Origin: Pavona decussata
Taxonomy: Eukaryota
Length of the DNA stretch: 64,000 nucleotides
Direction of reading: 5' to 3'
Assembly: GCA_977016875.1 (NCBI GenBank)
Contig: CDRNST010000144.1
Coordinates: forward strand, 2,852,001 to 2,916,000
Part shown: positions 1-64,000 of the stretch, piece by piece
Layout of the letters: each line of letters begins with the position of its first letter
Numbering within the stretch: position 1 is the stretch's first letter
Notes under the pieces: generated by a model
The model's input: only the letters and a program-made list of their open reading frames with translations
The model's database searches: none
What the model was told of the DNA's origin: nothing
Made by a program: the position numbers and the translations under genes

Positions 1-209
1 GTATGCGTGGTAAACATGTTTGTAACTCTTGCATAATCACTGCATTCAGTACACTACACGTGGTTGAGCGGCTGCTGTTAAATTTTGGAAATAGTGTGCA
101 GTCGGCTATCGTTCCGTGTGGAAACAACGATGAGCGATTGTTAAGATGAAGTCTTTTTAACCGAAAACTTCTTACACTGTCATTGCTGAACGGATTAGTG
201 GTCGTATTC
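1..209 (-). other. candidate orphan exon running off the window edge
   Basis: Strong acceptor (CTTTCTTTACATTTGCAG) at 210-227. One frame is open to the edge (NTTTNPFSNDSV...MQELQTCLPRI); the phase-1 frame gives GIRPLIRSAMTV*. Confidence 0.35.
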
Positions 210-346
210 CTGCAAATGTAAAGAAAGCTACCAGTGGGACAGTACGAGTATGGAATGAGTGGTCGCCGATGAAAGAACCTCCCTTCCAACTAGTAGTCAA
301 CAAGAAGATGAGTTTGAGTTTGTTGTTGCGCCTGTTTTTGAATTAC

Positions 347-380
<34 letters not shown>

Positions 381-397
381 CGTAGTAGTAGTAGTAC
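347..397. repeat. (TAG)n microsatellite
   Basis: Direct reading. Confidence 0.95.
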
Positions 398-723
398 TAG
401 GAGAAAAAGTTATGTTGTTAATTTTTTTCTTTAATAATAAACGATTAAGAACTCGTTGAAATGTTTAAGATTACTAATTAAGGGGAATAAGTCGAGCAGT
501 ATATGGCGAGGGGGGGGGGGGAATATATATCCCCCCCCCTCGTCATAATCCCCCCGCCTCAGCTATTGTTTTCAGCCCCGCCCTCCCCTTTTACAACCAA
601 AGCCGCACCCAGTTTTTCAGACAGTTAGTAATTGACAGGGGCTATTGAATATATTCAACCGAAAAGAACAAAGGAAACCGAGCCAACTGAAAAATAAGCC
701 TTTTTATTTATTTAGTTTTTTAA

Positions 724-2239
724 GGATACCTTCGCGGGTGTCCTTCACGAAAAAAAATATTCGCGCGCCGTCTTAAATGCAACAACCATAAACTATATAT
801 TAGTACAAAGCTAATGAAATGTACTATCTGGTAAAAATTATTTCGCTTTGATTTTTTCTAGCTGTAAGGAGAGTACGTCCCAAAAGACCAAAATTACTGA
901 TGTCTCTTTGAGCGAATTTATCGGGTATGGAATTCGACCGCAGAATCAAAACTACTGCATCATATCAATCACAAGGCATTCATCTTCAAAACCATGTGAG
1001 GTTTTTTCAATTTTCGTATTGGTTGCTTCGCAATTTTACTGTCAATTTTGATGATCAAAAACTTACCGATACGTTTTACGACGACGGCCATTGCGGGAGA
1101 TCAATTTTACAAAACGGAAATCCCTTACACGGTTTATTTTGCTCGGTGTCTTGGGAATCTTCGAGCCAAATTTCAAGGCAATCCGTCAAATCCTTGTACC
1201 GTATAAATTACTTTAAAGAGAGCACACTCGCGTAAAAACGAAGTAGGTTTTTCCCGCTTCTAAAGGTTTACAAACATTTCACGCCCTTGCTGCGCCATAT
1301 TTCAATACTGTGGATGCCACTGATGTCGAAAGCCAATAGAATTACAGGAGACCTACTACTAAGTCCCCTGAGATTACTGGTGTCGCGCCGGAAAATAGTT
1401 GAGTGCGTGACTGCAGCTCTATTACCAGTCAGAATTTCTCGGATTTCCTTGCGAAATGCCGGGCAGAAAAAATCTTCGAAGAAAAGGAAAACTGCAGTGG
1501 ACTCCACTGTGAGCCCCATCGATCCGAAAGAACAGCTGCAGGCAGAAATGCGGTCACTGGGGTACGTTGAAGGACTATTTATATATACCATTATCCATGC
1601 GAATAAATTGCCGTCGCAAGCTTGCAGTTCAATATCCGAACTTTTCTGCTTTGCAGATTTGATGGAGATATTTTCACTCGCAACATGGAGGCCAGCGTTG
1701 AGCGCAATATGTGGGGAGAGAAAGGGCCTCAAAGAACTCGATATATTGAATATCGTACCTGGGCTTATGCGCTATGCGCTTATGCGGTTTTGGCAAGAGT
1801 TTTTCGCCATCCTTCATCGGAAACTTTCTTCTTCTTTTTCTTAGGACCAGTTTTCTTCTTAGTTTTCAACCATGGACTCTTTTCTTTCTTATTTCTCGCC
1901 ATACAGGATACGCAAAACGAACACAAGCGAATAAGTGAACAAACCACAAGTTGCAAACGTAAACAAAAGGAAGAGAGGCGACATGAAATGAACGACTCCG
2001 GATGTTTTACCGCGAAAAACATCACGGGAAGCCCTGATGCTGATACATTTTAATTGGCTTATTGCACTCTGGCTGGTGATAGAATTTCATTTGAAAAAAC
2101 GTTTTTGTTGATAATTCGCGCCCGCCTCAAGATTTGAAATATTTTTTTTTGAAAATGAAGAGCGAGACTAGTAATGTTTAATTTGGCCTTTAAATTTTTT
2201 TTTGGCAAAAAAAACGACTCTCGAAGGTATCCGGTAACC
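724..2239. mobile_element. TTAA-flanked DNA transposon derivative (Kolobok-like), about 1.5 kb
   Basis: TTAA at 720-723 and 2240-2243; termini GGATACC / GGTAACC; GGATACCTTCG (724-734) inverted at 2222-2232. Confidence 0.65.
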
Positions 2240-2696
2240 TTAAGTTCTCTGCCCTATCTACCTTTTTTGAATGCCAAACACGTCTAAAGAGGATGGGAGG
2301 AGGGGGTAGCTAAAGGCTGTCCAGACGTTGCTCTGCAACTTTGTGCCCTTTTGTATTTGGAGCAACTATTGCTCTTGTTTTCATCTTGAACATTTTGTTC
2401 TTTCATAGTATTGTTTTGTCTTTCAGAACAATTTTAAGAGCCTTTATAAATGTTATGTCGAACGCTGATGACGTTTTAATTTGCACTTCGGTGGAAAACA
2501 AAGCAAAAAAAAAAAAAAAAAATAAAATAAAATGGAAAAATGGGCAAAAACCGTGCTTCAAAGTTTAGGTAACATGTTCTTGACTCCCTTTAGCCAAGGC
2601 GTTAGCTTAGCGAAAACATGCTAATTCTAATAGAAAAATTTTGGCACAAGGCAACAAGTTACTAAAAAAAAAAAGACAAAAAACGGTGGATATCTT

Positions 2697-3106
2697 TTAA
2701 CGACGGTGCCTACTAAAACAGAAGTATTTTTGCACGGTTTATGACTATGCGAAATAAGCAGATCTTAGAAAGGGCTATTCAAATCCAAAAAGAGAATCGG
2801 GGGTAGCCACGCTTTTTTCAGAGATAATTAAGCAACAATAATTCCAAAAAGCGCCAAAATACAAAACAAGGTATGATTTTTTTTTCCAAAATTGAGGCTT
2901 AATTATCTGTGAAATATGCGTGGCTATCCCTAACTACTTTTCGGATTCCAATAACCCTTGCCAAGGTCTGCTCTTCCCGCGTAGTTAAAAAGCGCGCAAA
3001 CATATCTCTGTTTTAGCTGGCAGCGCCAGTAAGAAACCCAAGTCTGTCGGACCATCCATGCGCAGAACGTATGCGTAGTAGCCAAAGGGAGGGGTACGGG
3101 CTTTAA
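2697..3106. mobile_element. palindromic MITE (GACGGTGCCTACT family), copy 1
   Basis: Internal inverted symmetry, TTAA at both ends, homologous to 15969-16342 and 24431-24600. Confidence 0.75.
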
Positions 3107-3428
3107 TGGAAACTAAAACAAGAGACCTTTTTTTTTATTCGCGTTGAAACGGCTTTATTTCCCACGCTGTTTACCTTATCTTCCAAGCAAATTACATGGT
3201 TGTTCATTTTTATCTATCAGCTAGGTTAAATCCATGTAATCTTTATTGCTTAAGCTTGGATCGAACGACGGCGGCGGCGACGGCGACGACGACGTTTCCC
3301 TAAAGAAAATAAAAATGAATAAATAAATGATGGGAAGAGCAGCAGACTGACAATAAATTGTACATAAAGAGCACTCAGTGCTGCTGGCAAGATGTTTCTG
3401 AACGTTTGAAACAACGAAATATCTAGTC

Positions 3429-3566
3429 ATTCAATCAATCAATCCATCAATCAATCAATCAATCAATCAGTCAATCGATCAATCAACCAATCAATTAATC
3501 AATTGGTCGGTCGGTCGGTCGGCCGTCGGTCAGTCAGTCACTGAGTCAGTCAGTTAGTCAGCCAGT
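3429..3566. repeat. compound (TCAA)n/(GGTC)n/(AGTC)n tetranucleotide repeat
   Basis: Direct reading. Confidence 0.85.
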
Positions 3567-4433
3567 GAATTAATAATTAACGAAATAATAACAAAAAACA
3601 ACAACAAATATGAGCCTCATTAAAACGGCGACACGATAATTTACAAAAAATCGTGAATCAAGGCTAACCTCTGGATCAGACAACTTTTTAACAATGGGAA
3701 AATTGCTGCACACTTTCAAGACAACTATATTTAGTGGCAAATTGTCACCTATTTATAGTGTTACTCTGAATGGCCCACAAATAGATTTGTTTTAATGGAA
3801 ATGTTACAGTAATGGTTCAGTTTTGTTAAAAATAACCCTAATAGTACAGTACAGAAACTGGTGTAAATTATCTTTGACTGCGGATGGCTAGGATTCATAT
3901 AGATTGCAACTTAGCAAAAATTAAATTGGCCATTTTCCTGAGTTCTTCCTGTGTATTTTGGAAAAATCGCAACAACCGATGATTGTTTGTTCTTTCCAGG
4001 CGAAAGCACTTCTCAGTGTCTAGAGTAAATTGATGTTAGAGAAAACGTACTTTGACAAACATTTAAGCAGTTCTGATATAAAAAACCCGAGAAATCTCCG
4101 TGACAGTGCCCATTTAAGCATTACTCCATGAGAGTACGTTGGATATGACGTGACAGATAGCATAACTTCATGATCCCATATCTAATAATCGCTGGTAGAA
4201 TAATCCTTCTAGTAAATGCAACCTAGAAATATTGCTGTTTCGTACTTTTTTCATTTTTTAAGAACGACTTGAAGACAATTTAAAAGTAGCTATTTCTTGG
4301 GAAGGGTGTAATGGCTGTTATCCCATGACATCCCATGGTTCATCCCATGATTCAGTTTCAAATAATGGTTGATAAGTTAATGAATCTTGCTTCAAATGTT
4401 GATAATTTTGTCGCTTAGTTATACTCGATTGAA

Positions 4434-4574
4434 AGATCCCTGCTGTTCTAACAGAACGTAACTTTTTATTTAATCGGGCTTTGTCATAAACATTGTACCT
4501 TGTTTGGGCCTAAACTGTGCCATACATGTATGTTTCATAACTGGATTTTCAAAGGAATATCCAGCCACGATACA
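4434..4574 (+). repeat. 141-bp segment duplicated at 7999-8139
   Basis: Direct repeat with 3 visible substitutions. Confidence 0.95.
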
Positions 4575-5280
4575 CGCATTCCATTTGGCAGAACTGATCC
4601 GACCAGTGAGTTCACGAATGGAGTGTTTGTTACATTCTAGTCCTTAGTTTGCTGATTTGAAAAATATCTACTGCAACAGCCTTTCACCAACTTCCATTAA
4701 AAAGTTACCAATTTAGTGGACCAATTCTGACAAGTGGAAAGCCTCCCTTAGGCACAAAGGAAAAACTTGAAAATGTACGCCCGAGTTTTTCAAGTTCTAA
4801 TCATTTCAATTTGGTAATCCAAAGACAGCTTTTAGGGGCCTTAAGTACGACAGCCTACTTGTACCACGTAGCCGAAGTGTCTAAATACTTAATCAGTGGT
4901 CGGAGCGGCGTTCAAGAAAGAAAGTGATCGAACAATTTACCATCATGTACTCACGGATTGCAAAGAACTTGAAAAATGTAGTAATAAATATTTCACATTT
5001 CTTTTTTGACGTGTAAGGCAAAATATACCAAATTTATAACGAACGTGCAGTGCAATCGTTTCGCTGATTAACCTTGTTGCTTTGTGACGTTTTTACCGCC
5101 GTTAAGTTGCCATGATAACTGCTTTATTTCCCTAAAAACAGTTTTAGTTGTCTGTAATAGTACCTTGGTGGTCCTTGATGGATTGATACTGGACAATCAT
5201 TTTTTAACAGATAGTCTGTCATCTCCAGAAAAATACGAACAGCTAAATACCCGAGAGAGGTATTAAAAGAGTTAGAGTTA

Positions 5281-5471
5281 CTAACCGATGCTGAAGTCGA
5301 ATTCCACGTTAACTTTTATGTACTTGGTGTCCGAACCAAATGCGTTCTCCACCTTGCACTCATACGAACCGTGATCGTGTTCCATCACCTTGGTGATGAT
5401 GTACCGAAGACCAGCTTGATTACCGTCCTTATCAAGGATGTATTCTTGCTTCACTGGACCACCAAAACCCT
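5281..5471 (-). CDS. exon 25, Ig domain C-half and stop (…[31 protein letters not shown])
   Basis: D.G.Y.C...N..G motif, TTTCAG acceptor, in-frame TAG followed by TAA. Confidence 0.88.
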
Positions 5472-8400
5472 CTGAAATTAACGAAGGGTTTATTATTTTC
5501 AGAACATACAGTGATTGGAAAAAAATATCTTAATAAGTTAGAGGAATGCCTTATTCTTTTACCGATGTCCGAGAATGTGATATAAGGACTTTCTATTGAT
5601 TGTGAAAAGGTGAAAAAATTAAGCTAAAAAAAAAAAAAAAAAAAACAATCCGGAGAGGAGGGGGGGGGGGGGGAGGGGGGTTCTATATGTCTCCTTGTCG
5701 CAATATTTGGCTCTTTGATCAGCCTTTCATTTTCTAGGTTCTTTCACAGAAGTCTGTGGTTTAGAATGAAACTAAACGACATGATGCGAAGACCAGTAAA
5801 AGTAGATTAACTGAGCAAGCATATGAAAATACTACTACTACTACTACTATTACTACTACTACTACTACTACTACTACTAATAATAATAATAATAATAATA
5901 ATAGCAAAAAAAAAACCACACAACACCTGACACTGGAACCGTTTTCATGATGGTAAACGTAGGTAGCGGCAGACCATAACCGTGGCATTCAAACTGAGTC
6001 TGTTGGTTTTCTGTGGCGTTGGTAGGATTCGGTCCAAACTGCGAAATCATCGGTGCTCCTGTATTAGAAAAATTCAAATTGAAGCTATTGATAAGAAAGT
6101 TTCTACGCTTAAAAGGTAATTTAAAAACGTTTTTTTGTGTGACCACTTAGAACTAAGGAAGGGTTAAGATATAGTTTCTAAATTTCTAGGAATGTTGCGT
6201 AACCTGCAGGCAACACGCGAGATGCTTAAAGAAGTTTATCGTGCAAAGTACAATGGGTTTTTGCAACAACTGTTTTTGTCTACTGTTATGCAATCAACAC
6301 GCATGACATATTCATTGGTTAGAGTATGATGTAGAAATAGGGCAGAAAATATCAGTACAAAATAAATATCAATCCCATATCCAACGATGATTGCAGCTTA
6401 CAGCCAAATTCGTTGTATCACGCTGCGCGTTTTGCAAACGCGATTTTGCGCGTTTTGCAAAAGAAATGTTGGGTTTTTGTGTTGTGTCAATCATCTGATT
6501 GGGGGGCAGGGTTATGCAAATAACAACGGAACGCTCTCGCTTGAAGGGTGTTTTCCTGCTCGCTTCTTAACCTCCACAGGGCGTAACTAAGGTACACGAC
6601 TCAGCAGTGAATACAAATTTCTCTAAAAAGTCGCGTGCGCACCACACTAGAATTGAAAATGCGATTTAAAATCTTACGAATCTGAAATAATTAGTCACTT
6701 CGCTTGATGCCATGGCAGCAGGAGTTTGAGTACCTATTTTTTCCCCAAATTTGGATTTTTGTGCCTCTTTATGAGAAATTTAAAGTTTATTCTTTTAACT
6801 TTTACATATTTACACGTTTTCGATTCCTTGGTTTTCGTGAACCTTAAAACTAATTTGGACGAATTTTTACGGTCTTAGAGATATCGAGAAATTCAAGATG
6901 GCGGTTGTGAATAGCAAATGACTTGGTTGTCACTTGAAATGACGTCATCAATCAATTTCATGGACAAAGGAAACAGTTTTGGACATAATATATACTCTCC
7001 AAGTCTCATTCTCATTGCCTTAATGGCTAAACATGGTAAGACGCCACCGAACTAGTTCTTTTATATAATTTGCAAAACTAAGCTTTAGGTTTAAACCTGT
7101 GACCATTGCAATAAAAATGTAAATCAAAGAATGCTTCGAAAGGGAGTTTAGGAGGTTTGCACTATGTAAAAAAAAAATCCCTAAAGAAAAAGCTAAAAAT
7201 ATTCAATTGAATTAAAAAAAATCTCATGTTTACAATTATACAAAAAAGAACAAAATTAAAGAGTGAAGAAATATTATAAAATATGTATAAATACTACAAT
7301 ATATTCAAAAACGATCCTAAATCACCTTTAAAAATTGTAACATTTGTGGCCCCGACGAACCGGTCAGGGAAATCGCTTCATTCGTTAACGATTCTTACAA
7401 AAAATGAACTTTTATAACAGTTACAGTTTATATTCCTTGAATTTCAACTTGGAGTAAACGCAGTAAATGCTCTGATCCTGTGAGGCTTACTAAATAACAG
7501 CGACAATAATAACACAAGTGGCAAGCTTACCTCCACAGGAAAGAGAAGACGTTGATCCTGTAGAAATGGTGGTGGTTCCATTGGGGCATTTCTCGCAAGT
7601 CTTCTGGCCAGTTTGGCTTTGGAAAGAGCTTATTGGGCAAGCCTGACATGGCGAAAGGTTCGCAGGGATATCAAATCCCGAGGTAGAGAACTGACCTTTA
7701 AAACATTGGGCTATGTGCGAAAGAAACACGAGAGCTAAGAATTTTGCAAGAAACCGTAAAAAAGGTTAGAAGTAACTCACAGCACGCTTTCCCATGCTCA
7801 TTTTTTTTTTATATTCATTCATACACTTGCTTGGAGAGAGAGAGGAAGGTGATCGCTCAAGGGGTGGGGAGGGGGGTAGGGGTGGTGGTAAATGGGGTCA
7901 GTTAGTACGAAAAATTGCACAGTGCCCCTGGAGGTATTATTAAATAAATTAAAATTCTGGAGGCTACAAATGTTCCCAAGGGCCTCAGGACAAAGTCTAG
8001 ATCCCTGCTATTCTAACAGAACGTAACGTTTTATTTAATCGGGCTTTGTCATAAACATTGTACCTTGTTTGGGCCTAAACTGTGCCATACATGTATGTTT
8101 CATAACTGGATTTTCAAAGGAACATCCAGCCACGATACATTCGTGGTGGTAGGGGTGGTGGTAAATGGGGTCAGTTAGTACGAAAAATTGCACAGTGCCC
8201 CTGGAGGTATTAAATTAAAATTCTGGAGGCTAAAAATGTTCCCAAGGGCCTCAGGACAAAAGTCTAACGAAAATTACCGGTGCAGGTTTTCGATCCTTCT
8301 ACCAAAGTCGAGCTGTTGTCAGGACATTTGGTACAGCTCAAAGATCCCTCCTGGCTGCTTACAAAGCCAATGGCACAGTTCTTACAAGTCTTTGTGTCCA

Positions 8401-8605
8401 CATCGTAGTACATTCCTTTCTGGCACTTAACTGTGGGCGAGAAATACATATAAATAAATACTTTAACGAATGGATGAATGTTCTCGTGAGCAAGCAAGTG
8501 AACGAAGGAACGAACGAACGTACAAAGAATGACTGAGTGACTTACTGACTAGGCAATTAAATGACAGACTGGACGACTGATTGACTGACTGAATAACTGA
8601 CTTTC

Positions 8606-8644
<39 letters not shown>

Positions 8645-11600
8645 GTGACTAACTGAGTGACTGACTGATTGAATAGTCGGCTGACTTACCGACTGACTGA
8701 CTGAATGACTGAATGAATGAATGAATGGACGGATTAATGGATGAATGAATGAATGAAAGTGAATGAAAGAATTACCGAATGAAGACTTATCCTTACAACG
8801 GAGATAAGATTGCTCTTAAAACAAAGAAAGATAGAGTGCACCAAAGCAAAGAAAACTGTATCCTGACATTCGACAAATTACTTGTTATCCTTGAGACTTT
8901 GCTAAAATAAGCGTTGGTATACAAATGAGCCGAAATATATCGGTTTTCATACAAGCCAGTGTACTCACCACAAATGTTTTCCGGTGTAGCAAAACCTATA
9001 AATCCCTGTTTAACATAGGTAGTGCTACAAGAGTCGTCGTTCTCTGGGCTTTTGAAATCTAGGAAATTAATAAGGAGGATATTGATGAGATAATAATAAC
9101 CAATCGGTTTTGATGGTGTGGTCTCAAGATTATAGAACCAAAGTAGGATTCTCACCAAAGACATCAATAAGGGGAAAATTCAGACCATATGCATGATAGT
9201 TCATAACAATCATTATCATTATCAACCGCATCGATTAAACAACAACAACAACGGCACCGTAAACAGGCAACATTTGAAAACTGTTCAATACAGCTTCTCT
9301 GCGTGGTGTTTTTTTATTTTGCCATTTGTGAGCGCCTCGCTTACCCTAAGATCATTATCTCCAACGACATTAGCATCTCCCGACCAGCCCACCTAAATCA
9401 GCTGTAAGCGCTGGCTTATAGTGATACTAACCACTCAGTACAAAATGTACTATAACAACAACTGAAAAGCAACGACGACGACGACTACGACAACAACAAC
9501 ATGACAACAACAACAACGGTATTCACATTTTTCAAATAGTGTATATCACAAACTTTGCAACAGCAAGAGTAATGCTTACCAACGCAATCTGGAATTTCGC
9601 CATATCCTGGGTCAGAAACAGTTGGATCGCACGTGAAAAAATAACCCAACTTGAACATCTTCTTATTTGAATTGCAGGTTAATTGGCAAAATTTGTTTCC
9701 GTTAAAATCAGTGCACGTAAAGTTACCATTTTCGGGATCAGGTGGTAAATCGCATTGCAGTTCTGTTAATACAAAATTACAAAATAAGTGTGGTAGACGA
9801 CATGATGAAATTGCTAAACTTCTGCTCTGACGACCTGGATCAAAACGAGCTCCTCTTTGAGTGCAGCAAAAAACAAAAATAAAACAAATATAAAAAAAAA
9901 AAAAACACAAAAAAAAACCAGTTTATTCTGTTCAACCTTGCCTTCAGTTGAATGCTTCCTCCTACCTAACGTCAAGCCAATTAATGCTATGACAAGGAAG
10001 CTTCGAAAGAATATAGTACGTGTCCGAAGCTGTTTCCCGTGAGGTCCACAAGGTACAACGATGACCTCACGTCAATTACGTCATTTTTTCTGTACAGTCG
10101 CTATCTTTCATCTGTTATGTTGAATTTCTAGATTTCTCTACCGTCCAACAATATTTAAAATTTTGGCGGTGAATGAGAACGGTTTCAATCACTTATCTTA
10201 AGTGACCGATCACATTAATTAAAACCGTAGGATAAACAACAATCACTGATCGTTTCTTATATGAAAGCAATGTTTGTTTACAAAATAGTTTATTATAATT
10301 GATGAAAATCGATTTGGAACAATTTTAAGTAACACCCGTTTAAAAGAAATGCTAAGAAGTTCGATTGTGAAATTTTGAACTTACTCGATCGGGAAGGTAT
10401 TTAGCATTTTAACGAGACCAACGCCATTTAATGAATGACCTTTTGAGTAGAATAAGAACAGACACTTACTTTTAACATTAACTTTGAATTCACATTCTGC
10501 TTGATTATTATCAGCATCCTTGGCCGTATACCTGACATTGGTTGAACCTGTATCAAACGTGTCACCGGGATTCTTTGTAGCTTCAACGTTGGTGACTCCG
10601 ACGTTGTCGGTAAACGTAGGTGGTATCCAGGTAACCGTTTGGGAGTTTTGTGTTGTTGTCACGAATACTCCCTCATAAGGACAGCTTGACACTTTAGGTG
10701 CTTCCTTATCTGTTGTTAGTAAGACAAAAACAAAAGCAAACAAACAAACAAAAAAACAAAAAACAAAAAAATAATCTAAAACACATAAACACCAAAAGAA
10801 AGGAGGAAAACGATTAACGCTAATCCAAAACAAAAATTACCCGAAATCTCGGGAGTTTGAGAAACGCACCCCAATAGGTAGTTAGGACCACCCGAATGAG
10901 CTACCAGGTTCAAAGTGCAAATTCATGATAATAAATAAAGGTCAAGTAGCTGAAACGGGGATTAATGCCCTAGCTAGGTTTATACATGTATATGATGCTA
11001 TATTGACCAAGCGTAAGGTCAAGATGGTTGGATATTGGCTATTGTCGAAACAAGAACGAGGCTAATATTTAACAAGCCTGGTCAAAAAAGGATAATATGG
11101 CTTTAACCTCAGTTAAAACTACAAAGACAGCAAAAAACTGTTCTACGCGAACAGAAATTGCTTTCAGCTGGCCGGCCAGCGTAAGATTTGTTTTCAGGGA
11201 CTTAGACAAAATGAAAAACTATTTTCATGAAACGCGTTAGCCTGGCTTCTGATTGATGACATAATCTGCTCCAAGAAACTCTACATGTTTCACACAATAT
11301 ATCTTTGTGACTATCTGTCTTATGTCTCCTCTTATGCTAATAATTTGGTTGAAGCAAAGACCGAGATACAACATAAGCCGGGGCCTCTGTTAGAAAATGA
11401 CTCGGTTACCGTTAAGAGCTGAAACAACTGAAGCCTATGAGCCTTCCGCTCCAGCGTTGTACGGTTCTTGAGCAACTGACCGGGATATCACCCGGGAACA
11501 TTCCATTATATACATGTTACCTTATGAATTTGCAAAGAAAGATGTTCGACGAAAATTCCGGCTCAAAAGAACATTTAAGTATGAAATATATTTTAAGAAT

Positions 11601-12490
11601 TATTCTGTCTGTATTTCTTTTGATATTGTTATTGTTTGTGTTTTCTATTTTTGTGGAGGGCCATTTTGTAAACTACCGGGTCACCAATAATCTGTGGCCA
11701 TACTCATGAAGTCTCAAATGTTCATTCATTTAAACATTAAAAAAAAATTGATTTTGTAATTTGGTATATTTTGTGACTTGACGAAAATCTGGCTTTGGTC
11801 GTCTTTAATTCCCATCAAAGCCGTGACAAGGTGCACCAAAGGAATCGACCCTAAAATGGTTTTCAAAGATACTAGGTGATATATGATATATGATTGGTGT
11901 TTTAATTCCCTTCACCTATATTATACCTTCGGTTTGTATTAAAGGTACGTTGTAAAAGTTAACACTTGACAGTAGCTTCCTTTGATAGTATTTGCATAAA
12001 ATCTTTGAATAAAACCAAACACGGTCTTCGCCACCGACCAAACATATGCCAAAGTTCGTTCAGCAAGGAGGAAGCAAGTCCGTTAGCAGGTCAAAATGAC
12101 TTTAGATATTTCTCTATTACAGTTCGCGTCCATTTAGCGACCCCGATCAATCTTCCGCCTTGCACTTGCATTGACTTACCCCCGTAGGCTGCCCTTGATT
12201 ACGCAAAATATTTCGATCAGCAAGAAGCATTGGCAGCGAAACGAAACAAATTATAAAGCAATTTATGACAGTATATACACACATCATTTAACTATCGCAC
12301 CAATAACCTGGATTACAATTCAAATGCACTTGTCTATTCGTTATGGACCAAAAAGACGTAGTGACCGTGTTATTGTGTAAAGTATGTAAGTGTTAGTAAT
12401 TCAATATTTTGCGGTACAAGTAACTTTGCTGATTCTGCTATTTGCAACGCCATTGTGTTAAATACAATTCCCCCCCCCCCCTCCAAAAAA

Positions 12491-12545
<55 letters not shown>

Positions 12546-15500
12546 AAACTAAATACCTTTAACATAAATGGTTACTTGACACTGTGCTGTAACCCCATTT
12601 GGATTCGTCGCCGTATACGTCAAACTCGTTTCTCCCGATGGGAAGGTTTTATTGGTGTTGTATCGCTCCGGTGTGATTTTTATTCTCTCTGCCGGTTGAT
12701 TGGATTGAGGGTCCCCGAGTAAAGCAGAGACATCAGCCGTATTGGCGCCGGGAGAAAGGTTGACAGACACGCTACTTGGGCACGTGATCCAAGGATTAGC
12801 AAAAACTAAAAAGAAATTTCAAAATTAGTTAATAGCGGGATTTTTTTTTAAAGGCAGTCCTGACTGAAATGTTTGTGAAAGCAGAATTGTTCCGGGATGC
12901 AAAAAGGTGAAGTCTAGAGAATAGACATTAGGAACTTCGCTTACGGCGAACGGCAAACGGCGGAAATGACCACGTGACCATGTTTATCCTCTATTTGCCA
13001 CTCACTGTTTTCAGTTTCTCAATAAAATTAAGTAGTTTTGCGTTACTGAGCACGAAAGGCCAGAATTGTTTTGCACTTTTCTCATCATGAACTCGTTTTT
13101 TCAAGAAAACATAAACGCGAAAAAATATTTTCAAAACGTATTGAAAATAATAATAAAAAAGTGTAAAGTGTGAGTGTAAGTGCGAATCTGACATTTGCCG
13201 TTTGCCGTAAACGCGATTCTTAACCTCTCTAATGAGTCTAGCGAATCACGAACGCCAGGTTTAAACCCTGTTAGTGTCGATTTAATGAGAATTAGAGCTA
13301 ATTAGTTCTAATTAGTTACTAATTAGAGCGAATGAGTTCTACGTGACGCATTTCCATCATGTCGATAACAGATAGGGGCAAAGAAGAAAACAGTACAGCA
13401 AGGTGCATGTACCGGGTTAGACTAGCATTTTATCCCATCGAAAAAAGGCATAAAAGGAGAATATACACGTCCATGGTTTATTCAAAGTGCAATATGTACA
13501 ATATACATTGATATATTAATGAAATGAAGGCTTTTTTATTTTGCATTCTTAATTGTATATGTCAATAAGATTAAGTTTTCATTTTTATTTTTAAATACCG
13601 CATTTTTAAGTGAGCGGCGTGTTATACTGTTGATACTGTTGTCATTGGCATAAAGTAAATTAATTTTTAACAGCTTCCCTTCCAGTCAAATTCATTCCTT
13701 GAAGTGAAAGGTGGAGCAAAGGTCGTGAACATAAAACTTGCCCCCTTGTAATCATACATTGAATCGACAGAGAAATAATATTAGAATCAAGCGCAATTGT
13801 CAAAGAGGTGGCAACAGCAGCCCCATAGCCATGCAGACGCTTTTGACTGATATAAGAGAATCTTTGCTACATCATTGTTTTCGTTTTTCCCCAATAGGAT
13901 ATATATCTATGTAATATCAAACAGTTAACTACCAGCAAAATATATGTCACTTAATTTTAGGTGGTGATTAATAGTCGGGTGTTATGTTAAAATTTCTCGA
14001 CCGAGGTCAGTAGCTTCTTTGTCTTCTGGGGCAGGCGGATACGCTTACCCTCATTACTTCACAAGTATGAGAGCTAAGAAAATGAGACTGGGAGGACTCA
14101 TAGTACGATTAAAGTTGTCGCCTTTGATTTCCAGAGCAGCAAGTGATTTGGTCAAATGACGGGAATTACGTGAGGATCTCAAAATGGCGGCCATCTTGGA
14201 TCCATCATCTTGGATTTCTTGATTTTCCCCCAAAACCTCATAAACTACCAAAACCGACCAAAAAGTACTCAAAATGGGAAAAACAAGAAAGAAAATGATA
14301 TGAAAATCATGAATTTCACCTTGAAAATTGATTATAGCAAGTTAAAAACAGAGATATTCCGAAATCCTAAGTTAGCCTCTCAGTCAAACATTAGTAGTCG
14401 AATCCCTGTCAAGATAGGGTTGATGGTCCATTGTTCCAAATTATTTAACCCAGTGTGGAGCATTTTTTAAGCTCCTACGATATGCGGAGTGCATGTCTTT
14501 GTAGCTTAAGCATTGCAGTTTATACTTAGGTGCTAATGAGGTGAGAAATGTAAACAAAGCTCCCTCTATTAAGTTATCATATTATTCATATTATATATTT
14601 CCAGGCCTATTGAATGAAGCAATTGATATCAAATTGATGGCATTTTTAAAATTTGGACAAATTATTGCTAAAGAGGAAACAAGGCAGCATCGAGGAAAGT
14701 GCTGTAATTGAGAGGAATTTACCTTGTTGGCATGTTGGCTCCTCTTGACTGTCCCATTGGCCACTGCTTAGGCATCGTTTCTGCGATACTCCTGATATCG
14801 TATAGCCACTATTGCAGTAATAATAACATGACTCTTGGAAATAGTTCCCAACGGTTTTGCAGGTGTCTGGGATGATTTTGCCATTAGTAGGGGCAGTGAG
14901 ATTTGGGCAGCTCACTCCTGTTATGGAAAGTTGACAGAAACGGTTAAAACCTTCTCATTATTTGGCACATTTTTATTTAAGGGATACGAATTCTTCCCAA
15001 AACTTGGCAAGCATCGGTATCCTTTAGTATTAATCTAGCCGCAGTCGAAGAGAGCGAATACCTTTTTCCATTGGATAAATTACTATCCGTGGATGAATAT
15101 GTACTCCAACTAGTGCATTCTTTCCACTGGTTATCGACTTATCCGCTGAATAAACTAAAGTTATCTTTGATGTGTCAAGGTTTAGACGTATACCCTGTAA
15201 ACTACGAATAACAAGTATATAGCCAACCCTTTAATAAATAGAACTTGTTCCTTCCAGGAGCTCGCATTTACTCAGATCACTGACAGCCTCTAAGTCTAGT
15301 CTCTACTGCAAGTACTGTTTTGTACTGTTTTTTTTTTTGTTTCACTGATGGTTCTGTGGTACCAATAATCATTTATGCACTTGAGTAAAGAAAGGGAATG
15401 AAGAGGTAAAGTGCCCGTGCATTATTATTATTATTATTATTATTATTGTTATTGCGAAAAAATGTTTCGATTTGCAGGAAACGTTATTGTTTACATTTTT

Positions 15501-18500
15501 TAAAAAAACTCGGTATATTTTTGTGTTGAACCGGTACCGCTGACCAGGAAGGACGACGGACGTCATGTAAAATAGATTCAAAAACCAGCGCTAGAGTGGT
15601 CCAAACGAAGTGAAAGGAAAATGGTGAGTGCTGGTCAGTCTTCGTGTTATATCTGCAATGTCATTGGCTGAAGAGAGTTAAGACAGCTAAGACGAAGTTG
15701 AAGTAGCGTGTTCCCTAATCTATATTACAGCTCCGAAAAGAACAAAAGAAGGCTGAATTAAGTGTGAGCCAAAATGGCGGCAAATTTGAGAGTTTTCGTA
15801 AATTAATAAAAAAACAAACAAACAAACACACTTTTTATCCAAATGGCGAATTTTTTTAGTTTTGCAGAACTTCTTTGTGTACCGTTTTAATTCAGATGAG
15901 AAGATAAAAAAAAAAAAAAAAAATCATGGAAACTTTATTATTTTTGCAACAGGGGAAACCACAATGTGGGACTATGCCTTCTAATACAGATGTATTATTG
16001 CAGAGTTTATGACTTTGCAGGAAAACCAAGGGCTATTGAAAATCAGAACGAAAATTTAGGATAACCACCGTTTTTTAGATATAATTAAGCAACAATAATC
16101 TAAAAAAGCTTTAACATACATAACAATACATTATTTTTTTTCAAATTTAATTTTGATACCTCCGAAGAATGAGAGTGGCTACCTCCAAATTTTCTTTTCG
16201 GATTTCAATAGCCCTTGCTAAAATCTATTTCTGCAAAAATACCTTTGAATTATTAGGCACCTATTAAGAAATCAGGATTTGTCAGACAATCCCGAAATAC
16301 GCAGCACGCAGTCGCAGTAGCAATAGGAGGCACCACCCTTAAATTTCCTGATCGAAAGTCAGATGCATTAAACACGTGAACTGGACAACAGCGCTTGCAA
16401 AAATTGTTTATTCATATTGCTCTCATGCTTATTTGACACCGGATTTAAACAGGAAGTTCCGGTATAAAAGGGGCCTGGCCAGGCCATTCTAACCTTCAGT
16501 TGTCAATCAACCATCGGGGCGTAAACAACTGACAAACAACATGTGCCTTTTTCTTAGGCTTTTATGTACTGATAAAATCGGCTTAGTTTTCATAATAATC
16601 CTTGTTAAACATATTAGAACTTGATATCCGTTATATTGCTGTCGTGATATTATAATATTTTGAGGCATATTTTCCAGAGGACTTTTGAGGCAACAACTTG
16701 CCACCGACTGAACAGCGTCGAAATTAGCATCTCACGCCCACAAAGGTGTAAAATGCAGGAGGGGCTTACCCTTTTATAGCGGAACTTCTTGTTTAAAGCA
16801 CTACCGTTCTCCTACGTTAGTAAAACTTAAAAATTAACAGAGTTTTAATCTTTGACTTAACTAAGCTAAACCCTGTGAATTGTAACTACTTACTGTCGCA
16901 GTTGATTATAGAAGCATTCCAACTTCCAGTAGACAGGCACAATAACGTGTTCTCATCACTGGGCAACTTATAGCCATCTTGGCAGCTAAATGTGCACTCA
17001 TCGCCAACAACGCTGGCTTGATCTTGTAGGCAGGTGTTCGGGGAGACGTTGGTGCCAGTTGTTTCAATCAGTTTTGGGCAGGTCTTAACTAAAACAATCC
17101 ATTATTAACACATTATCGATTATTTATAACCATCCCCTTAGAAGAACATCCATTTAAGGCGATAAGCATATCTCACATTGCAATTAATGAAAAACATTTG
17201 GACTAGAATTTTGGGTCATGTTGTGAAATATGACCAAAATAATTTACCTGAGCTAGAGACTTAGAATAAAACTTTAAAGCAATTATGTTGACTCAACACA
17301 TGAGGAATAGAGATAATACGAAGAGAATTGTCCTGATATTTACAACCAAAATAATATTTCTAGCATTGCGGTCGTCATAACTGAAATATTCTACAGGCAT
17401 TGGAATTTGTTTTATACAATTCACGTACAATTGGAATGCGCAAGATTCTGTGATTTTGCCTGACAAGCACGATCGGCTTCAATAACATTCCTGGAAAAGT
17501 GTGTGTCGAGGGAGTTCATAACAATGATGCTTTTGTGAACGTTGGAAATTACCATACGAGAAAAACATTAAATACCGCATACTAATAAGGAGGAGGTTTC
17601 ATCGGATATAAACCACTGCACGTGATGTTTTATCGACCATTTGATAGGTCAATGGGTTTATGAATTATGAATAAGTTTTTGAATAACGGATAAGGGTTTA
17701 GTTTCTAAAGAAACTATAGTGTCCCAGTTGTCGGTGGGGAGAAGAGACGGACGTTTGGTTTCTGTCAACAGAGTTCAAAAGGTAATTTGGCCACCGTAAA
17801 GAGATTGGAGTGCTGACGTTTCGAGCGTTAACCCTTCGTTAGAGCGAATCTGTTCGCGATTACCTTATAAATTCTGTTGATAAAACCAAACATTGATACA
17901 GTTATAAAGGGTTTTACAGAGTAAAGTAACACCGATAACTAGGTGCACGTTACGTTGCACATTCTGTGGTATCTGAACTCTCGAAACTTTAATTTGAACT
18001 CTCGTATGATCTAAAAGTGTTTGGTACCTCGTCGCGGATATTTGGAAGTCGTCAAAAGTGTTCATGGGTTTTCAGAAAATGGCCTCAAGCACTCAAATTA
18101 CTGGACAATCTTCCGATCTTTTTATTTTTAGAAAACATCCCAAACGCTGTAATGATGAACCTTACAACATGCTCTGAAAGTTGTTTGTGGCCATGAGAAA
18201 AAATTCCAAAAAACGAGAAAAAAAATCCAAAAACGACTAAAACACGTTCGCGAAATAAGACAAATTGAGGAAAATCTTCTTTAGATTTCTACTCTTTCCA
18301 AGTCACTTACAACTTGAGTGAAATTTTCATGACGGAGACATATATTTTATAGTCATGAGTTAAACTAGTATGAGATTGTTTCCTGTGGTGTACCGGCAAT
18401 ATTTTCCTGGTGCTGGCTTGATTTTGCTTAGACTAAACTCTCGAATACCAGCCACTCAGTGGATTTTTAACAAATATTCCACGAGCGCGCGTCGGATATG

Positions 18501-20198
18501 AGATGATAGATAGCCAACGAGCCGCGTAACGCCGATTTGGCTATAATCATCCCATATCCAACAAGCGTGAGTGGAATAATTGTTTTATTGAAAACAATCA
18601 AGAAATATTGCTAGATTTTGCTGATTTAGCTTTGCAAGATAAATAAGAAGACAATTTAATGGTCTCTAGTATTCGGGCATGGTATAATGGCTCACATACC
18701 ATGGCCGCTGAGCCAATCGTTCGAATTGCATTATACCTTGATCCAGTTTTTAATAATTAGTGGTATAAAGCTGAAGGGCACTGCCCTTGTGTAATTTAAC
18801 CTGAAAGGTTTTGCTTAAGTTACAATGTTTCTGTACCTTTGCACTTGTATTTTTCATTCGCTATTGGTAAATATCCAGCATTACACGTACACTCGTACCC
18901 CGGTTCATTGTTTTTGCAAGTAGTGCTTTTTGCGTCACACTGGTTTGAGCCATCCGCACATTCATCAATATCTAAAGAGAAAAAAGAAATTATCAAGAAA
19001 GAGGCCTTTATTTTGTTCTCGCTTTGGGAGCTGATTGGGAAGAAACGAAGCATGGCAGCCGTCTTTAATTTCGTCACTTGAACTTGGTAGACAGATTATT
19101 AGGCACAGAATTGATAAATGTTAACACTTATTTACAATAAATTTGTGCCTCTAAAGTGAATCTATACAAATTAAAAATATCACACATTAAAACAGTAAAA
19201 AACAGGTGTAGAGTTAATCTATAACACTTAAAAATAGCAACAGCAATTATAAACAGGTTAAAAAACAATATAATACATAACATATCACTGAAATCTACAT
19301 GCGTCGGACCATTAATTTGTAGAAAAAAATAAAAATAAAAAAGACTTCGAAAAAAAAGACCTCTACCATTATTTTAAAAACCTTTTTAAGGCTGAGGTAA
19401 TGGGCAAAAGTTTTGGGATACGCTAAGAACATAACTTGCTTAAAGTTTAAATACAAACGTCTAATAAAATGGCTGCCCAATTTGCTTCTCGTTCTGAAAC
19501 ACTTTTTATAGGTTTCCTGGACATAGCCGCATTGATTTAAGGAAGTATTACACCATCCAACTTTAGACTATTTTAAACACGGAACCGCATTATAAAAGGA
19601 ACCTTAGCCTGGCCAAGCCACCGGTCATTTCATTGTACACACTGAGCTGTGAACATCGTAGGATTCGTGCGGCATGATATAATAATAAAAATGACGGAAT
19701 AAATTTAAAATTCGTATGCGTATTTACCTCGTGATTTTCTTATTTGTTTTTGCGGCTCAGTTACAACATATTTTGTCCAAGATATTCTTTTAACAGCTAA
19801 GATTATTTTTTCAAGACTCGTTTGACTTTATTTTTTGAAATATCGATTCCACAACATTTACTTCCAACTTGCTCACTATGTCCGCCATCCCCCTTCATTG
19901 ATGTGACGTTGAAGGTGTGACTGTATGACAATGCTTTCAGGTTCAAATGGCCGAAAAAAAAGTTTCAATGTCAGCCTGGTGTTTGTGATTGCACGACCAT
20001 TGTGGTCACAACGCCTTCATTATGAAATGGTAGGTTTCAATACCAAGCGATTATATTAACGTGGTAGTTTTTTGCACGTTGTTTTTTGGGAAACCGGCTT
20101 TAATTTAAAAATTTTTAGGAGAGAAAGCAAACAGATCCATTAGCAGCAAACAGAATCATTAACGCCCTATTCTCTTTCTCAGGCTAAGGAGAGAAAAC

Positions 20199-20268
<70 letters not shown>

Positions 20269-23200
20269 TTAATATTTTTTTAAATAATAATAATAAAATC
20301 TTTATTACAAAACCTCAATTAAAATCCTATTAACAATCAACCTGCTGTTACAAAAAATCCAATTAATTCATCAAGACTCTATTCATTCTCAAATTCTAAA
20401 AAATAGAAGTAACTTAACCTTGCTTGGAATNNNNNNNNNNNNNNNNNNNNNNNNNNNNNNNNNNNNNNNNNNNNNNNNNNNNNNNNNNNNNNNNNNNNNN
20501 NNNNNNNNNNNNNNNNNNNNNNNNNNNNNNNNNNNNNNNNNNNNNNNNNNNNNNNNNNNNNNNNNNNNNNNNNNNNNNNNNNNNNNNNNNNACCAGAAGG
20601 AAAGTAACATGTTTACTGTCTACATAGTACATAAAGGTATAAGATAATTATGCTGTTCACCTTCACAAGTCAGTTTGTCGGGCTTAAGCTTATATCCGTC
20701 GTTACAGGAACAAAAGTAGCTACCATTGGTATTCGTACAGATGTCCTGGCATCCACCCTTAGCGAGTGAGCATTCATTTATATCTGTTGAATTTAATTAT
20801 CAATACAAATTTAGGTGAATATGAATCATCGAGGTTTGAGCTCTCTAAATAACTGCTACCTTAGTTATAGCAGTGCGACTCTGGCAATGTCGTAAAAAGA
20901 CAGATGTGTTATATTCACTCGTCCTAGTGGAAAGAGAAGGCAGGAAGTGCTCGAGTTAAGTTTGAACAATCAAACGTTTATTTTTAAGGCAAATACCACC
21001 AAGCGTCCTGACTTTTATGCAGCAATTTGGTACAAAAGTTCATTGTTCACGGGACGTAATGTTTCCTTGACAACGACATGTGGTAGCCATGCCGAGTTCT
21101 GTGAGATTTTGAGTTTTCTTACCTGAAAAAGTGAATTTTATCTTAAATCTTAGATTTTTATTCTATCTCAGTGATTATTTATTGGCTTTAATTTTTAAGG
21201 TTTTGGAGAAATCCAGAAATTTTAAGACGGCCGGTTGAAAATGGCTGCTATGTAAAACAAACGACGAAACTGTCCTAGTTTAATTATTCTGAGGGTATTT
21301 CTTTTGCCATCTATATCACATGGACCTTGTTTTTCAAGGTCTTGGTGCTTGCTGCGGAGGGTGGGGGGTGGGGAGCAGGGATTGAGGGCAAATAACTTCA
21401 ACAGCATTAGAGCTATTACAGTGAGTTCGGAGAGTACAGATTATTAGAAAAATATTTCTTCGAGGTCCACAAAACGGGAACAGAATGAAACGTTTTAATT
21501 TGACGTGGTAGGTTCATTATTATTTCTAATCACCCTTCATTTTGTTATTTTCCAAAACCTCGGAAAACCATCAAAATTAAACCACTAATAATAAAAGCAA
21601 AAACAAACGCCGAGAACTGATATAAATACTGTAGCATTAAAGTAAACAAAGAAGAAAACTTTTCTCTCAAAGGTTAAGCTAAAACATGATGTTTTATGGA
21701 AATATCAAGTCACGTGATCAGTGTCATTTTGCCTATGATATTGTGAGACAACTCGAGTGCTTACTTTTCCACACCCCATGCTAAGGCACTGTGCAATAAT
21801 TACCTGGATGGAGGGGTTGGGAAATGGGTAACATACAGCTCAAAATTAAGTTACACCCCCGTCTCACTAAGCAGAACTTAATTTTAACCTCACCCGTCAC
21901 CTACTGGTAATATTAAGGTCAAACTCCCCTCTCCCTTACTTCCCTAATTTATGTGTTGGATGTCTTCCTAGGTACAAAAAGTACTTCAAATGACAATAGA
22001 AATTTTTTTTGAGATGCAAGAACGAGGCAATTAAATTAAGANNNNNNNNNNNNNNNNNNNNNNNNNNNNNNNNNNNNNNNNNNNNNNNNNNNNNNNNNNN
22101 NNNNNNNNNNNNNNNNNNNNNNNNNNNNNNNNNNNNNNNNNNNNNNNNNNNNNNNNNNNNNNNNNNNNNNNNNNNNNNNNNNNNNNNNNNNNNNNNNNNN
22201 NNNNNNNNNNNNNNNNNNNNNNNACTCTTCAATTTATAACTACAGAAATTAGGAAGAACATTGATAATTTTGTTCACGATATAGAGAGAGCGGTGATAAA
22301 ATTTTCTGCCACTTTTCCAATAATGTTTACAGCAAAGTCTTCAAAATCTAGGAATTCAGTGCCAAAGCCAATAGGCGCAAGATTCATGCTGCAGCGGCGA
22401 GAAAGAAGAGAGCCTGTTTCATATTTTTGTTTTTGGGGTGCTCACCAATTGACAAACGAGTATGAACCAGTGATATATGGCATTCAGCAAGTGAAAGGAA
22501 TTGTTGATTATGAAACTCTTTACATCTGCAAGAAGCAAAGCTTCCTTAAGAGTTCTTGTGAACTCAAGAAGCTTTGTTGAAGAATCTGAAAATGTGATTA
22601 AGGAGTTCCTGTCTGATTGAGCTTACGTTGGCTTACTATCTAAGTTCAATTTATTGCTATTAAATTCAACGGTTGGGTTTTCAATTCTTTTTAATTAAAA
22701 TGACATGTAGGATTCTACATTGGCATCTTTCTTTTTCACTGAATAACATCATAGTACAACTTTCACAACGCTTAAGGGTTCCTGCTTCATCAAAACCTGG
22801 TGTCAATAAAGTAGCACTGTTTTAATACCTAACAGAGGTATTCCTTTCCCACTGCAGGACACATAGGAAGATAGAAAATAATCAGCCAGTTCAGAGATCT
22901 GAAAACACCTGGAGTTGATATTTTCCCAGTTTAATTCCAGTGTAAGTAAGTATAAATATCTACTAGCCCTTCTACCACTTTTCCAGTTTGTGAAAAAGAG
23001 TGAAAAAGTAATCCCCCCATGTATGTATTAAAATTTACATCCAATCCCCCTCTCTCTAGTTGTGATTTTCCTCTATTCCCCCCACCCCCTCCCTCTGGTT
23101 TCCCAACCCCTCCCCCTCCAGGCAATTATTACATAGTCCCTAAAATAGGGTTATGGAATGTTCGCTCTTACCAATTAAAAAAAAGGAATAATAAAAGTAA

Positions 23201-26200
23201 AACATCACCGAAATGATTCTTAAACCATATCAAGAGAAACAAACAAACAAAAATGAATTAGTTACCTTGGCAGATCTTTTCGGTTTCAGAGGCAGTCTTA
23301 TACCCAGAAGGACAAGTGCAGATAGCAGTACCATTCAGGTTCTGACAAGTGTGACTACATCCATAGTTATTATTTTTGCATTCGTCGATATCTGGATAGA
23401 AAAAGTAAATATATCAATATGAGATTGACCACATGGAATTTTAGTCAAGCAGCGACTTAAATAGTCATATTTTGGAACTGCTGGCTCTAGGTGAAATATA
23501 GAATAAACAAAAGCACTATTTAACAAGGTTCGACACTGAAAAATTATCAAGTATCTTCCTTTAACGTTCATAGTACACCGGTGTTCAAGGGCAAATGTCC
23601 TTAAAAAATCTTGAGACTTTCTTGTAGGTACCCTCAGGTATAATAGATGATTTGTGTAGCTTTAGTTTCCCATTTCTGCCACTTGCTCTTTGTTCCTATT
23701 ATTGTTTGCTGCTTATTCTTTCATTCTTTCGTCCGTGGAAAAAAGTTCACCAAAATTGTATGATAATTAAGATCACATTTCCAAACCTCCTTCACGGTAG
23801 TGATTTCCTTTGTTTTCTCTTTATGAATTATTAAAGAGTTTGAGAACGTGAAATCAAAAATGCTGGGGCGAGGGAGATTTTAAATATATTGTTCTATGTT
23901 GAGGACAAGGTTTTTGTTGGTTACCGTGGTAGATAGATTAATAATAAAGTGTATTGCAGTTTGTCTCACGATGAAGTCACTTGAGATGTAGATCGCAACG
24001 TTTCGACTTCTTACAGCCAATCTTCTTCAGGCGATGGGGTCAACATTTATATCACTGAGGCACCATTTATATCACTGAGATCGGCTGTGATTGGTGCATT
24101 TCGATCCTCCATTGTTCCAACCTCTCACTGGAACAATGGAACACTGGATGATCGAAATGCGCCAAGCACAAGAAATGGTGCCACGTAACAGTCGAAACGT
24201 CGCGATCTACATCTCAAGTGACTACATCATGATACAAACAAAATAGACTTTATTGGGTTTGACGAAGAAGAACGCATTCATTAGAGTTAAGGTTGTATGG
24301 GACAATCAAAGATCGAACGCGTTTGGCATCCCCCGAATATTTTGCTGGGGTGGATGACATCATCACCAACTTGGCAAAGGAGCCAGATGTTGGGATCGAG
24401 ATCATCGAGCGTACTCCTTGATCTTTGATTATTTCTAATTTTAAAGCTTTTTTAAATTCCTGTTGCTAAATTCTCTCTAAAAATGCGTGGTTTCCCCCAA
24501 TTTTCCTCTTGGAATTTAATAACCCTTGCTAAGCACTGCTTTTTCCGAACAGCCATAATCTGTGCAAAAATACCTCAGTATTAGTAGGCACTGTCCATGA
24601 CTGCAATGTATTTCAGGAATAGGGGTTTCATGATAAATCATCGAGGCTTGTTTGATGATTGAAAATAAATATTATTTCACCTTTGCACTGGAACTGTGTG
24701 TGTGGTTCAAATCCATTGCGGCAGTTGCACTCATAACTTCCAACGTTATTAACACAGACTGTCGAGAACGTGTCACATTCATCGGTCTGTCTTGAACATT
24801 CATCAATATCTGCCAATTATAACAAATCCAAAATTAACAGAAATAATGCACAATTATTGACTGCGTGGAAGGGACGCACTGGGAACATTCTCATGTGGCC
24901 TGACTTGACTCAGTACGCTCGCACAGTGTTTGTCAGCCATCATAAGAACAAATCAAAAGTTTCAAAGTTTGATCCTCCGAAGTAAATTGCAGTTCGCACG
25001 CAGAATAGTAGTGTGATAGCGCACATTTTGAAATACATTGCGAAGAATTCTAAAATAACATAACCCCAAGAGACGTACGGTCAAACTGACTACGTGTAGA
25101 AACTAGGTTTTTTGTCCCGTCATTATATAACATTTGGACTATCCCGGCATCTAAGCAAAATATAACGCTCATATACACGATTTTGCTATTTTTAAGATGT
25201 GGTTTGTGGGTGTCTGGATTTCTTTTTGAACACAAAAACAACATTTAGCAGCAAAAGATCACACGATCGCGCGTTAAAACTTACCTTTGCAATTTAATGC
25301 ATTGTGTCTTTCATATCCAGAGAGACAAGGACACCAGTAGCTTCCTATCGTGTTATTACAGCTGGTAGTGCCCTTGTTGCAGCTGTCTAGTTTTTCCGCA
25401 CATTCATCGATGTCTAAATAAATTGGAAGGAACAGTATAAACATCTTCCACGACTATCGGAGGTCGCATTATCTTTAAAATATTCTTACATTAACGTCAG
25501 AGACTTCAGAGGCTATATTGAAAGCTCGGTCATAAATGAAACCAGTTTACTGGCGACACCTAGTAAGCAAAGTCTGTTCGTCTTAACTTGAAGTCCCCTT
25601 GATAAGACGCTCGGTGGCCACGGAAGCGTTTTAGGGTCTTTTAGGAAAGTTTTCAGCCATGCACATTTGGAAAAATCATGCATACAGAAGAAACTTTTTC
25701 GTTCCTAATGTCCCGTCTAAAGAGCGCTATATAATATATAGGCTGCTCAGATCCAATTGGTTCAAGTCGTCCGCCCCAAGACCGCCTGTTTCCACCGGCG
25801 GTGTGGATGACCTTCCTCTCGTCAAGGATGCATTTAATTCATGTGTTAGGGTTGTTGGCCAACCTATAAAACCATCCAGGAAGAAGTTTCTTATCATCAC
25901 ACCAGTTTCATCTATTCCATGTCAAAGTCTGCTTACGACACCTGATGAGTAACTGAATACGATGGCCTTAATTTTTTCGGTTACCTTTCACTACATTAAT
26001 ATTTGCAGTCATAAGGGACCTGAAGGGAACAAAACGGCTAGGACAGCAACAAAATCCGTTAAAAAGTGACAGTCCAACTCGATTCAACTCATTTAGATTG
26101 CAAAACGTTGCTTAAAGAGCTGAATCCTTACAGATGTTCAAACTCAGAGATAGAGAAAAAAATTATACCGACATCTGAGTTCTCGTCAAACTTTAAATGT

Positions 26201-29200
26201 GGTGATTTTTTTCTTCACTTTTTTCGTTTGACCGAGAACGGTAGAGAACTGTGCCAAAATCTAAACGTAAGTGCAATTCTTTTGCCGGTTTGTTCACAAA
26301 ATCCTCTTCGTTTACGTCTTTCTTATTTGCTTTGCCTATTTGGCTGCTTGCACCGAAACGTTATTAGTTTAGCACTGGCGTGACATAAGATCGATTTTCA
26401 ATTGAGTTTTTTAAAACAAAAGCCAAAGTAGTTACTCTGGTTAGTCGCAACAGACGCGAAAATGTAACGAACCAATCAGAAATGAAAGCAAATACGTGTA
26501 GCCGGCTCGACGAGTCATGCTTGGATATATATATATTTTTTTTTTGCTTCCAATTTCTTTAGAGAGTGGCGCGTGTTTTGCTAACTAATCGCATATCACA
26601 GCATGGCAAAATCAAACCATGGCAACCTTGTGAGCACCAACCACCCAGCGCTAACGCGAAATTATTTTCGAGACTCAGTTGAAAACTGCTCTAAAATATC
26701 AATGGACATTTTACGCAGACTGTTACAATTTGTTACCTTCACAGGTCTTTTGATCATTTCCAAGTCTGTACCCGTCGTTCATGCATTCACACGAGTAACT
26801 GCCGGGGCTGTTTTTACAAACTTGGTTACATCCACCGTTATTTACATCGCATTCGTTATCATCTTGAAGGAATGAAACCAAAAGATGTTGATTAATGTGG
26901 CTTCTTGAACGAAAAAGAAACAACGTTGACCATGATCATTTCGTATGTTAAGAAATAAAATAGACTTTAGAGTTTTAATAATCGATATTTATTTAACAAA
27001 GCTTTTCACTTGATTACTTAATTATTATTATGTTTATTATTAGATATTAGAAAGGAGAATCCGTGAAAATATAATTCAATGCCAGTTAAACAAGAAGATA
27101 ACCTTCGCAGGGACAAGCTTGCTGAGAGAAGAAGCAAATAGCATTCGTTTCCTTTCCGAGCAGGGACCGAGGAGCGTTTTTCCAATCGGTGGAAAAGGGG
27201 GGAGGGGGGGGGGGGGGGGGAGGGGGCTACTTCACAGCCCCTTCTGTTTGAGGGACGTTGAGTTTCAGTGGCATGCTACCGCGGTAAACGTTTCAAAAGA
27301 TTGCATTCAGATGGCTGAAAATGCATATCAATAGGTTATTGAAGTGAACTGAACTATAAGAAGACGACAAACACAATGAACATGGCAGCAATTCAAATGA
27401 CAGATCTGACTCGGTTAATGTTTTTCCACGCGGTTTTCATTTCGTTGGGAAAACCCATTCGCCACATCGACAAGTCGAATCTTATATTGCCTTACGTGTG
27501 TGCTATATTGCCACATGATTAAACCTTTGTTAATTTATGTTTGCTCGCAACCATATTTTCACTCTTCCTTCCATCGAGAATGACTACCTTTCTCCGAGTT
27601 GCCCTTTTAGCTCTAACCATGCGTCTCTCGTGAACGGCACGCTTCTTTTAACCATTTTCAAAAAAATATCGGAAAAGCAGTTAATGGCGGCATCCTTTAA
27701 AAGTTTGAGTTGCGAATAACCAGTTTTTAAATCGTCAGGAGTAGTTCAGAAGCCTATCAAAATAATCTCCAAATTGAAATGTGCTCCAAAACTTTGTTGT
27801 TCAAAACGTTTTTGGATAGCTGACACATTAAATCTAGTGCCTCAACTAGATTCTTCGATATATTTCCTAAGGAGTCACAGGGAATGAAGATGTCCCAGTT
27901 CCAACCCCAAAACTTGATACTTAAGGTTCTGTGATGGAAGCTTGAATTTTTTTTTTTTTTTTTGCGCAGGACTGTTTGATAGAAAGTTGCAAAAAATGCA
28001 TCGTTGCTAATCGAGATGAGCACATCCTTCTTCATTTTGGCGTCACGTTGCCCACCAGCTTCTGACATGCTGACTTTCTGCAACGTCTCCGATAGTTTGT
28101 CTGTATGGGGAAACTTCTCTGACCCGGATTTAATCCAAAGAAAAAGTCAAACTTTTTTAGTTGCGCTTGGCACCTAACAATTCTACCTCGAATATCTGAT
28201 TCTAGTCTTGTTTCAAGGCAACCATTCTATAGTGTTAATTTTTGAAAACAGATCACTCGCGAGAATTTGATACATTTGGAATTTTCTCTCCACTCTTTGG
28301 AAGCGTTTGTTCGCTTCTCGCGCTTGTCTCCTTTTACATTCCATACTTTCACGAGCTTCCGCGCTCTCGACGAGGAAACAATTGCTACGCAAACTAGGGC
28401 GTTGAATACCTTTAGTCTTGTTTTAAAGTGTCAGGGTCTATATTAAGATTCGGGGTACTCATTGGAGAGATGCAATTATTAAGCTCCTTCAAGCAAGTTT
28501 TGCAAATCTTGCTGTGGAGGAAATGTCGACGAGCAAAAGTTTGTTCAAAGTTCATAGTGGTAAAAAATAACGCACGGAAGCAATAGAGCGTTCAATTTCA
28601 GTGGCATATCTACATTTGCACATATCGAGCAAGATACAGCGCTCAATTCTACAATTTTATACGGAGAGATTCAATAGAATTGTTGGATTACTTCTGCTAC
28701 CGTATTTTCAGGATATTCAATAAGAGAACTTATATTGAATTTCTTTACCTTTGCAGCTTTTTTTGTCAGGCTGTAGGGTGTATCCCTGGTTACAGCTACA
28801 GGTGTAACTGCCATTGTTGTTGTGACAGTTTTGATCGCATACACCCGGGTTGTCACACTCGTTGACATCTGCAGCATAATGCATAATAGGCAGTGTTAGT
28901 GACCAAGATGCCCTTGCCTATGTCTAAATGGTGGTACAGCATATTTTTGTGAGCCATGAATTTCGGTGTCAAATGTGCAATAGCTGATTTCTTCCTCGTA
29001 AAATGTGATTTTATGCAGTTTCCTCTGTTACTACAAGAGTTTAATATGTTGCGATTTTTTTTATTTCACGTAAAATGATAAATTGGATTTTATCTAAAGT
29101 GACCGAGTTTAACTCCATGACTCCTGTACTGTGTACCTTCCTTTTAATACCACCGTGTACAATGGCATGGATGTTTGCCATGTATGTATCTCTTTATGTT

Positions 29201-32200
29201 TCATGTTCCTTATCTGAAATTTCATGGCTGTTGGCAAAGTATTGCTTTGGGCGAGCTATGTTTTCTGGAAAGGGACACAAACAGAGAAACATCTCCCAGG
29301 AAAAATTTTGACCATGGATGTAGCCGTTTACCAAAATCAAGCACAGTAAGCTGGGAAAAACCAAATATGCCAAAAATTATAGAGACCTTCGGATTCTAGT
29401 ACGAGTGCGACTACGAATACCAGTACTAAGTACTAAGAACAGATATAAGCTATAAAAAGTGTCTTAATGGGGGAGAGGTACCAATAATTAAAAGAAAAAT
29501 CAAAACTTTTCGGGCTGATTNNNNNNNNNNNNNNNNNNNNNNNNNNNNNNNNNNNNNNNNNNNNNNNNNNNNNNNNNNNNNNNNNNNNNNNNNNNNNNNN
29601 NNNNNNNNNNNNNNNNNNNNNNNNNNNNNNNNNNNNNNNNNNNNNNNNNNNTCACCTTGTGGTACACTACACACCTACGCGACTCAAGATTTGCATTTGA
29701 AAAAAAAAAAAGAAATTGTAGTGATTCGCTCATGCAGATAAGTGTCGACGGTTTTGTGGCCAAGCCGAAATACCATATGTGGAAATAAGTGGTCTTCTAT
29801 GAAATATTGAAATTTGTTGCTCGAAGTGATATTTTTGAGCTTGTTTACCAAGCAAATATCTTGTTACGAATGTTTGGTTTTATCAACAGAGTTGGCCACA
29901 GTACACTGAGAAATTCGAGTGCTGACGTTTCGAGCGTCAACCCTTCGTCAGAGCGAATCTTGCCAGTTTGGCTTTGAAAACAAAAAGGAACAGCTAGTTT
30001 TACGGCCTAGCTTCCACATGTCCCCTGTTGCTTAGTGGTAGATATGTAGTTCTCTAAGGTTATAAATAACAACATTCTAATAATGCATCATCATTTACGT
30101 ATAGAGAGAATTGGTACATTCCATGCAGACATTACACCTATTGTTTTAACAACAAATAACCTAAACAATATGAATGAATCCGCAATACCTACCTATGCAA
30201 GTCTTTTTGTCCTGTGCTAATTGATATCCCGCTGGACAGGCTAAAATTAAAGCATACCAAGTTAATCGAATAAATAAATTGAGTTGTTGTTTGCTCATTC
30301 ATAACGTTGGCCATTCATAACATTTGCTTCCAGCCGCCCCCACCAATACCCATTCATTTGAAGCAGTCGGAGATGCCAGATAATTGGTAACAGAAAATAT
30401 GGGATAGTTGTGTCTGAAAAATGTTAATTCAACCCGGAAAAAAGAAAATTATATGCATTAGAAATACAATTGTTATGTTGTCTTTGTCTATTAAGCTATA
30501 TGAATGCACTCTATACTACCAAAACTACGCTAATTGCTTTTTGTTTGCACTGATGCTAAACTGAATAATACCCTACTATTGTAGTAAAAAAAAAGTCACA
30601 AAGTTTGCTGGCAAACGTCCCCGCCACGGTCTAGATATGGATAATTTGCTAGTGGCAATATGTATTTTATTTATTTAGTACCCTGGAAGTGTTAATATTA
30701 AGGAAATGCATATATGAGAATAAAGAAAGAAAACATACATACTTGGAACAGAGGTTGTTGGTGGTGCTGTTGTCTCTTTAAAAAATTTGAAGAAAAAGAG
30801 AGAAAAAATAAATTAATCAAATAGCAGTCTTCTGCTCATCTGGGTAAGGGGCAGTCGTGGGTTTGGTTTAAGGAAAAGTGTATAACAACAAATATATAAA
30901 CAAAAAATGCATATGCGGTTTGGTGATCTGCTGTATATTTGGGTCTGAAAAAAGAAGGGGAGAAAAAAACAAAGCAAATAGCGATAAAATGAAATAAAAT
31001 AGCAATCTGCTTCAACATTTAAATTTATTGGCAAATGGTTTTCGTTAAAGATCAGTAGTCTAAGAAGGTTGATTTTAAGAATGTGCATCTAAAACAAACA
31101 ACATAGCAAGGTCACGAAAAAAAGAAAACAAAAGAAAACAAAACAAACTCGACAGAAAATACATACGTTTTGTTGTGGTGGCTGGTGGTTGCGTTGGCTC
31201 TTTAAAATAAACAGGAAAGAAACGATGAGTAAAGCAAATGGCAATCTACCACTGGACGTAGCGAACGTAGATTTATCACTAACCTCCCTCTCTGCATCGC
31301 ATCATCTCTCTTTTAGGGCTTGATTTTATAAGTGCAGTAATTAACCTCTACCTTCATTTATTTGTTAAACCCTGTGGGACGTTAAAGAACCCGCAAACTA
31401 ATCGCAAAGAGTAGGGCATGGAGTTCCCAGTGTGCTGGTCTGGTCTTTGTGCTATTTCATGATTAGTAGTAATGTAAACCGCATTTGAATATATGCATAT
31501 AGAAAATGCGGTGGATAAATACCATTACCATTACCATTACCATTAAATAAGGACGATATTATCGATAAGAAAATAGTTTCACTATCTCAGGCCACTCTTT
31601 ATTTTGTCGTTAATGAATAATTGTCAGTTGCTAAACAAAAAACGGGGCGCTAAAAAATCTCACTACTTATTGTGATGAAGATTTACACCAATCAGTTGCA
31701 GTTTAAGAGAACAGCTACTCAAAAAGAACCTTGATGTTTTTTTTTTATTTTCGTCATATCTGTTACAAGAGAAATATTACTCCATTTATTAACAAAGGCA
31801 TTTTTTTAGAGGAGCAGGTATGGCGCCGAAGAAAGCACTTGCCTCCCACCAATGTGGTCCAGGTTCGATTCCCGGACTCGGCAATATGTGGGTTGAGTTT
31901 GTTGTGGGTTCTTGTCCTTGCTCCGAGAGGATTTTCTCCTGGTACTCCGGTTCTCCCCTCTCCTCAAAAACCAACATCTCCAAATTTCAATTCGATCTGG
32001 ATTATTGTCAAGCACTTTATCATGATCCCCTGGCTCGGGAGACTGCGCAAGCACTTCCCGCGTTATTGAAATTAAATTTGATTTATTTATTTGATGTTCC
32101 TCACACCCCTAAATATCTTCAATGCAACTTAATATAAAACCGGGTATTTTTCCATCCTCCTATCGCGATTCAAACTCTCATCCTAACAAAAGGTAAACTA

Positions 32201-35200
32201 ACTTACCTACACACTCGTAGAGCTCAACACGCATGCAAATATTGATCTTATACTCCACTGGAAAGATTCGGATGTACCTCGCAAACAGAGGTCCGCCGTT
32301 AGCAGATGTCAGATCATTGTACACAATGGAGTTCCTGTCCATGTTTCCTGTGAATTTCTGTGATTTGAAGTACGATTTAGAATAATAAATATTGAAACCG
32401 GGAGCGAAATAGGAAACGACAAAGGCAACAGTTAGGTCAACTTCGAAGGCAATTGCAGTGTCATGACAAATATGACAACAATGACTGTATGACGATTATG
32501 ATAACGATGACGACGAAACCTATCGTGATCATAGTGAGTGACAGTGGCAGTGTTAATGACATTAATGACAAAGACATCAACAGCAATAACAATAACAATA
32601 ACAATGATAACGATAATAGTGATGATAATGCGTTTTAAAAGAAGACGAAAATCTGGAAAACTCGAAAACTATCAAAAACTATGTACGAAAAAAATCTGCC
32701 TTTGTAAAATAAAATAAAAATGATGATAAGAAATGCTTTTTAAGCAAGTGCGTTTGAGGTCAAAGAGAAGTTAAACCAATAACAAAAATCCAAATAACTC
32801 AGTGTTCTGTTCTTGCTTGTACAGAATGTGTAAATACAATTACACAAATTGAATCCTTTAGCTCGAGATCGAGTTTGAATACATATTTAGAAATTGTGTT
32901 AGTAGCATCAAGACTCGATTCGAGCTAAGGTATTTGAGTAATTGTAGTTTCTCATGATCATTCCTTATATTCAGATTTAGTGGACACCATCTCTCGCATA
33001 ACACTGATCTGCTTAAAACACATTGTCCAGGTGTCACCTAAAATTCAGTCTTTATCGTTAGTTTTTATTTGTCTTCGCGTTGGTAAATCTCTGTTGAAAG
33101 CTAGTTAATAAGTTAGTTAGTTTCAAGAGCACACTTAACCCTGTATATACCCCGTTTTTGTTTCTTCTGGGGCTGGGGAGGGCGGGGGATGATTCCACCC
33201 CCACTCCATATAAAATCTATGGCAATGTGGCTTAAAGGAGAGATACTACGTCCAAAGATGTTTCCTTTGAGGTTTGAGAAGTGATAACGCCATATGACGT
33301 TGTAATGACATCATGATTGTCAAATGGCAGCCATCTTGGATCCGCTATGTTGGATTTCTGGATTTCCCCAAGTGCCGAAATTGAACGAAAAGTAAAAAAG
33401 AAACAATAAAGGAACATAATACATAATAAACACATAAAAGATACAGAAAGAAAGGCAACTGGTCTTCATTTTAAAAAGGGATTTTCCATTTTTTTTTGGA
33501 AAAATTACCTGCCAAAAAAGGCAATGGACAGTAACCGACGAAATCAAACTATTCGCAGATAAATTTCATTAAACTGGTACAGCATCTTATACTATTTTAA
33601 TATAATTTAAGGATTTAGATCTCCACACTAATAGGTAAGATAAGTGTTCCCAATCAGCAAACTGCGGTATTGCAGCAAGCTAGAATGACTGACACATTNN
33701 NNNNNNNNNNNNNNNNNNNNNNNNNNNNNNNNNNNNNNNNNNNNNNNNNNNNNNNNNNNNNNNNNNNNNNNNNNNNNNNNNNNNNNNNNNNNNNNNNNNN
33801 NNNNNNNNNNNNNNNNNNNNNNNNNNNNNNNNNNNNNNNNNNNNNNNNNNNNNNNNNNNNNNNNNNNNNNNNNNNNNNNNNNNNNNNNNNNNNNNNNNNN
33901 NNNNNNNNNNNNNNNNNNNNNNNNNNNNNNNNNNNNNNNNNNNNNNNNNNNNNNNNNNNNNNNNNNNNNNNNNNNNNNNNAAGAGCAAAACACTACAACT
34001 ACGCTTTTTATGTTCAGGAAGTCCTTCCACCCCAGTATCTCAAACCGACACTGGACACTTAATGAGTATTACACAATGTCGGATTCCTTATCGTCATATT
34101 TACCATTTATTAGTAAGAGAACTGAGTGAATGCTGCTGCTGCTTGGTAAGGAACACTATTTTGGGGCTTGGCACCAATCCAAAGTATTTCAGTTTAAGCA
34201 CTGATTTGAAAACGGTTAACTTTTACTTATTTTGATGGATAAGTCTATATAATTCAATCCTCGACAGCTAGTCCTCGTTGGTGTAGTGGTTTTGGGTTGG
34301 AAAAATAATGCAAACGACACGGGTTCAAGGCTTACATCATACTATTTTTCCTTCTTTTCCTCTCAAGTTTGAAATAAGTTTTACTTCAATCATGTAATTT
34401 TAAATGAATGCCCAAGATTGGTTGGTGAATGCCCAAGTGTTTACCCGGTCAGAGACTCAGACGAGAAATCGGGGGTAAATTTAAGATTACCCTATACCTT
34501 CAGAGGTGTCTCGCGCCCAAGCGATGTAACGCGTCTAGTTTAAACTGTAGATACCTGAACCCTTATATCAAATTAAAGCTTATAGAGCTGGCTATCAATC
34601 TAAACCAAGAATTTTGAAATAAAATGAATTGCCGAGTTTTTAGCGCTGATTTCTCGAATCAATTTTTTCACTTGGAGGAGCCACTTCAAAGAGCTAAAAC
34701 TCAAAAGGAATTTGTTCGTTTGCATTCAAATGTGGACAGTAGCTAGTTTAAGATATAAACAACAAAAACATGTCTGCGAATTTTTTCTTTCGAAATATTT
34801 TTGCTCCGAGAGCGATTTTTTTACGGTCACTCCACGTTTTTTTTCATCCTATTTCGAAAATACTCTATAACTTTTCATTGCAATTGAATATGGCAAAACG
34901 CAGACACGTTTTTTAGCACTTTGGGTCCGGAAACTAAGGGGCAAATTAAATTAGCAAGAAACAAAGTTCGCTTTGACTTGTAACTTTAAAAAGGTAATTC
35001 GGACGCTCGCATTTAGAGGTCGTGAAAATTCATTTTATTTCAAAATTCTTCGTATAGTTTGATAGCCAGCTCTATAGGCTTTAATTTGATATAGGGGTTT
35101 GTGCACCTACAGTTTAAACTGGACGCGCTACATCGCTTAAACGCGAGACACCTCTGAAGGTATAGGGTAACCTTAAAGAATTTGAATGAAGGTAAATCCA

Positions 35201-38200
35201 GTGGAAACAACCTCTTTTCTGAGTTATCAGGCATTCCTTTAGGCATTTCTTTGTATCGCCATATTAATATTTCTGTTTTTTTGTTTTCTCTTTTTTTCTT
35301 CTCTATATATACACAACAGAAAAGCACCCCAATGTAATGATAAGTCTGGGATTACGACATAGCTCAAAGTAACCCTTGCTACGGGTCTTATTACCTGCAT
35401 CTCCTATGTTCCCCGTAAAACAAAATTCAAGGGGCAAGGGGTATGGTGCAGAATTGGTTCAATTAATATATCGTGAAAAGTCAAATACATGTTACCAGGC
35501 AGCCATATTTTGTCTCGTGGAGTTTCAAAAACTCACTTATTTGACCTCAGATTTCTTTCACTGCAGCCGGCCCCATTTGCCCTCAATATGCTGCGCACAT
35601 GTTCCCAATCTTATGACCCAACATCACATGCATATCCTCTCAGAATGCATTCATTTTCAAAATCTCTCTCGATGTTTGAAATTGAATTTNNNNNNNNNNN
35701 NNNNNNNNNNNNNNNNNNNNNNNNNNNNNNNNNNNNNNNNNNNNNNNNNNNNNNNNNNNNNNNNNNNNNNNNNNNNNNNNNNNNNNNNNNNNNNNNNNNN
35801 NNNNNNNNNNNNNNNNNNNNNNNNNNNNNNNNNNNNNNNNNNNNAATCAACGTACCGTCGGTTGGATTCCAGTCTTTACTCCTGGGAAAATTCGACCATC
35901 TACGCTATAGGCTACAGTGTATGCCGAGACGTACTGGGCCGATTCTGATCTGTTACGACCTTGAGTACTAATTCCTCCAATTCTGCGCTCCGATCCCATA
36001 TCAATCTATAACAGTCACATTGCAAAAACATGTACAAAGAGTTGACAAAACAAAGTGATGAAATTAAATTCAATATAGTGTTGTGAAAACTAGAATATTA
36101 GATGGACGGTAAATTAAGTCAAGGGCGTACCTAAATGAGGTACTATTGCAAGTAGGATCACACGATCAAATTTTGTTGTAAAATAATTACTTATTGGCGA
36201 TAAAATACACGAGTATCAGAAATAGGGAATACCCAGCAATTATGAAGCCACTGAAGTTTAAGAAAATTTTGAAAAATCAAGAGGATTTGAATTGAAAATC
36301 TGATCGTGCTACAGATGAAAATTATTTCTGTGCTTAAAATGGCGTAGAGTTTAAAGTAGCAATAATCTAATTCTTTAGGTACTGAACAAACTGCTAAAAT
36401 AGAAATAAAAATTGATTAAACCTCCTCCCCCTCCAAAAAAAAAATAATAATAGAAAAGCAAAACCCAAAGAAACAACAACGACTAAAAACTAAAACAATA
36501 CAACAACAACTCACTCAGACATGTGTTATATAAAGCCGTCTATTTCTTACATGTTCATCTTACGTACAAGTTTAACAAGGAGACCACGTTCGATTTACAA
36601 AACTTAATATTTGACTGAAAATCGAATAATTTCTCGAGACAGCAATGTCAGGTTCAAAACGTCAGAGTCAAATTCAATGAAGTATCAGTTACGGGTATAA
36701 TTATAGATCAGTAATGTGAAAAATATATTTTTACGTAATTCTAAAAGTGGAGCTACACAATTCCATTTATAAAAGTATGCTTATCGTATGAACGTAATAA
36801 CCTTACAAATTCCTCATCCTCTCTGGAGTTATATATATTTTTAGTGCATATGCAGCAAACAGCTTACCAACAATAACGATTACAATGTTAACTGTTACAA
36901 AGGGGAGCATGGTAACCTCTTAAGCCTCTCTACCCCCCCACCTTGCTAAGAAAAAGATTTCAAAGGCCTCTGACGTGTAAGTTACCCACAACGGCAACCA
37001 ATTAAGGCAAAACCCCGCATGAATAATTTTTGTTTTATGATCAGAAATCGGCGGATGACATATGGCGTCAATTCAGAGAAGCAGGAACATCCAACATGAT
37101 GTTAGGATACGCGAGTTAAAAGCACCATCGTTAACCAGCAACGTGTTTTGTATCGCAAAAAAATGTGACGTGTGTGATGAGGGTTATGTCGGCTGTACGC
37201 GCCGATACCTCTACCAACAGGTTGAATAGGAGAAGAGATTATCCATTGGTAAACACCTGGAGCAAAAATACAACCTCGATTCAACACCCTTGATTGGAAG
37301 CACATTTCAATCCTGAGGAAATGTCAAACAAACTGAACAGCTTAAAAGGAACTTAAACCGATTTTTACCGGTAATACCTAGTCTGACTTTATCCGCGCAA
37401 AACTTTTCATACCGAGCAATGCTGTTCCAATCTTTATTCTTTACCTGAATTAAATTAATAAAACTTCACCGCATTTTTCACGCTGAATCTATAATTATAT
37501 CCATAATACTTCAACCCATTTTTCACACTAGATCTATTGACATTTTAAACTTGGCAATGCTGTCATGAGGACGACAAAACGATGTTCGCTACTAATTTTC
37601 GCTAGTTTTTTTAAACATTTTTCCAAACCTTTCCTAAAAAGAATTTCTCAAGGCTTTAGGTTTTGTCTAATTTATCACCTGTATAAAGCGATGCGTTACA
37701 TTGTCCGTTTTTTTTGCACACCACGCGCCAACTCCTTTAAGGGTAATTGGATTGCCAACATAATTATTCAGTCTTCCTTGCGCTGCAGCATGCCATCTGA
37801 AAGATTGAAATTCATGACATTCTAGGGCATTAGTAATAATTATTGTTCAGGAAGATCAACTTTGCTGTGAGGGGTATTCACAAGATACTACTTATGCTTA
37901 TGATTGGATGAAGATAATGCATTATATTTTTCTAGATAGACAAAAAAATGCTCGCAATTATTTACACAACTTAAGCATTTGCGAAAAGAAAGCCTGCAAA
38001 AAAAAATCTAATATTTCAACGGCAGTTCAAATATATGTTTTATATATATTTATACCAATACATTACATTTCTGTTTGCATGAAGCGCGCACAGTGATTGA
38101 TCTATTTATACTTGTGAGATTATTTGAACATATATAACTTTTTTAATATCGATCTCGGCAAGCCTACTCAAACTTTACGAGGTCAAAGAAATTTATTTAG

Positions 38201-41200
38201 CAAGCAGTTTAGTGTGGTAAGTCAAAGTTACCTTGGCAACTGAATTTTGGCAGGGAGTTTTTCCAGTTTTTCAAATAAAAGTAGTTGGAGATAAACATTT
38301 GATAAAAGAAATCAGGGAAATTATTTTACGTTTCAGTATCATCATGATATCATTTTGAAGTGAATAAATAAAAAAAGATATTGCGTTAATATTAATTATC
38401 AGTTCCACTGGAACTATTTTACACTTTTTGGAATATGTTAATACAACAGCTTTTTAATTAACTTGAAAATATTATCATTACAATATAATTGGAACATTGT
38501 TGTTGTTTTTTTCTTAGTGAGGAAGACACGAACTTTTTAGCAGCTTCCCCCCCCCCCCCCCTCCCTGTTAGTTTTATCAAAATTTGTGGCTTTCTGAAGT
38601 ATTGGGGGGAAATCTAAAAATCCAAAATTACCGCCATTTGGAAATCAAAATCATGGGATGTTTCTGCAAATGAGCGCCCGGTAGGGTGGGTGAGTGGGAA
38701 AAAAAGCCTGCCTGTCGGAATTGGTTGTTATGGTAACATTAAAGTCAATGATCACTAAATGACCCCATCAACGTTTTTCCCAGATAAATTTTAGAAACAT
38801 TCTGAAGTTTCATGGTGTTTGCGCAAATATTAGAAAACTTATTCATGTCCAAAGTTACCGCGGGCAGAATCCGTCCCCGGGTCTAGATAGGGTCAACGTC
38901 CACAGCGGGCAGTCATGTTGTTATAAGAAACGTGAATTACGTTACGATTTAGAATGGAAGCCATTTTGATCCCCCCAAACTTAAAAAAAGAAAAGAAAAA
39001 CAGTTAAATGATACTTAAAAAAAGTAAAAATTATTGTGTAAAAGCTAGTTTGTGACAAAAAACACTAATCTTCCGACTTCTGAACTGAACCTGTCTGTCA
39101 AAGAATGTTAGCCATGACAGCATCAAATTCATTGAATCCTGACCTGCCATACCAAATTGCTCCCAGAAGAAGTCACGAAAAAGTCACAAAAAAAAAAAAC
39201 CACGGAAAAAGTCACGAAGTTTTGTGTCGTTAGCACAATTCTTAAAAAATTTATAATCTTAAAAATTCTGCCCGGGTATAATCACCCCACCTCCTCTCAC
39301 CGGGGATTAATGTGTTCTCGGTTACCTCAACAGCATTTCATTGAAATGCTGGATTTGTTATACCTCATGTTGCTGTACTCACGGGTTGTGCTCAGAATTT
39401 GAAGTCATGCTTGCATCAGGAATGGGACCGTTTGATCCAAGGGCAAGACCAACTGGCTCGACATTCTCGCAGCCTACACAACAAGCAAAAAGGACTTACT
39501 GACATGTCAAAAACGAAAATGACTATATATTCTTGCTGTCTCTTAAAGGCGCTTGATCAGCCGCTTTCAAGGTATTCTTTAGGATGTATTCTTTTTTCGC
39601 TCAAATAAAACAAAATATTATTACAGATTTTAGTTGTTTTAAAATGAAGAAAACGAACAGGACTGCTGCAAAGTACTGCTCAGTATCTGTTTAAACTTTA
39701 TGATTTGATCCACATGCTCGGGTATTAGAACGATCTCGTACAGCATAATAACCCGAAGCATCTTTGCAATTAAAGACAAAGCTCAGTAGCTTCCATTTGA
39801 ATGGCCACACTTTAAACATGATTTCATCCATAGACTCAAAAGTTTGAACCATTATAATCTTGCATAGCATCTTAACCGTATGATTTCAGACCTAATTTTA
39901 CTCCACTCAGTTTAATTACCATTACAAATCAATTATAACTTATAAATGTAGGCATTCCTATCTCTCTCGGTCTTTGCGAGTCGCATTTTCTTAACCCTTT
40001 AACTCCTAATATCAAAGAACAAATTCTCCTATCTTGTCCCCATACGTTTCTTATAAAAGTACTGGGGAGACGATATTAAAATATCAACAAAATTTACCTT
40101 GGGTGATCATATCTTTAATTCTCATGAACTCAGGTGTTCAATAAGCATTGATATTACAAGGAAAAATTTGATGCTGATCATTGGTAGGGCTTTAAAAAGG
40201 GTAAATAGCACCAATGGAAACAATTGCTCAATAGGTTTCATTTGAATGATCACATTTTTTGTTTTTGTCCGGGGACACTACATTTGGATGTACTATTGAA
40301 ATTAAAAAGTTAAAGGATGTGCTCCGCCATTTCCGTGGCACTAAAAATGTGTGGAAGATCTAGAAGAAGGCTCGGACGTGCTTTTGGGGGTCGATTTATC
40401 CCTGGTGATGCTTGGTGTTTTCGAGACACTTATGCTATAGCATTGCAACATATTGATATGCCCTTCGACCGCTCATGACCAACCGGCAGTTTATTTTTCA
40501 ATCACTTTAATGCGGTAGTGTGTCGACGCGATTATGAGACGTAAGGCCAAGAAGTATATTCAGGTTTGTTCCTTTTCTATAAAAGTCAATACTGAGGAAG
40601 CATTTTCTGCCTTGTCATCAAATTCACGCAATATTCTTTTTTCCTTCCTAGTTTTTGAACTCGCCTTCAAGTTTCAGTTTAACGTACGTTTTCATGAGGC
40701 GTAAGGACGTTTAACTTTAAGGCAATTGCATTATTCGCACCATCAACAACCAATTTACCTATGTGCAGTTTACTTATGTGGATATAGTAACAGCTTTTAA
40801 ATTGGACGTGATCAAGAACACATATATGTAAAAAAGAAAAAAAAATTAAATTAAATAAGAATAAAAAAATTAAATAAAATATTTTCGTTTCCCAAGCTGA
40901 GACTAGTTTTTAAATCGATTAAATGCTACTTCACTTCCCTTTATCACAATTTAAAAGATCGCAGAAGTCTGTAACTTTCTTTAAAATTTCCATGCTAAAA
41001 CTAGCAACTCGAAATAAGACGCAAACAGCTCACTCGCTAACTATACATCGATAAATCAACTGAATATCTTAAAAGATAAATTCTGGGGGAAAATACTTTT
41101 AGCGGCAGATTGTAAATGTATATTCAAAAAAATTATCTAAAACTAAAGAAAATTACATCGCAGTGCTTAACAGCGAATGACGATAAAAAAGAAAAAGAAG

Positions 41201-41953
41201 AAAACGAAATAAAACAAAATGGTCTGAATTTTGCAGTGGACTTTATTATTTGAATTTCGTGAGCCTAATTGTACGGCTCAATAATAATAAAAAAGTAGAT
41301 AGGCAGAAATAATCAACTGAAAATAACAACGATGATCCCATCTGAAATTTTTGCTTGAAACTGGCTAGTAAAGTAAACATTTTTGGCAGAGTGATTTTAC
41401 CAGATGAGTGAAGGTTATTTTTTCTTGCACATATCACTACAATGTTGATAAATTGTAGACCGTTGGAGAAACTTTATGTATTGCTTATACATGATCTGAA
41501 GGCCCTCCCGTCGTAATGTCACTGCAATTTAATTTGTGTTAAATTCTGTCTTCGCGTAAATAGCAGAAAAAATATATATATATCGGGGCCATTTATTGCA
41601 TTTTCTCGCAGTGTTTCACGCTAAAATGTTTCTTGCTTTACTTCTGATTATATATCTCCATCCCCTTAATTTTTTCGATGCTCTGGATCATTGAGATTCC
41701 ATGGTATTTTGAAGGAAAACCATGTGTTACCCCAAAATTCCAAAAACGTTCATTTTTTGAGTGAATAAATTGCGTAAAAGATAGTACATTATGCCATACT
41801 ACGCTGAATATGATCGTTTGAGAATTTAACGAATGGAGTATTCACTGGGTAAACATAAGTTTGAAAAAAATTGAATAATCGCTGTGGAGACTTACCTAGT
41901 ACAACCGCCGAGGCCACTGCAGCACAAAGCAGGAAAATGAATGGCCGTAACAT
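5281..41953 (-). CDS. 25-exon gene for a secreted multidomain protein (SP-FA58C-PT linker-half EGF-7 EGF_CA-2 CCP-2 HYR-CCP-2 GCC2/3-Ig); SVEP1/Uninflatable/SCUBE-like, about 1125 aa
   Basis: Exons found by hand all have AG/GT boundaries and matching phases. Lengths sum to 3378 nt with no internal stop. Domain motifs are recognisable in the translation (see the exon entries). Confidence 0.9.
5830..5903. repeat. (TAC)n(TAA)n microsatellite
   Basis: Direct reading. Confidence 0.95.
5927..6058 (-). CDS. exon 24, Ig domain N-half ([44 protein letters not shown])
   Basis: C...G.P.P Ig I-set motif, CAG/GT, phase 1-1. Confidence 0.85.
7531..7710 (-). CDS. exon 23, GCC2/GCC3 repeat 2
   Basis: C..GQFS.SG..PC..CP...FQ...GQ..C..CP...TT...GSTS...C pattern. 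Confidence 0.93.
7875..8266 (+). repeat. A-B-A duplication: about 120-bp direct repeats (7875-7999, 8148-8266) around a copy of 4434-4574
   Basis: Direct sequence comparison. Confidence 0.92.
8278..8430 (-). CDS. exon 22, GCC2/GCC3 (ephrin-receptor-like) repeat 1
   Basis: C..G.Y..C..C..G....EG...C..CP...ST...GS..C pattern. Confidence 0.93.
8500..8770. repeat. compound (GACT)/(GATT)/(GAAT) tetranucleotide repeat
   Basis: Direct reading. Confidence 0.85.
8969..9058 (-). CDS. exon 21, Cys linker ([30 protein letters not shown])
   Basis: TAG acceptor, GTGAGT donor, phase 1-1. Confidence 0.8.
9580..9762 (-). CDS. exon 20, degenerate sushi/CCP 3 ([17 protein letters not shown]...EIPDCV)
   Basis: C..P..P.NG..C..C.L.C..TC...PDC pattern, GTAAG donor. 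Confidence 0.88.
10470..10709 (-). CDS. exon 19, HYR domain 2
   Basis: DKEAP..CP..VTW..P.FTDN..PG..F..G.T.V.YTA.D..N.A.C.F.V motif. Confidence 0.95.
12488..12546. repeat. (AAAT)n microsatellite
   Basis: Direct reading. Confidence 0.95.
12557..12805 (-). CDS. exon 18, HYR domain 1
   Basis: P.ITCP...FP.G.T.LTYTAT..G..A.C...I.V motif, phase 1-1. Confidence 0.92.
12927..13233. mobile_element. MITE with TTACGGCGAACGGCAAA / TTTGCCGTTTGCCGTAA subterminal inverted repeats
   Basis: Inverted ends; diverged second copy at 58307-58559. Confidence 0.7.
14050..14330. repeat. dispersed repeat family with CCAAGATGGC core (related copies near 6780-7030, 21050-21370, 33140-33420, 38540-38895)
   Basis: Recurrent GCCATCTTGGATCC...TTGGATTTCT motif and similar flanks; boundaries approximate. 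Confidence 0.55.
14723..14917 (-). CDS. exon 17, sushi/CCP 2 ([13 protein letters not shown]...[35 protein letters not shown])
   Basis: CCP consensus, AG/GT sites. Confidence 0.95.
15969..16342. mobile_element. palindromic MITE (GACGGTGCCTACT family), copy 2
   Basis: Shares AAGGGCTATT...ATAATTAAGCAACAATAAT blocks with 2697-3106. Confidence 0.7.
16444..16797. mobile_element. MITE with about 28-bp inverted ends
   Basis: TTTAAACAGGAAGTTCCGGTATAAAAGG ... CCTTTTATAGCGGAACTTCTTGTTTAAA. Confidence 0.75.
16894..17088 (-). CDS. exon 16, sushi/CCP 1 (VKTCPKL...[12 protein letters not shown]...[15 protein letters not shown])
   Basis: CP..C.F.C..GY.L..C...G.W..C pattern (6-Cys variant), GTAAGT donor. 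Confidence 0.92.
17812..17845 (-). ncRNA. minimal type I hammerhead-like motif with G5A core change (probably inactive)
   Basis: Minus strand reads GCT-CTAACGA-AGGGTTAACGCTC-GAAACGTC-AGC; same repeat as 29921-29954. Confidence 0.55.
18465..18757. mobile_element. hairpin-ended non-autonomous element (degenerate relative at about 4120-4350)
   Basis: TATTCCAC...GGATATGAGATGAT / ATCATCCCATATCC...GTGGAATA hairpin, then a body bounded by TTATTGAAAAC / GTTTTTAATAA. Confidence 0.65.
18837..18971 (-). CDS. exon 15, EGF_CA 7 ([45 protein letters not shown])
   Basis: cbEGF consensus, AG/GT sites. Confidence 0.95.
20200..20421 (-). mobile_element. 3' end of a non-LTR retroelement with AATAAA and (ATT)n tail; second copy at 59995-60196
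   Basis: About 125 bp shared between the two copies, each abutting an (AAT)n tract. Confidence 0.6.
20661..20783 (-). CDS. exon 14, EGF_CA 6 ([41 protein letters not shown])
   Basis: cbEGF consensus, AG/GT sites. Confidence 0.95.
23266..23391 (-). CDS. exon 13, EGF_CA 5 ([42 protein letters not shown])
   Basis: cbEGF consensus, AG/GT sites. Confidence 0.95.
23943..24254. mobile_element. inverted pair of Penelope-like pLTR ends carrying a hammerhead motif
   Basis: About 65-bp inverted arms (23943-24008, 24190-24254), inner hairpin, tandem CATTTATATCACTGAG. Confidence 0.65.
23992..24035 (-). ncRNA. minimal type I hammerhead ribozyme motif
   Basis: ATCGC-CTGAAGA-A-GATT..AGTC-GAAACGTT-GCGAT: 5-bp stem I, intact CUGANGA/GAAA core, palindromic stem III. 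Confidence 0.65.
24431..24600. mobile_element. partial copy (one arm) of the same MITE family
   Basis: ATGCGTGG...AATAACCCTTGC...TAGTAGGCACTGTCC matches the family arm. Confidence 0.6.
24681..24809 (-). CDS. exon 12, EGF_CA 4 ([43 protein letters not shown])
   Basis: cbEGF consensus, AG/GT sites. Confidence 0.95.
25285..25413 (-). CDS. exon 11, EGF_CA 3 ([43 protein letters not shown])
   Basis: cbEGF consensus, AG/GTAAG. Confidence 0.95.
26388..26693. mobile_element. MITE with TTTTCAATTGAGT / ACTCAGTTGAAAA inverted ends
   Basis: Inverted termini, internal CCAATCA boxes. Confidence 0.6.
26737..26862 (-). CDS. exon 10, EGF_CA 2 ([42 protein letters not shown])
   Basis: cbEGF consensus, AG/GT sites. 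Confidence 0.95.
28749..28868 (-). CDS. exon 9, EGF_CA 1 ([40 protein letters not shown])
   Basis: D.NEC consensus, 6 Cys, phase 1-1. Confidence 0.95.
29921..29954 (-). ncRNA. minimal type I hammerhead ribozyme motif
   Basis: GCT-CTGACGA-AGGGTTGACGCTC-GAAAC-GTC-AGC: intact core, GUC cleavage triplet. Confidence 0.65.
30193..30240 (-). CDS. exon 8, C-terminal half EGF ([16 protein letters not shown])
   Basis: C..GY.L..D.KTC motif, TTTTAG/GTAGGT, 48 nt. Confidence 0.85.
30743..30775 (-). CDS. exon 7, 33-nt micro-exon ([11 protein letters not shown])
   Basis: Polypyrimidine tract plus AAG acceptor, GTATGT donor, phase 1-1, Pro/Thr-rich. Confidence 0.75.
31167..31199 (-). CDS. exon 6, 33-nt micro-exon ([11 protein letters not shown])
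   Basis: Polypyrimidine tract plus AAG acceptor, GTATGT donor, phase 1-1, Pro/Thr-rich. Confidence 0.75.
31370..31545 (+). mobile_element. 5'-truncated SINE (Nin-domain-like core) with (ACCATT)n tail
   Basis: GGGACGTTAAAGAACCC...AAAGAGTAGGG...GTTCCC core recognised from memory, followed by a short tandem tail. Confidence 0.55.
31810..32092 (+). mobile_element. tRNA-derived SINE
   Basis: B box GGTTCGATTCC, degenerate A box, core TTTTCTCCTGGTACTCCGGTT, (ATTT)n tail. Confidence 0.8.
32207..32357 (-). CDS. exon 5, end of F5/8 type C ([16 protein letters not shown]...[25 protein letters not shown])
   Basis: F.GN.D, ARYIRI.P and CMRVELY.C motifs, GTAAGT donor. Confidence 0.93.
32835..32946. repeat. 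short foldback / MITE remnant
   Basis: TACAATTACACAAAT..TAGCTCGAGATCGAGT versus ACTCGATTCGAGCTA..ATTTGAGTAATTGTA. Confidence 0.6.
34485..35172. mobile_element. TTAA-flanked MITE with about 150-bp TIRs (Kolobok-like)
   Basis: TTAA at 34481-34484 and 35173-35176; long inverted repeats, also seen as the mirror ORFs 34429+ and 35040-. Confidence 0.88.
35856..36005 (-). CDS. exon 4, F5/8 type C ([50 protein letters not shown])
   Basis: IDxG..I.TQGR..QYV..Y.V.YS.DG motif, 150 nt, phase 0-0. Confidence 0.92.
37110..37600 (+). mobile_element. decayed Penelope-like element 3' end (GIY-YIG endonuclease remnant)
   Basis: Frameshifted [42 protein letters not shown]. Confidence 0.75.
37679..37796 (-). 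CDS. exon 3, F5/8 type C ([39 protein letters not shown])
   Basis: GRLN...AWCA discoidin motif, TTTCAG acceptor, GT donor, phases 2 to 0 fit. Confidence 0.9.
39383..39473 (-). CDS. exon 2, start of F5/8 type C domain ([31 protein letters not shown])
   Basis: TAG acceptor, GTGAGT donor, C..P.G...IPD..MT.S motif. Confidence 0.88.
39991..40205. mobile_element. piggyBac-type MITE (TTAA-CCCT...AGGG) inside a degenerate tandem repeat (about 39655-40270)
   Basis: TTAACCCTTT start, AAAGGGTAAA end; flanking GCTCA.TAG...CATTTGAATG..CACA units. Confidence 0.6.
41896..41953 (-). CDS. exon 1, signal peptide [19 protein letters not shown]
   Basis: ATG, hydrophobic core, GTAAG donor in phase 1 matching exon 2. 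Confidence 0.85.
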
Positions 41954-43583
41954 CGTACGTTAATGTTCAAAGCCTTTCGAAAAGCAACAGGAGTTTCTAC
42001 GGTAATTGTAAAGTAAGTGCTTCTCCGTGGTAAGATTGCAAAGTAGCCCCTCTGTGCACACTTTGCTCTTTCCCATCTAATGACGTATCATTAAAATTCA
42101 TTATTTTAATCAACGAGGTGAAAAGAACCCGATAATATTAGAATTGTTTTCTTTTGAACACAGGTGAGCAAACTAAATTATCAACGCCTCCGAGAAGTCT
42201 CTTAGCTGTTTACATAGCTGGCACAACTATACAAACTTTTTTGCATCCCGAGTTACTGTGATTGGCAAAACACAAGGCTATTGGCTTAAGCATGATAATT
42301 CTTTCGGTATTAATCACCCGAAATCAAGTAATTGCCTGTGTAAAACGCCTTAAACCTTCTCATCTATATTCGCCTACTCTTCCTGCTGATTGCACGAAAT
42401 CCTTTCAAATTACTCCCTGAAAACACACTTTTACAATTCTTTTAAGTCAGACGAAGATCTAATTTTCAGAAGATTAAAATAAGCGTCTCGATAGAATGCG
42501 TACAAATCTAACACTTTCATAACGCAAATAACGTAGAAATAGACATTTTAAACATAAAATTATAAACAGTTGTCATAAGGTCATCTCATCTGTTGATGAA
42601 AAATGATAAAAAATAAGTATTTTAAAGACCTTCTTTGTCTTTGATAGAAGTTGATTAACCGCTAAATCATATTTTTTTGTGCCTTTTTCTAATTCCGTAG
42701 GACGAAGGTAGAAAATCCCTCGTTCTCACCTGTTCGTCACAAATGACATTGGTCACGATCACCTCATAATTATTTCAAGATAGATATATATGTATATTTT
42801 TCGTTCTGTATGTACTAAATTATTATTATAAATGTTCATCAGTCACTAAGGATTTTCTAAAGCCAAATCTTTACTAATTGTCCTTTCAACAACTCCAGTA
42901 ATTTTTTTAACTGCTTCCAATTTGTCAGCCGAGTATCGTCAACGGCCACTTCATAACTATTACGGCCACGGGCGAGCGAGCTGTCAGAAAAAAAGGTTAT
43001 GTTAGGAAAGAGGGACTGGACGTTATCGGGTATAAACTCCGCCGTTCATATTTGTCCTATGAGAGCTTCAGAAATAAACCCAGTTTCTGGAGAGAGAGAG
43101 TTCTGTTTTCCTGATTTGGAAGTTTAACATGCTCACTTCTCCTTCAGGATTTCAAGCATGTTTTAAAAGTGAGAACGGCACCATGCAGTTACCGCTTAAA
43201 GTCCGACTTTAAACAAGAAACAGAAGTACACATTATCTGCGAGCTCCCTGTTTCATGTATTTTTGTTTTAGTGGTGATAGTAGATTTCAATAGAATTTTA
43301 CAATTTTATTAAAACAATAGCTGTAACACGACAAATCCTTGCCAAACGAAACGTTTTTCAAGTCACGTATTTTTTTTCCTTCGGAGAGACGTGCGTAAAT
43401 AATATAATTAATATGGGAGGCAATGTTTAAACGGCTTGTGTACACGTAAAAAGTTAGTGAAGCCAATAAAATTCACGTCCATTAAAAGGCACGACAATGT
43501 TACTCGATATTAAAAATTCGCCATGAGTATCCCCGAGATAAAGAAGAACAAAAAAGATCATATGCCTTATAGAACGCATACGA

Positions 43584-44118
43584 GCAATAGGCCTTATCAC
43601 GGTTTTCGACGCCATTTTGACGAGTAGGCAAACAGGATTGAAATAACAGTGTTTGTATGGAAATCTGATGTCAAATAATTTTCATAAAACATCGCTTCTG
43701 AAAAAGTCATGAATTGGAAACTTTTTGCACTAGGAAAAGGATTTGAAGAAAAAAAAAATGGACGTACGTAGTTGTGACAGAAAGCGTCCAGTCGTGTTTT
43801 GAACTTTCCACACATTTATCTGTATAGCGAACCAGCCGTGAACTGCTACTAAAAATAGTTCGCGGGAAAAAAAGGAGAAAAATGTATGGAAATTTCAAAA
43901 AACGACTGGACGCTTTCTGGCATAGCTGCATTCCTCCAATTTGTTTTTGCTTAAAATCCTTTTCCTAGTGCCAAAAGTTTCCAATTCATGAATTTTTCAG
44001 AAGCGATGTTTTATGAAAATTATTCAGTGACATCAGATTTCCATACAAACATTCTTTTTTTCAAGCCTATTTGCCCACTTGTCAAAATGACGTCGAAAAC
44101 CGTGATAAGGCCTATTGC
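43584..44118. mobile_element. foldback MITE with about 170-bp TIRs (AATAGGCC ends)
   Basis: GCAATAGGCCTTATCACGGTTTTCGACG ... CGTCGAAAACCGTGATAAGGCCTATTGC and a long inverted match. Confidence 0.9.
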
Positions 44119-44267
44119 TGTGCTATTTTAATTTCGGTCTAGTGTCAACAAGCAAGACGACATGATGTAAATATAACAATGGATTTTTTCTGTACTTTCC
44201 GGATATATACAACATGTAAATTTGATAGTTAGACGAGAAGGAAAGAAAGAAAAATGCGGAAAAGGAG

Positions 44268-44310
<43 letters not shown>

Positions 44311-44329
44311 ACGAACGAAGACAGAAAGA
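44268..44329. repeat. (GAAA)n microsatellite running into an N-gap
   Basis: Direct reading. Confidence 0.9.
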
Positions 44330-45789
44330 NNNNNNNNNNNNNNNNNNNNNNNNNNNNNNNNNNNNNNNNNNNNNNNNNNNNNNNNNNNNNNNNNNNNNNN
44401 NNNNNNNNNNNNNNNNNNNNNNNNNNNNNNNNNNNNNNNNNNNNNNNNNNNNNNNNNNNNNNNNNNNNNNNNNNNNNNNNNNNNNNNNNNNNNNNNNNNN
44501 NNNNNNNNNNNNNNNNNNNNNNNNNNNNNNNNNNNNNNNNNNNNNNNNNNNNNNNNNNNNNNNNNNNNNNNNNNNNAAGTGAATTGCTAGTTTTCATTAT
44601 TAATACTCAAGATGGTATAAACAGATAGGTAAAACCAATGCAAACAATACTGAACCATTCGCCGCAAGTTAACGCAGAACAATGTACCACCCACAACTCA
44701 CGTTAAAATGTTAAAATGTTCTACTAGGACAGGACAACCAAATTAATCAAATTGGTCGAGGTTAAAACAAGTGGATTAATTATAAAATAGAATACGACCT
44801 AACATAATGTAATTTTAAAGAATATTACGGCAAAAAGCTTGACTGCCAGACAGGTATCAAGTCACATCAGCATTGACATGTCGTATCAAAAGGTTACAAA
44901 ATAAATTTTAGGAGCTCTTAGGCTGAGTGACTTTAAACTCCCAATTGAATTTAATACCGTAGAGAAATCAAAATACAGCCACAGCCAGACCGACATCGAA
45001 ATTTCAAGCCTCCTCAATCGCCGCACGAACTGTTGTGTTGGAGATGTAAAGACACCTGAAATCCGAATTTGGACTAATGATTGCTTTCCAATGGAAGCAG
45101 CTAAGATTCTTGAGGGAAAACTTCATGTACGCGCAAGACCTTATCCCTTTTCTGCTGTTTATATTTATACTAGCTTTGTAAATTTAACACCAATAGTTTA
45201 TTACGTACAGACCGGTAATTTAAATGCTTTCAAGCACGCATACCTTTTTTCTTTTACACATAAGAACCTTTCGTATAGAACGTTGAGACCTTAATTATAA
45301 GAACACACTTAAAGCTGAGAGTCAATTAAAAACGTCTTTATTTTTACCGTTAAGTGGATATTATTGAAGCGGGTAAATAAGAACATAAAAATTTAGTCTA
45401 AGAGTTCCAATTAACAGCATCAGAGCGTCTTGAGTACCACGGACGCACATCCCTAAAAACATGAGTCACTGAAAAGGAAGTTCAGACTCAGCCCCCCAAA
45501 AATAAAACCTTTTATAAAAAAGGGGGATGCGTTTATATGAAATTTAAGATCTTTAAAACGTCCTACTAGGCTTTGTAACGGCACCGGTTTGCATCATCAC
45601 AGTAGCGGTACGAGGAGTGGGTTGGTTCCTCGGTGAAAAATAGAGAGCATCAATCGCCGGTTAGGACCCTTCTCCAAATATGGCAGAAGCGGAAATAATT
45701 ATTTGCAAGTTGTGATCACGTGTGACACGTAATTTCAAGTACCCTCGCAATGTGTGGCGTGATGTCATTGATCACAGAACGTTCAGTAT

Positions 45790-46070
45790 GATTACTGGGC
45801 CGATATGTCGACCGATATAGCGGTGCAATCGAGATGTCGAGGAAGTGTCGAAAGGAGATACCGATAAAGTATCGGTCGCTAAGCGGTGGGATATCGATGA
45901 AGAATGGCTGATGTGTGTCGATGGAGTGTCGGTGTATTGCTACAATTGCTAAATCGGCCGACACACACCTTAATCGATGCGTGGACCAATATAGTGGGAC
46001 ACTGTCCGCGCGACCGAGTCTTGACCGACATTTCGAAGAGATATAGAGCGATTGCTACCATCGATCGAGG
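45790..46070. repeat. degenerate GTCGA/CCGA-rich short-period repeat
   Basis: Many TCGA/CCGA/TCGG units at roughly 10-20 bp spacing. Confidence 0.5.
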
Positions 46071-47226
46071 CCCCGTCCTGTTCCCTTGATAAATTAAATT
46101 GACTTCTAAAATTTCGGAACGACCCCATTAAAGATTGGCACGTATGTAAACTAACTTGATTGGTTTCGCTACTGATAAGCGTTCGGTTTTCACGTTCATC
46201 CGATCGATGCTTTGATCTCCAGCGCCACGTTTTCTACTTGGTCAATCATTTTTCTATACACCTCATCGAATTCTACACAGTACTTAATTCCCTCCTCGTG
46301 CTTAATTTCTTGGCCTTTGCGAATCGCAGTACTTACTTAGTCGCTTGCAGTATTGCCGTGCAAATGAACTCCGATACTCAGCTCTTATAGAAAAAGGCTG
46401 AGGTCTTTAGCCACCATTCGTCGATTAAGCAAGTAGCACTGCTGCTGATTTATGCCGCTTTTTCCCAAAATCCGAACCATTCCAACAGATGACGTGAATT
46501 GAAGTGTCTTCACAAATTATTGATCCACAGGAAGTCAGTAACTCTAGTCGTCTAAGAGTAATTTGATTGACCATAGATAGAGAGTGGCTAAATAGTGATT
46601 GGATCCAGTGTTACTTGGGAAGAACGTTAGTAAAGGAAAGCCGACGTCCGGCAAGCAGGCCTTTGTGGAGGGGAGGGTAATACGACTCTTCTATAAAAGA
46701 CTGGCAGCTACCTAGGGTGGTGATGGAACAATAATTTAAATGCGCAATACCTCAACACCTATTTGGCGTTGCCACTTCGTTGGGTTTAATATTAACAAGT
46801 GCATAAAGTCTGCCAAGGTGAGGATCTATATCTCGCCAAACAACTCCTTTTCTCTAAAATATGTTTTTATATGAGTTCGTTATGTTTTATTATGACTTCT
46901 GTTATATAGGATCAGTAAAGGTAATAAGTATAAATCCAGGCGTTCAGCTAGTGGGGATAAACGTGAGGAGCTGAAAATAAATGAGAAGAGACTGGTGATA
47001 CAGCAATGACGTCAGGTTTGTATATTACAGACATTGAAATCAACCTCGCAGTACCACGAAAATTTGATCAGTCAACGTAAATATACCTGACTTAGTGTCA
47101 GTGACAAAAATAAGCAAATTTTAAGTCTTTCCCAATTACGAGGTATTTTACACGAACGTTCCTTTTCTAACACTATAATCTCAATACAATACATCGCAAT
47201 GCAAATGGTGTAATGTAACGCAATAA

Positions 47227-48656
47227 ATATATCTTATTGACCAAGCACGAGGCTCGTACTGGGGAAATATCGCGGTCTTGACAGTACGGACCGAGCGTAG
47301 CGAGTTCTGTAAAAACAAAAACAAAAAAAAACAAAACAAAACAAAAAAAAAAACAACAAAAAAAAAAACAAACAAACAAAAAAACAGAGGGCCGATATTC
47401 TCCCAGTACGGTCCCGAGCAAGCTCGGTCAATAAGAGATTTATTACACGGCTGAAGAGAACTTTTTATTTTATAAATGAAGCATTTCGTCAACAACAAAA
47501 ACAAACAAACAAACAAACAAACAAACTAAAAAGACCCGGTACTGGTTGAAAAGGATTTTTCAAATCAAAAGTTATGATTAGCCGTTGCAGTGCAGGAATC
47601 AGATTCTCTTACTTTTAATTGAACCAATCAGATTATCCTAGTTTTTGGTTAAAAAAATATCAAGCGTGTCAGGAACTGTCAAAACTGTCAAAAAAACTAA
47701 CTTTCTATTTTCATTCAACTCACTTCTATAAAAAGAAAATAGCTTTGATTCTACGAAAATCTTTCAACGAGGAAAGGAATAGTTTAACAAAGTGGAACGG
47801 TTTAACGCTTTGTGGTTTTTAACACCTGGAAAATTAACGTTTTCAATTTATGGCTCTTCTGTCATGTCGAAACTCAAGTTCATTGCCAATCGTCATTGCA
47901 AGGTTGATCGGTGGGCAGTCAACAATCACGCGCCGTTGAGTCAGAGCTACAAACTTAATTCAATCTTCGTCGTCGGTTTCAATGATGAGCCTTCTTGGTC
48001 TTTTAAATAGAACTGGTTTATTAATAATTTTAACTGACCCTGTCATGAACTGGAATGTGCAGGCCGTTATGGATGACATTTATGTTAGCATCAACAAAGA
48101 CGGCCAGCTGAGACGGCTCCAAGAGCGTATGAGCTTGAAGAGTAACCTGAACAGCTGACGACGGAGGTCACAACGTTCTGAATTTTAAAAACTGAAGCCA
48201 ACGTTGACGTAATCGTAGAAACCATGAAAATTTACATCGCTGGAGCTTCCAGTTGTTGACTCGTTTCTTGATTCCATTGAGTGAATCGGGCATCTGACCT
48301 TGGTGACTAAAAGAAGCCAATTTGTACGCGCTGAATATAATAAATGTGCTCCCTGAACTTCGCCACGTAGTTTTCGGAATAATTGGCGTTAAGCAATCTA
48401 CCGATGCTGGTTTTCCTCACTGAATGATCGGACAGCTTTCTCTTGCCCGTTTGAAGGCCAGCATGCACCAGAGGCAGCGTCTGAAAAAAACTTGCATCGT
48501 CCGCCATCTTGATTTGAAGTTGAAAGCGGGACACAACGCGAGATCATTCGGGACAATACCCGGTCCAATACTTGGAAAATACTGGTCTGGCAATAGAGCG
48601 ATCTGATTGATTGATTTTATAGTTATTGGCCCTCGGACTGCCTTAGTCGTGTAATA
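47227..48656. mobile_element. hairpin-ended element (Crypton-type architecture, inferred)
   Basis: TCTTATTGACC...GGTCAATAAGA hairpin, then a body bounded by TTATTACACGGCT / AGTCGTGTAATA. Confidence 0.6.
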
Positions 48657-48773
48657 CAATACAATACAACACAATACACAATATTTATTTATTACAGTTC
48701 ATGGCACATAAAAAAAAAATACAATGCAATAACACATGGAGATAACAACACAACACAATACAATATAATACAT

Positions 48774-49640
48774 TATTATATGGCCGTGTCTCAAAAGGAC
48801 TGGAAACGATCAAATTCAAGAACTTGATTGGCTAAAATCGATATTAACCGCGGTCTAGATTTTCCCATCTAGACCGGCATCTAGACCGATCTTATTGTAA
48901 TATTTGTCCCCAAAATGATACAAACAAAAAAATAAAAAAGAAAGAAAAATTGGCTTCTTCCTGTTAATAATACTAAATTGAAGAACCAGTAACGCTAAAC
49001 GTGGAAACAGGTAAAGAGAATGAGCAAACGTTGGCAAATTTGAGTCCAGCAGAAGAAGCTACGAGCAAAGATGAAGTCGAAATTGAGAAGTCTTTGCAAG
49101 CGCAGAAATCTGAAAACACTCAATGCAAGACTAAGAGCAACTTAAACACATGGAAGAAATTTTGTGAGTCACTGAAAGAGTCTATAGAGCAATTGAAAAC
49201 ATACCTGCCCGAATGAGCTCGACCTTCTTTTGTCCACTTTTTTTTAATCTCCGTTCGTAAACAAGATGGCAGCGAGTACGAACCGTGTACATTAAGCGGC
49301 TTCCAGCGAAGGTTTAACGCCACTTGCATGAAAAAGGAAGTCTGATCAACATTCTTAAGGATAACGAGTTCTCCTGTAGGAAAAGAACGGTTATTTTGTC
49401 TTCATACATTGACGAAGTTTGTACAAAGTTGTACTTTGAACAGTTATCACTTGTCCCGTTTGAACAGGAGACTAGTGACAGAAGTAAGCCAGCTAAATGC
49501 TTGAGCCCGCGCAGCCGGGAACAAATAATTTTTTCCTTTTCATTTCCTGTTTGGCCATATAATAAACATCTTGGTTATTAACCGAGCTAGGTCGGTCTGT
49601 ATGGGAGAATCTTGACCTCGGTCGCTCGCACAGACCTCAC
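48774..49640 (+). mobile_element. internally deleted Crypton-like element with DUF3504/ZMYM-type tyrosine recombinase N-terminal remnant (about 49070-49372)
   Basis: Frameshifted QKSENTQCKTKSNLNTWKKFC..IENIPA..LLLSTFF..SVRKQDGSEYEPCTLSGFQR..HLHEKGSLINILKDNEF; TATTATATGGCC / GGCCATATAATA inverted ends. Confidence 0.75.
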
Positions 49641-50170
49641 AAGGACCGCGTCAGCAAAATAAAAGTGTATAGTCATTGCTCCAGGTAACTAAAAAAATAA
49701 ACATTCTCAACGAAAACATGACTGAGATATTTCACAGCCGTCAAAGGTTGTTAGACAACCGTCCCAAAACAACAACAACAGCAACAGCACAACTTTATTA
49801 ACGTGTCAATAACATCTTGTTTACAATAGTAATAAAATAATTAGGGGCACCTATCTGAAATTCTGTAGAAAAAAAAAAAAACCAAACAAACAATAAAACT
49901 GAGTCAAGAAGTGATAAAAAAACTTAATTGTTACATAAAAAGTAGGTTTGAGATGTTTCAGTGATGAAGTCCTTAATTAAGATTTAGTTTGTTTTCTTGG
50001 GAGACGCTAATAATAAGCACAAGCACTGCACTTCCACTTTCCATAAATCTAAAAGTCTATCCGAAAAATGATAAAATGAATCAAGAAGTAATCAAAAAAT
50101 CAATTATTGGTTACATGAAAAGCAGGTTTGAAATGTTTCAGTGATTAACTCCTCAATTAAAATTTTTAAA

Positions 50171-50437
50171 TGCGTTTTTTTGGGAAAATCAGAATCCGGA
50201 TTTTTGAATCCCAAGACCGATTTTGCGTTTCTTTACTAAGATCAATGATCCAAGATCATTCGGATCATGGTGCATCAAAGGAACCGACGAATCTACTCTG
50301 GTTAAGGATTCGTCGGTTCCTTTAATTTGATGCACCATGATCTGAGTGATCTTGGATCATTGATCTTAGTTAAGAAACGCAAAATCCGTTTTAGGATTCA
50401 AAAATCCGGATTCGGATTTTCCCAAAGAAACGCACCC
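50171..50437. mobile_element. near-perfect palindromic MITE (GGGTGCGTTT terminus, PIF/Harbinger-like)
   Basis: About 125-bp arms with a short loop; TTA follows the right end. Confidence 0.85.
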
Positions 50438-51023
50438 TTAGTTTCCTTGTGAGTAATGATAAGCGTAAGGACTTTGTTTTTAATTATGCACTTCCTCTTT
50501 CCATAAATTTTCAGAACATTACAAACAGTATAAGTTTCTTGATTATAGGTACTGCTGAATTATGAAACTGCATTACAAGACACTTTTCATAGTTGACACG
50601 TAATGACAGCCTTAGTATAAGACATCCGAAACGGAAATTCAGGGACACCCAGGGGATTATTTAGGGGGATACCTGTTCGGAAGGCCTTTATTCGCCTCAG
50701 AAATTCGGACTAAACAGTAGAGACTGAAATCTATAGTTTTCTTCAGAAAAATGCCAGAACAAAAGCAGCATTGTAACAATGAAAAACTGATTCCTTTCGT
50801 TTTCGAAACTAAAAATACGTCGTTAAAATGCGGAAAAGGGTCCGGTTAGTGAAAACCAAAACAGCAAGTAAATTCAGGGAATAAGCAGTTCAGTTTCCTA
50901 AAACATGCTGTAAATGAAATTTAAACCACTCCAACAGTTCAATCTGTACTAGCTGACAAAAAAGCCTTTAAAAGGGCACAAAACGATCTGGGAACACAGG
51001 AGATAACATTTGAAGTGTCTTGG

Positions 51024-51175
51024 TTAAATGCTGGATGTGAGCCAAGGCGACACTTTATGTCGCACTCGTTTTGTTTTTAGTGGGGCATGTTTGTTAGCAA
51101 CACTAGTGAAAAGTTGTTTCCAAACATCCCACATTTCATCTGGCGAATCCCAAAACTCAATATTTCCCCAGGGTA
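51024..51175 (-). mobile_element. CR1/L2-type LINE ORF2 fragment (between APE and RT), next to an N-gap
   Basis: PW..I....PDEMW..WK..F..V.NKHAPLKTKRVR....PWLT motif. Confidence 0.8.
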
Positions 51176-51619
51176 NNNNNNNNNNNNNNNNNNNNNNNNN
51201 NNNNNNNNNNNNNNNNNNNNNNNNNNNNNNNNNNNNNNNNNNNNNNNNNNNNNNNNNNNNNNNNNNNNNNNNNNNNNNNNNNNNNNNNNNNNNNNNNNNN
51301 NNNNNNNNNNNNNNNNNNNNNNNNNNNNNNNNNNNNNNNNNNNNNNNNNNNNNNNNNNNNNNNNNNNNNNNNNNNNNNNNNNNNNNNNNNNNNNNNNNNN
51401 NNNNNNNNNNNNNNNNNNNNNNNNNNNNNNNNNNNNNNNNNNNNNNNNNNNNNNNNNNNNNNNNNNNNNNNNNNNNNNNNNNNNNNNNNNNNNNNNNNNN
51501 NNNNNNNNNNNNNNNNNNNNNNNNNNNNNNNNNNNNNNNNNNNNNNNNNNNNNNNNNNNNNNNNNNNNNNNNNNNNNNNNNNNNNNNNNNNNNNNNNNNN
51601 ATTGATTTATAATCGTAAA

Positions 51620-52080
51620 TAAACTGACTGAAGTGCAATTTGGTCTGAAATAATACGCGTGATTTCAAAATTGAACGAGCGCGACGCGAGTTCGATTTGA
51701 AATCACAAGTAGGATTTCAGACCAAAATTGCACGACACGAAGTTCAATTACCACTTTATTACACCCATTTTGAAATCGCACAGTTTATTTTTGTCAATAT
51801 TAATATTTATTTATCCACATCAGGAAACCTGACTTTTTAGAAAGAGGGTGAATTTGGGTAATAGAAATTTCAAAATTTTACCCCAAAATGACATGTTCCC
51901 CCTTTGTTTTCTGCAATCTGATTGGCTAGTGCAGGTAAACCATGACATTTGACTAGTTAGTATTATTTCATATTCATTTTGAAATAGGGCTGAAAAAAGA
52001 TGCGATTTAGAACAAAAAATAAGGCGAGAGTCACTGAATCAGATTGCAAGGATCACCAGTGATTTCAAAACGGGTGTAAT
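51620..52080. mobile_element. hairpin-ended non-autonomous element
   Basis: GTGCAATTTGGTCTGAAAT / ATTTCAGACCAAAATTGCAC hairpin; TTACACCCATTTTGAAATC / GATTTCAAAACGGGTGTAA body ends. Confidence 0.7.
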
Positions 52081-53838
52081 CAATTATTTTTAATAGAATA
52101 TAACGACATCAGTGACCCCGCTGCTATCAACGGAAGTCCTATTAAACGATACATTTCAATTTTTCATTGTTTAGTTTTGAAATATTCTTCTGGAATCACT
52201 ATTACAATCTGCTTCAAGATTTCACTATTACAATCTGCTACCATCCCTAAATAATTAATTAGGTTCATTTTATTAGGTAACTTTAAGGCAGTTTACTATA
52301 ACTTTATTGTTTCGTTACCAGAACAATACTAATATTGTATTACAAGGAATAATAAATTTTCTGAGCGTAACGGTTGCCCTTCTTTCTCTAAGCTGGATTT
52401 TTCTTAATATTCTTTCACAAGCTATCAAAATGGTAATTATATACTACAACTAGAAGCCCATGGGCACTAGACCACAACTGTACAGGGTGAAAACAAGCAT
52501 CAAGATCCTCTCCCCCTTCTGTTTTTTCTTTTTCAAGATGTGGCACCAATTCTGCAAAGTTAAAAAACATTACGTTTTTCGTTGGCACCACCTTAAACCA
52601 AACTTGCAGAATAACTTACTCACCATTGGTAATAATAAAAACACAAACAAACAAACAAAACAACACAAAAGAATTTCAAAAAGAACAGTAGATAACAACA
52701 AAAAAAGAAAAAAGAAAACAAAAAAACAAAAACAAAACAACAAACAAAGAAAAATGCTGAAACTGAACAAAAACACCATTGCTAAAAGGGCTTTTAAGCA
52801 AAAATAACAGGATACCTATTTTGGTTTTATGCATACTTCCTGTACTAACAATATAGGAAATTATAACAACTGAAGTTTTAACTCGGTCGGTTGCTACATT
52901 GCTCATCAATCTACTGAGTTTTACTCGCTTTCCCTGTCAAGTCCGCCTTGTACCTGTAACTTGATAAATGCGCCCACTTCTTTCGACCACAGCAAACCAT
53001 AACGAGATAACCACCCAAAGCTGTTAACTTAAGCGGTTCCCCCTCGCCGGAGGATAATAGCACACATCAACGAGAGGTTAAAAAGGATAACCGTAAGGCA
53101 TTTTAAAATTGTTTTTAACATAGTCTCTACGGAATCAAGGCGTATCTAATCGATAAAAGTGGATCATTGGAAAGCTACTCGATTAATCGCCAACACACGA
53201 TAATTGTCGAGTGAATTTAAGCAATGAAAATCGATAATAAACACGTTGTGGCCTTTGATCGTGTAACTCCAACCTGCAACGTTTGTAATTTTCCTCCAGA
53301 ACAATCGAGAGTCTACAAACCTGTCTGGTCGGGGATTCTGACAAATTAGAGGTCAATACCATTGCCATCAACTACGTGCTAGACACTGGGTACTAGAAAC
53401 AGTTGGCCTCCAAATCTGTTTATAAGTGTTTTATTTTAAGTATGTAAATAGTTTTCTAGTCTTGGATGGAAGCCTTCTTGTTACCGGAAGCGGCAGACAA
53501 TCTTTAGATAGGATTGCTGGCAAGATTGAAAATGGCTTAGACGTGGTTTTGTTAAGTACTGTCTAAACTGTCTTTTACTAACTGACCCGAATAGTTCAGG
53601 CTCAGAACAAGGAGATCGCAAAAGGAATAAATAACAAACGAAAAAACGTTACTATCACTATGTACCTTTCGCAGCTCCACCATTGGAAAAACAAGCCACA
53701 AACAATACACAATGTCACTTAATCCAGGATGCATATTTTCCTAGTCCAATCATTATTTATTTGAGAAATATGACTGTTAGGTGACCCATAACTGTGGAAA
53801 GTAGCTTACGAAGGTTCAACAGTTCAACAGTTTGAAAG

Positions 53839-54837
53839 TTAGACATGTTCCAAAGTAATCTCATCTACTCTGACCCTAGCTGACCTCGTTTTCTGGGTTG
53901 TTTGACGAGATCCTTTATCGAGGTGTCCGTGTGATTTTCTGCCCAACATTTGTAAAAATGCTGACCTTATATTGGTACTAAAGGCGATGTACAACCATGG
54001 GTTGATGGCACTATTTGCGTGGCCCAACCAGAAAGCCAAATACATCAGGATATCTGGCAAGTCAATGGTAAATCTTGTTACTGCCCAAAAAAGGTTAAGC
54101 GCCTGCCCGGGAAGCCAGCAAATAGCAAATGTGATGACGATGATAATAAGCATTCGAACTGCCCTCTTCTTTGAGATCTCTTGCTGATGTTGCTGATTTT
54201 CATTTAACTCATTCCCGGGAACGTGGCGAAACCATATTGCGTGAGCTGTTTTGCCGTACAGAATGGAAATGACAACCAAGGGAACAAAGTAGGTGACGAT
54301 GAAAAGGTAGAGCATAAAACCACGAATGTTTCCCGGAGGATAAAAGCCGTAATTGCCGCACTGAGACGTTTTCTGATTGATCTTGTAATAGAGTGGAACG
54401 ATGGACATCAAAACCATTGACACGATCCAGATCAGCGGTGTAATGTACTTGGATTTTCGAAACCAGGGAGTACTGCCCATCAAAGGAAAGATGAATGCGT
54501 AGAATCGATCAATCGCCATGACTGTCAAGCAGAGGACAGACGCCATTACTGTGGTATGAGTGATAAATGGGATTGCTCTACACGTGATTTCTCCAAGTAA
54601 TCCGGGTATCATCCACTTGAAATCACTGTTTAAATCGGAAATGCTCGACGGCATCATGAACACGGTCACCATTAGATCAGCGACGGCCATGTTGACAAAC
54701 ATGAAACTTGTTAGTGATTGCACTGCGGGTCTTTTCCACACGATGTAAATGATGATAATATTTCCCAGCAAGGCTGCAAGCATCGTCATCGCGTACATCA
54801 CGGTGAGTATGACAATTTCTGCGTCACCGAGAGCCAT
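53839..54837 (-). CDS. intronless class A (rhodopsin-type) GPCR, neuropeptide-receptor-like, 332 aa
   Basis: Seven hydrophobic segments; GN (TM1), NMAVADL (TM2), Cys at top of TM3, DRF, TM4 Trp, FAICWLP, NSAINPWLY; first in-frame ATG at 54837. Confidence 0.95.
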   Translation of the reverse strand: MALGDAEIVILTVMYAMTMLAALLGNIIIIYIVWKRPAVQSLTSFMFVNMAVADLMVTVFMMPSSISDLNSDFKWMIPGLLGEITCRAIPFITHTTVMASVLCLTVMAIDRFYAFIFPLMGSTPWFRKSKYITPLIWIVSMVLMSIVPLYYKINQKTSQCGNYGFYPPGNIRGFMLYLFIVTYFVPLVVISILYGKTAHAIWFRHVPGNELNENQQHQQEISKKRAVRMLIIIVITFAICWLPGQALNLFWAVTRFTIDLPDILMYLAFWLGHANSAINPWLYIAFSTNIRSAFLQMLGRKSHGHLDKGSRQTTQKTRSARVRVDEITLEHV

Positions 54838-57800
54838 TTTTAAAATTGAAATTATATCTGTGAATGTCAATTAATCAAATTTTAGTATTTTTGAAGGTAA
54901 TAGCCCTGATTGGAACCATTATCATACAACTGACCAGTAAAATCGAGTTAGTACGGTTTGTTTAACGGGTATGATGAGTCAATGGGTCCGCTTCTTCCCA
55001 ATTGATCATATCTACCTACAGTATCTGAACACTTTTTTAAAGTAATAAATGGGAGAAAACGTTTTGAAGAGTAGACATACAACATTTTTAATAGCGAGAT
55101 GCGGTAGAAAGACCGTGCTATATTTATTCGAAGGAGTGTTTCTAAACCCTTGCCATCTTCACACTTGGTAACAATCGGATGCTAAAATCTAACAGTGCGA
55201 AAGCAACGCTTTGTCTAGGGCCGCAGATTATTGTTCCTTAATCATTGACAGGGCTTATGAAAGTTATAGAAATAATCAAACGAACTTTGCCCAAAGCGGA
55301 ACATGCAACCTTCACTCATTTTGTAGCGGAATGAAAGCAAAAAAAATTAGATGTTATCGAAACGGCTTGAATATGGCCGGTGTTGTTTTCAGTTCAGTTG
55401 ACAATTGCTTTCTCTTTAAAAAATTCCCCTTGTATATCGAAGGTACTGATAAACGTTGTTCAGTAGGTGAATGTGCACCACAACATGAAACAGTGTTTAC
55501 TTCGTTTTCTAATCCTGTTATTCTATGCTTAATATTTCATTCTGCTTTCCGCGGATGAAATATTTTGCACTGAACATGTATTCGCCCTTATGTTTCAACT
55601 TAGCAACGTTCTCAGCTTAACCGCAACGCGACTGTGCGAGTCGATTCTCTTTCCCGTAAACGGAGGCCCTAAAAACTGGCATGCTTATTTTTATTTCGTT
55701 GATACCCAACATGAAGTTTTCTTGGTGCGTCCGAGTTCGACTTTCTATTTTTGGCACTCTTTACTTATACACGAAAGCTGAGCAGACATGGCTTTAAATG
55801 TGTTTAGTTGAACGCGAATGGAAGATCAATCCACCTCACCGAAAAAGATTGTCACTGATACATCTACCGATAATTCTTAGCGTACGAAAACCCGAAAGGG
55901 TCTCATGAAAATGCACAGAAAAGTTCTAAAAACTTTAAACATAGCTTACACAATGTTGTTGGTAAAGGGAAAATTTTGCAGAAACGTGAATATTATATGT
56001 TGCTATTGGTTGCGTTAGGTTCGCATGCAAGGCATTATGGTAAATGTGCAGCCGCGATATTAAATGAGATAATGATAGTACGGTAAAAGATTATCTCATT
56101 GTCCTGGTTTGTCATAATAAGCCCCATTAGTCAGATCGTTCAGTCATCAGTCATTTTGCAAATACAATGCAGGACAGCTTTTTTATTACTTTGTGTCCTT
56201 TTTATTCAGCCTAATAGCGAGCTTAATATTGGCAGAATTCACCATTGTGTGCAAATCATTTTTAACTCAGCTTAGAAAGAAAGCAAAAATAAATTTAAAA
56301 CAGTCAAATAAAGGTCTACTACTCGTTTAAATCGTTAGAATACGACTCTTTGTTTTCTTCTGTTGAAAACGACAACACTACCGACAATTTCATTGGCTGC
56401 TGTTTGTATGTTAGAAAAAAACTTTCATTTAAAATGCTCCATCTGTTTACTCTTGTTCCACTTTACTTTGACAAGTAATCCACCTTATCGTCTGTAGGAG
56501 GAGGAATAGCAAAACTGCCTGAATATGTTGGGTTGTTAGTTATATTGATCACAGTCCTTTGTTTTTTTTTTATTGTGACAAGTCCTGTTTTTTTTGTTCT
56601 TCGTATGAACTTGGAATTGTAACGCAAATCCTAGTGATGCTTTCTTTGACTGCCTGGTTGTTACTCAGAGCGTAGTGTCGTCTCTGAGGGAGCCTGGCCT
56701 GTCAATTCCGTTTCTTGGGTTTTTCAGTTCATCGTTGTTCTTTTAGTGAAGAAAAATTTTGAACCACTTCAGTTGATATGGCGGTTTCTCAACCAAATGT
56801 AACAGAGTTTTTTGCATGGGAATTTAGCTCCGTGGGTCAGCGAGAGGTGCCCCATTACCTTCGAGATTTTGTTTTACATCAAGTGGACCCAGACCTTCAA
56901 GGAACGTAGTGTTTATTGCAGATCTTGACTCATTCTGTTACATGCAGAACTCGAGAGCTTTTAGTGAAGAACATTTCTCATATAAGACCCGAAGCCAATA
57001 GTATTTCGACAACTTAGTTTCATTTGCGTAAGCTTAGCAAAAGGAGGAAATTATAAATATAAATTATTGTTCTCACCTTTACAAACTGAAGCTAATTTCT
57101 TATTCGAATGGAGAGCAGGTGTTCAACACCTATGTAATTCACTTGACGGTTACAAAGGCTGCGATATTTCCTAAGCTGAGTGTGATCTACTTTTACTGAA
57201 AAATGTCCCGTAACAGCTAAAAAGTGATCTTGTTCAGGTTTTGACTTATTTGTCCACTGTTGCAACATAGCCACCCTGGATATTGAAAATAATTTGAAAG
57301 ACAACATAATATGCACGATGCCTTCCTTTTAAGTTACTCAAATGAACTAGATTGACAGGTATAGCAGTCGAAATTACTTTGAAAACGTCCGAATTCTTAG
57401 CAATATTAACGTTTCTTGATAGTGTTAGGTAAAATGCAGAAGCAATTAGCCCATATTACCATATTCGAGCAGTGTTACAATGAATATTTCCAGCATTTTT
57501 TTGGGGTTCTCGACATTTTGCTTATATCCAAGTACTATCACAAGATAACACACCACCTGAACATTCCCAACTAAAATCCGGGCAAACTGAATTAGCGACT
57601 CTTGGTTTTTTGAATTTTTTTTTTCTTTTTCAATAAACTATTCCCAAACAGAACTAATCAACATCTTTACTGTATGCCCCCCCAGTTTTCTATTCAATGT
57701 TGAGTAGAAAGCATGTCGATATCACGCACATCTTTGAACATGATAAGGGGGAACGATCTCGAGGATTGCTGGGGGTGCGGAGGAGGGGGAGAGAGCGAGG

Positions 57801-58306
57801 CGTCTGTCCTGACTAGTTTGGCCCGGATTATACTCATAAAAAACATGAAGCAATTCTAGTGAATACATTTATATATAAGATGAACCCTGAAAAAGGACGC
57901 TACGAAAAAAAAAAAAAAATTACATCTAAACCTTGAATTAATTGGGTCCTTAACTTTATAAACGAAGCAACTAAGATTCAGAATTCAGTAAGGACGTGCA
58001 TACTACAGTGACGAGTCGGCATGTACAAACATGAAAACAAATGAAAACGGGTGGCCATATCCATCACATTGTTAAGAGTCTGCCATTTTAGCATACCCCA
58101 AACACGAATTAATTTATTTTTTTTCATATGACAATTTTTCGCTTCACATTACATCCACTTAAGTTGTCAATCGCCGAAAATTTTAGCCCGAGGCTGAATT
58201 TGTCATTAGCTTATACAAAATAAAGAAGCATGACTTATGCGAACATAGTGTGTTACATTTTCGCTTTATCTCATATAAAGAGTGCTAAACCTGACTAAAC
58301 AGTGAT

Positions 58307-58559
58307 ATTAGGGATATTTAGGATCACGTTTAAGACGAACGACAAGAGAAAATAATAACCACGTTACCAATGTTCTCCTATATTTGCCGCTCGCCGTGTC
58401 CCGTGTCTAGGTGAAGTTGAACAGCTTCCCGTTTGTAGCAAATGCCAGAATTCTTTGCACTATTCTCACCTATTTGCTAGTTCTTTTGATGAAGCGTAGA
58501 CGCGAATCGGACGTCTGCCTTTTGCCGTTAGACATGAATCTCTATTTTACACCCCTAAT
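58307..58559. mobile_element. diverged copy of the 12927-13233 MITE
   Basis: Shared ACCACGT...ATGTT...TATTTGCC and GCGAATC...TTTGCCGT blocks. Confidence 0.55.
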
Positions 58560-59992
58560 TCTCGTCGAAAAGTAAATTATACCGGAAAAGACATTGGTAA
58601 AAGTAACTTTGTAAAATAACAGACAAAAGCATTTTCCCTTTGAAAAACGCGACCGCGACTGTATTACTGCATGGAAAAAAAAACGTGACATTCAGTTCGC
58701 TAGCCAAATTCTTCTCATGGACATCAACACTTTACAGACATTTGAGGCGTTTTCTCGTCGCTACTGAGGCTCTTGCGTTTCTGCGTCTAGAAAGTTTTTC
58801 ACAAATGACTATTATCTGCTAAAAGCGTTTAAGGTATTTTTAACCAAAAAGTACCGTTTTTTAAAAAAGCTTCTAGTGAAAGGCGTTTGCGAACGCTATT
58901 TCTGCTTTATCTCACTGAGCAGATGATTACGATGAGATAGGAGTCGTCAGCTTCAAACGGTGTTTGGCTTTTATAGCTGATACCAGTCTTAACCACTTAT
59001 CCTAGACTCAGAGTATGTGTGAAGGTGCGATGAAAGATAAAATGCGAATACCGAACACGGAATGCAAAATGCGAATAAATTACGCCAGTAAAAACAGGAC
59101 GCTGAAGATATTAAAGAAAAAATATGTCATTGCAACAACTAGCTATGTAGCTATGTACAGCTATGTATTGTAACAATATATTAATTGCGCCCTTACCCTG
59201 TTAATGTAGAATTTAGAATCCAGTATGGACATACACAGGAAGATTAATCGAACGTTCATGGTGCTGACCCAAATTCAGTCTACCAAACTCACAACCCATC
59301 TTTAAACAAATGCTAGCAGGTGACTGCTTTTGCCTTTTGTGTTTTTGACAGACTCAAATGACCGATCCTTGGTCAGTATGTAATTTATAAATTGCCAAAC
59401 TGGTGTATTTATTTTTTACTTCAAATTTAAAAGCCTTTGGCTGACACATACATCAACTAGTACAAAAGCGCAATTAACGTTTAGTGTTGAAAAGGTAATT
59501 TTCTGCCAGCTGAATAAATAGGTATTTAATGTCGTTTGGACAAATTTCCATATATATAGCTATAAAAAAAATATTGTTGTAGGTTAAATTATAAGTGTTG
59601 CTAACGACCCATCAGCAAGTATTTGTCGTGATCCGTACAATCGGCAAGTGTTTGCTTTGACTACTCTTTTCGGCCATCTAATTTACGCTTCTTTGGGTAG
59701 CCATTTCAATTCAACAGAAAACTGTGAGTCGGCCTGACGAAATAAGACAGGGCGCGTGCATTAATAGTACTGCCAAAATTCCCATTATCTAGGAGTACAA
59801 GGTTGATAATTTCCGAATGGGTACATGTTCTTTGCCAGATAAGAAAGAGCAAATAGCTTTTTGAAGTTGTATCTTCTTTTACATGACGACCGTTGTCAAC
59901 GAACAAAAGTTAAGCCGAAAAACAGTAAGGAAACTCCTTAAGCAGCTGAGATGTTGCGAAACAACAGAAAGGTAAAAAAAAATTATGAAAGA

Positions 59993-59994
<2 letters not shown>

Positions 59995-60054
<60 letters not shown>

Positions 60055-60196
60055 TAATAATAATAATAATAAATCTTTAGTACAAAACCTCAATTAAAAT
60101 CTCATTTACAATCAACCTGCTGTTACAAAAAATTCAATCAATTCATCAAAACACTATTCATTCACAAATTCTAAAAAGTAGAAATAACTTAACCTT
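59995..60196 (-). mobile_element. second copy of the retroelement 3' end with (ATT)n tail
   Basis: Matches 20296-20421. Confidence 0.6.
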
Positions 60197-60272
60197 ATAT
60201 AAAAAAGAGGAAATAGATATAATTAAAAGTTCAAATAATAAAAGCTCAAAATTCTATAAAATAAAGAATTCC

Positions 60273-60314
<42 letters not shown>

Positions 60315-61711
60315 CGATTTGGGCTAAATTATCTTCAATTTTCTGGAGTCGAATGCGTTAAATTTTCGCTTTCATATTGCGAAATTATCTTTTTGTCCCA
60401 TGTCCCAAGGATCGGCCTTTTGGGCTATTTACGCACCCACAGATTGACAACCCAAAGATGACTGAAGCGCGGTCTTCGTAGACCCGACTGACGAACGGAC
60501 GGACCTAGATACAACCGCCCATACCCACTACTTTGCTTCCCTAGAGTGGGGGAGATTTGAATTCATCGTTGAAATTAACGTGTCGTGAATATCTGTACAG
60601 AAAAAAAAATATGCGTATATGCTTGCCTGTTTTGCATAGATCGTCGGATGTGACTACTACTACTACTACTACTACCACTACTACTTTATGTGGATCTTTG
60701 ATTGAAATACTGGGTGATCCACAGAAAAGAAAATATTCAATCACAATGTTGTGAGAATTTTAATTGATGGACGTTTTCCTCAGCTGGAAGCACACATTTG
60801 TCCACTGGCATAAAAAAAATAAGCTACTTAATTATAAATACTACAAAATTTGCAGAATAACATCTTTGTTACCTTGTAAGGCATAGGTCCTTTGCTAATC
60901 CGTTTTTTAAGAAAACGAAGAAACAAACGAACAATGTCGTCTATCTACTAATAGAGATAGTGAGGGCTTAGCCGTATATTTTTAATGCTTCATATTATAA
61001 ATAACCGACTTTAGAAAATTTCAAATTCAGAGTACTGCATAATAACTACTTGGGTCCGTGCCAGACGAAGACGTCTGCTCACAGGCTAGCGACAGAAGAA
61101 AGAAAAAAAAATGAATAAATAAACGAACGGAGCTTTGCTGTTATGTTTCTTTAAAGTGAAAAATTTGGTAATGCTGGGATATAGAAGTTCGTATTTCTCT
61201 CCCCCTCAGTGGTATGATTATCAAGTCAAATAATTGTGGTAATTGTTATTTTTTTTCTGCTTATTCAAATACTACCATTTGAGTCATGTGTCTGTTCTTT
61301 CTTAGCCTTGAAATATTAGTCTCCTTGTGCTTCCGGGCATCTGTACATCCGATAATCGAGAAATTATAATCATCGGGTGAGCAGTACCGCTCGCTTAAGA
61401 ATGTTAGCTTATAAAATGAATGCGAACATTGAAGAAAACATTCACCTGGTTAATTTGGTAATGCGTCTCTCTGTAACATCTGAATTTTGTATACGGACGG
61501 TGTCAAACGGACATGGAAACGAACCATAGCGAGAAAATAAATAAAAGATATTTAAACAAACCTTTTCAGTTGCCAGTTTTTTCCAAGTTCCTGATCTCCC
61601 AACGGGTATGCATTTATTTATTTAGAATCAGCATATTCAAACAGGTATCCATGCCCTTGAGGTGGACGGGGGGGGGGGGGGGGGGTAGTACTATGAATGT
61701 GGCTTTTTGCT

Positions 61712-62167
61712 AAGCTTTATCACTGAGTTGTCAGTGTCTAGTGTCGTCTTTCAGAAAGAGGAGTGAAACGGGCTTTCTGCCTTGGTGGGGCATGCTACCG
61801 CTGATTGACATCCACAGATCAAAGTATTTAGTGTCGTCTGGAGTGATAAAATTTTCGGAAGAGGTTAAGCAGAGCTTTAGATTCTCTTGCTGAAAGATTG
61901 TTTAGCCCCCAAATGGGAGATGAAAAGTAGCACTCGATACGGCTGCTGCTAATTGTTCAAACCTTGCTAGCAATGTCAAAGGAACATATTTGTGCTTTAG
62001 TTATTTTCTTTATCCAAAATATCGTTCAGGACCAGAATCTAGAGGCTTCCTCGATGGTAATAACTTCGGCCTCGCTTCCTACTAAAATGCGATCTTGTTG
62101 CAGTTGCTTAAGTTGTGTACTAACTGCGAGGATCTTTCTTCTATTTAAGTTATCGACGAGTCTCATA
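61712..62167 (-). pseudogene. decayed coding-like segment (unidentified pseudogene or transposon gene)
   Basis: Acceptor TTTTGTCTGCAG, a 46-aa ORF, then a shifted frame LKHKYVPLTLLARFEQL..FHLPFGG*TIFQQENLKLCL..KYFDLW with isolated stops. Confidence 0.35.
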
Positions 62168-62689
62168 CTGCAGACAAAAGGACAGCAAAAGACGACAACG
62201 TAATAGTCTCAGTAATCTTACCAGTGGTGTGTCTTACTAACCATTTATTGGGTTCATATATGCGTCCTGTGTTGTGATCAATAACTTTAGAGAGATGGTA
62301 AATTTTAGGCCGGTGACATGATGAATATTACATCCTCCTCATTTCGCTAACGAGCACACTCGATCCGAAAAGAACTCCTGCTATCATTCGGGACCAACAC
62401 TTAAACGGATATCGGCGGGAATTTTAGCAAAAAAAATCATTTCTTTTTGATGGTCTGAAAAGATTTTAAGACGAACTGTATATTTTTGGCTTTCCTGGCT
62501 GTGGACCAGCTCCAGATTTTACCTTAACGTTACAAAGGCGAACAACGACTTTACCTTAGAACACCTTGGATTTACCACTGGTCGATGATGTCAATACGTT
62601 TTTACTTCACGCTCGCTCGTATTTTGATTTTCAGGTAAGTGACGCGAATTTCACATTCTTAGGACATGCTTTTCGAAATTTGTTTTTCG

Positions 62690-62721
<32 letters not shown>

Positions 62722-63003
62722 TTTTTTATGAGAAATTGTAAGCTTATCTGCATAATTGTGACAATTTTGCGCAAGTTAAGCAATCCTCTTTTGTTTGTGA
62801 TTACTTGGATGGTTTTCTCTGGTTTAAGAGAAACTCAGTAGAAATCAAGAAATCGAGAAGACGGAAGCTCCAGTTCGCGGTTGGCTATAGTGCAGAAGAA
62901 ACGATGTTATTGCCACCCACGCCAGATGACTTCATTGCCCCATTTTGTGGACCTTGAAGGAAACGGTTCTGTGTATTTATTATGCCATCATAACTAATAT
63001 ATA

Positions 63004-63261
63004 CAGCTATTTCAATTAACGTTGTCGGATTAAAATCAAGCTAAAAGACAAGACGGAAATGTTTTGTGGGATTATTTTTTTATGAATAATTTCATCAAAA
63101 TCATCCCTGCACGTGCAGGTCATTGTACTGCTAATTACAACCTACTGTTTGCTCCAGGCATGACTGATTTTGATGAATTTATTCATAAAAATCCCACGTA
63201 AACTTTCGGTCTTGTCTTTTAGCTTCATGCTTTGAACCGACAACATTAATTGGAATAGCTG
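63004..63261. mobile_element. Tc1/mariner-type palindromic MITE with TA target duplication
   Basis: TA-CAGCTATTTCAATTAACGTTGTCGG ... CCGACAACATTAATTGGAATAGCTG-TA. Confidence 0.8.
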
Positions 63262-64000
63262 TATATTTAGCCAAGCCTAAAAGCGGAGCTCCACTCATGC
63301 TACTCTGCTTATTATATGAACGAAATAACGTTACAAAATCGTTATCCTGCCTTCAGTTATATATATCAAGCAAACTTTTGACGTGTCAGCGGAAAATGTT
63401 TTGAACCATAAGCTGTTCTTGTTGATCGTGCGAGAGCCGGTCGATTAGAACGGCAAAAGTTCGGCTTCGATTCAGACGTCGAACTTTACATGTGCCGAAC
63501 CAAATGCATACGTTACGTATAAATTATATAAATTATATCTATCCCAGAGCTCTGCGCGTTCCATCGACTTGGCATGCGCAAAGGACTTCATTCTGCACAA
63601 GATGGCGGGAAAAGAGGAATGTGCTTGTTCTTCTTGTTTCGAAACAGCCAAATATACTTCTCTGAGATGCAAAAGACTATGAGAAAAAAAAAAAAGGAAT
63701 CTATTCTTGATGTGCACACGCACTTCAAACGGACAGAAACTTTTCAATACAGGCTATATCAAAGGCAAAGCCTCAAGACTTCTCAGAACAAAATTTTCAA
63801 AAACAACATTTGAAGAAAACATTACTCTATTCAAACAGAGATTACGCTACAGAGGTTACCTCGTATAGATAAAACTGTTTCAGAAGTCAATTTTCGCGAA
63901 AGAATGTCGGCACTACAAAACAAACAAAAAACGCGCAAAAACATTTTGCGTTTGTTACGGAATATCGCCCTTCTGTGCCTAACCTAAAACAATTCAGATG

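Follow-up and report, generated by a model that had tools for sequence, protein, structure and literature searches.

Can hammerhead ribozymes lying in separate introns of one gene act on its transcript, or are they ordinary repeat copies that the gene carries along? The question is raised by a 64,000-nt stretch of Pavona decussata DNA (GCA_977016875.1, contig CDRNST010000144.1, positions 2,852,001-2,916,000 of the forward strand), hereafter called the window. A first-pass annotation had placed three hammerhead motifs (sites 1 to 3, Table 1) in introns, on the sense strand of a single gene. This placement holds: all three sites are flanked on both sides by minus-strand Pfam-positive exons, and RNA-like Logan contigs contain the minus-strand GT..AG splices 24809>25285, 25413>26737 and 26862>28749. 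The host is a large cell-adhesion gene of mosaic architecture, in which F5/8-C, seven cbEGF, Sushi, HYR, ephrin-receptor-like and Ig domains were found by searching Pfam exon by exon. It is expressed and normally spliced, and all joins in the spliced RNA-like contigs examined are constitutive. The exons lying between the motifs measure 126-129 nt, so the reading frame is kept if they are skipped. Three assembly gaps (20431-20591, 22042-22223 and 29521-29651) overlap no motif and no EGF coding segment. The spliced contigs continue past both edges of the compared stretch, which is consistent with a single transcript spanning the gaps but no proof of it.

Table 1. Features of the locus, in window coordinates; parts of minus-strand motifs are given in the 5' to 3' direction of the RNA.
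Feature	Position	Strand	Details and basis
Site 3, minimal type I hammerhead, core intact	29912..29959	-	Descriptor scan; predicted cut between 29924 and 29923
Site 3, parts	29959-29924	-	Stem I 5' strand 29959-29952; CUGACGA 29951-29945; extra A 29944; helix II 29943-29932; GAAA 29931-29928; CGUC 29927-29924
Site 3, stem I 3' strand	29923-29912	-	With ACUC bulge
Site 2, minimal hammerhead, core intact	23992..24035	-	Descriptor scan; predicted cut between 23997 and 23996
Site 2, parts		-	Stem I AUCGC/GCGAU; CUGAAGA 24030-24024; extra A 24023; helix II GAUU/AGUC 24022-24005; GAAA 24004-24001; CGUU 24000-23997
Site 1, decayed family A hammerhead	17803..17850	-	Would-be cut between 17815 and 17814
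Family A copy, short form (site 3)	29866..29960	-	Ends at AC-rich tail near unit position 105; internal deletion
Family A copy, long form, ~163 nt (site 1)	17688..17851	-	Family comparison
Family B copy (site 2), from the 3' end of a longer non-coding element	23890..24119	-	Family comparison
Partial family B copy, inverted and with an internal deletion	24118..24255	+	Adjoins 5' end of the direct copy; lacks the CUGANGA half
Family B foldback	Arms 23959-24008 / 24190-24239; central hairpin 24086-24170		Direct plus inverted copy
Inverted 5'-truncated family A fragment	17859..17894	+	Unit positions ~63-105; adjoins 5' end of the direct copy
Host gene, seven segments coding for calcium-binding EGF	18823..28917	-	Pfam and RNA-like contigs
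Spliced host-gene exons	24681/24707-24809, 25285-25413, 26737-26862, 28749-28870	-	RNA-like contigs

The motifs themselves were identified by direct reading and by a descriptor scan that required the core, a palindromic 15.2-16.2 and a minimum of 3 bp in both helix II and stem I. The scan of the 64-kb window returned exactly these three sites and nothing on the plus strand, in agreement with the three minus-strand motifs with GAAACGT(C/T) seen at first pass. The hammerhead models of Rfam (Hammerhead_1/3/HH9/HH10/II) gave no match at the gathering score over the whole window and nothing at E<=10 over 17000-31000. This silence, which is attributed to the absent helix III hairpin, speaks for chance look-alikes of the hammerhead core. 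Block shuffling speaks against them, as 0.005 strict and 0.025 relaxed matches are expected per window and two strict ones are observed. Moreover, the pattern CTGANGA-A-G...C-GAAACGTH occurs 1,364 times (656+708) in the 602-Mb genome, with many differing helix II sequences in which pairing is kept, while a reversed control yields 0+1 matches. Because of these 1,364 matches against a single one in the control, the motifs are not chance products. Compensatory changes between the two families described below point the same way. A chance origin, whose probability is negligible, was ruled out on the shuffle expectation and the genome-wide count.

The three sites differ in preservation. The core C3-U4-G5-A6-N7-G8-A9...G12-A13-A14...U16.1-H17 is present at sites 2 and 3 and absent at site 1, so that of the three minimal hammerheads first proposed, two stand as intact and one does not. 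The core of site 1 reads CUAACGA, the invariant G5 being replaced by A at 17840, and one distal stem I pair (17807) is lost as well. Judged from its core mutation, site 1 is catalytically dead. Site 3 departs from the family A majority by only three changes in the ~50 nt of the hammerhead part, all structure-neutral; its core is intact, and every helix pair and all six CpGs are retained. The downstream part of the same copy is heavily indel-ridden, and the hammerhead part is better kept. This could hint at constraint or simply reflect subfamily differences. At all three sites an A is inserted after A9 and followed by a G10.1-C11.1 pair, a state common to the whole families, and a palindromic ACGU (15.2-16.2) takes the place of the helix III hairpin.

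These features correspond to the hallmarks described for the minimal hammerheads of Penelope-like elements (PLEs), namely a base between 9 and 10.1, the G10.1-C11.1 pair and a palindromic 15.2-16.2 (Cervera & de la Pena 2014, PMC4209133). The proposed assignment to minimal type I hammerheads of the PLE kind is thus borne out. The likeness extends to the type I topology, the CUGANGA/GAAA/UH core, the missing helix III hairpin with its palindromic C15.2-G16.2, the many divergent families per genome, the massive copy number and the abutting inverted 5'-truncated copies. Unlike in PLEs, no RT/GIY-YIG ORF was found beside the sampled copies of either family; family A further differs from PLE minimal hammerheads in its unit of only ~105-163 nt and in an alternative hairpin of CUGACG with CGUCAG. 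The literature describes minimal type I hammerheads of PLEs as made for action in dimers (PMC4209133; PMC6765202), and the published ones cleave poorly even as designed dimers (PMC4209133). PLE minimal hammerheads were also treated by Lunse, Weinberg & Breaker (2017), as presented in a review (PMC6765202).

Genome search and copy comparison confirmed that the motifs come from two repeat families, sites 1 and 3 belonging to family A and site 2 to family B. At a first look, the genome holds at least 1,537 candidate copies of family A and at least 533 of family B. The start of the family A unit coincides exactly with that of the stem I 5' strand, and its CUGACG and CGUCAG are complementary, which makes a stable alternative hairpin possible. 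Family B copies share a sharp 3' end and have variable 5' extents, reaching more than 1.1 kb at most. Helix pairing in family A is found in 90.8% of cells and drops to 26-43% once the partners are slid, but only two cells are compensatory. Between the families, double changes affect two pairs of helix II (GGGC/GCUC versus GACU/AGUC) and all three pairs of the proximal stem I (GCU/AGC versus CGC/GCG). Helices I and II are therefore supported by pairing and by compensation, from these five double changes and the genome-wide helix II variants. A joint MAFFT alignment of both families misaligned the 5' halves and was left out of the pair counts.

The core is intact in 14 of 30 sampled family A copies and in 16 of 30 family B copies. 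As about half of the copies look intact, two intact motifs out of three represent background, and an intact core does not by itself indicate function. Three copies within 12 kb exceed the mean of ~0.04 that the lower-bound copy counts imply; among roughly 9,400 windows of the same size across the genome, clusters of this kind are nonetheless to be expected.

Both the site 1 and the site 2 copy are abutted at their 5' end by an inverted, 5'-truncated partner, and the same arrangement is found at many other loci. An inverted 5'-truncated copy abutting the 5' end is the insertion pattern of PLEs (PMC8557442). By their sequence layout, the insertions at sites 1 and 2 appear to be of PLE-type anatomy. 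A possible TSD, AAACCCTT(T)AT, surrounds site 1 with an offset of ~10 nt on the 5' side and was given no weight. GIY-YIG candidates number at least 933 in the genome, many of them paired head-to-head, and a comparison of coordinates placed no family A or B match beside any of the GIY-YIG matches listed. An ORF search of the regions upstream of sampled family B copies revealed no PLE Pfam domain. One ORF there belongs to an unrelated GPCR gene; another, of 209 aa, gave no usable match in the ESM Atlas (recognition low) and is probably spurious.

Two other systems resemble the locus. Metazoan non-LTR retrozymes are likewise non-coding, hammerhead-bearing and abundant in a coral genome (PMC7229834; Li, Clavereau & Pollet 2026 preprint, 10.64898/2026.07.22.740005), and a non-autonomous origin from PLE pLTRs has been proposed for them (PMC7229834; 10.64898/2026.07.22.740005). 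Animal retrozymes freeing small circular RNAs from this locus would agree with this broad kind of element and with the expression of retrozyme circRNAs in corals (PMC7229834). Retrozymes, however, consist of direct tandem units of 150-450 bp with canonical, efficient hammerheads. Here, each insertion contains one hammerhead instead of two in direct tandem, adjacent copies are inverted, and the motifs are minimal, with no helix III hairpin and none of the canonical loop-loop contacts. Release of such circles is most improbable. The amniote hammerheads of RECK, CTCL and DTNB, which have been proposed to act in mRNA biogenesis or alternative splicing, are also of type I and also lie on the sense strand of introns (PMC6155905). 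They are single, canonical and orthologue-conserved, with a true helix III, whereas the present motifs are minimal relics, one of them mutated, and members of the two multi-copy repeat families counted above.

Whether the motifs would fold into an active form was approached by nearest-neighbour folding, which takes no account of tertiary contacts, proteins or co-transcriptional kinetics and offers no kissing-type intermolecular helix III. RNAcofold dimers were dropped, as helix III of a double hammerhead crosses stem I; monomer states and the bare ACGU duplex were compared instead. Site 2 falls within a 331-nt foldback of -153.4 kcal/mol, which also accounts for weak Rfam matches to miRNA models. 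Its 3' half is predicted to be buried, with GAAACGUU and the stem I 3' strand fully paired to the inverted arm. For site 3, the hammerhead-competent fold is predicted at -5.7 kcal/mol against an MFE of -16.6 kcal/mol; in a context of 366 nt, the core-pairing hairpin has a probability of ~0.81 and the proximal stem I of ~0.001. The bare ACGU helix, a sole intermolecular contact of 4 bp, is worth -1.7 to -3.1 kcal/mol.

On these models, folding argues against cooperative cleavage, the first-pass proposal in which minimal hammerheads in separate introns pair through an ACGU helix III, cut the transcript and alter the inclusion of in-frame EGF exons or free fragments or circles. The proposal draws on the sense orientation of all three motifs in one expressed gene, on intervening exons that can be skipped in frame and on the view that minimal hammerheads work as dimers; even a core-dead copy could, we infer, lend its ACGU strand to a partner. 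Against it, only two of three cores are intact, site 2 would be buried, site 3 favours the core-pairing hairpin and the ACGU contact is weak. The sites are also ~6 kb apart, published dimers are slow, published RNA-seq had no ends where a PLE hammerhead would cut (PMC11167929), and the contigs give constitutive joins only. The caution attached to the proposal, that three motifs share an orientation by chance one time in four, stands, the probability being 1/4 to 1/8. Cooperative cleavage is accordingly very unlikely here, and the dimer idea is unsupported rather than refuted. If true, it would connect ribozymes of retroelement origin with alternative splicing in a basal animal, but there is no reason here to expect so. 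Hardly credible, too, is a version with mutual partners, the core-dead ACGU donor included, in which slow, structure-gated co-transcriptional cleavage tunes EGF exon inclusion; Penelope-type repeat relics would then have turned into splicing regulators.

A weaker form of activity, in which site 3, alone or with family A or B RNA in trans, cleaves its intron slowly and with no consequence for the gene, is unlikely rather than far-fetched. The intact core of site 3, with all its helix pairs and CpGs, argues for it, as do family sequences in RNA-like contigs (bins 29760-29959). Experiments with ribozymes placed in introns indicate that co-transcriptional splicing can proceed undisturbed even when the intron is cleaved slowly. 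The folding and kinetic arguments raised against cooperative cleavage apply to this residual activity equally.

We consider it highly probable that two abundant non-coding retroelement families with a PLE-type hammerhead inserted here long ago, on three separate occasions, and that the copies are now passive intronic passengers. The minimal type I hammerhead that each family carries is of the sort typical for PLEs and for non-autonomous elements derived from them. In the life cycle of the element, by analogy with the literature, the motif probably works in multimeric or paired element transcripts. In the host gene, the copies would leave with the spliced-out introns, and their inertness may have a different cause at each site: site 1 would be dead, site 2 locked by its Penelope-type inverted duplicate and site 3 held in a non-catalytic hairpin. 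The shared sense orientation is most simply due to chance.

The hammerheads described here are thus a further case of a known kind, carried by ordinary repeat copies. The 1,364 intact matches of one subtype provide a calibration, since with such numbers several motifs per gene, even on the same strand, are expected. Site 2 adds a useful rule for judging similar finds, namely that a hammerhead can be buried when a Penelope-type inverted duplicate pairs with it to form a long intronic hairpin.

The first-pass annotation had claimed three minimal hammerheads; motifs were found at all three places, on the minus strand, but the core of one of them, site 1, is mutated. At site 3, the stem I 5' strand is followed by CUGACGA, a single extra A, helix II (4 bp with a 4-nt loop), GAAA, CGUC and the stem I 3' strand, which carries an ACUC bulge. 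At site 2, stem I is 5 bp long (AUCGC/GCGAU), CUGAAGA is again followed by the extra A, and helix II, with 4 bp (GAUU/AGUC) and a loop of 10 nt, precedes GAAA and CGUU. Nucleotide G5 of the hammerhead is catalytic and invariant. Because it is changed in the core of site 1, this copy, in which one distal pair of stem I is missing too, should be catalytically dead. A descriptor scan of both window strands matched these sites only, with 0.005 strict and 0.025 relaxed matches expected per window from block shuffles. Rfam returned no hammerhead match at the gathering score or at E<=10, which is attributed to the missing helix III hairpin.

Positions of the hammerheads, the associated inverted copies and the domains of the host gene
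Feature	Position	Strand	Detail
Site 3 hammerhead	29912-29959	minus	predicted cut between 29924 and 29923
Site 2 hammerhead	23992-24035	minus	predicted cut between 23997 and 23996
Site 1 hammerhead	17803-17850	minus	core CUAACGA; sequence family as site 3
Inverted 5'-truncated fragment	17859-17894		adjoins 5' end of site 1 copy
Inverted partial copy	24118-24255		at site 2; foldback-forming
F5/8 type C domain	~35.9 kb	minus	domain match of segment
cEGF domain	~30.2 kb	minus	domain match of segment
Sushi domains	~17.0 and 14.8 kb	minus	domain match of segments
HYR domains	~12.7 and 10.6 kb	minus	domain match of segments
Ephrin-receptor-like domain	~7.6 kb	minus	domain match of segment
Ig domain	~5.4 kb	minus	domain match of segment

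Across the 602-Mb genome, a pattern of core, extra A, G...C and GAAACGUH gave 656+708 matches, versus 0+1 in the reversed control, and among the matches listed the helix II sequences are highly varied yet keep their pairing. Between family A, the repeat family of sites 1 and 3, and family B, that of site 2, compensatory double changes affect all three proximal pairs of stem I as well as two pairs of helix II. Within family A, compensatory change is scarce, and 90.8% of cells are paired versus 26-43% with the partners slid. Minimal hammerheads of Penelope-like elements (PLEs) form many covarying families per genome and have a dimer-type design (PMC4209133); their listed sequence features, namely an additional base between positions 9 and 10.1, a G10.1-C11.1 pair and a palindrome at 15.2-16.2, are present at sites 1, 2 and 3, and a like variety of families is seen genome-wide here. 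The authors' group also reported a stony coral with over 6,000 type I hammerheads, which fall into 16 families and are mostly of the minimal kind (PMC7229834). The annotated Penelope-type identity is right; the motifs represent further copies of an element type already known, closest to the PLE minimal hammerheads. They do not qualify as retrozymes in the strict tandem sense, nor do they resemble the intronic hammerheads conserved in amniotes (PMC6155905).

At least 1,537 first-look candidates of family A and at least 533 of family B were found in the genome. The family A unit (~105-163 nt) runs from the stem I 5' strand, its exact start, to an AC-rich tail, and often has a head-to-head inverted copy at its 5' end. 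The 3' end of family B is sharp and lies ~175 nt downstream of where most copies begin matching; the 5' extents vary and reach beyond 1.1 kb among independent loci, the pattern of a 5'-truncating retroelement. In PLE insertions, 5' truncation is strong, an inverted 5'-truncated copy adjoins the 5' end and the tail is short (Craig et al. 2021, PMC8557442), the same anatomy as at sites 1 and 2. GIY-YIG candidates number at least 933 in the genome, and many of them form head-to-head pairs, the inverted arrangement expected of PLEs. Since regions upstream of family B copies contain no recognisable PLE domain, both families look non-autonomous, and we infer an autonomous partner.

Among the GIY-YIG matches listed, close pairs on opposite strands include 6667729(-)/6669173(+) on contig C78 and 394542(-)/401482(+) on C240. 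At locus L059 (G000:C213:463301-466458), the long-form tail of a family A copy (...CAGTTTCTTTAGAA) continues straight into a family B start in the same orientation, suggesting a nested or adjacent insertion. Family B loci L041-L043, L046 and L055 lie in an apparent segmental duplication (contig C49, ~2.99-3.18 Mb), and L061 and L064 have kilobases in common at 85-91% identity.

Given at least 2,070 copies, a 64-kb window should contain ~0.2, and the probability of three in one window is ~0.0015; among the roughly 9,400 windows, upwards of a dozen clusters of this size should occur, the copy counts being lower bounds. All three would fall on the sense strand by chance in 1/8 of cases, and on one strand in 1/4. 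The core is intact in 14/30 sampled copies of family A and in 16/30 of family B, so two intact of three is background.

In an exon-by-exon search of the gene model, seven stop-free minus-strand segments (18823-28917) match calcium-binding EGF models. Contigs of three runs with the same species label, which behave as RNA, contain the splice joins 24809>25285, 25413>26737 and 26862>28749, flanked by CT..AC on the plus strand, that is, GT..AG on the minus. Domain segments and spliced contigs on the minus strand together establish that the host gene is expressed from this strand and that all three motifs lie between exons in sense orientation, as annotated. The exons between the motifs are 126-129 nt long; the RNA-like contigs show constitutive joins only, rare variants being dropped by contigs. 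Neither the motifs nor the EGF segments are close to any of the three assembly gaps. Two RNA-like contigs extend 775 and 2,323 letters past the compared stretch, as would fit a single transcript spanning the gaps, short of proof. A 343-aa ORF without introns, on the minus strand at 53842-54870 elsewhere in the window, has a match to rhodopsin-family GPCRs (7tm_1, E 6e-42), and another contig carries a similar GPCR ORF upstream of a family B copy (L063:1264-2508).

The proposal that the introns cooperate by dimer cleavage, affecting EGF exon splicing or releasing circular RNAs, is unsupported, short of a formal refutation. The structural context argues against it: site 1 is core-dead, site 2 lies in a foldback, site 3 is predicted to mispair and the ACGU contact is limited to 4 bp. 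According to folding programs, which take no account of tertiary contacts, proteins or kinetics and cannot draw a kissing-type helix III, the site 2 foldback (331-nt minus-strand RNA, window 23930-24260) reaches -153.4 kcal/mol; GAAACGUU and the stem I 3' strand pair at every base with the inverted arm, whose transcription comes first. For site 3, folding stems I and II into the hammerhead-competent state gives -5.7 kcal/mol versus -16.6 for the MFE, in which CUGACG pairs with CGUCAG. In 366 nt of native context, this alternative fold has a probability of ~0.81, and proximal stem I ~0.001. A copy elsewhere that resembles the consensus folds likewise, so core pairing is a predicted family A trait. 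The family A CGUCAG, complement of the core CUGACG, spans the cleavage site (e.g. window 29924-29951 and L019), and the stable rod-like fold (~0.8) would keep the ribozyme off; its hairpin may serve as an intrinsic switch or in recognition by the RT. In a dimer, the sole intermolecular contact is the 4-bp ACGU helix (-1.7 to -3.1 kcal/mol), with partner motifs 5.9 and 6.2 kb apart. Among the published minimal hammerheads, monomers were inactive and even designed dimers were weak (PMC4209133). For an Anolis PLE, no RNA-seq reads start or end at the hammerhead site, and cleavage required the element's own protein (PMC11167929). In Xenopus genomes, retrozymes reportedly derive from PLE pLTRs and are relatively avoided in introns (2026 preprint, 10.64898/2026.07.22.740005), which fits such copies being parasites rather than regulators.

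The direct and inverted partial family B copies at site 2 form a near-perfect long intronic hairpin with 92% complementary arms, a potential double-stranded RNA substrate by its predicted fold; Rfam miRNA models match weakly at its centre (E 0.0017, far below gathering). At 24160-24559 and 27160-27359, summed contig depth is very high, reaching hundreds to thousands in RNA-like as well as DNA runs (versus ~150 for single-copy DNA), which identifies these stretches as other high-copy repeats. The repeat fragment at 24441-24495 also occurs, inverted, at 16059-16114.
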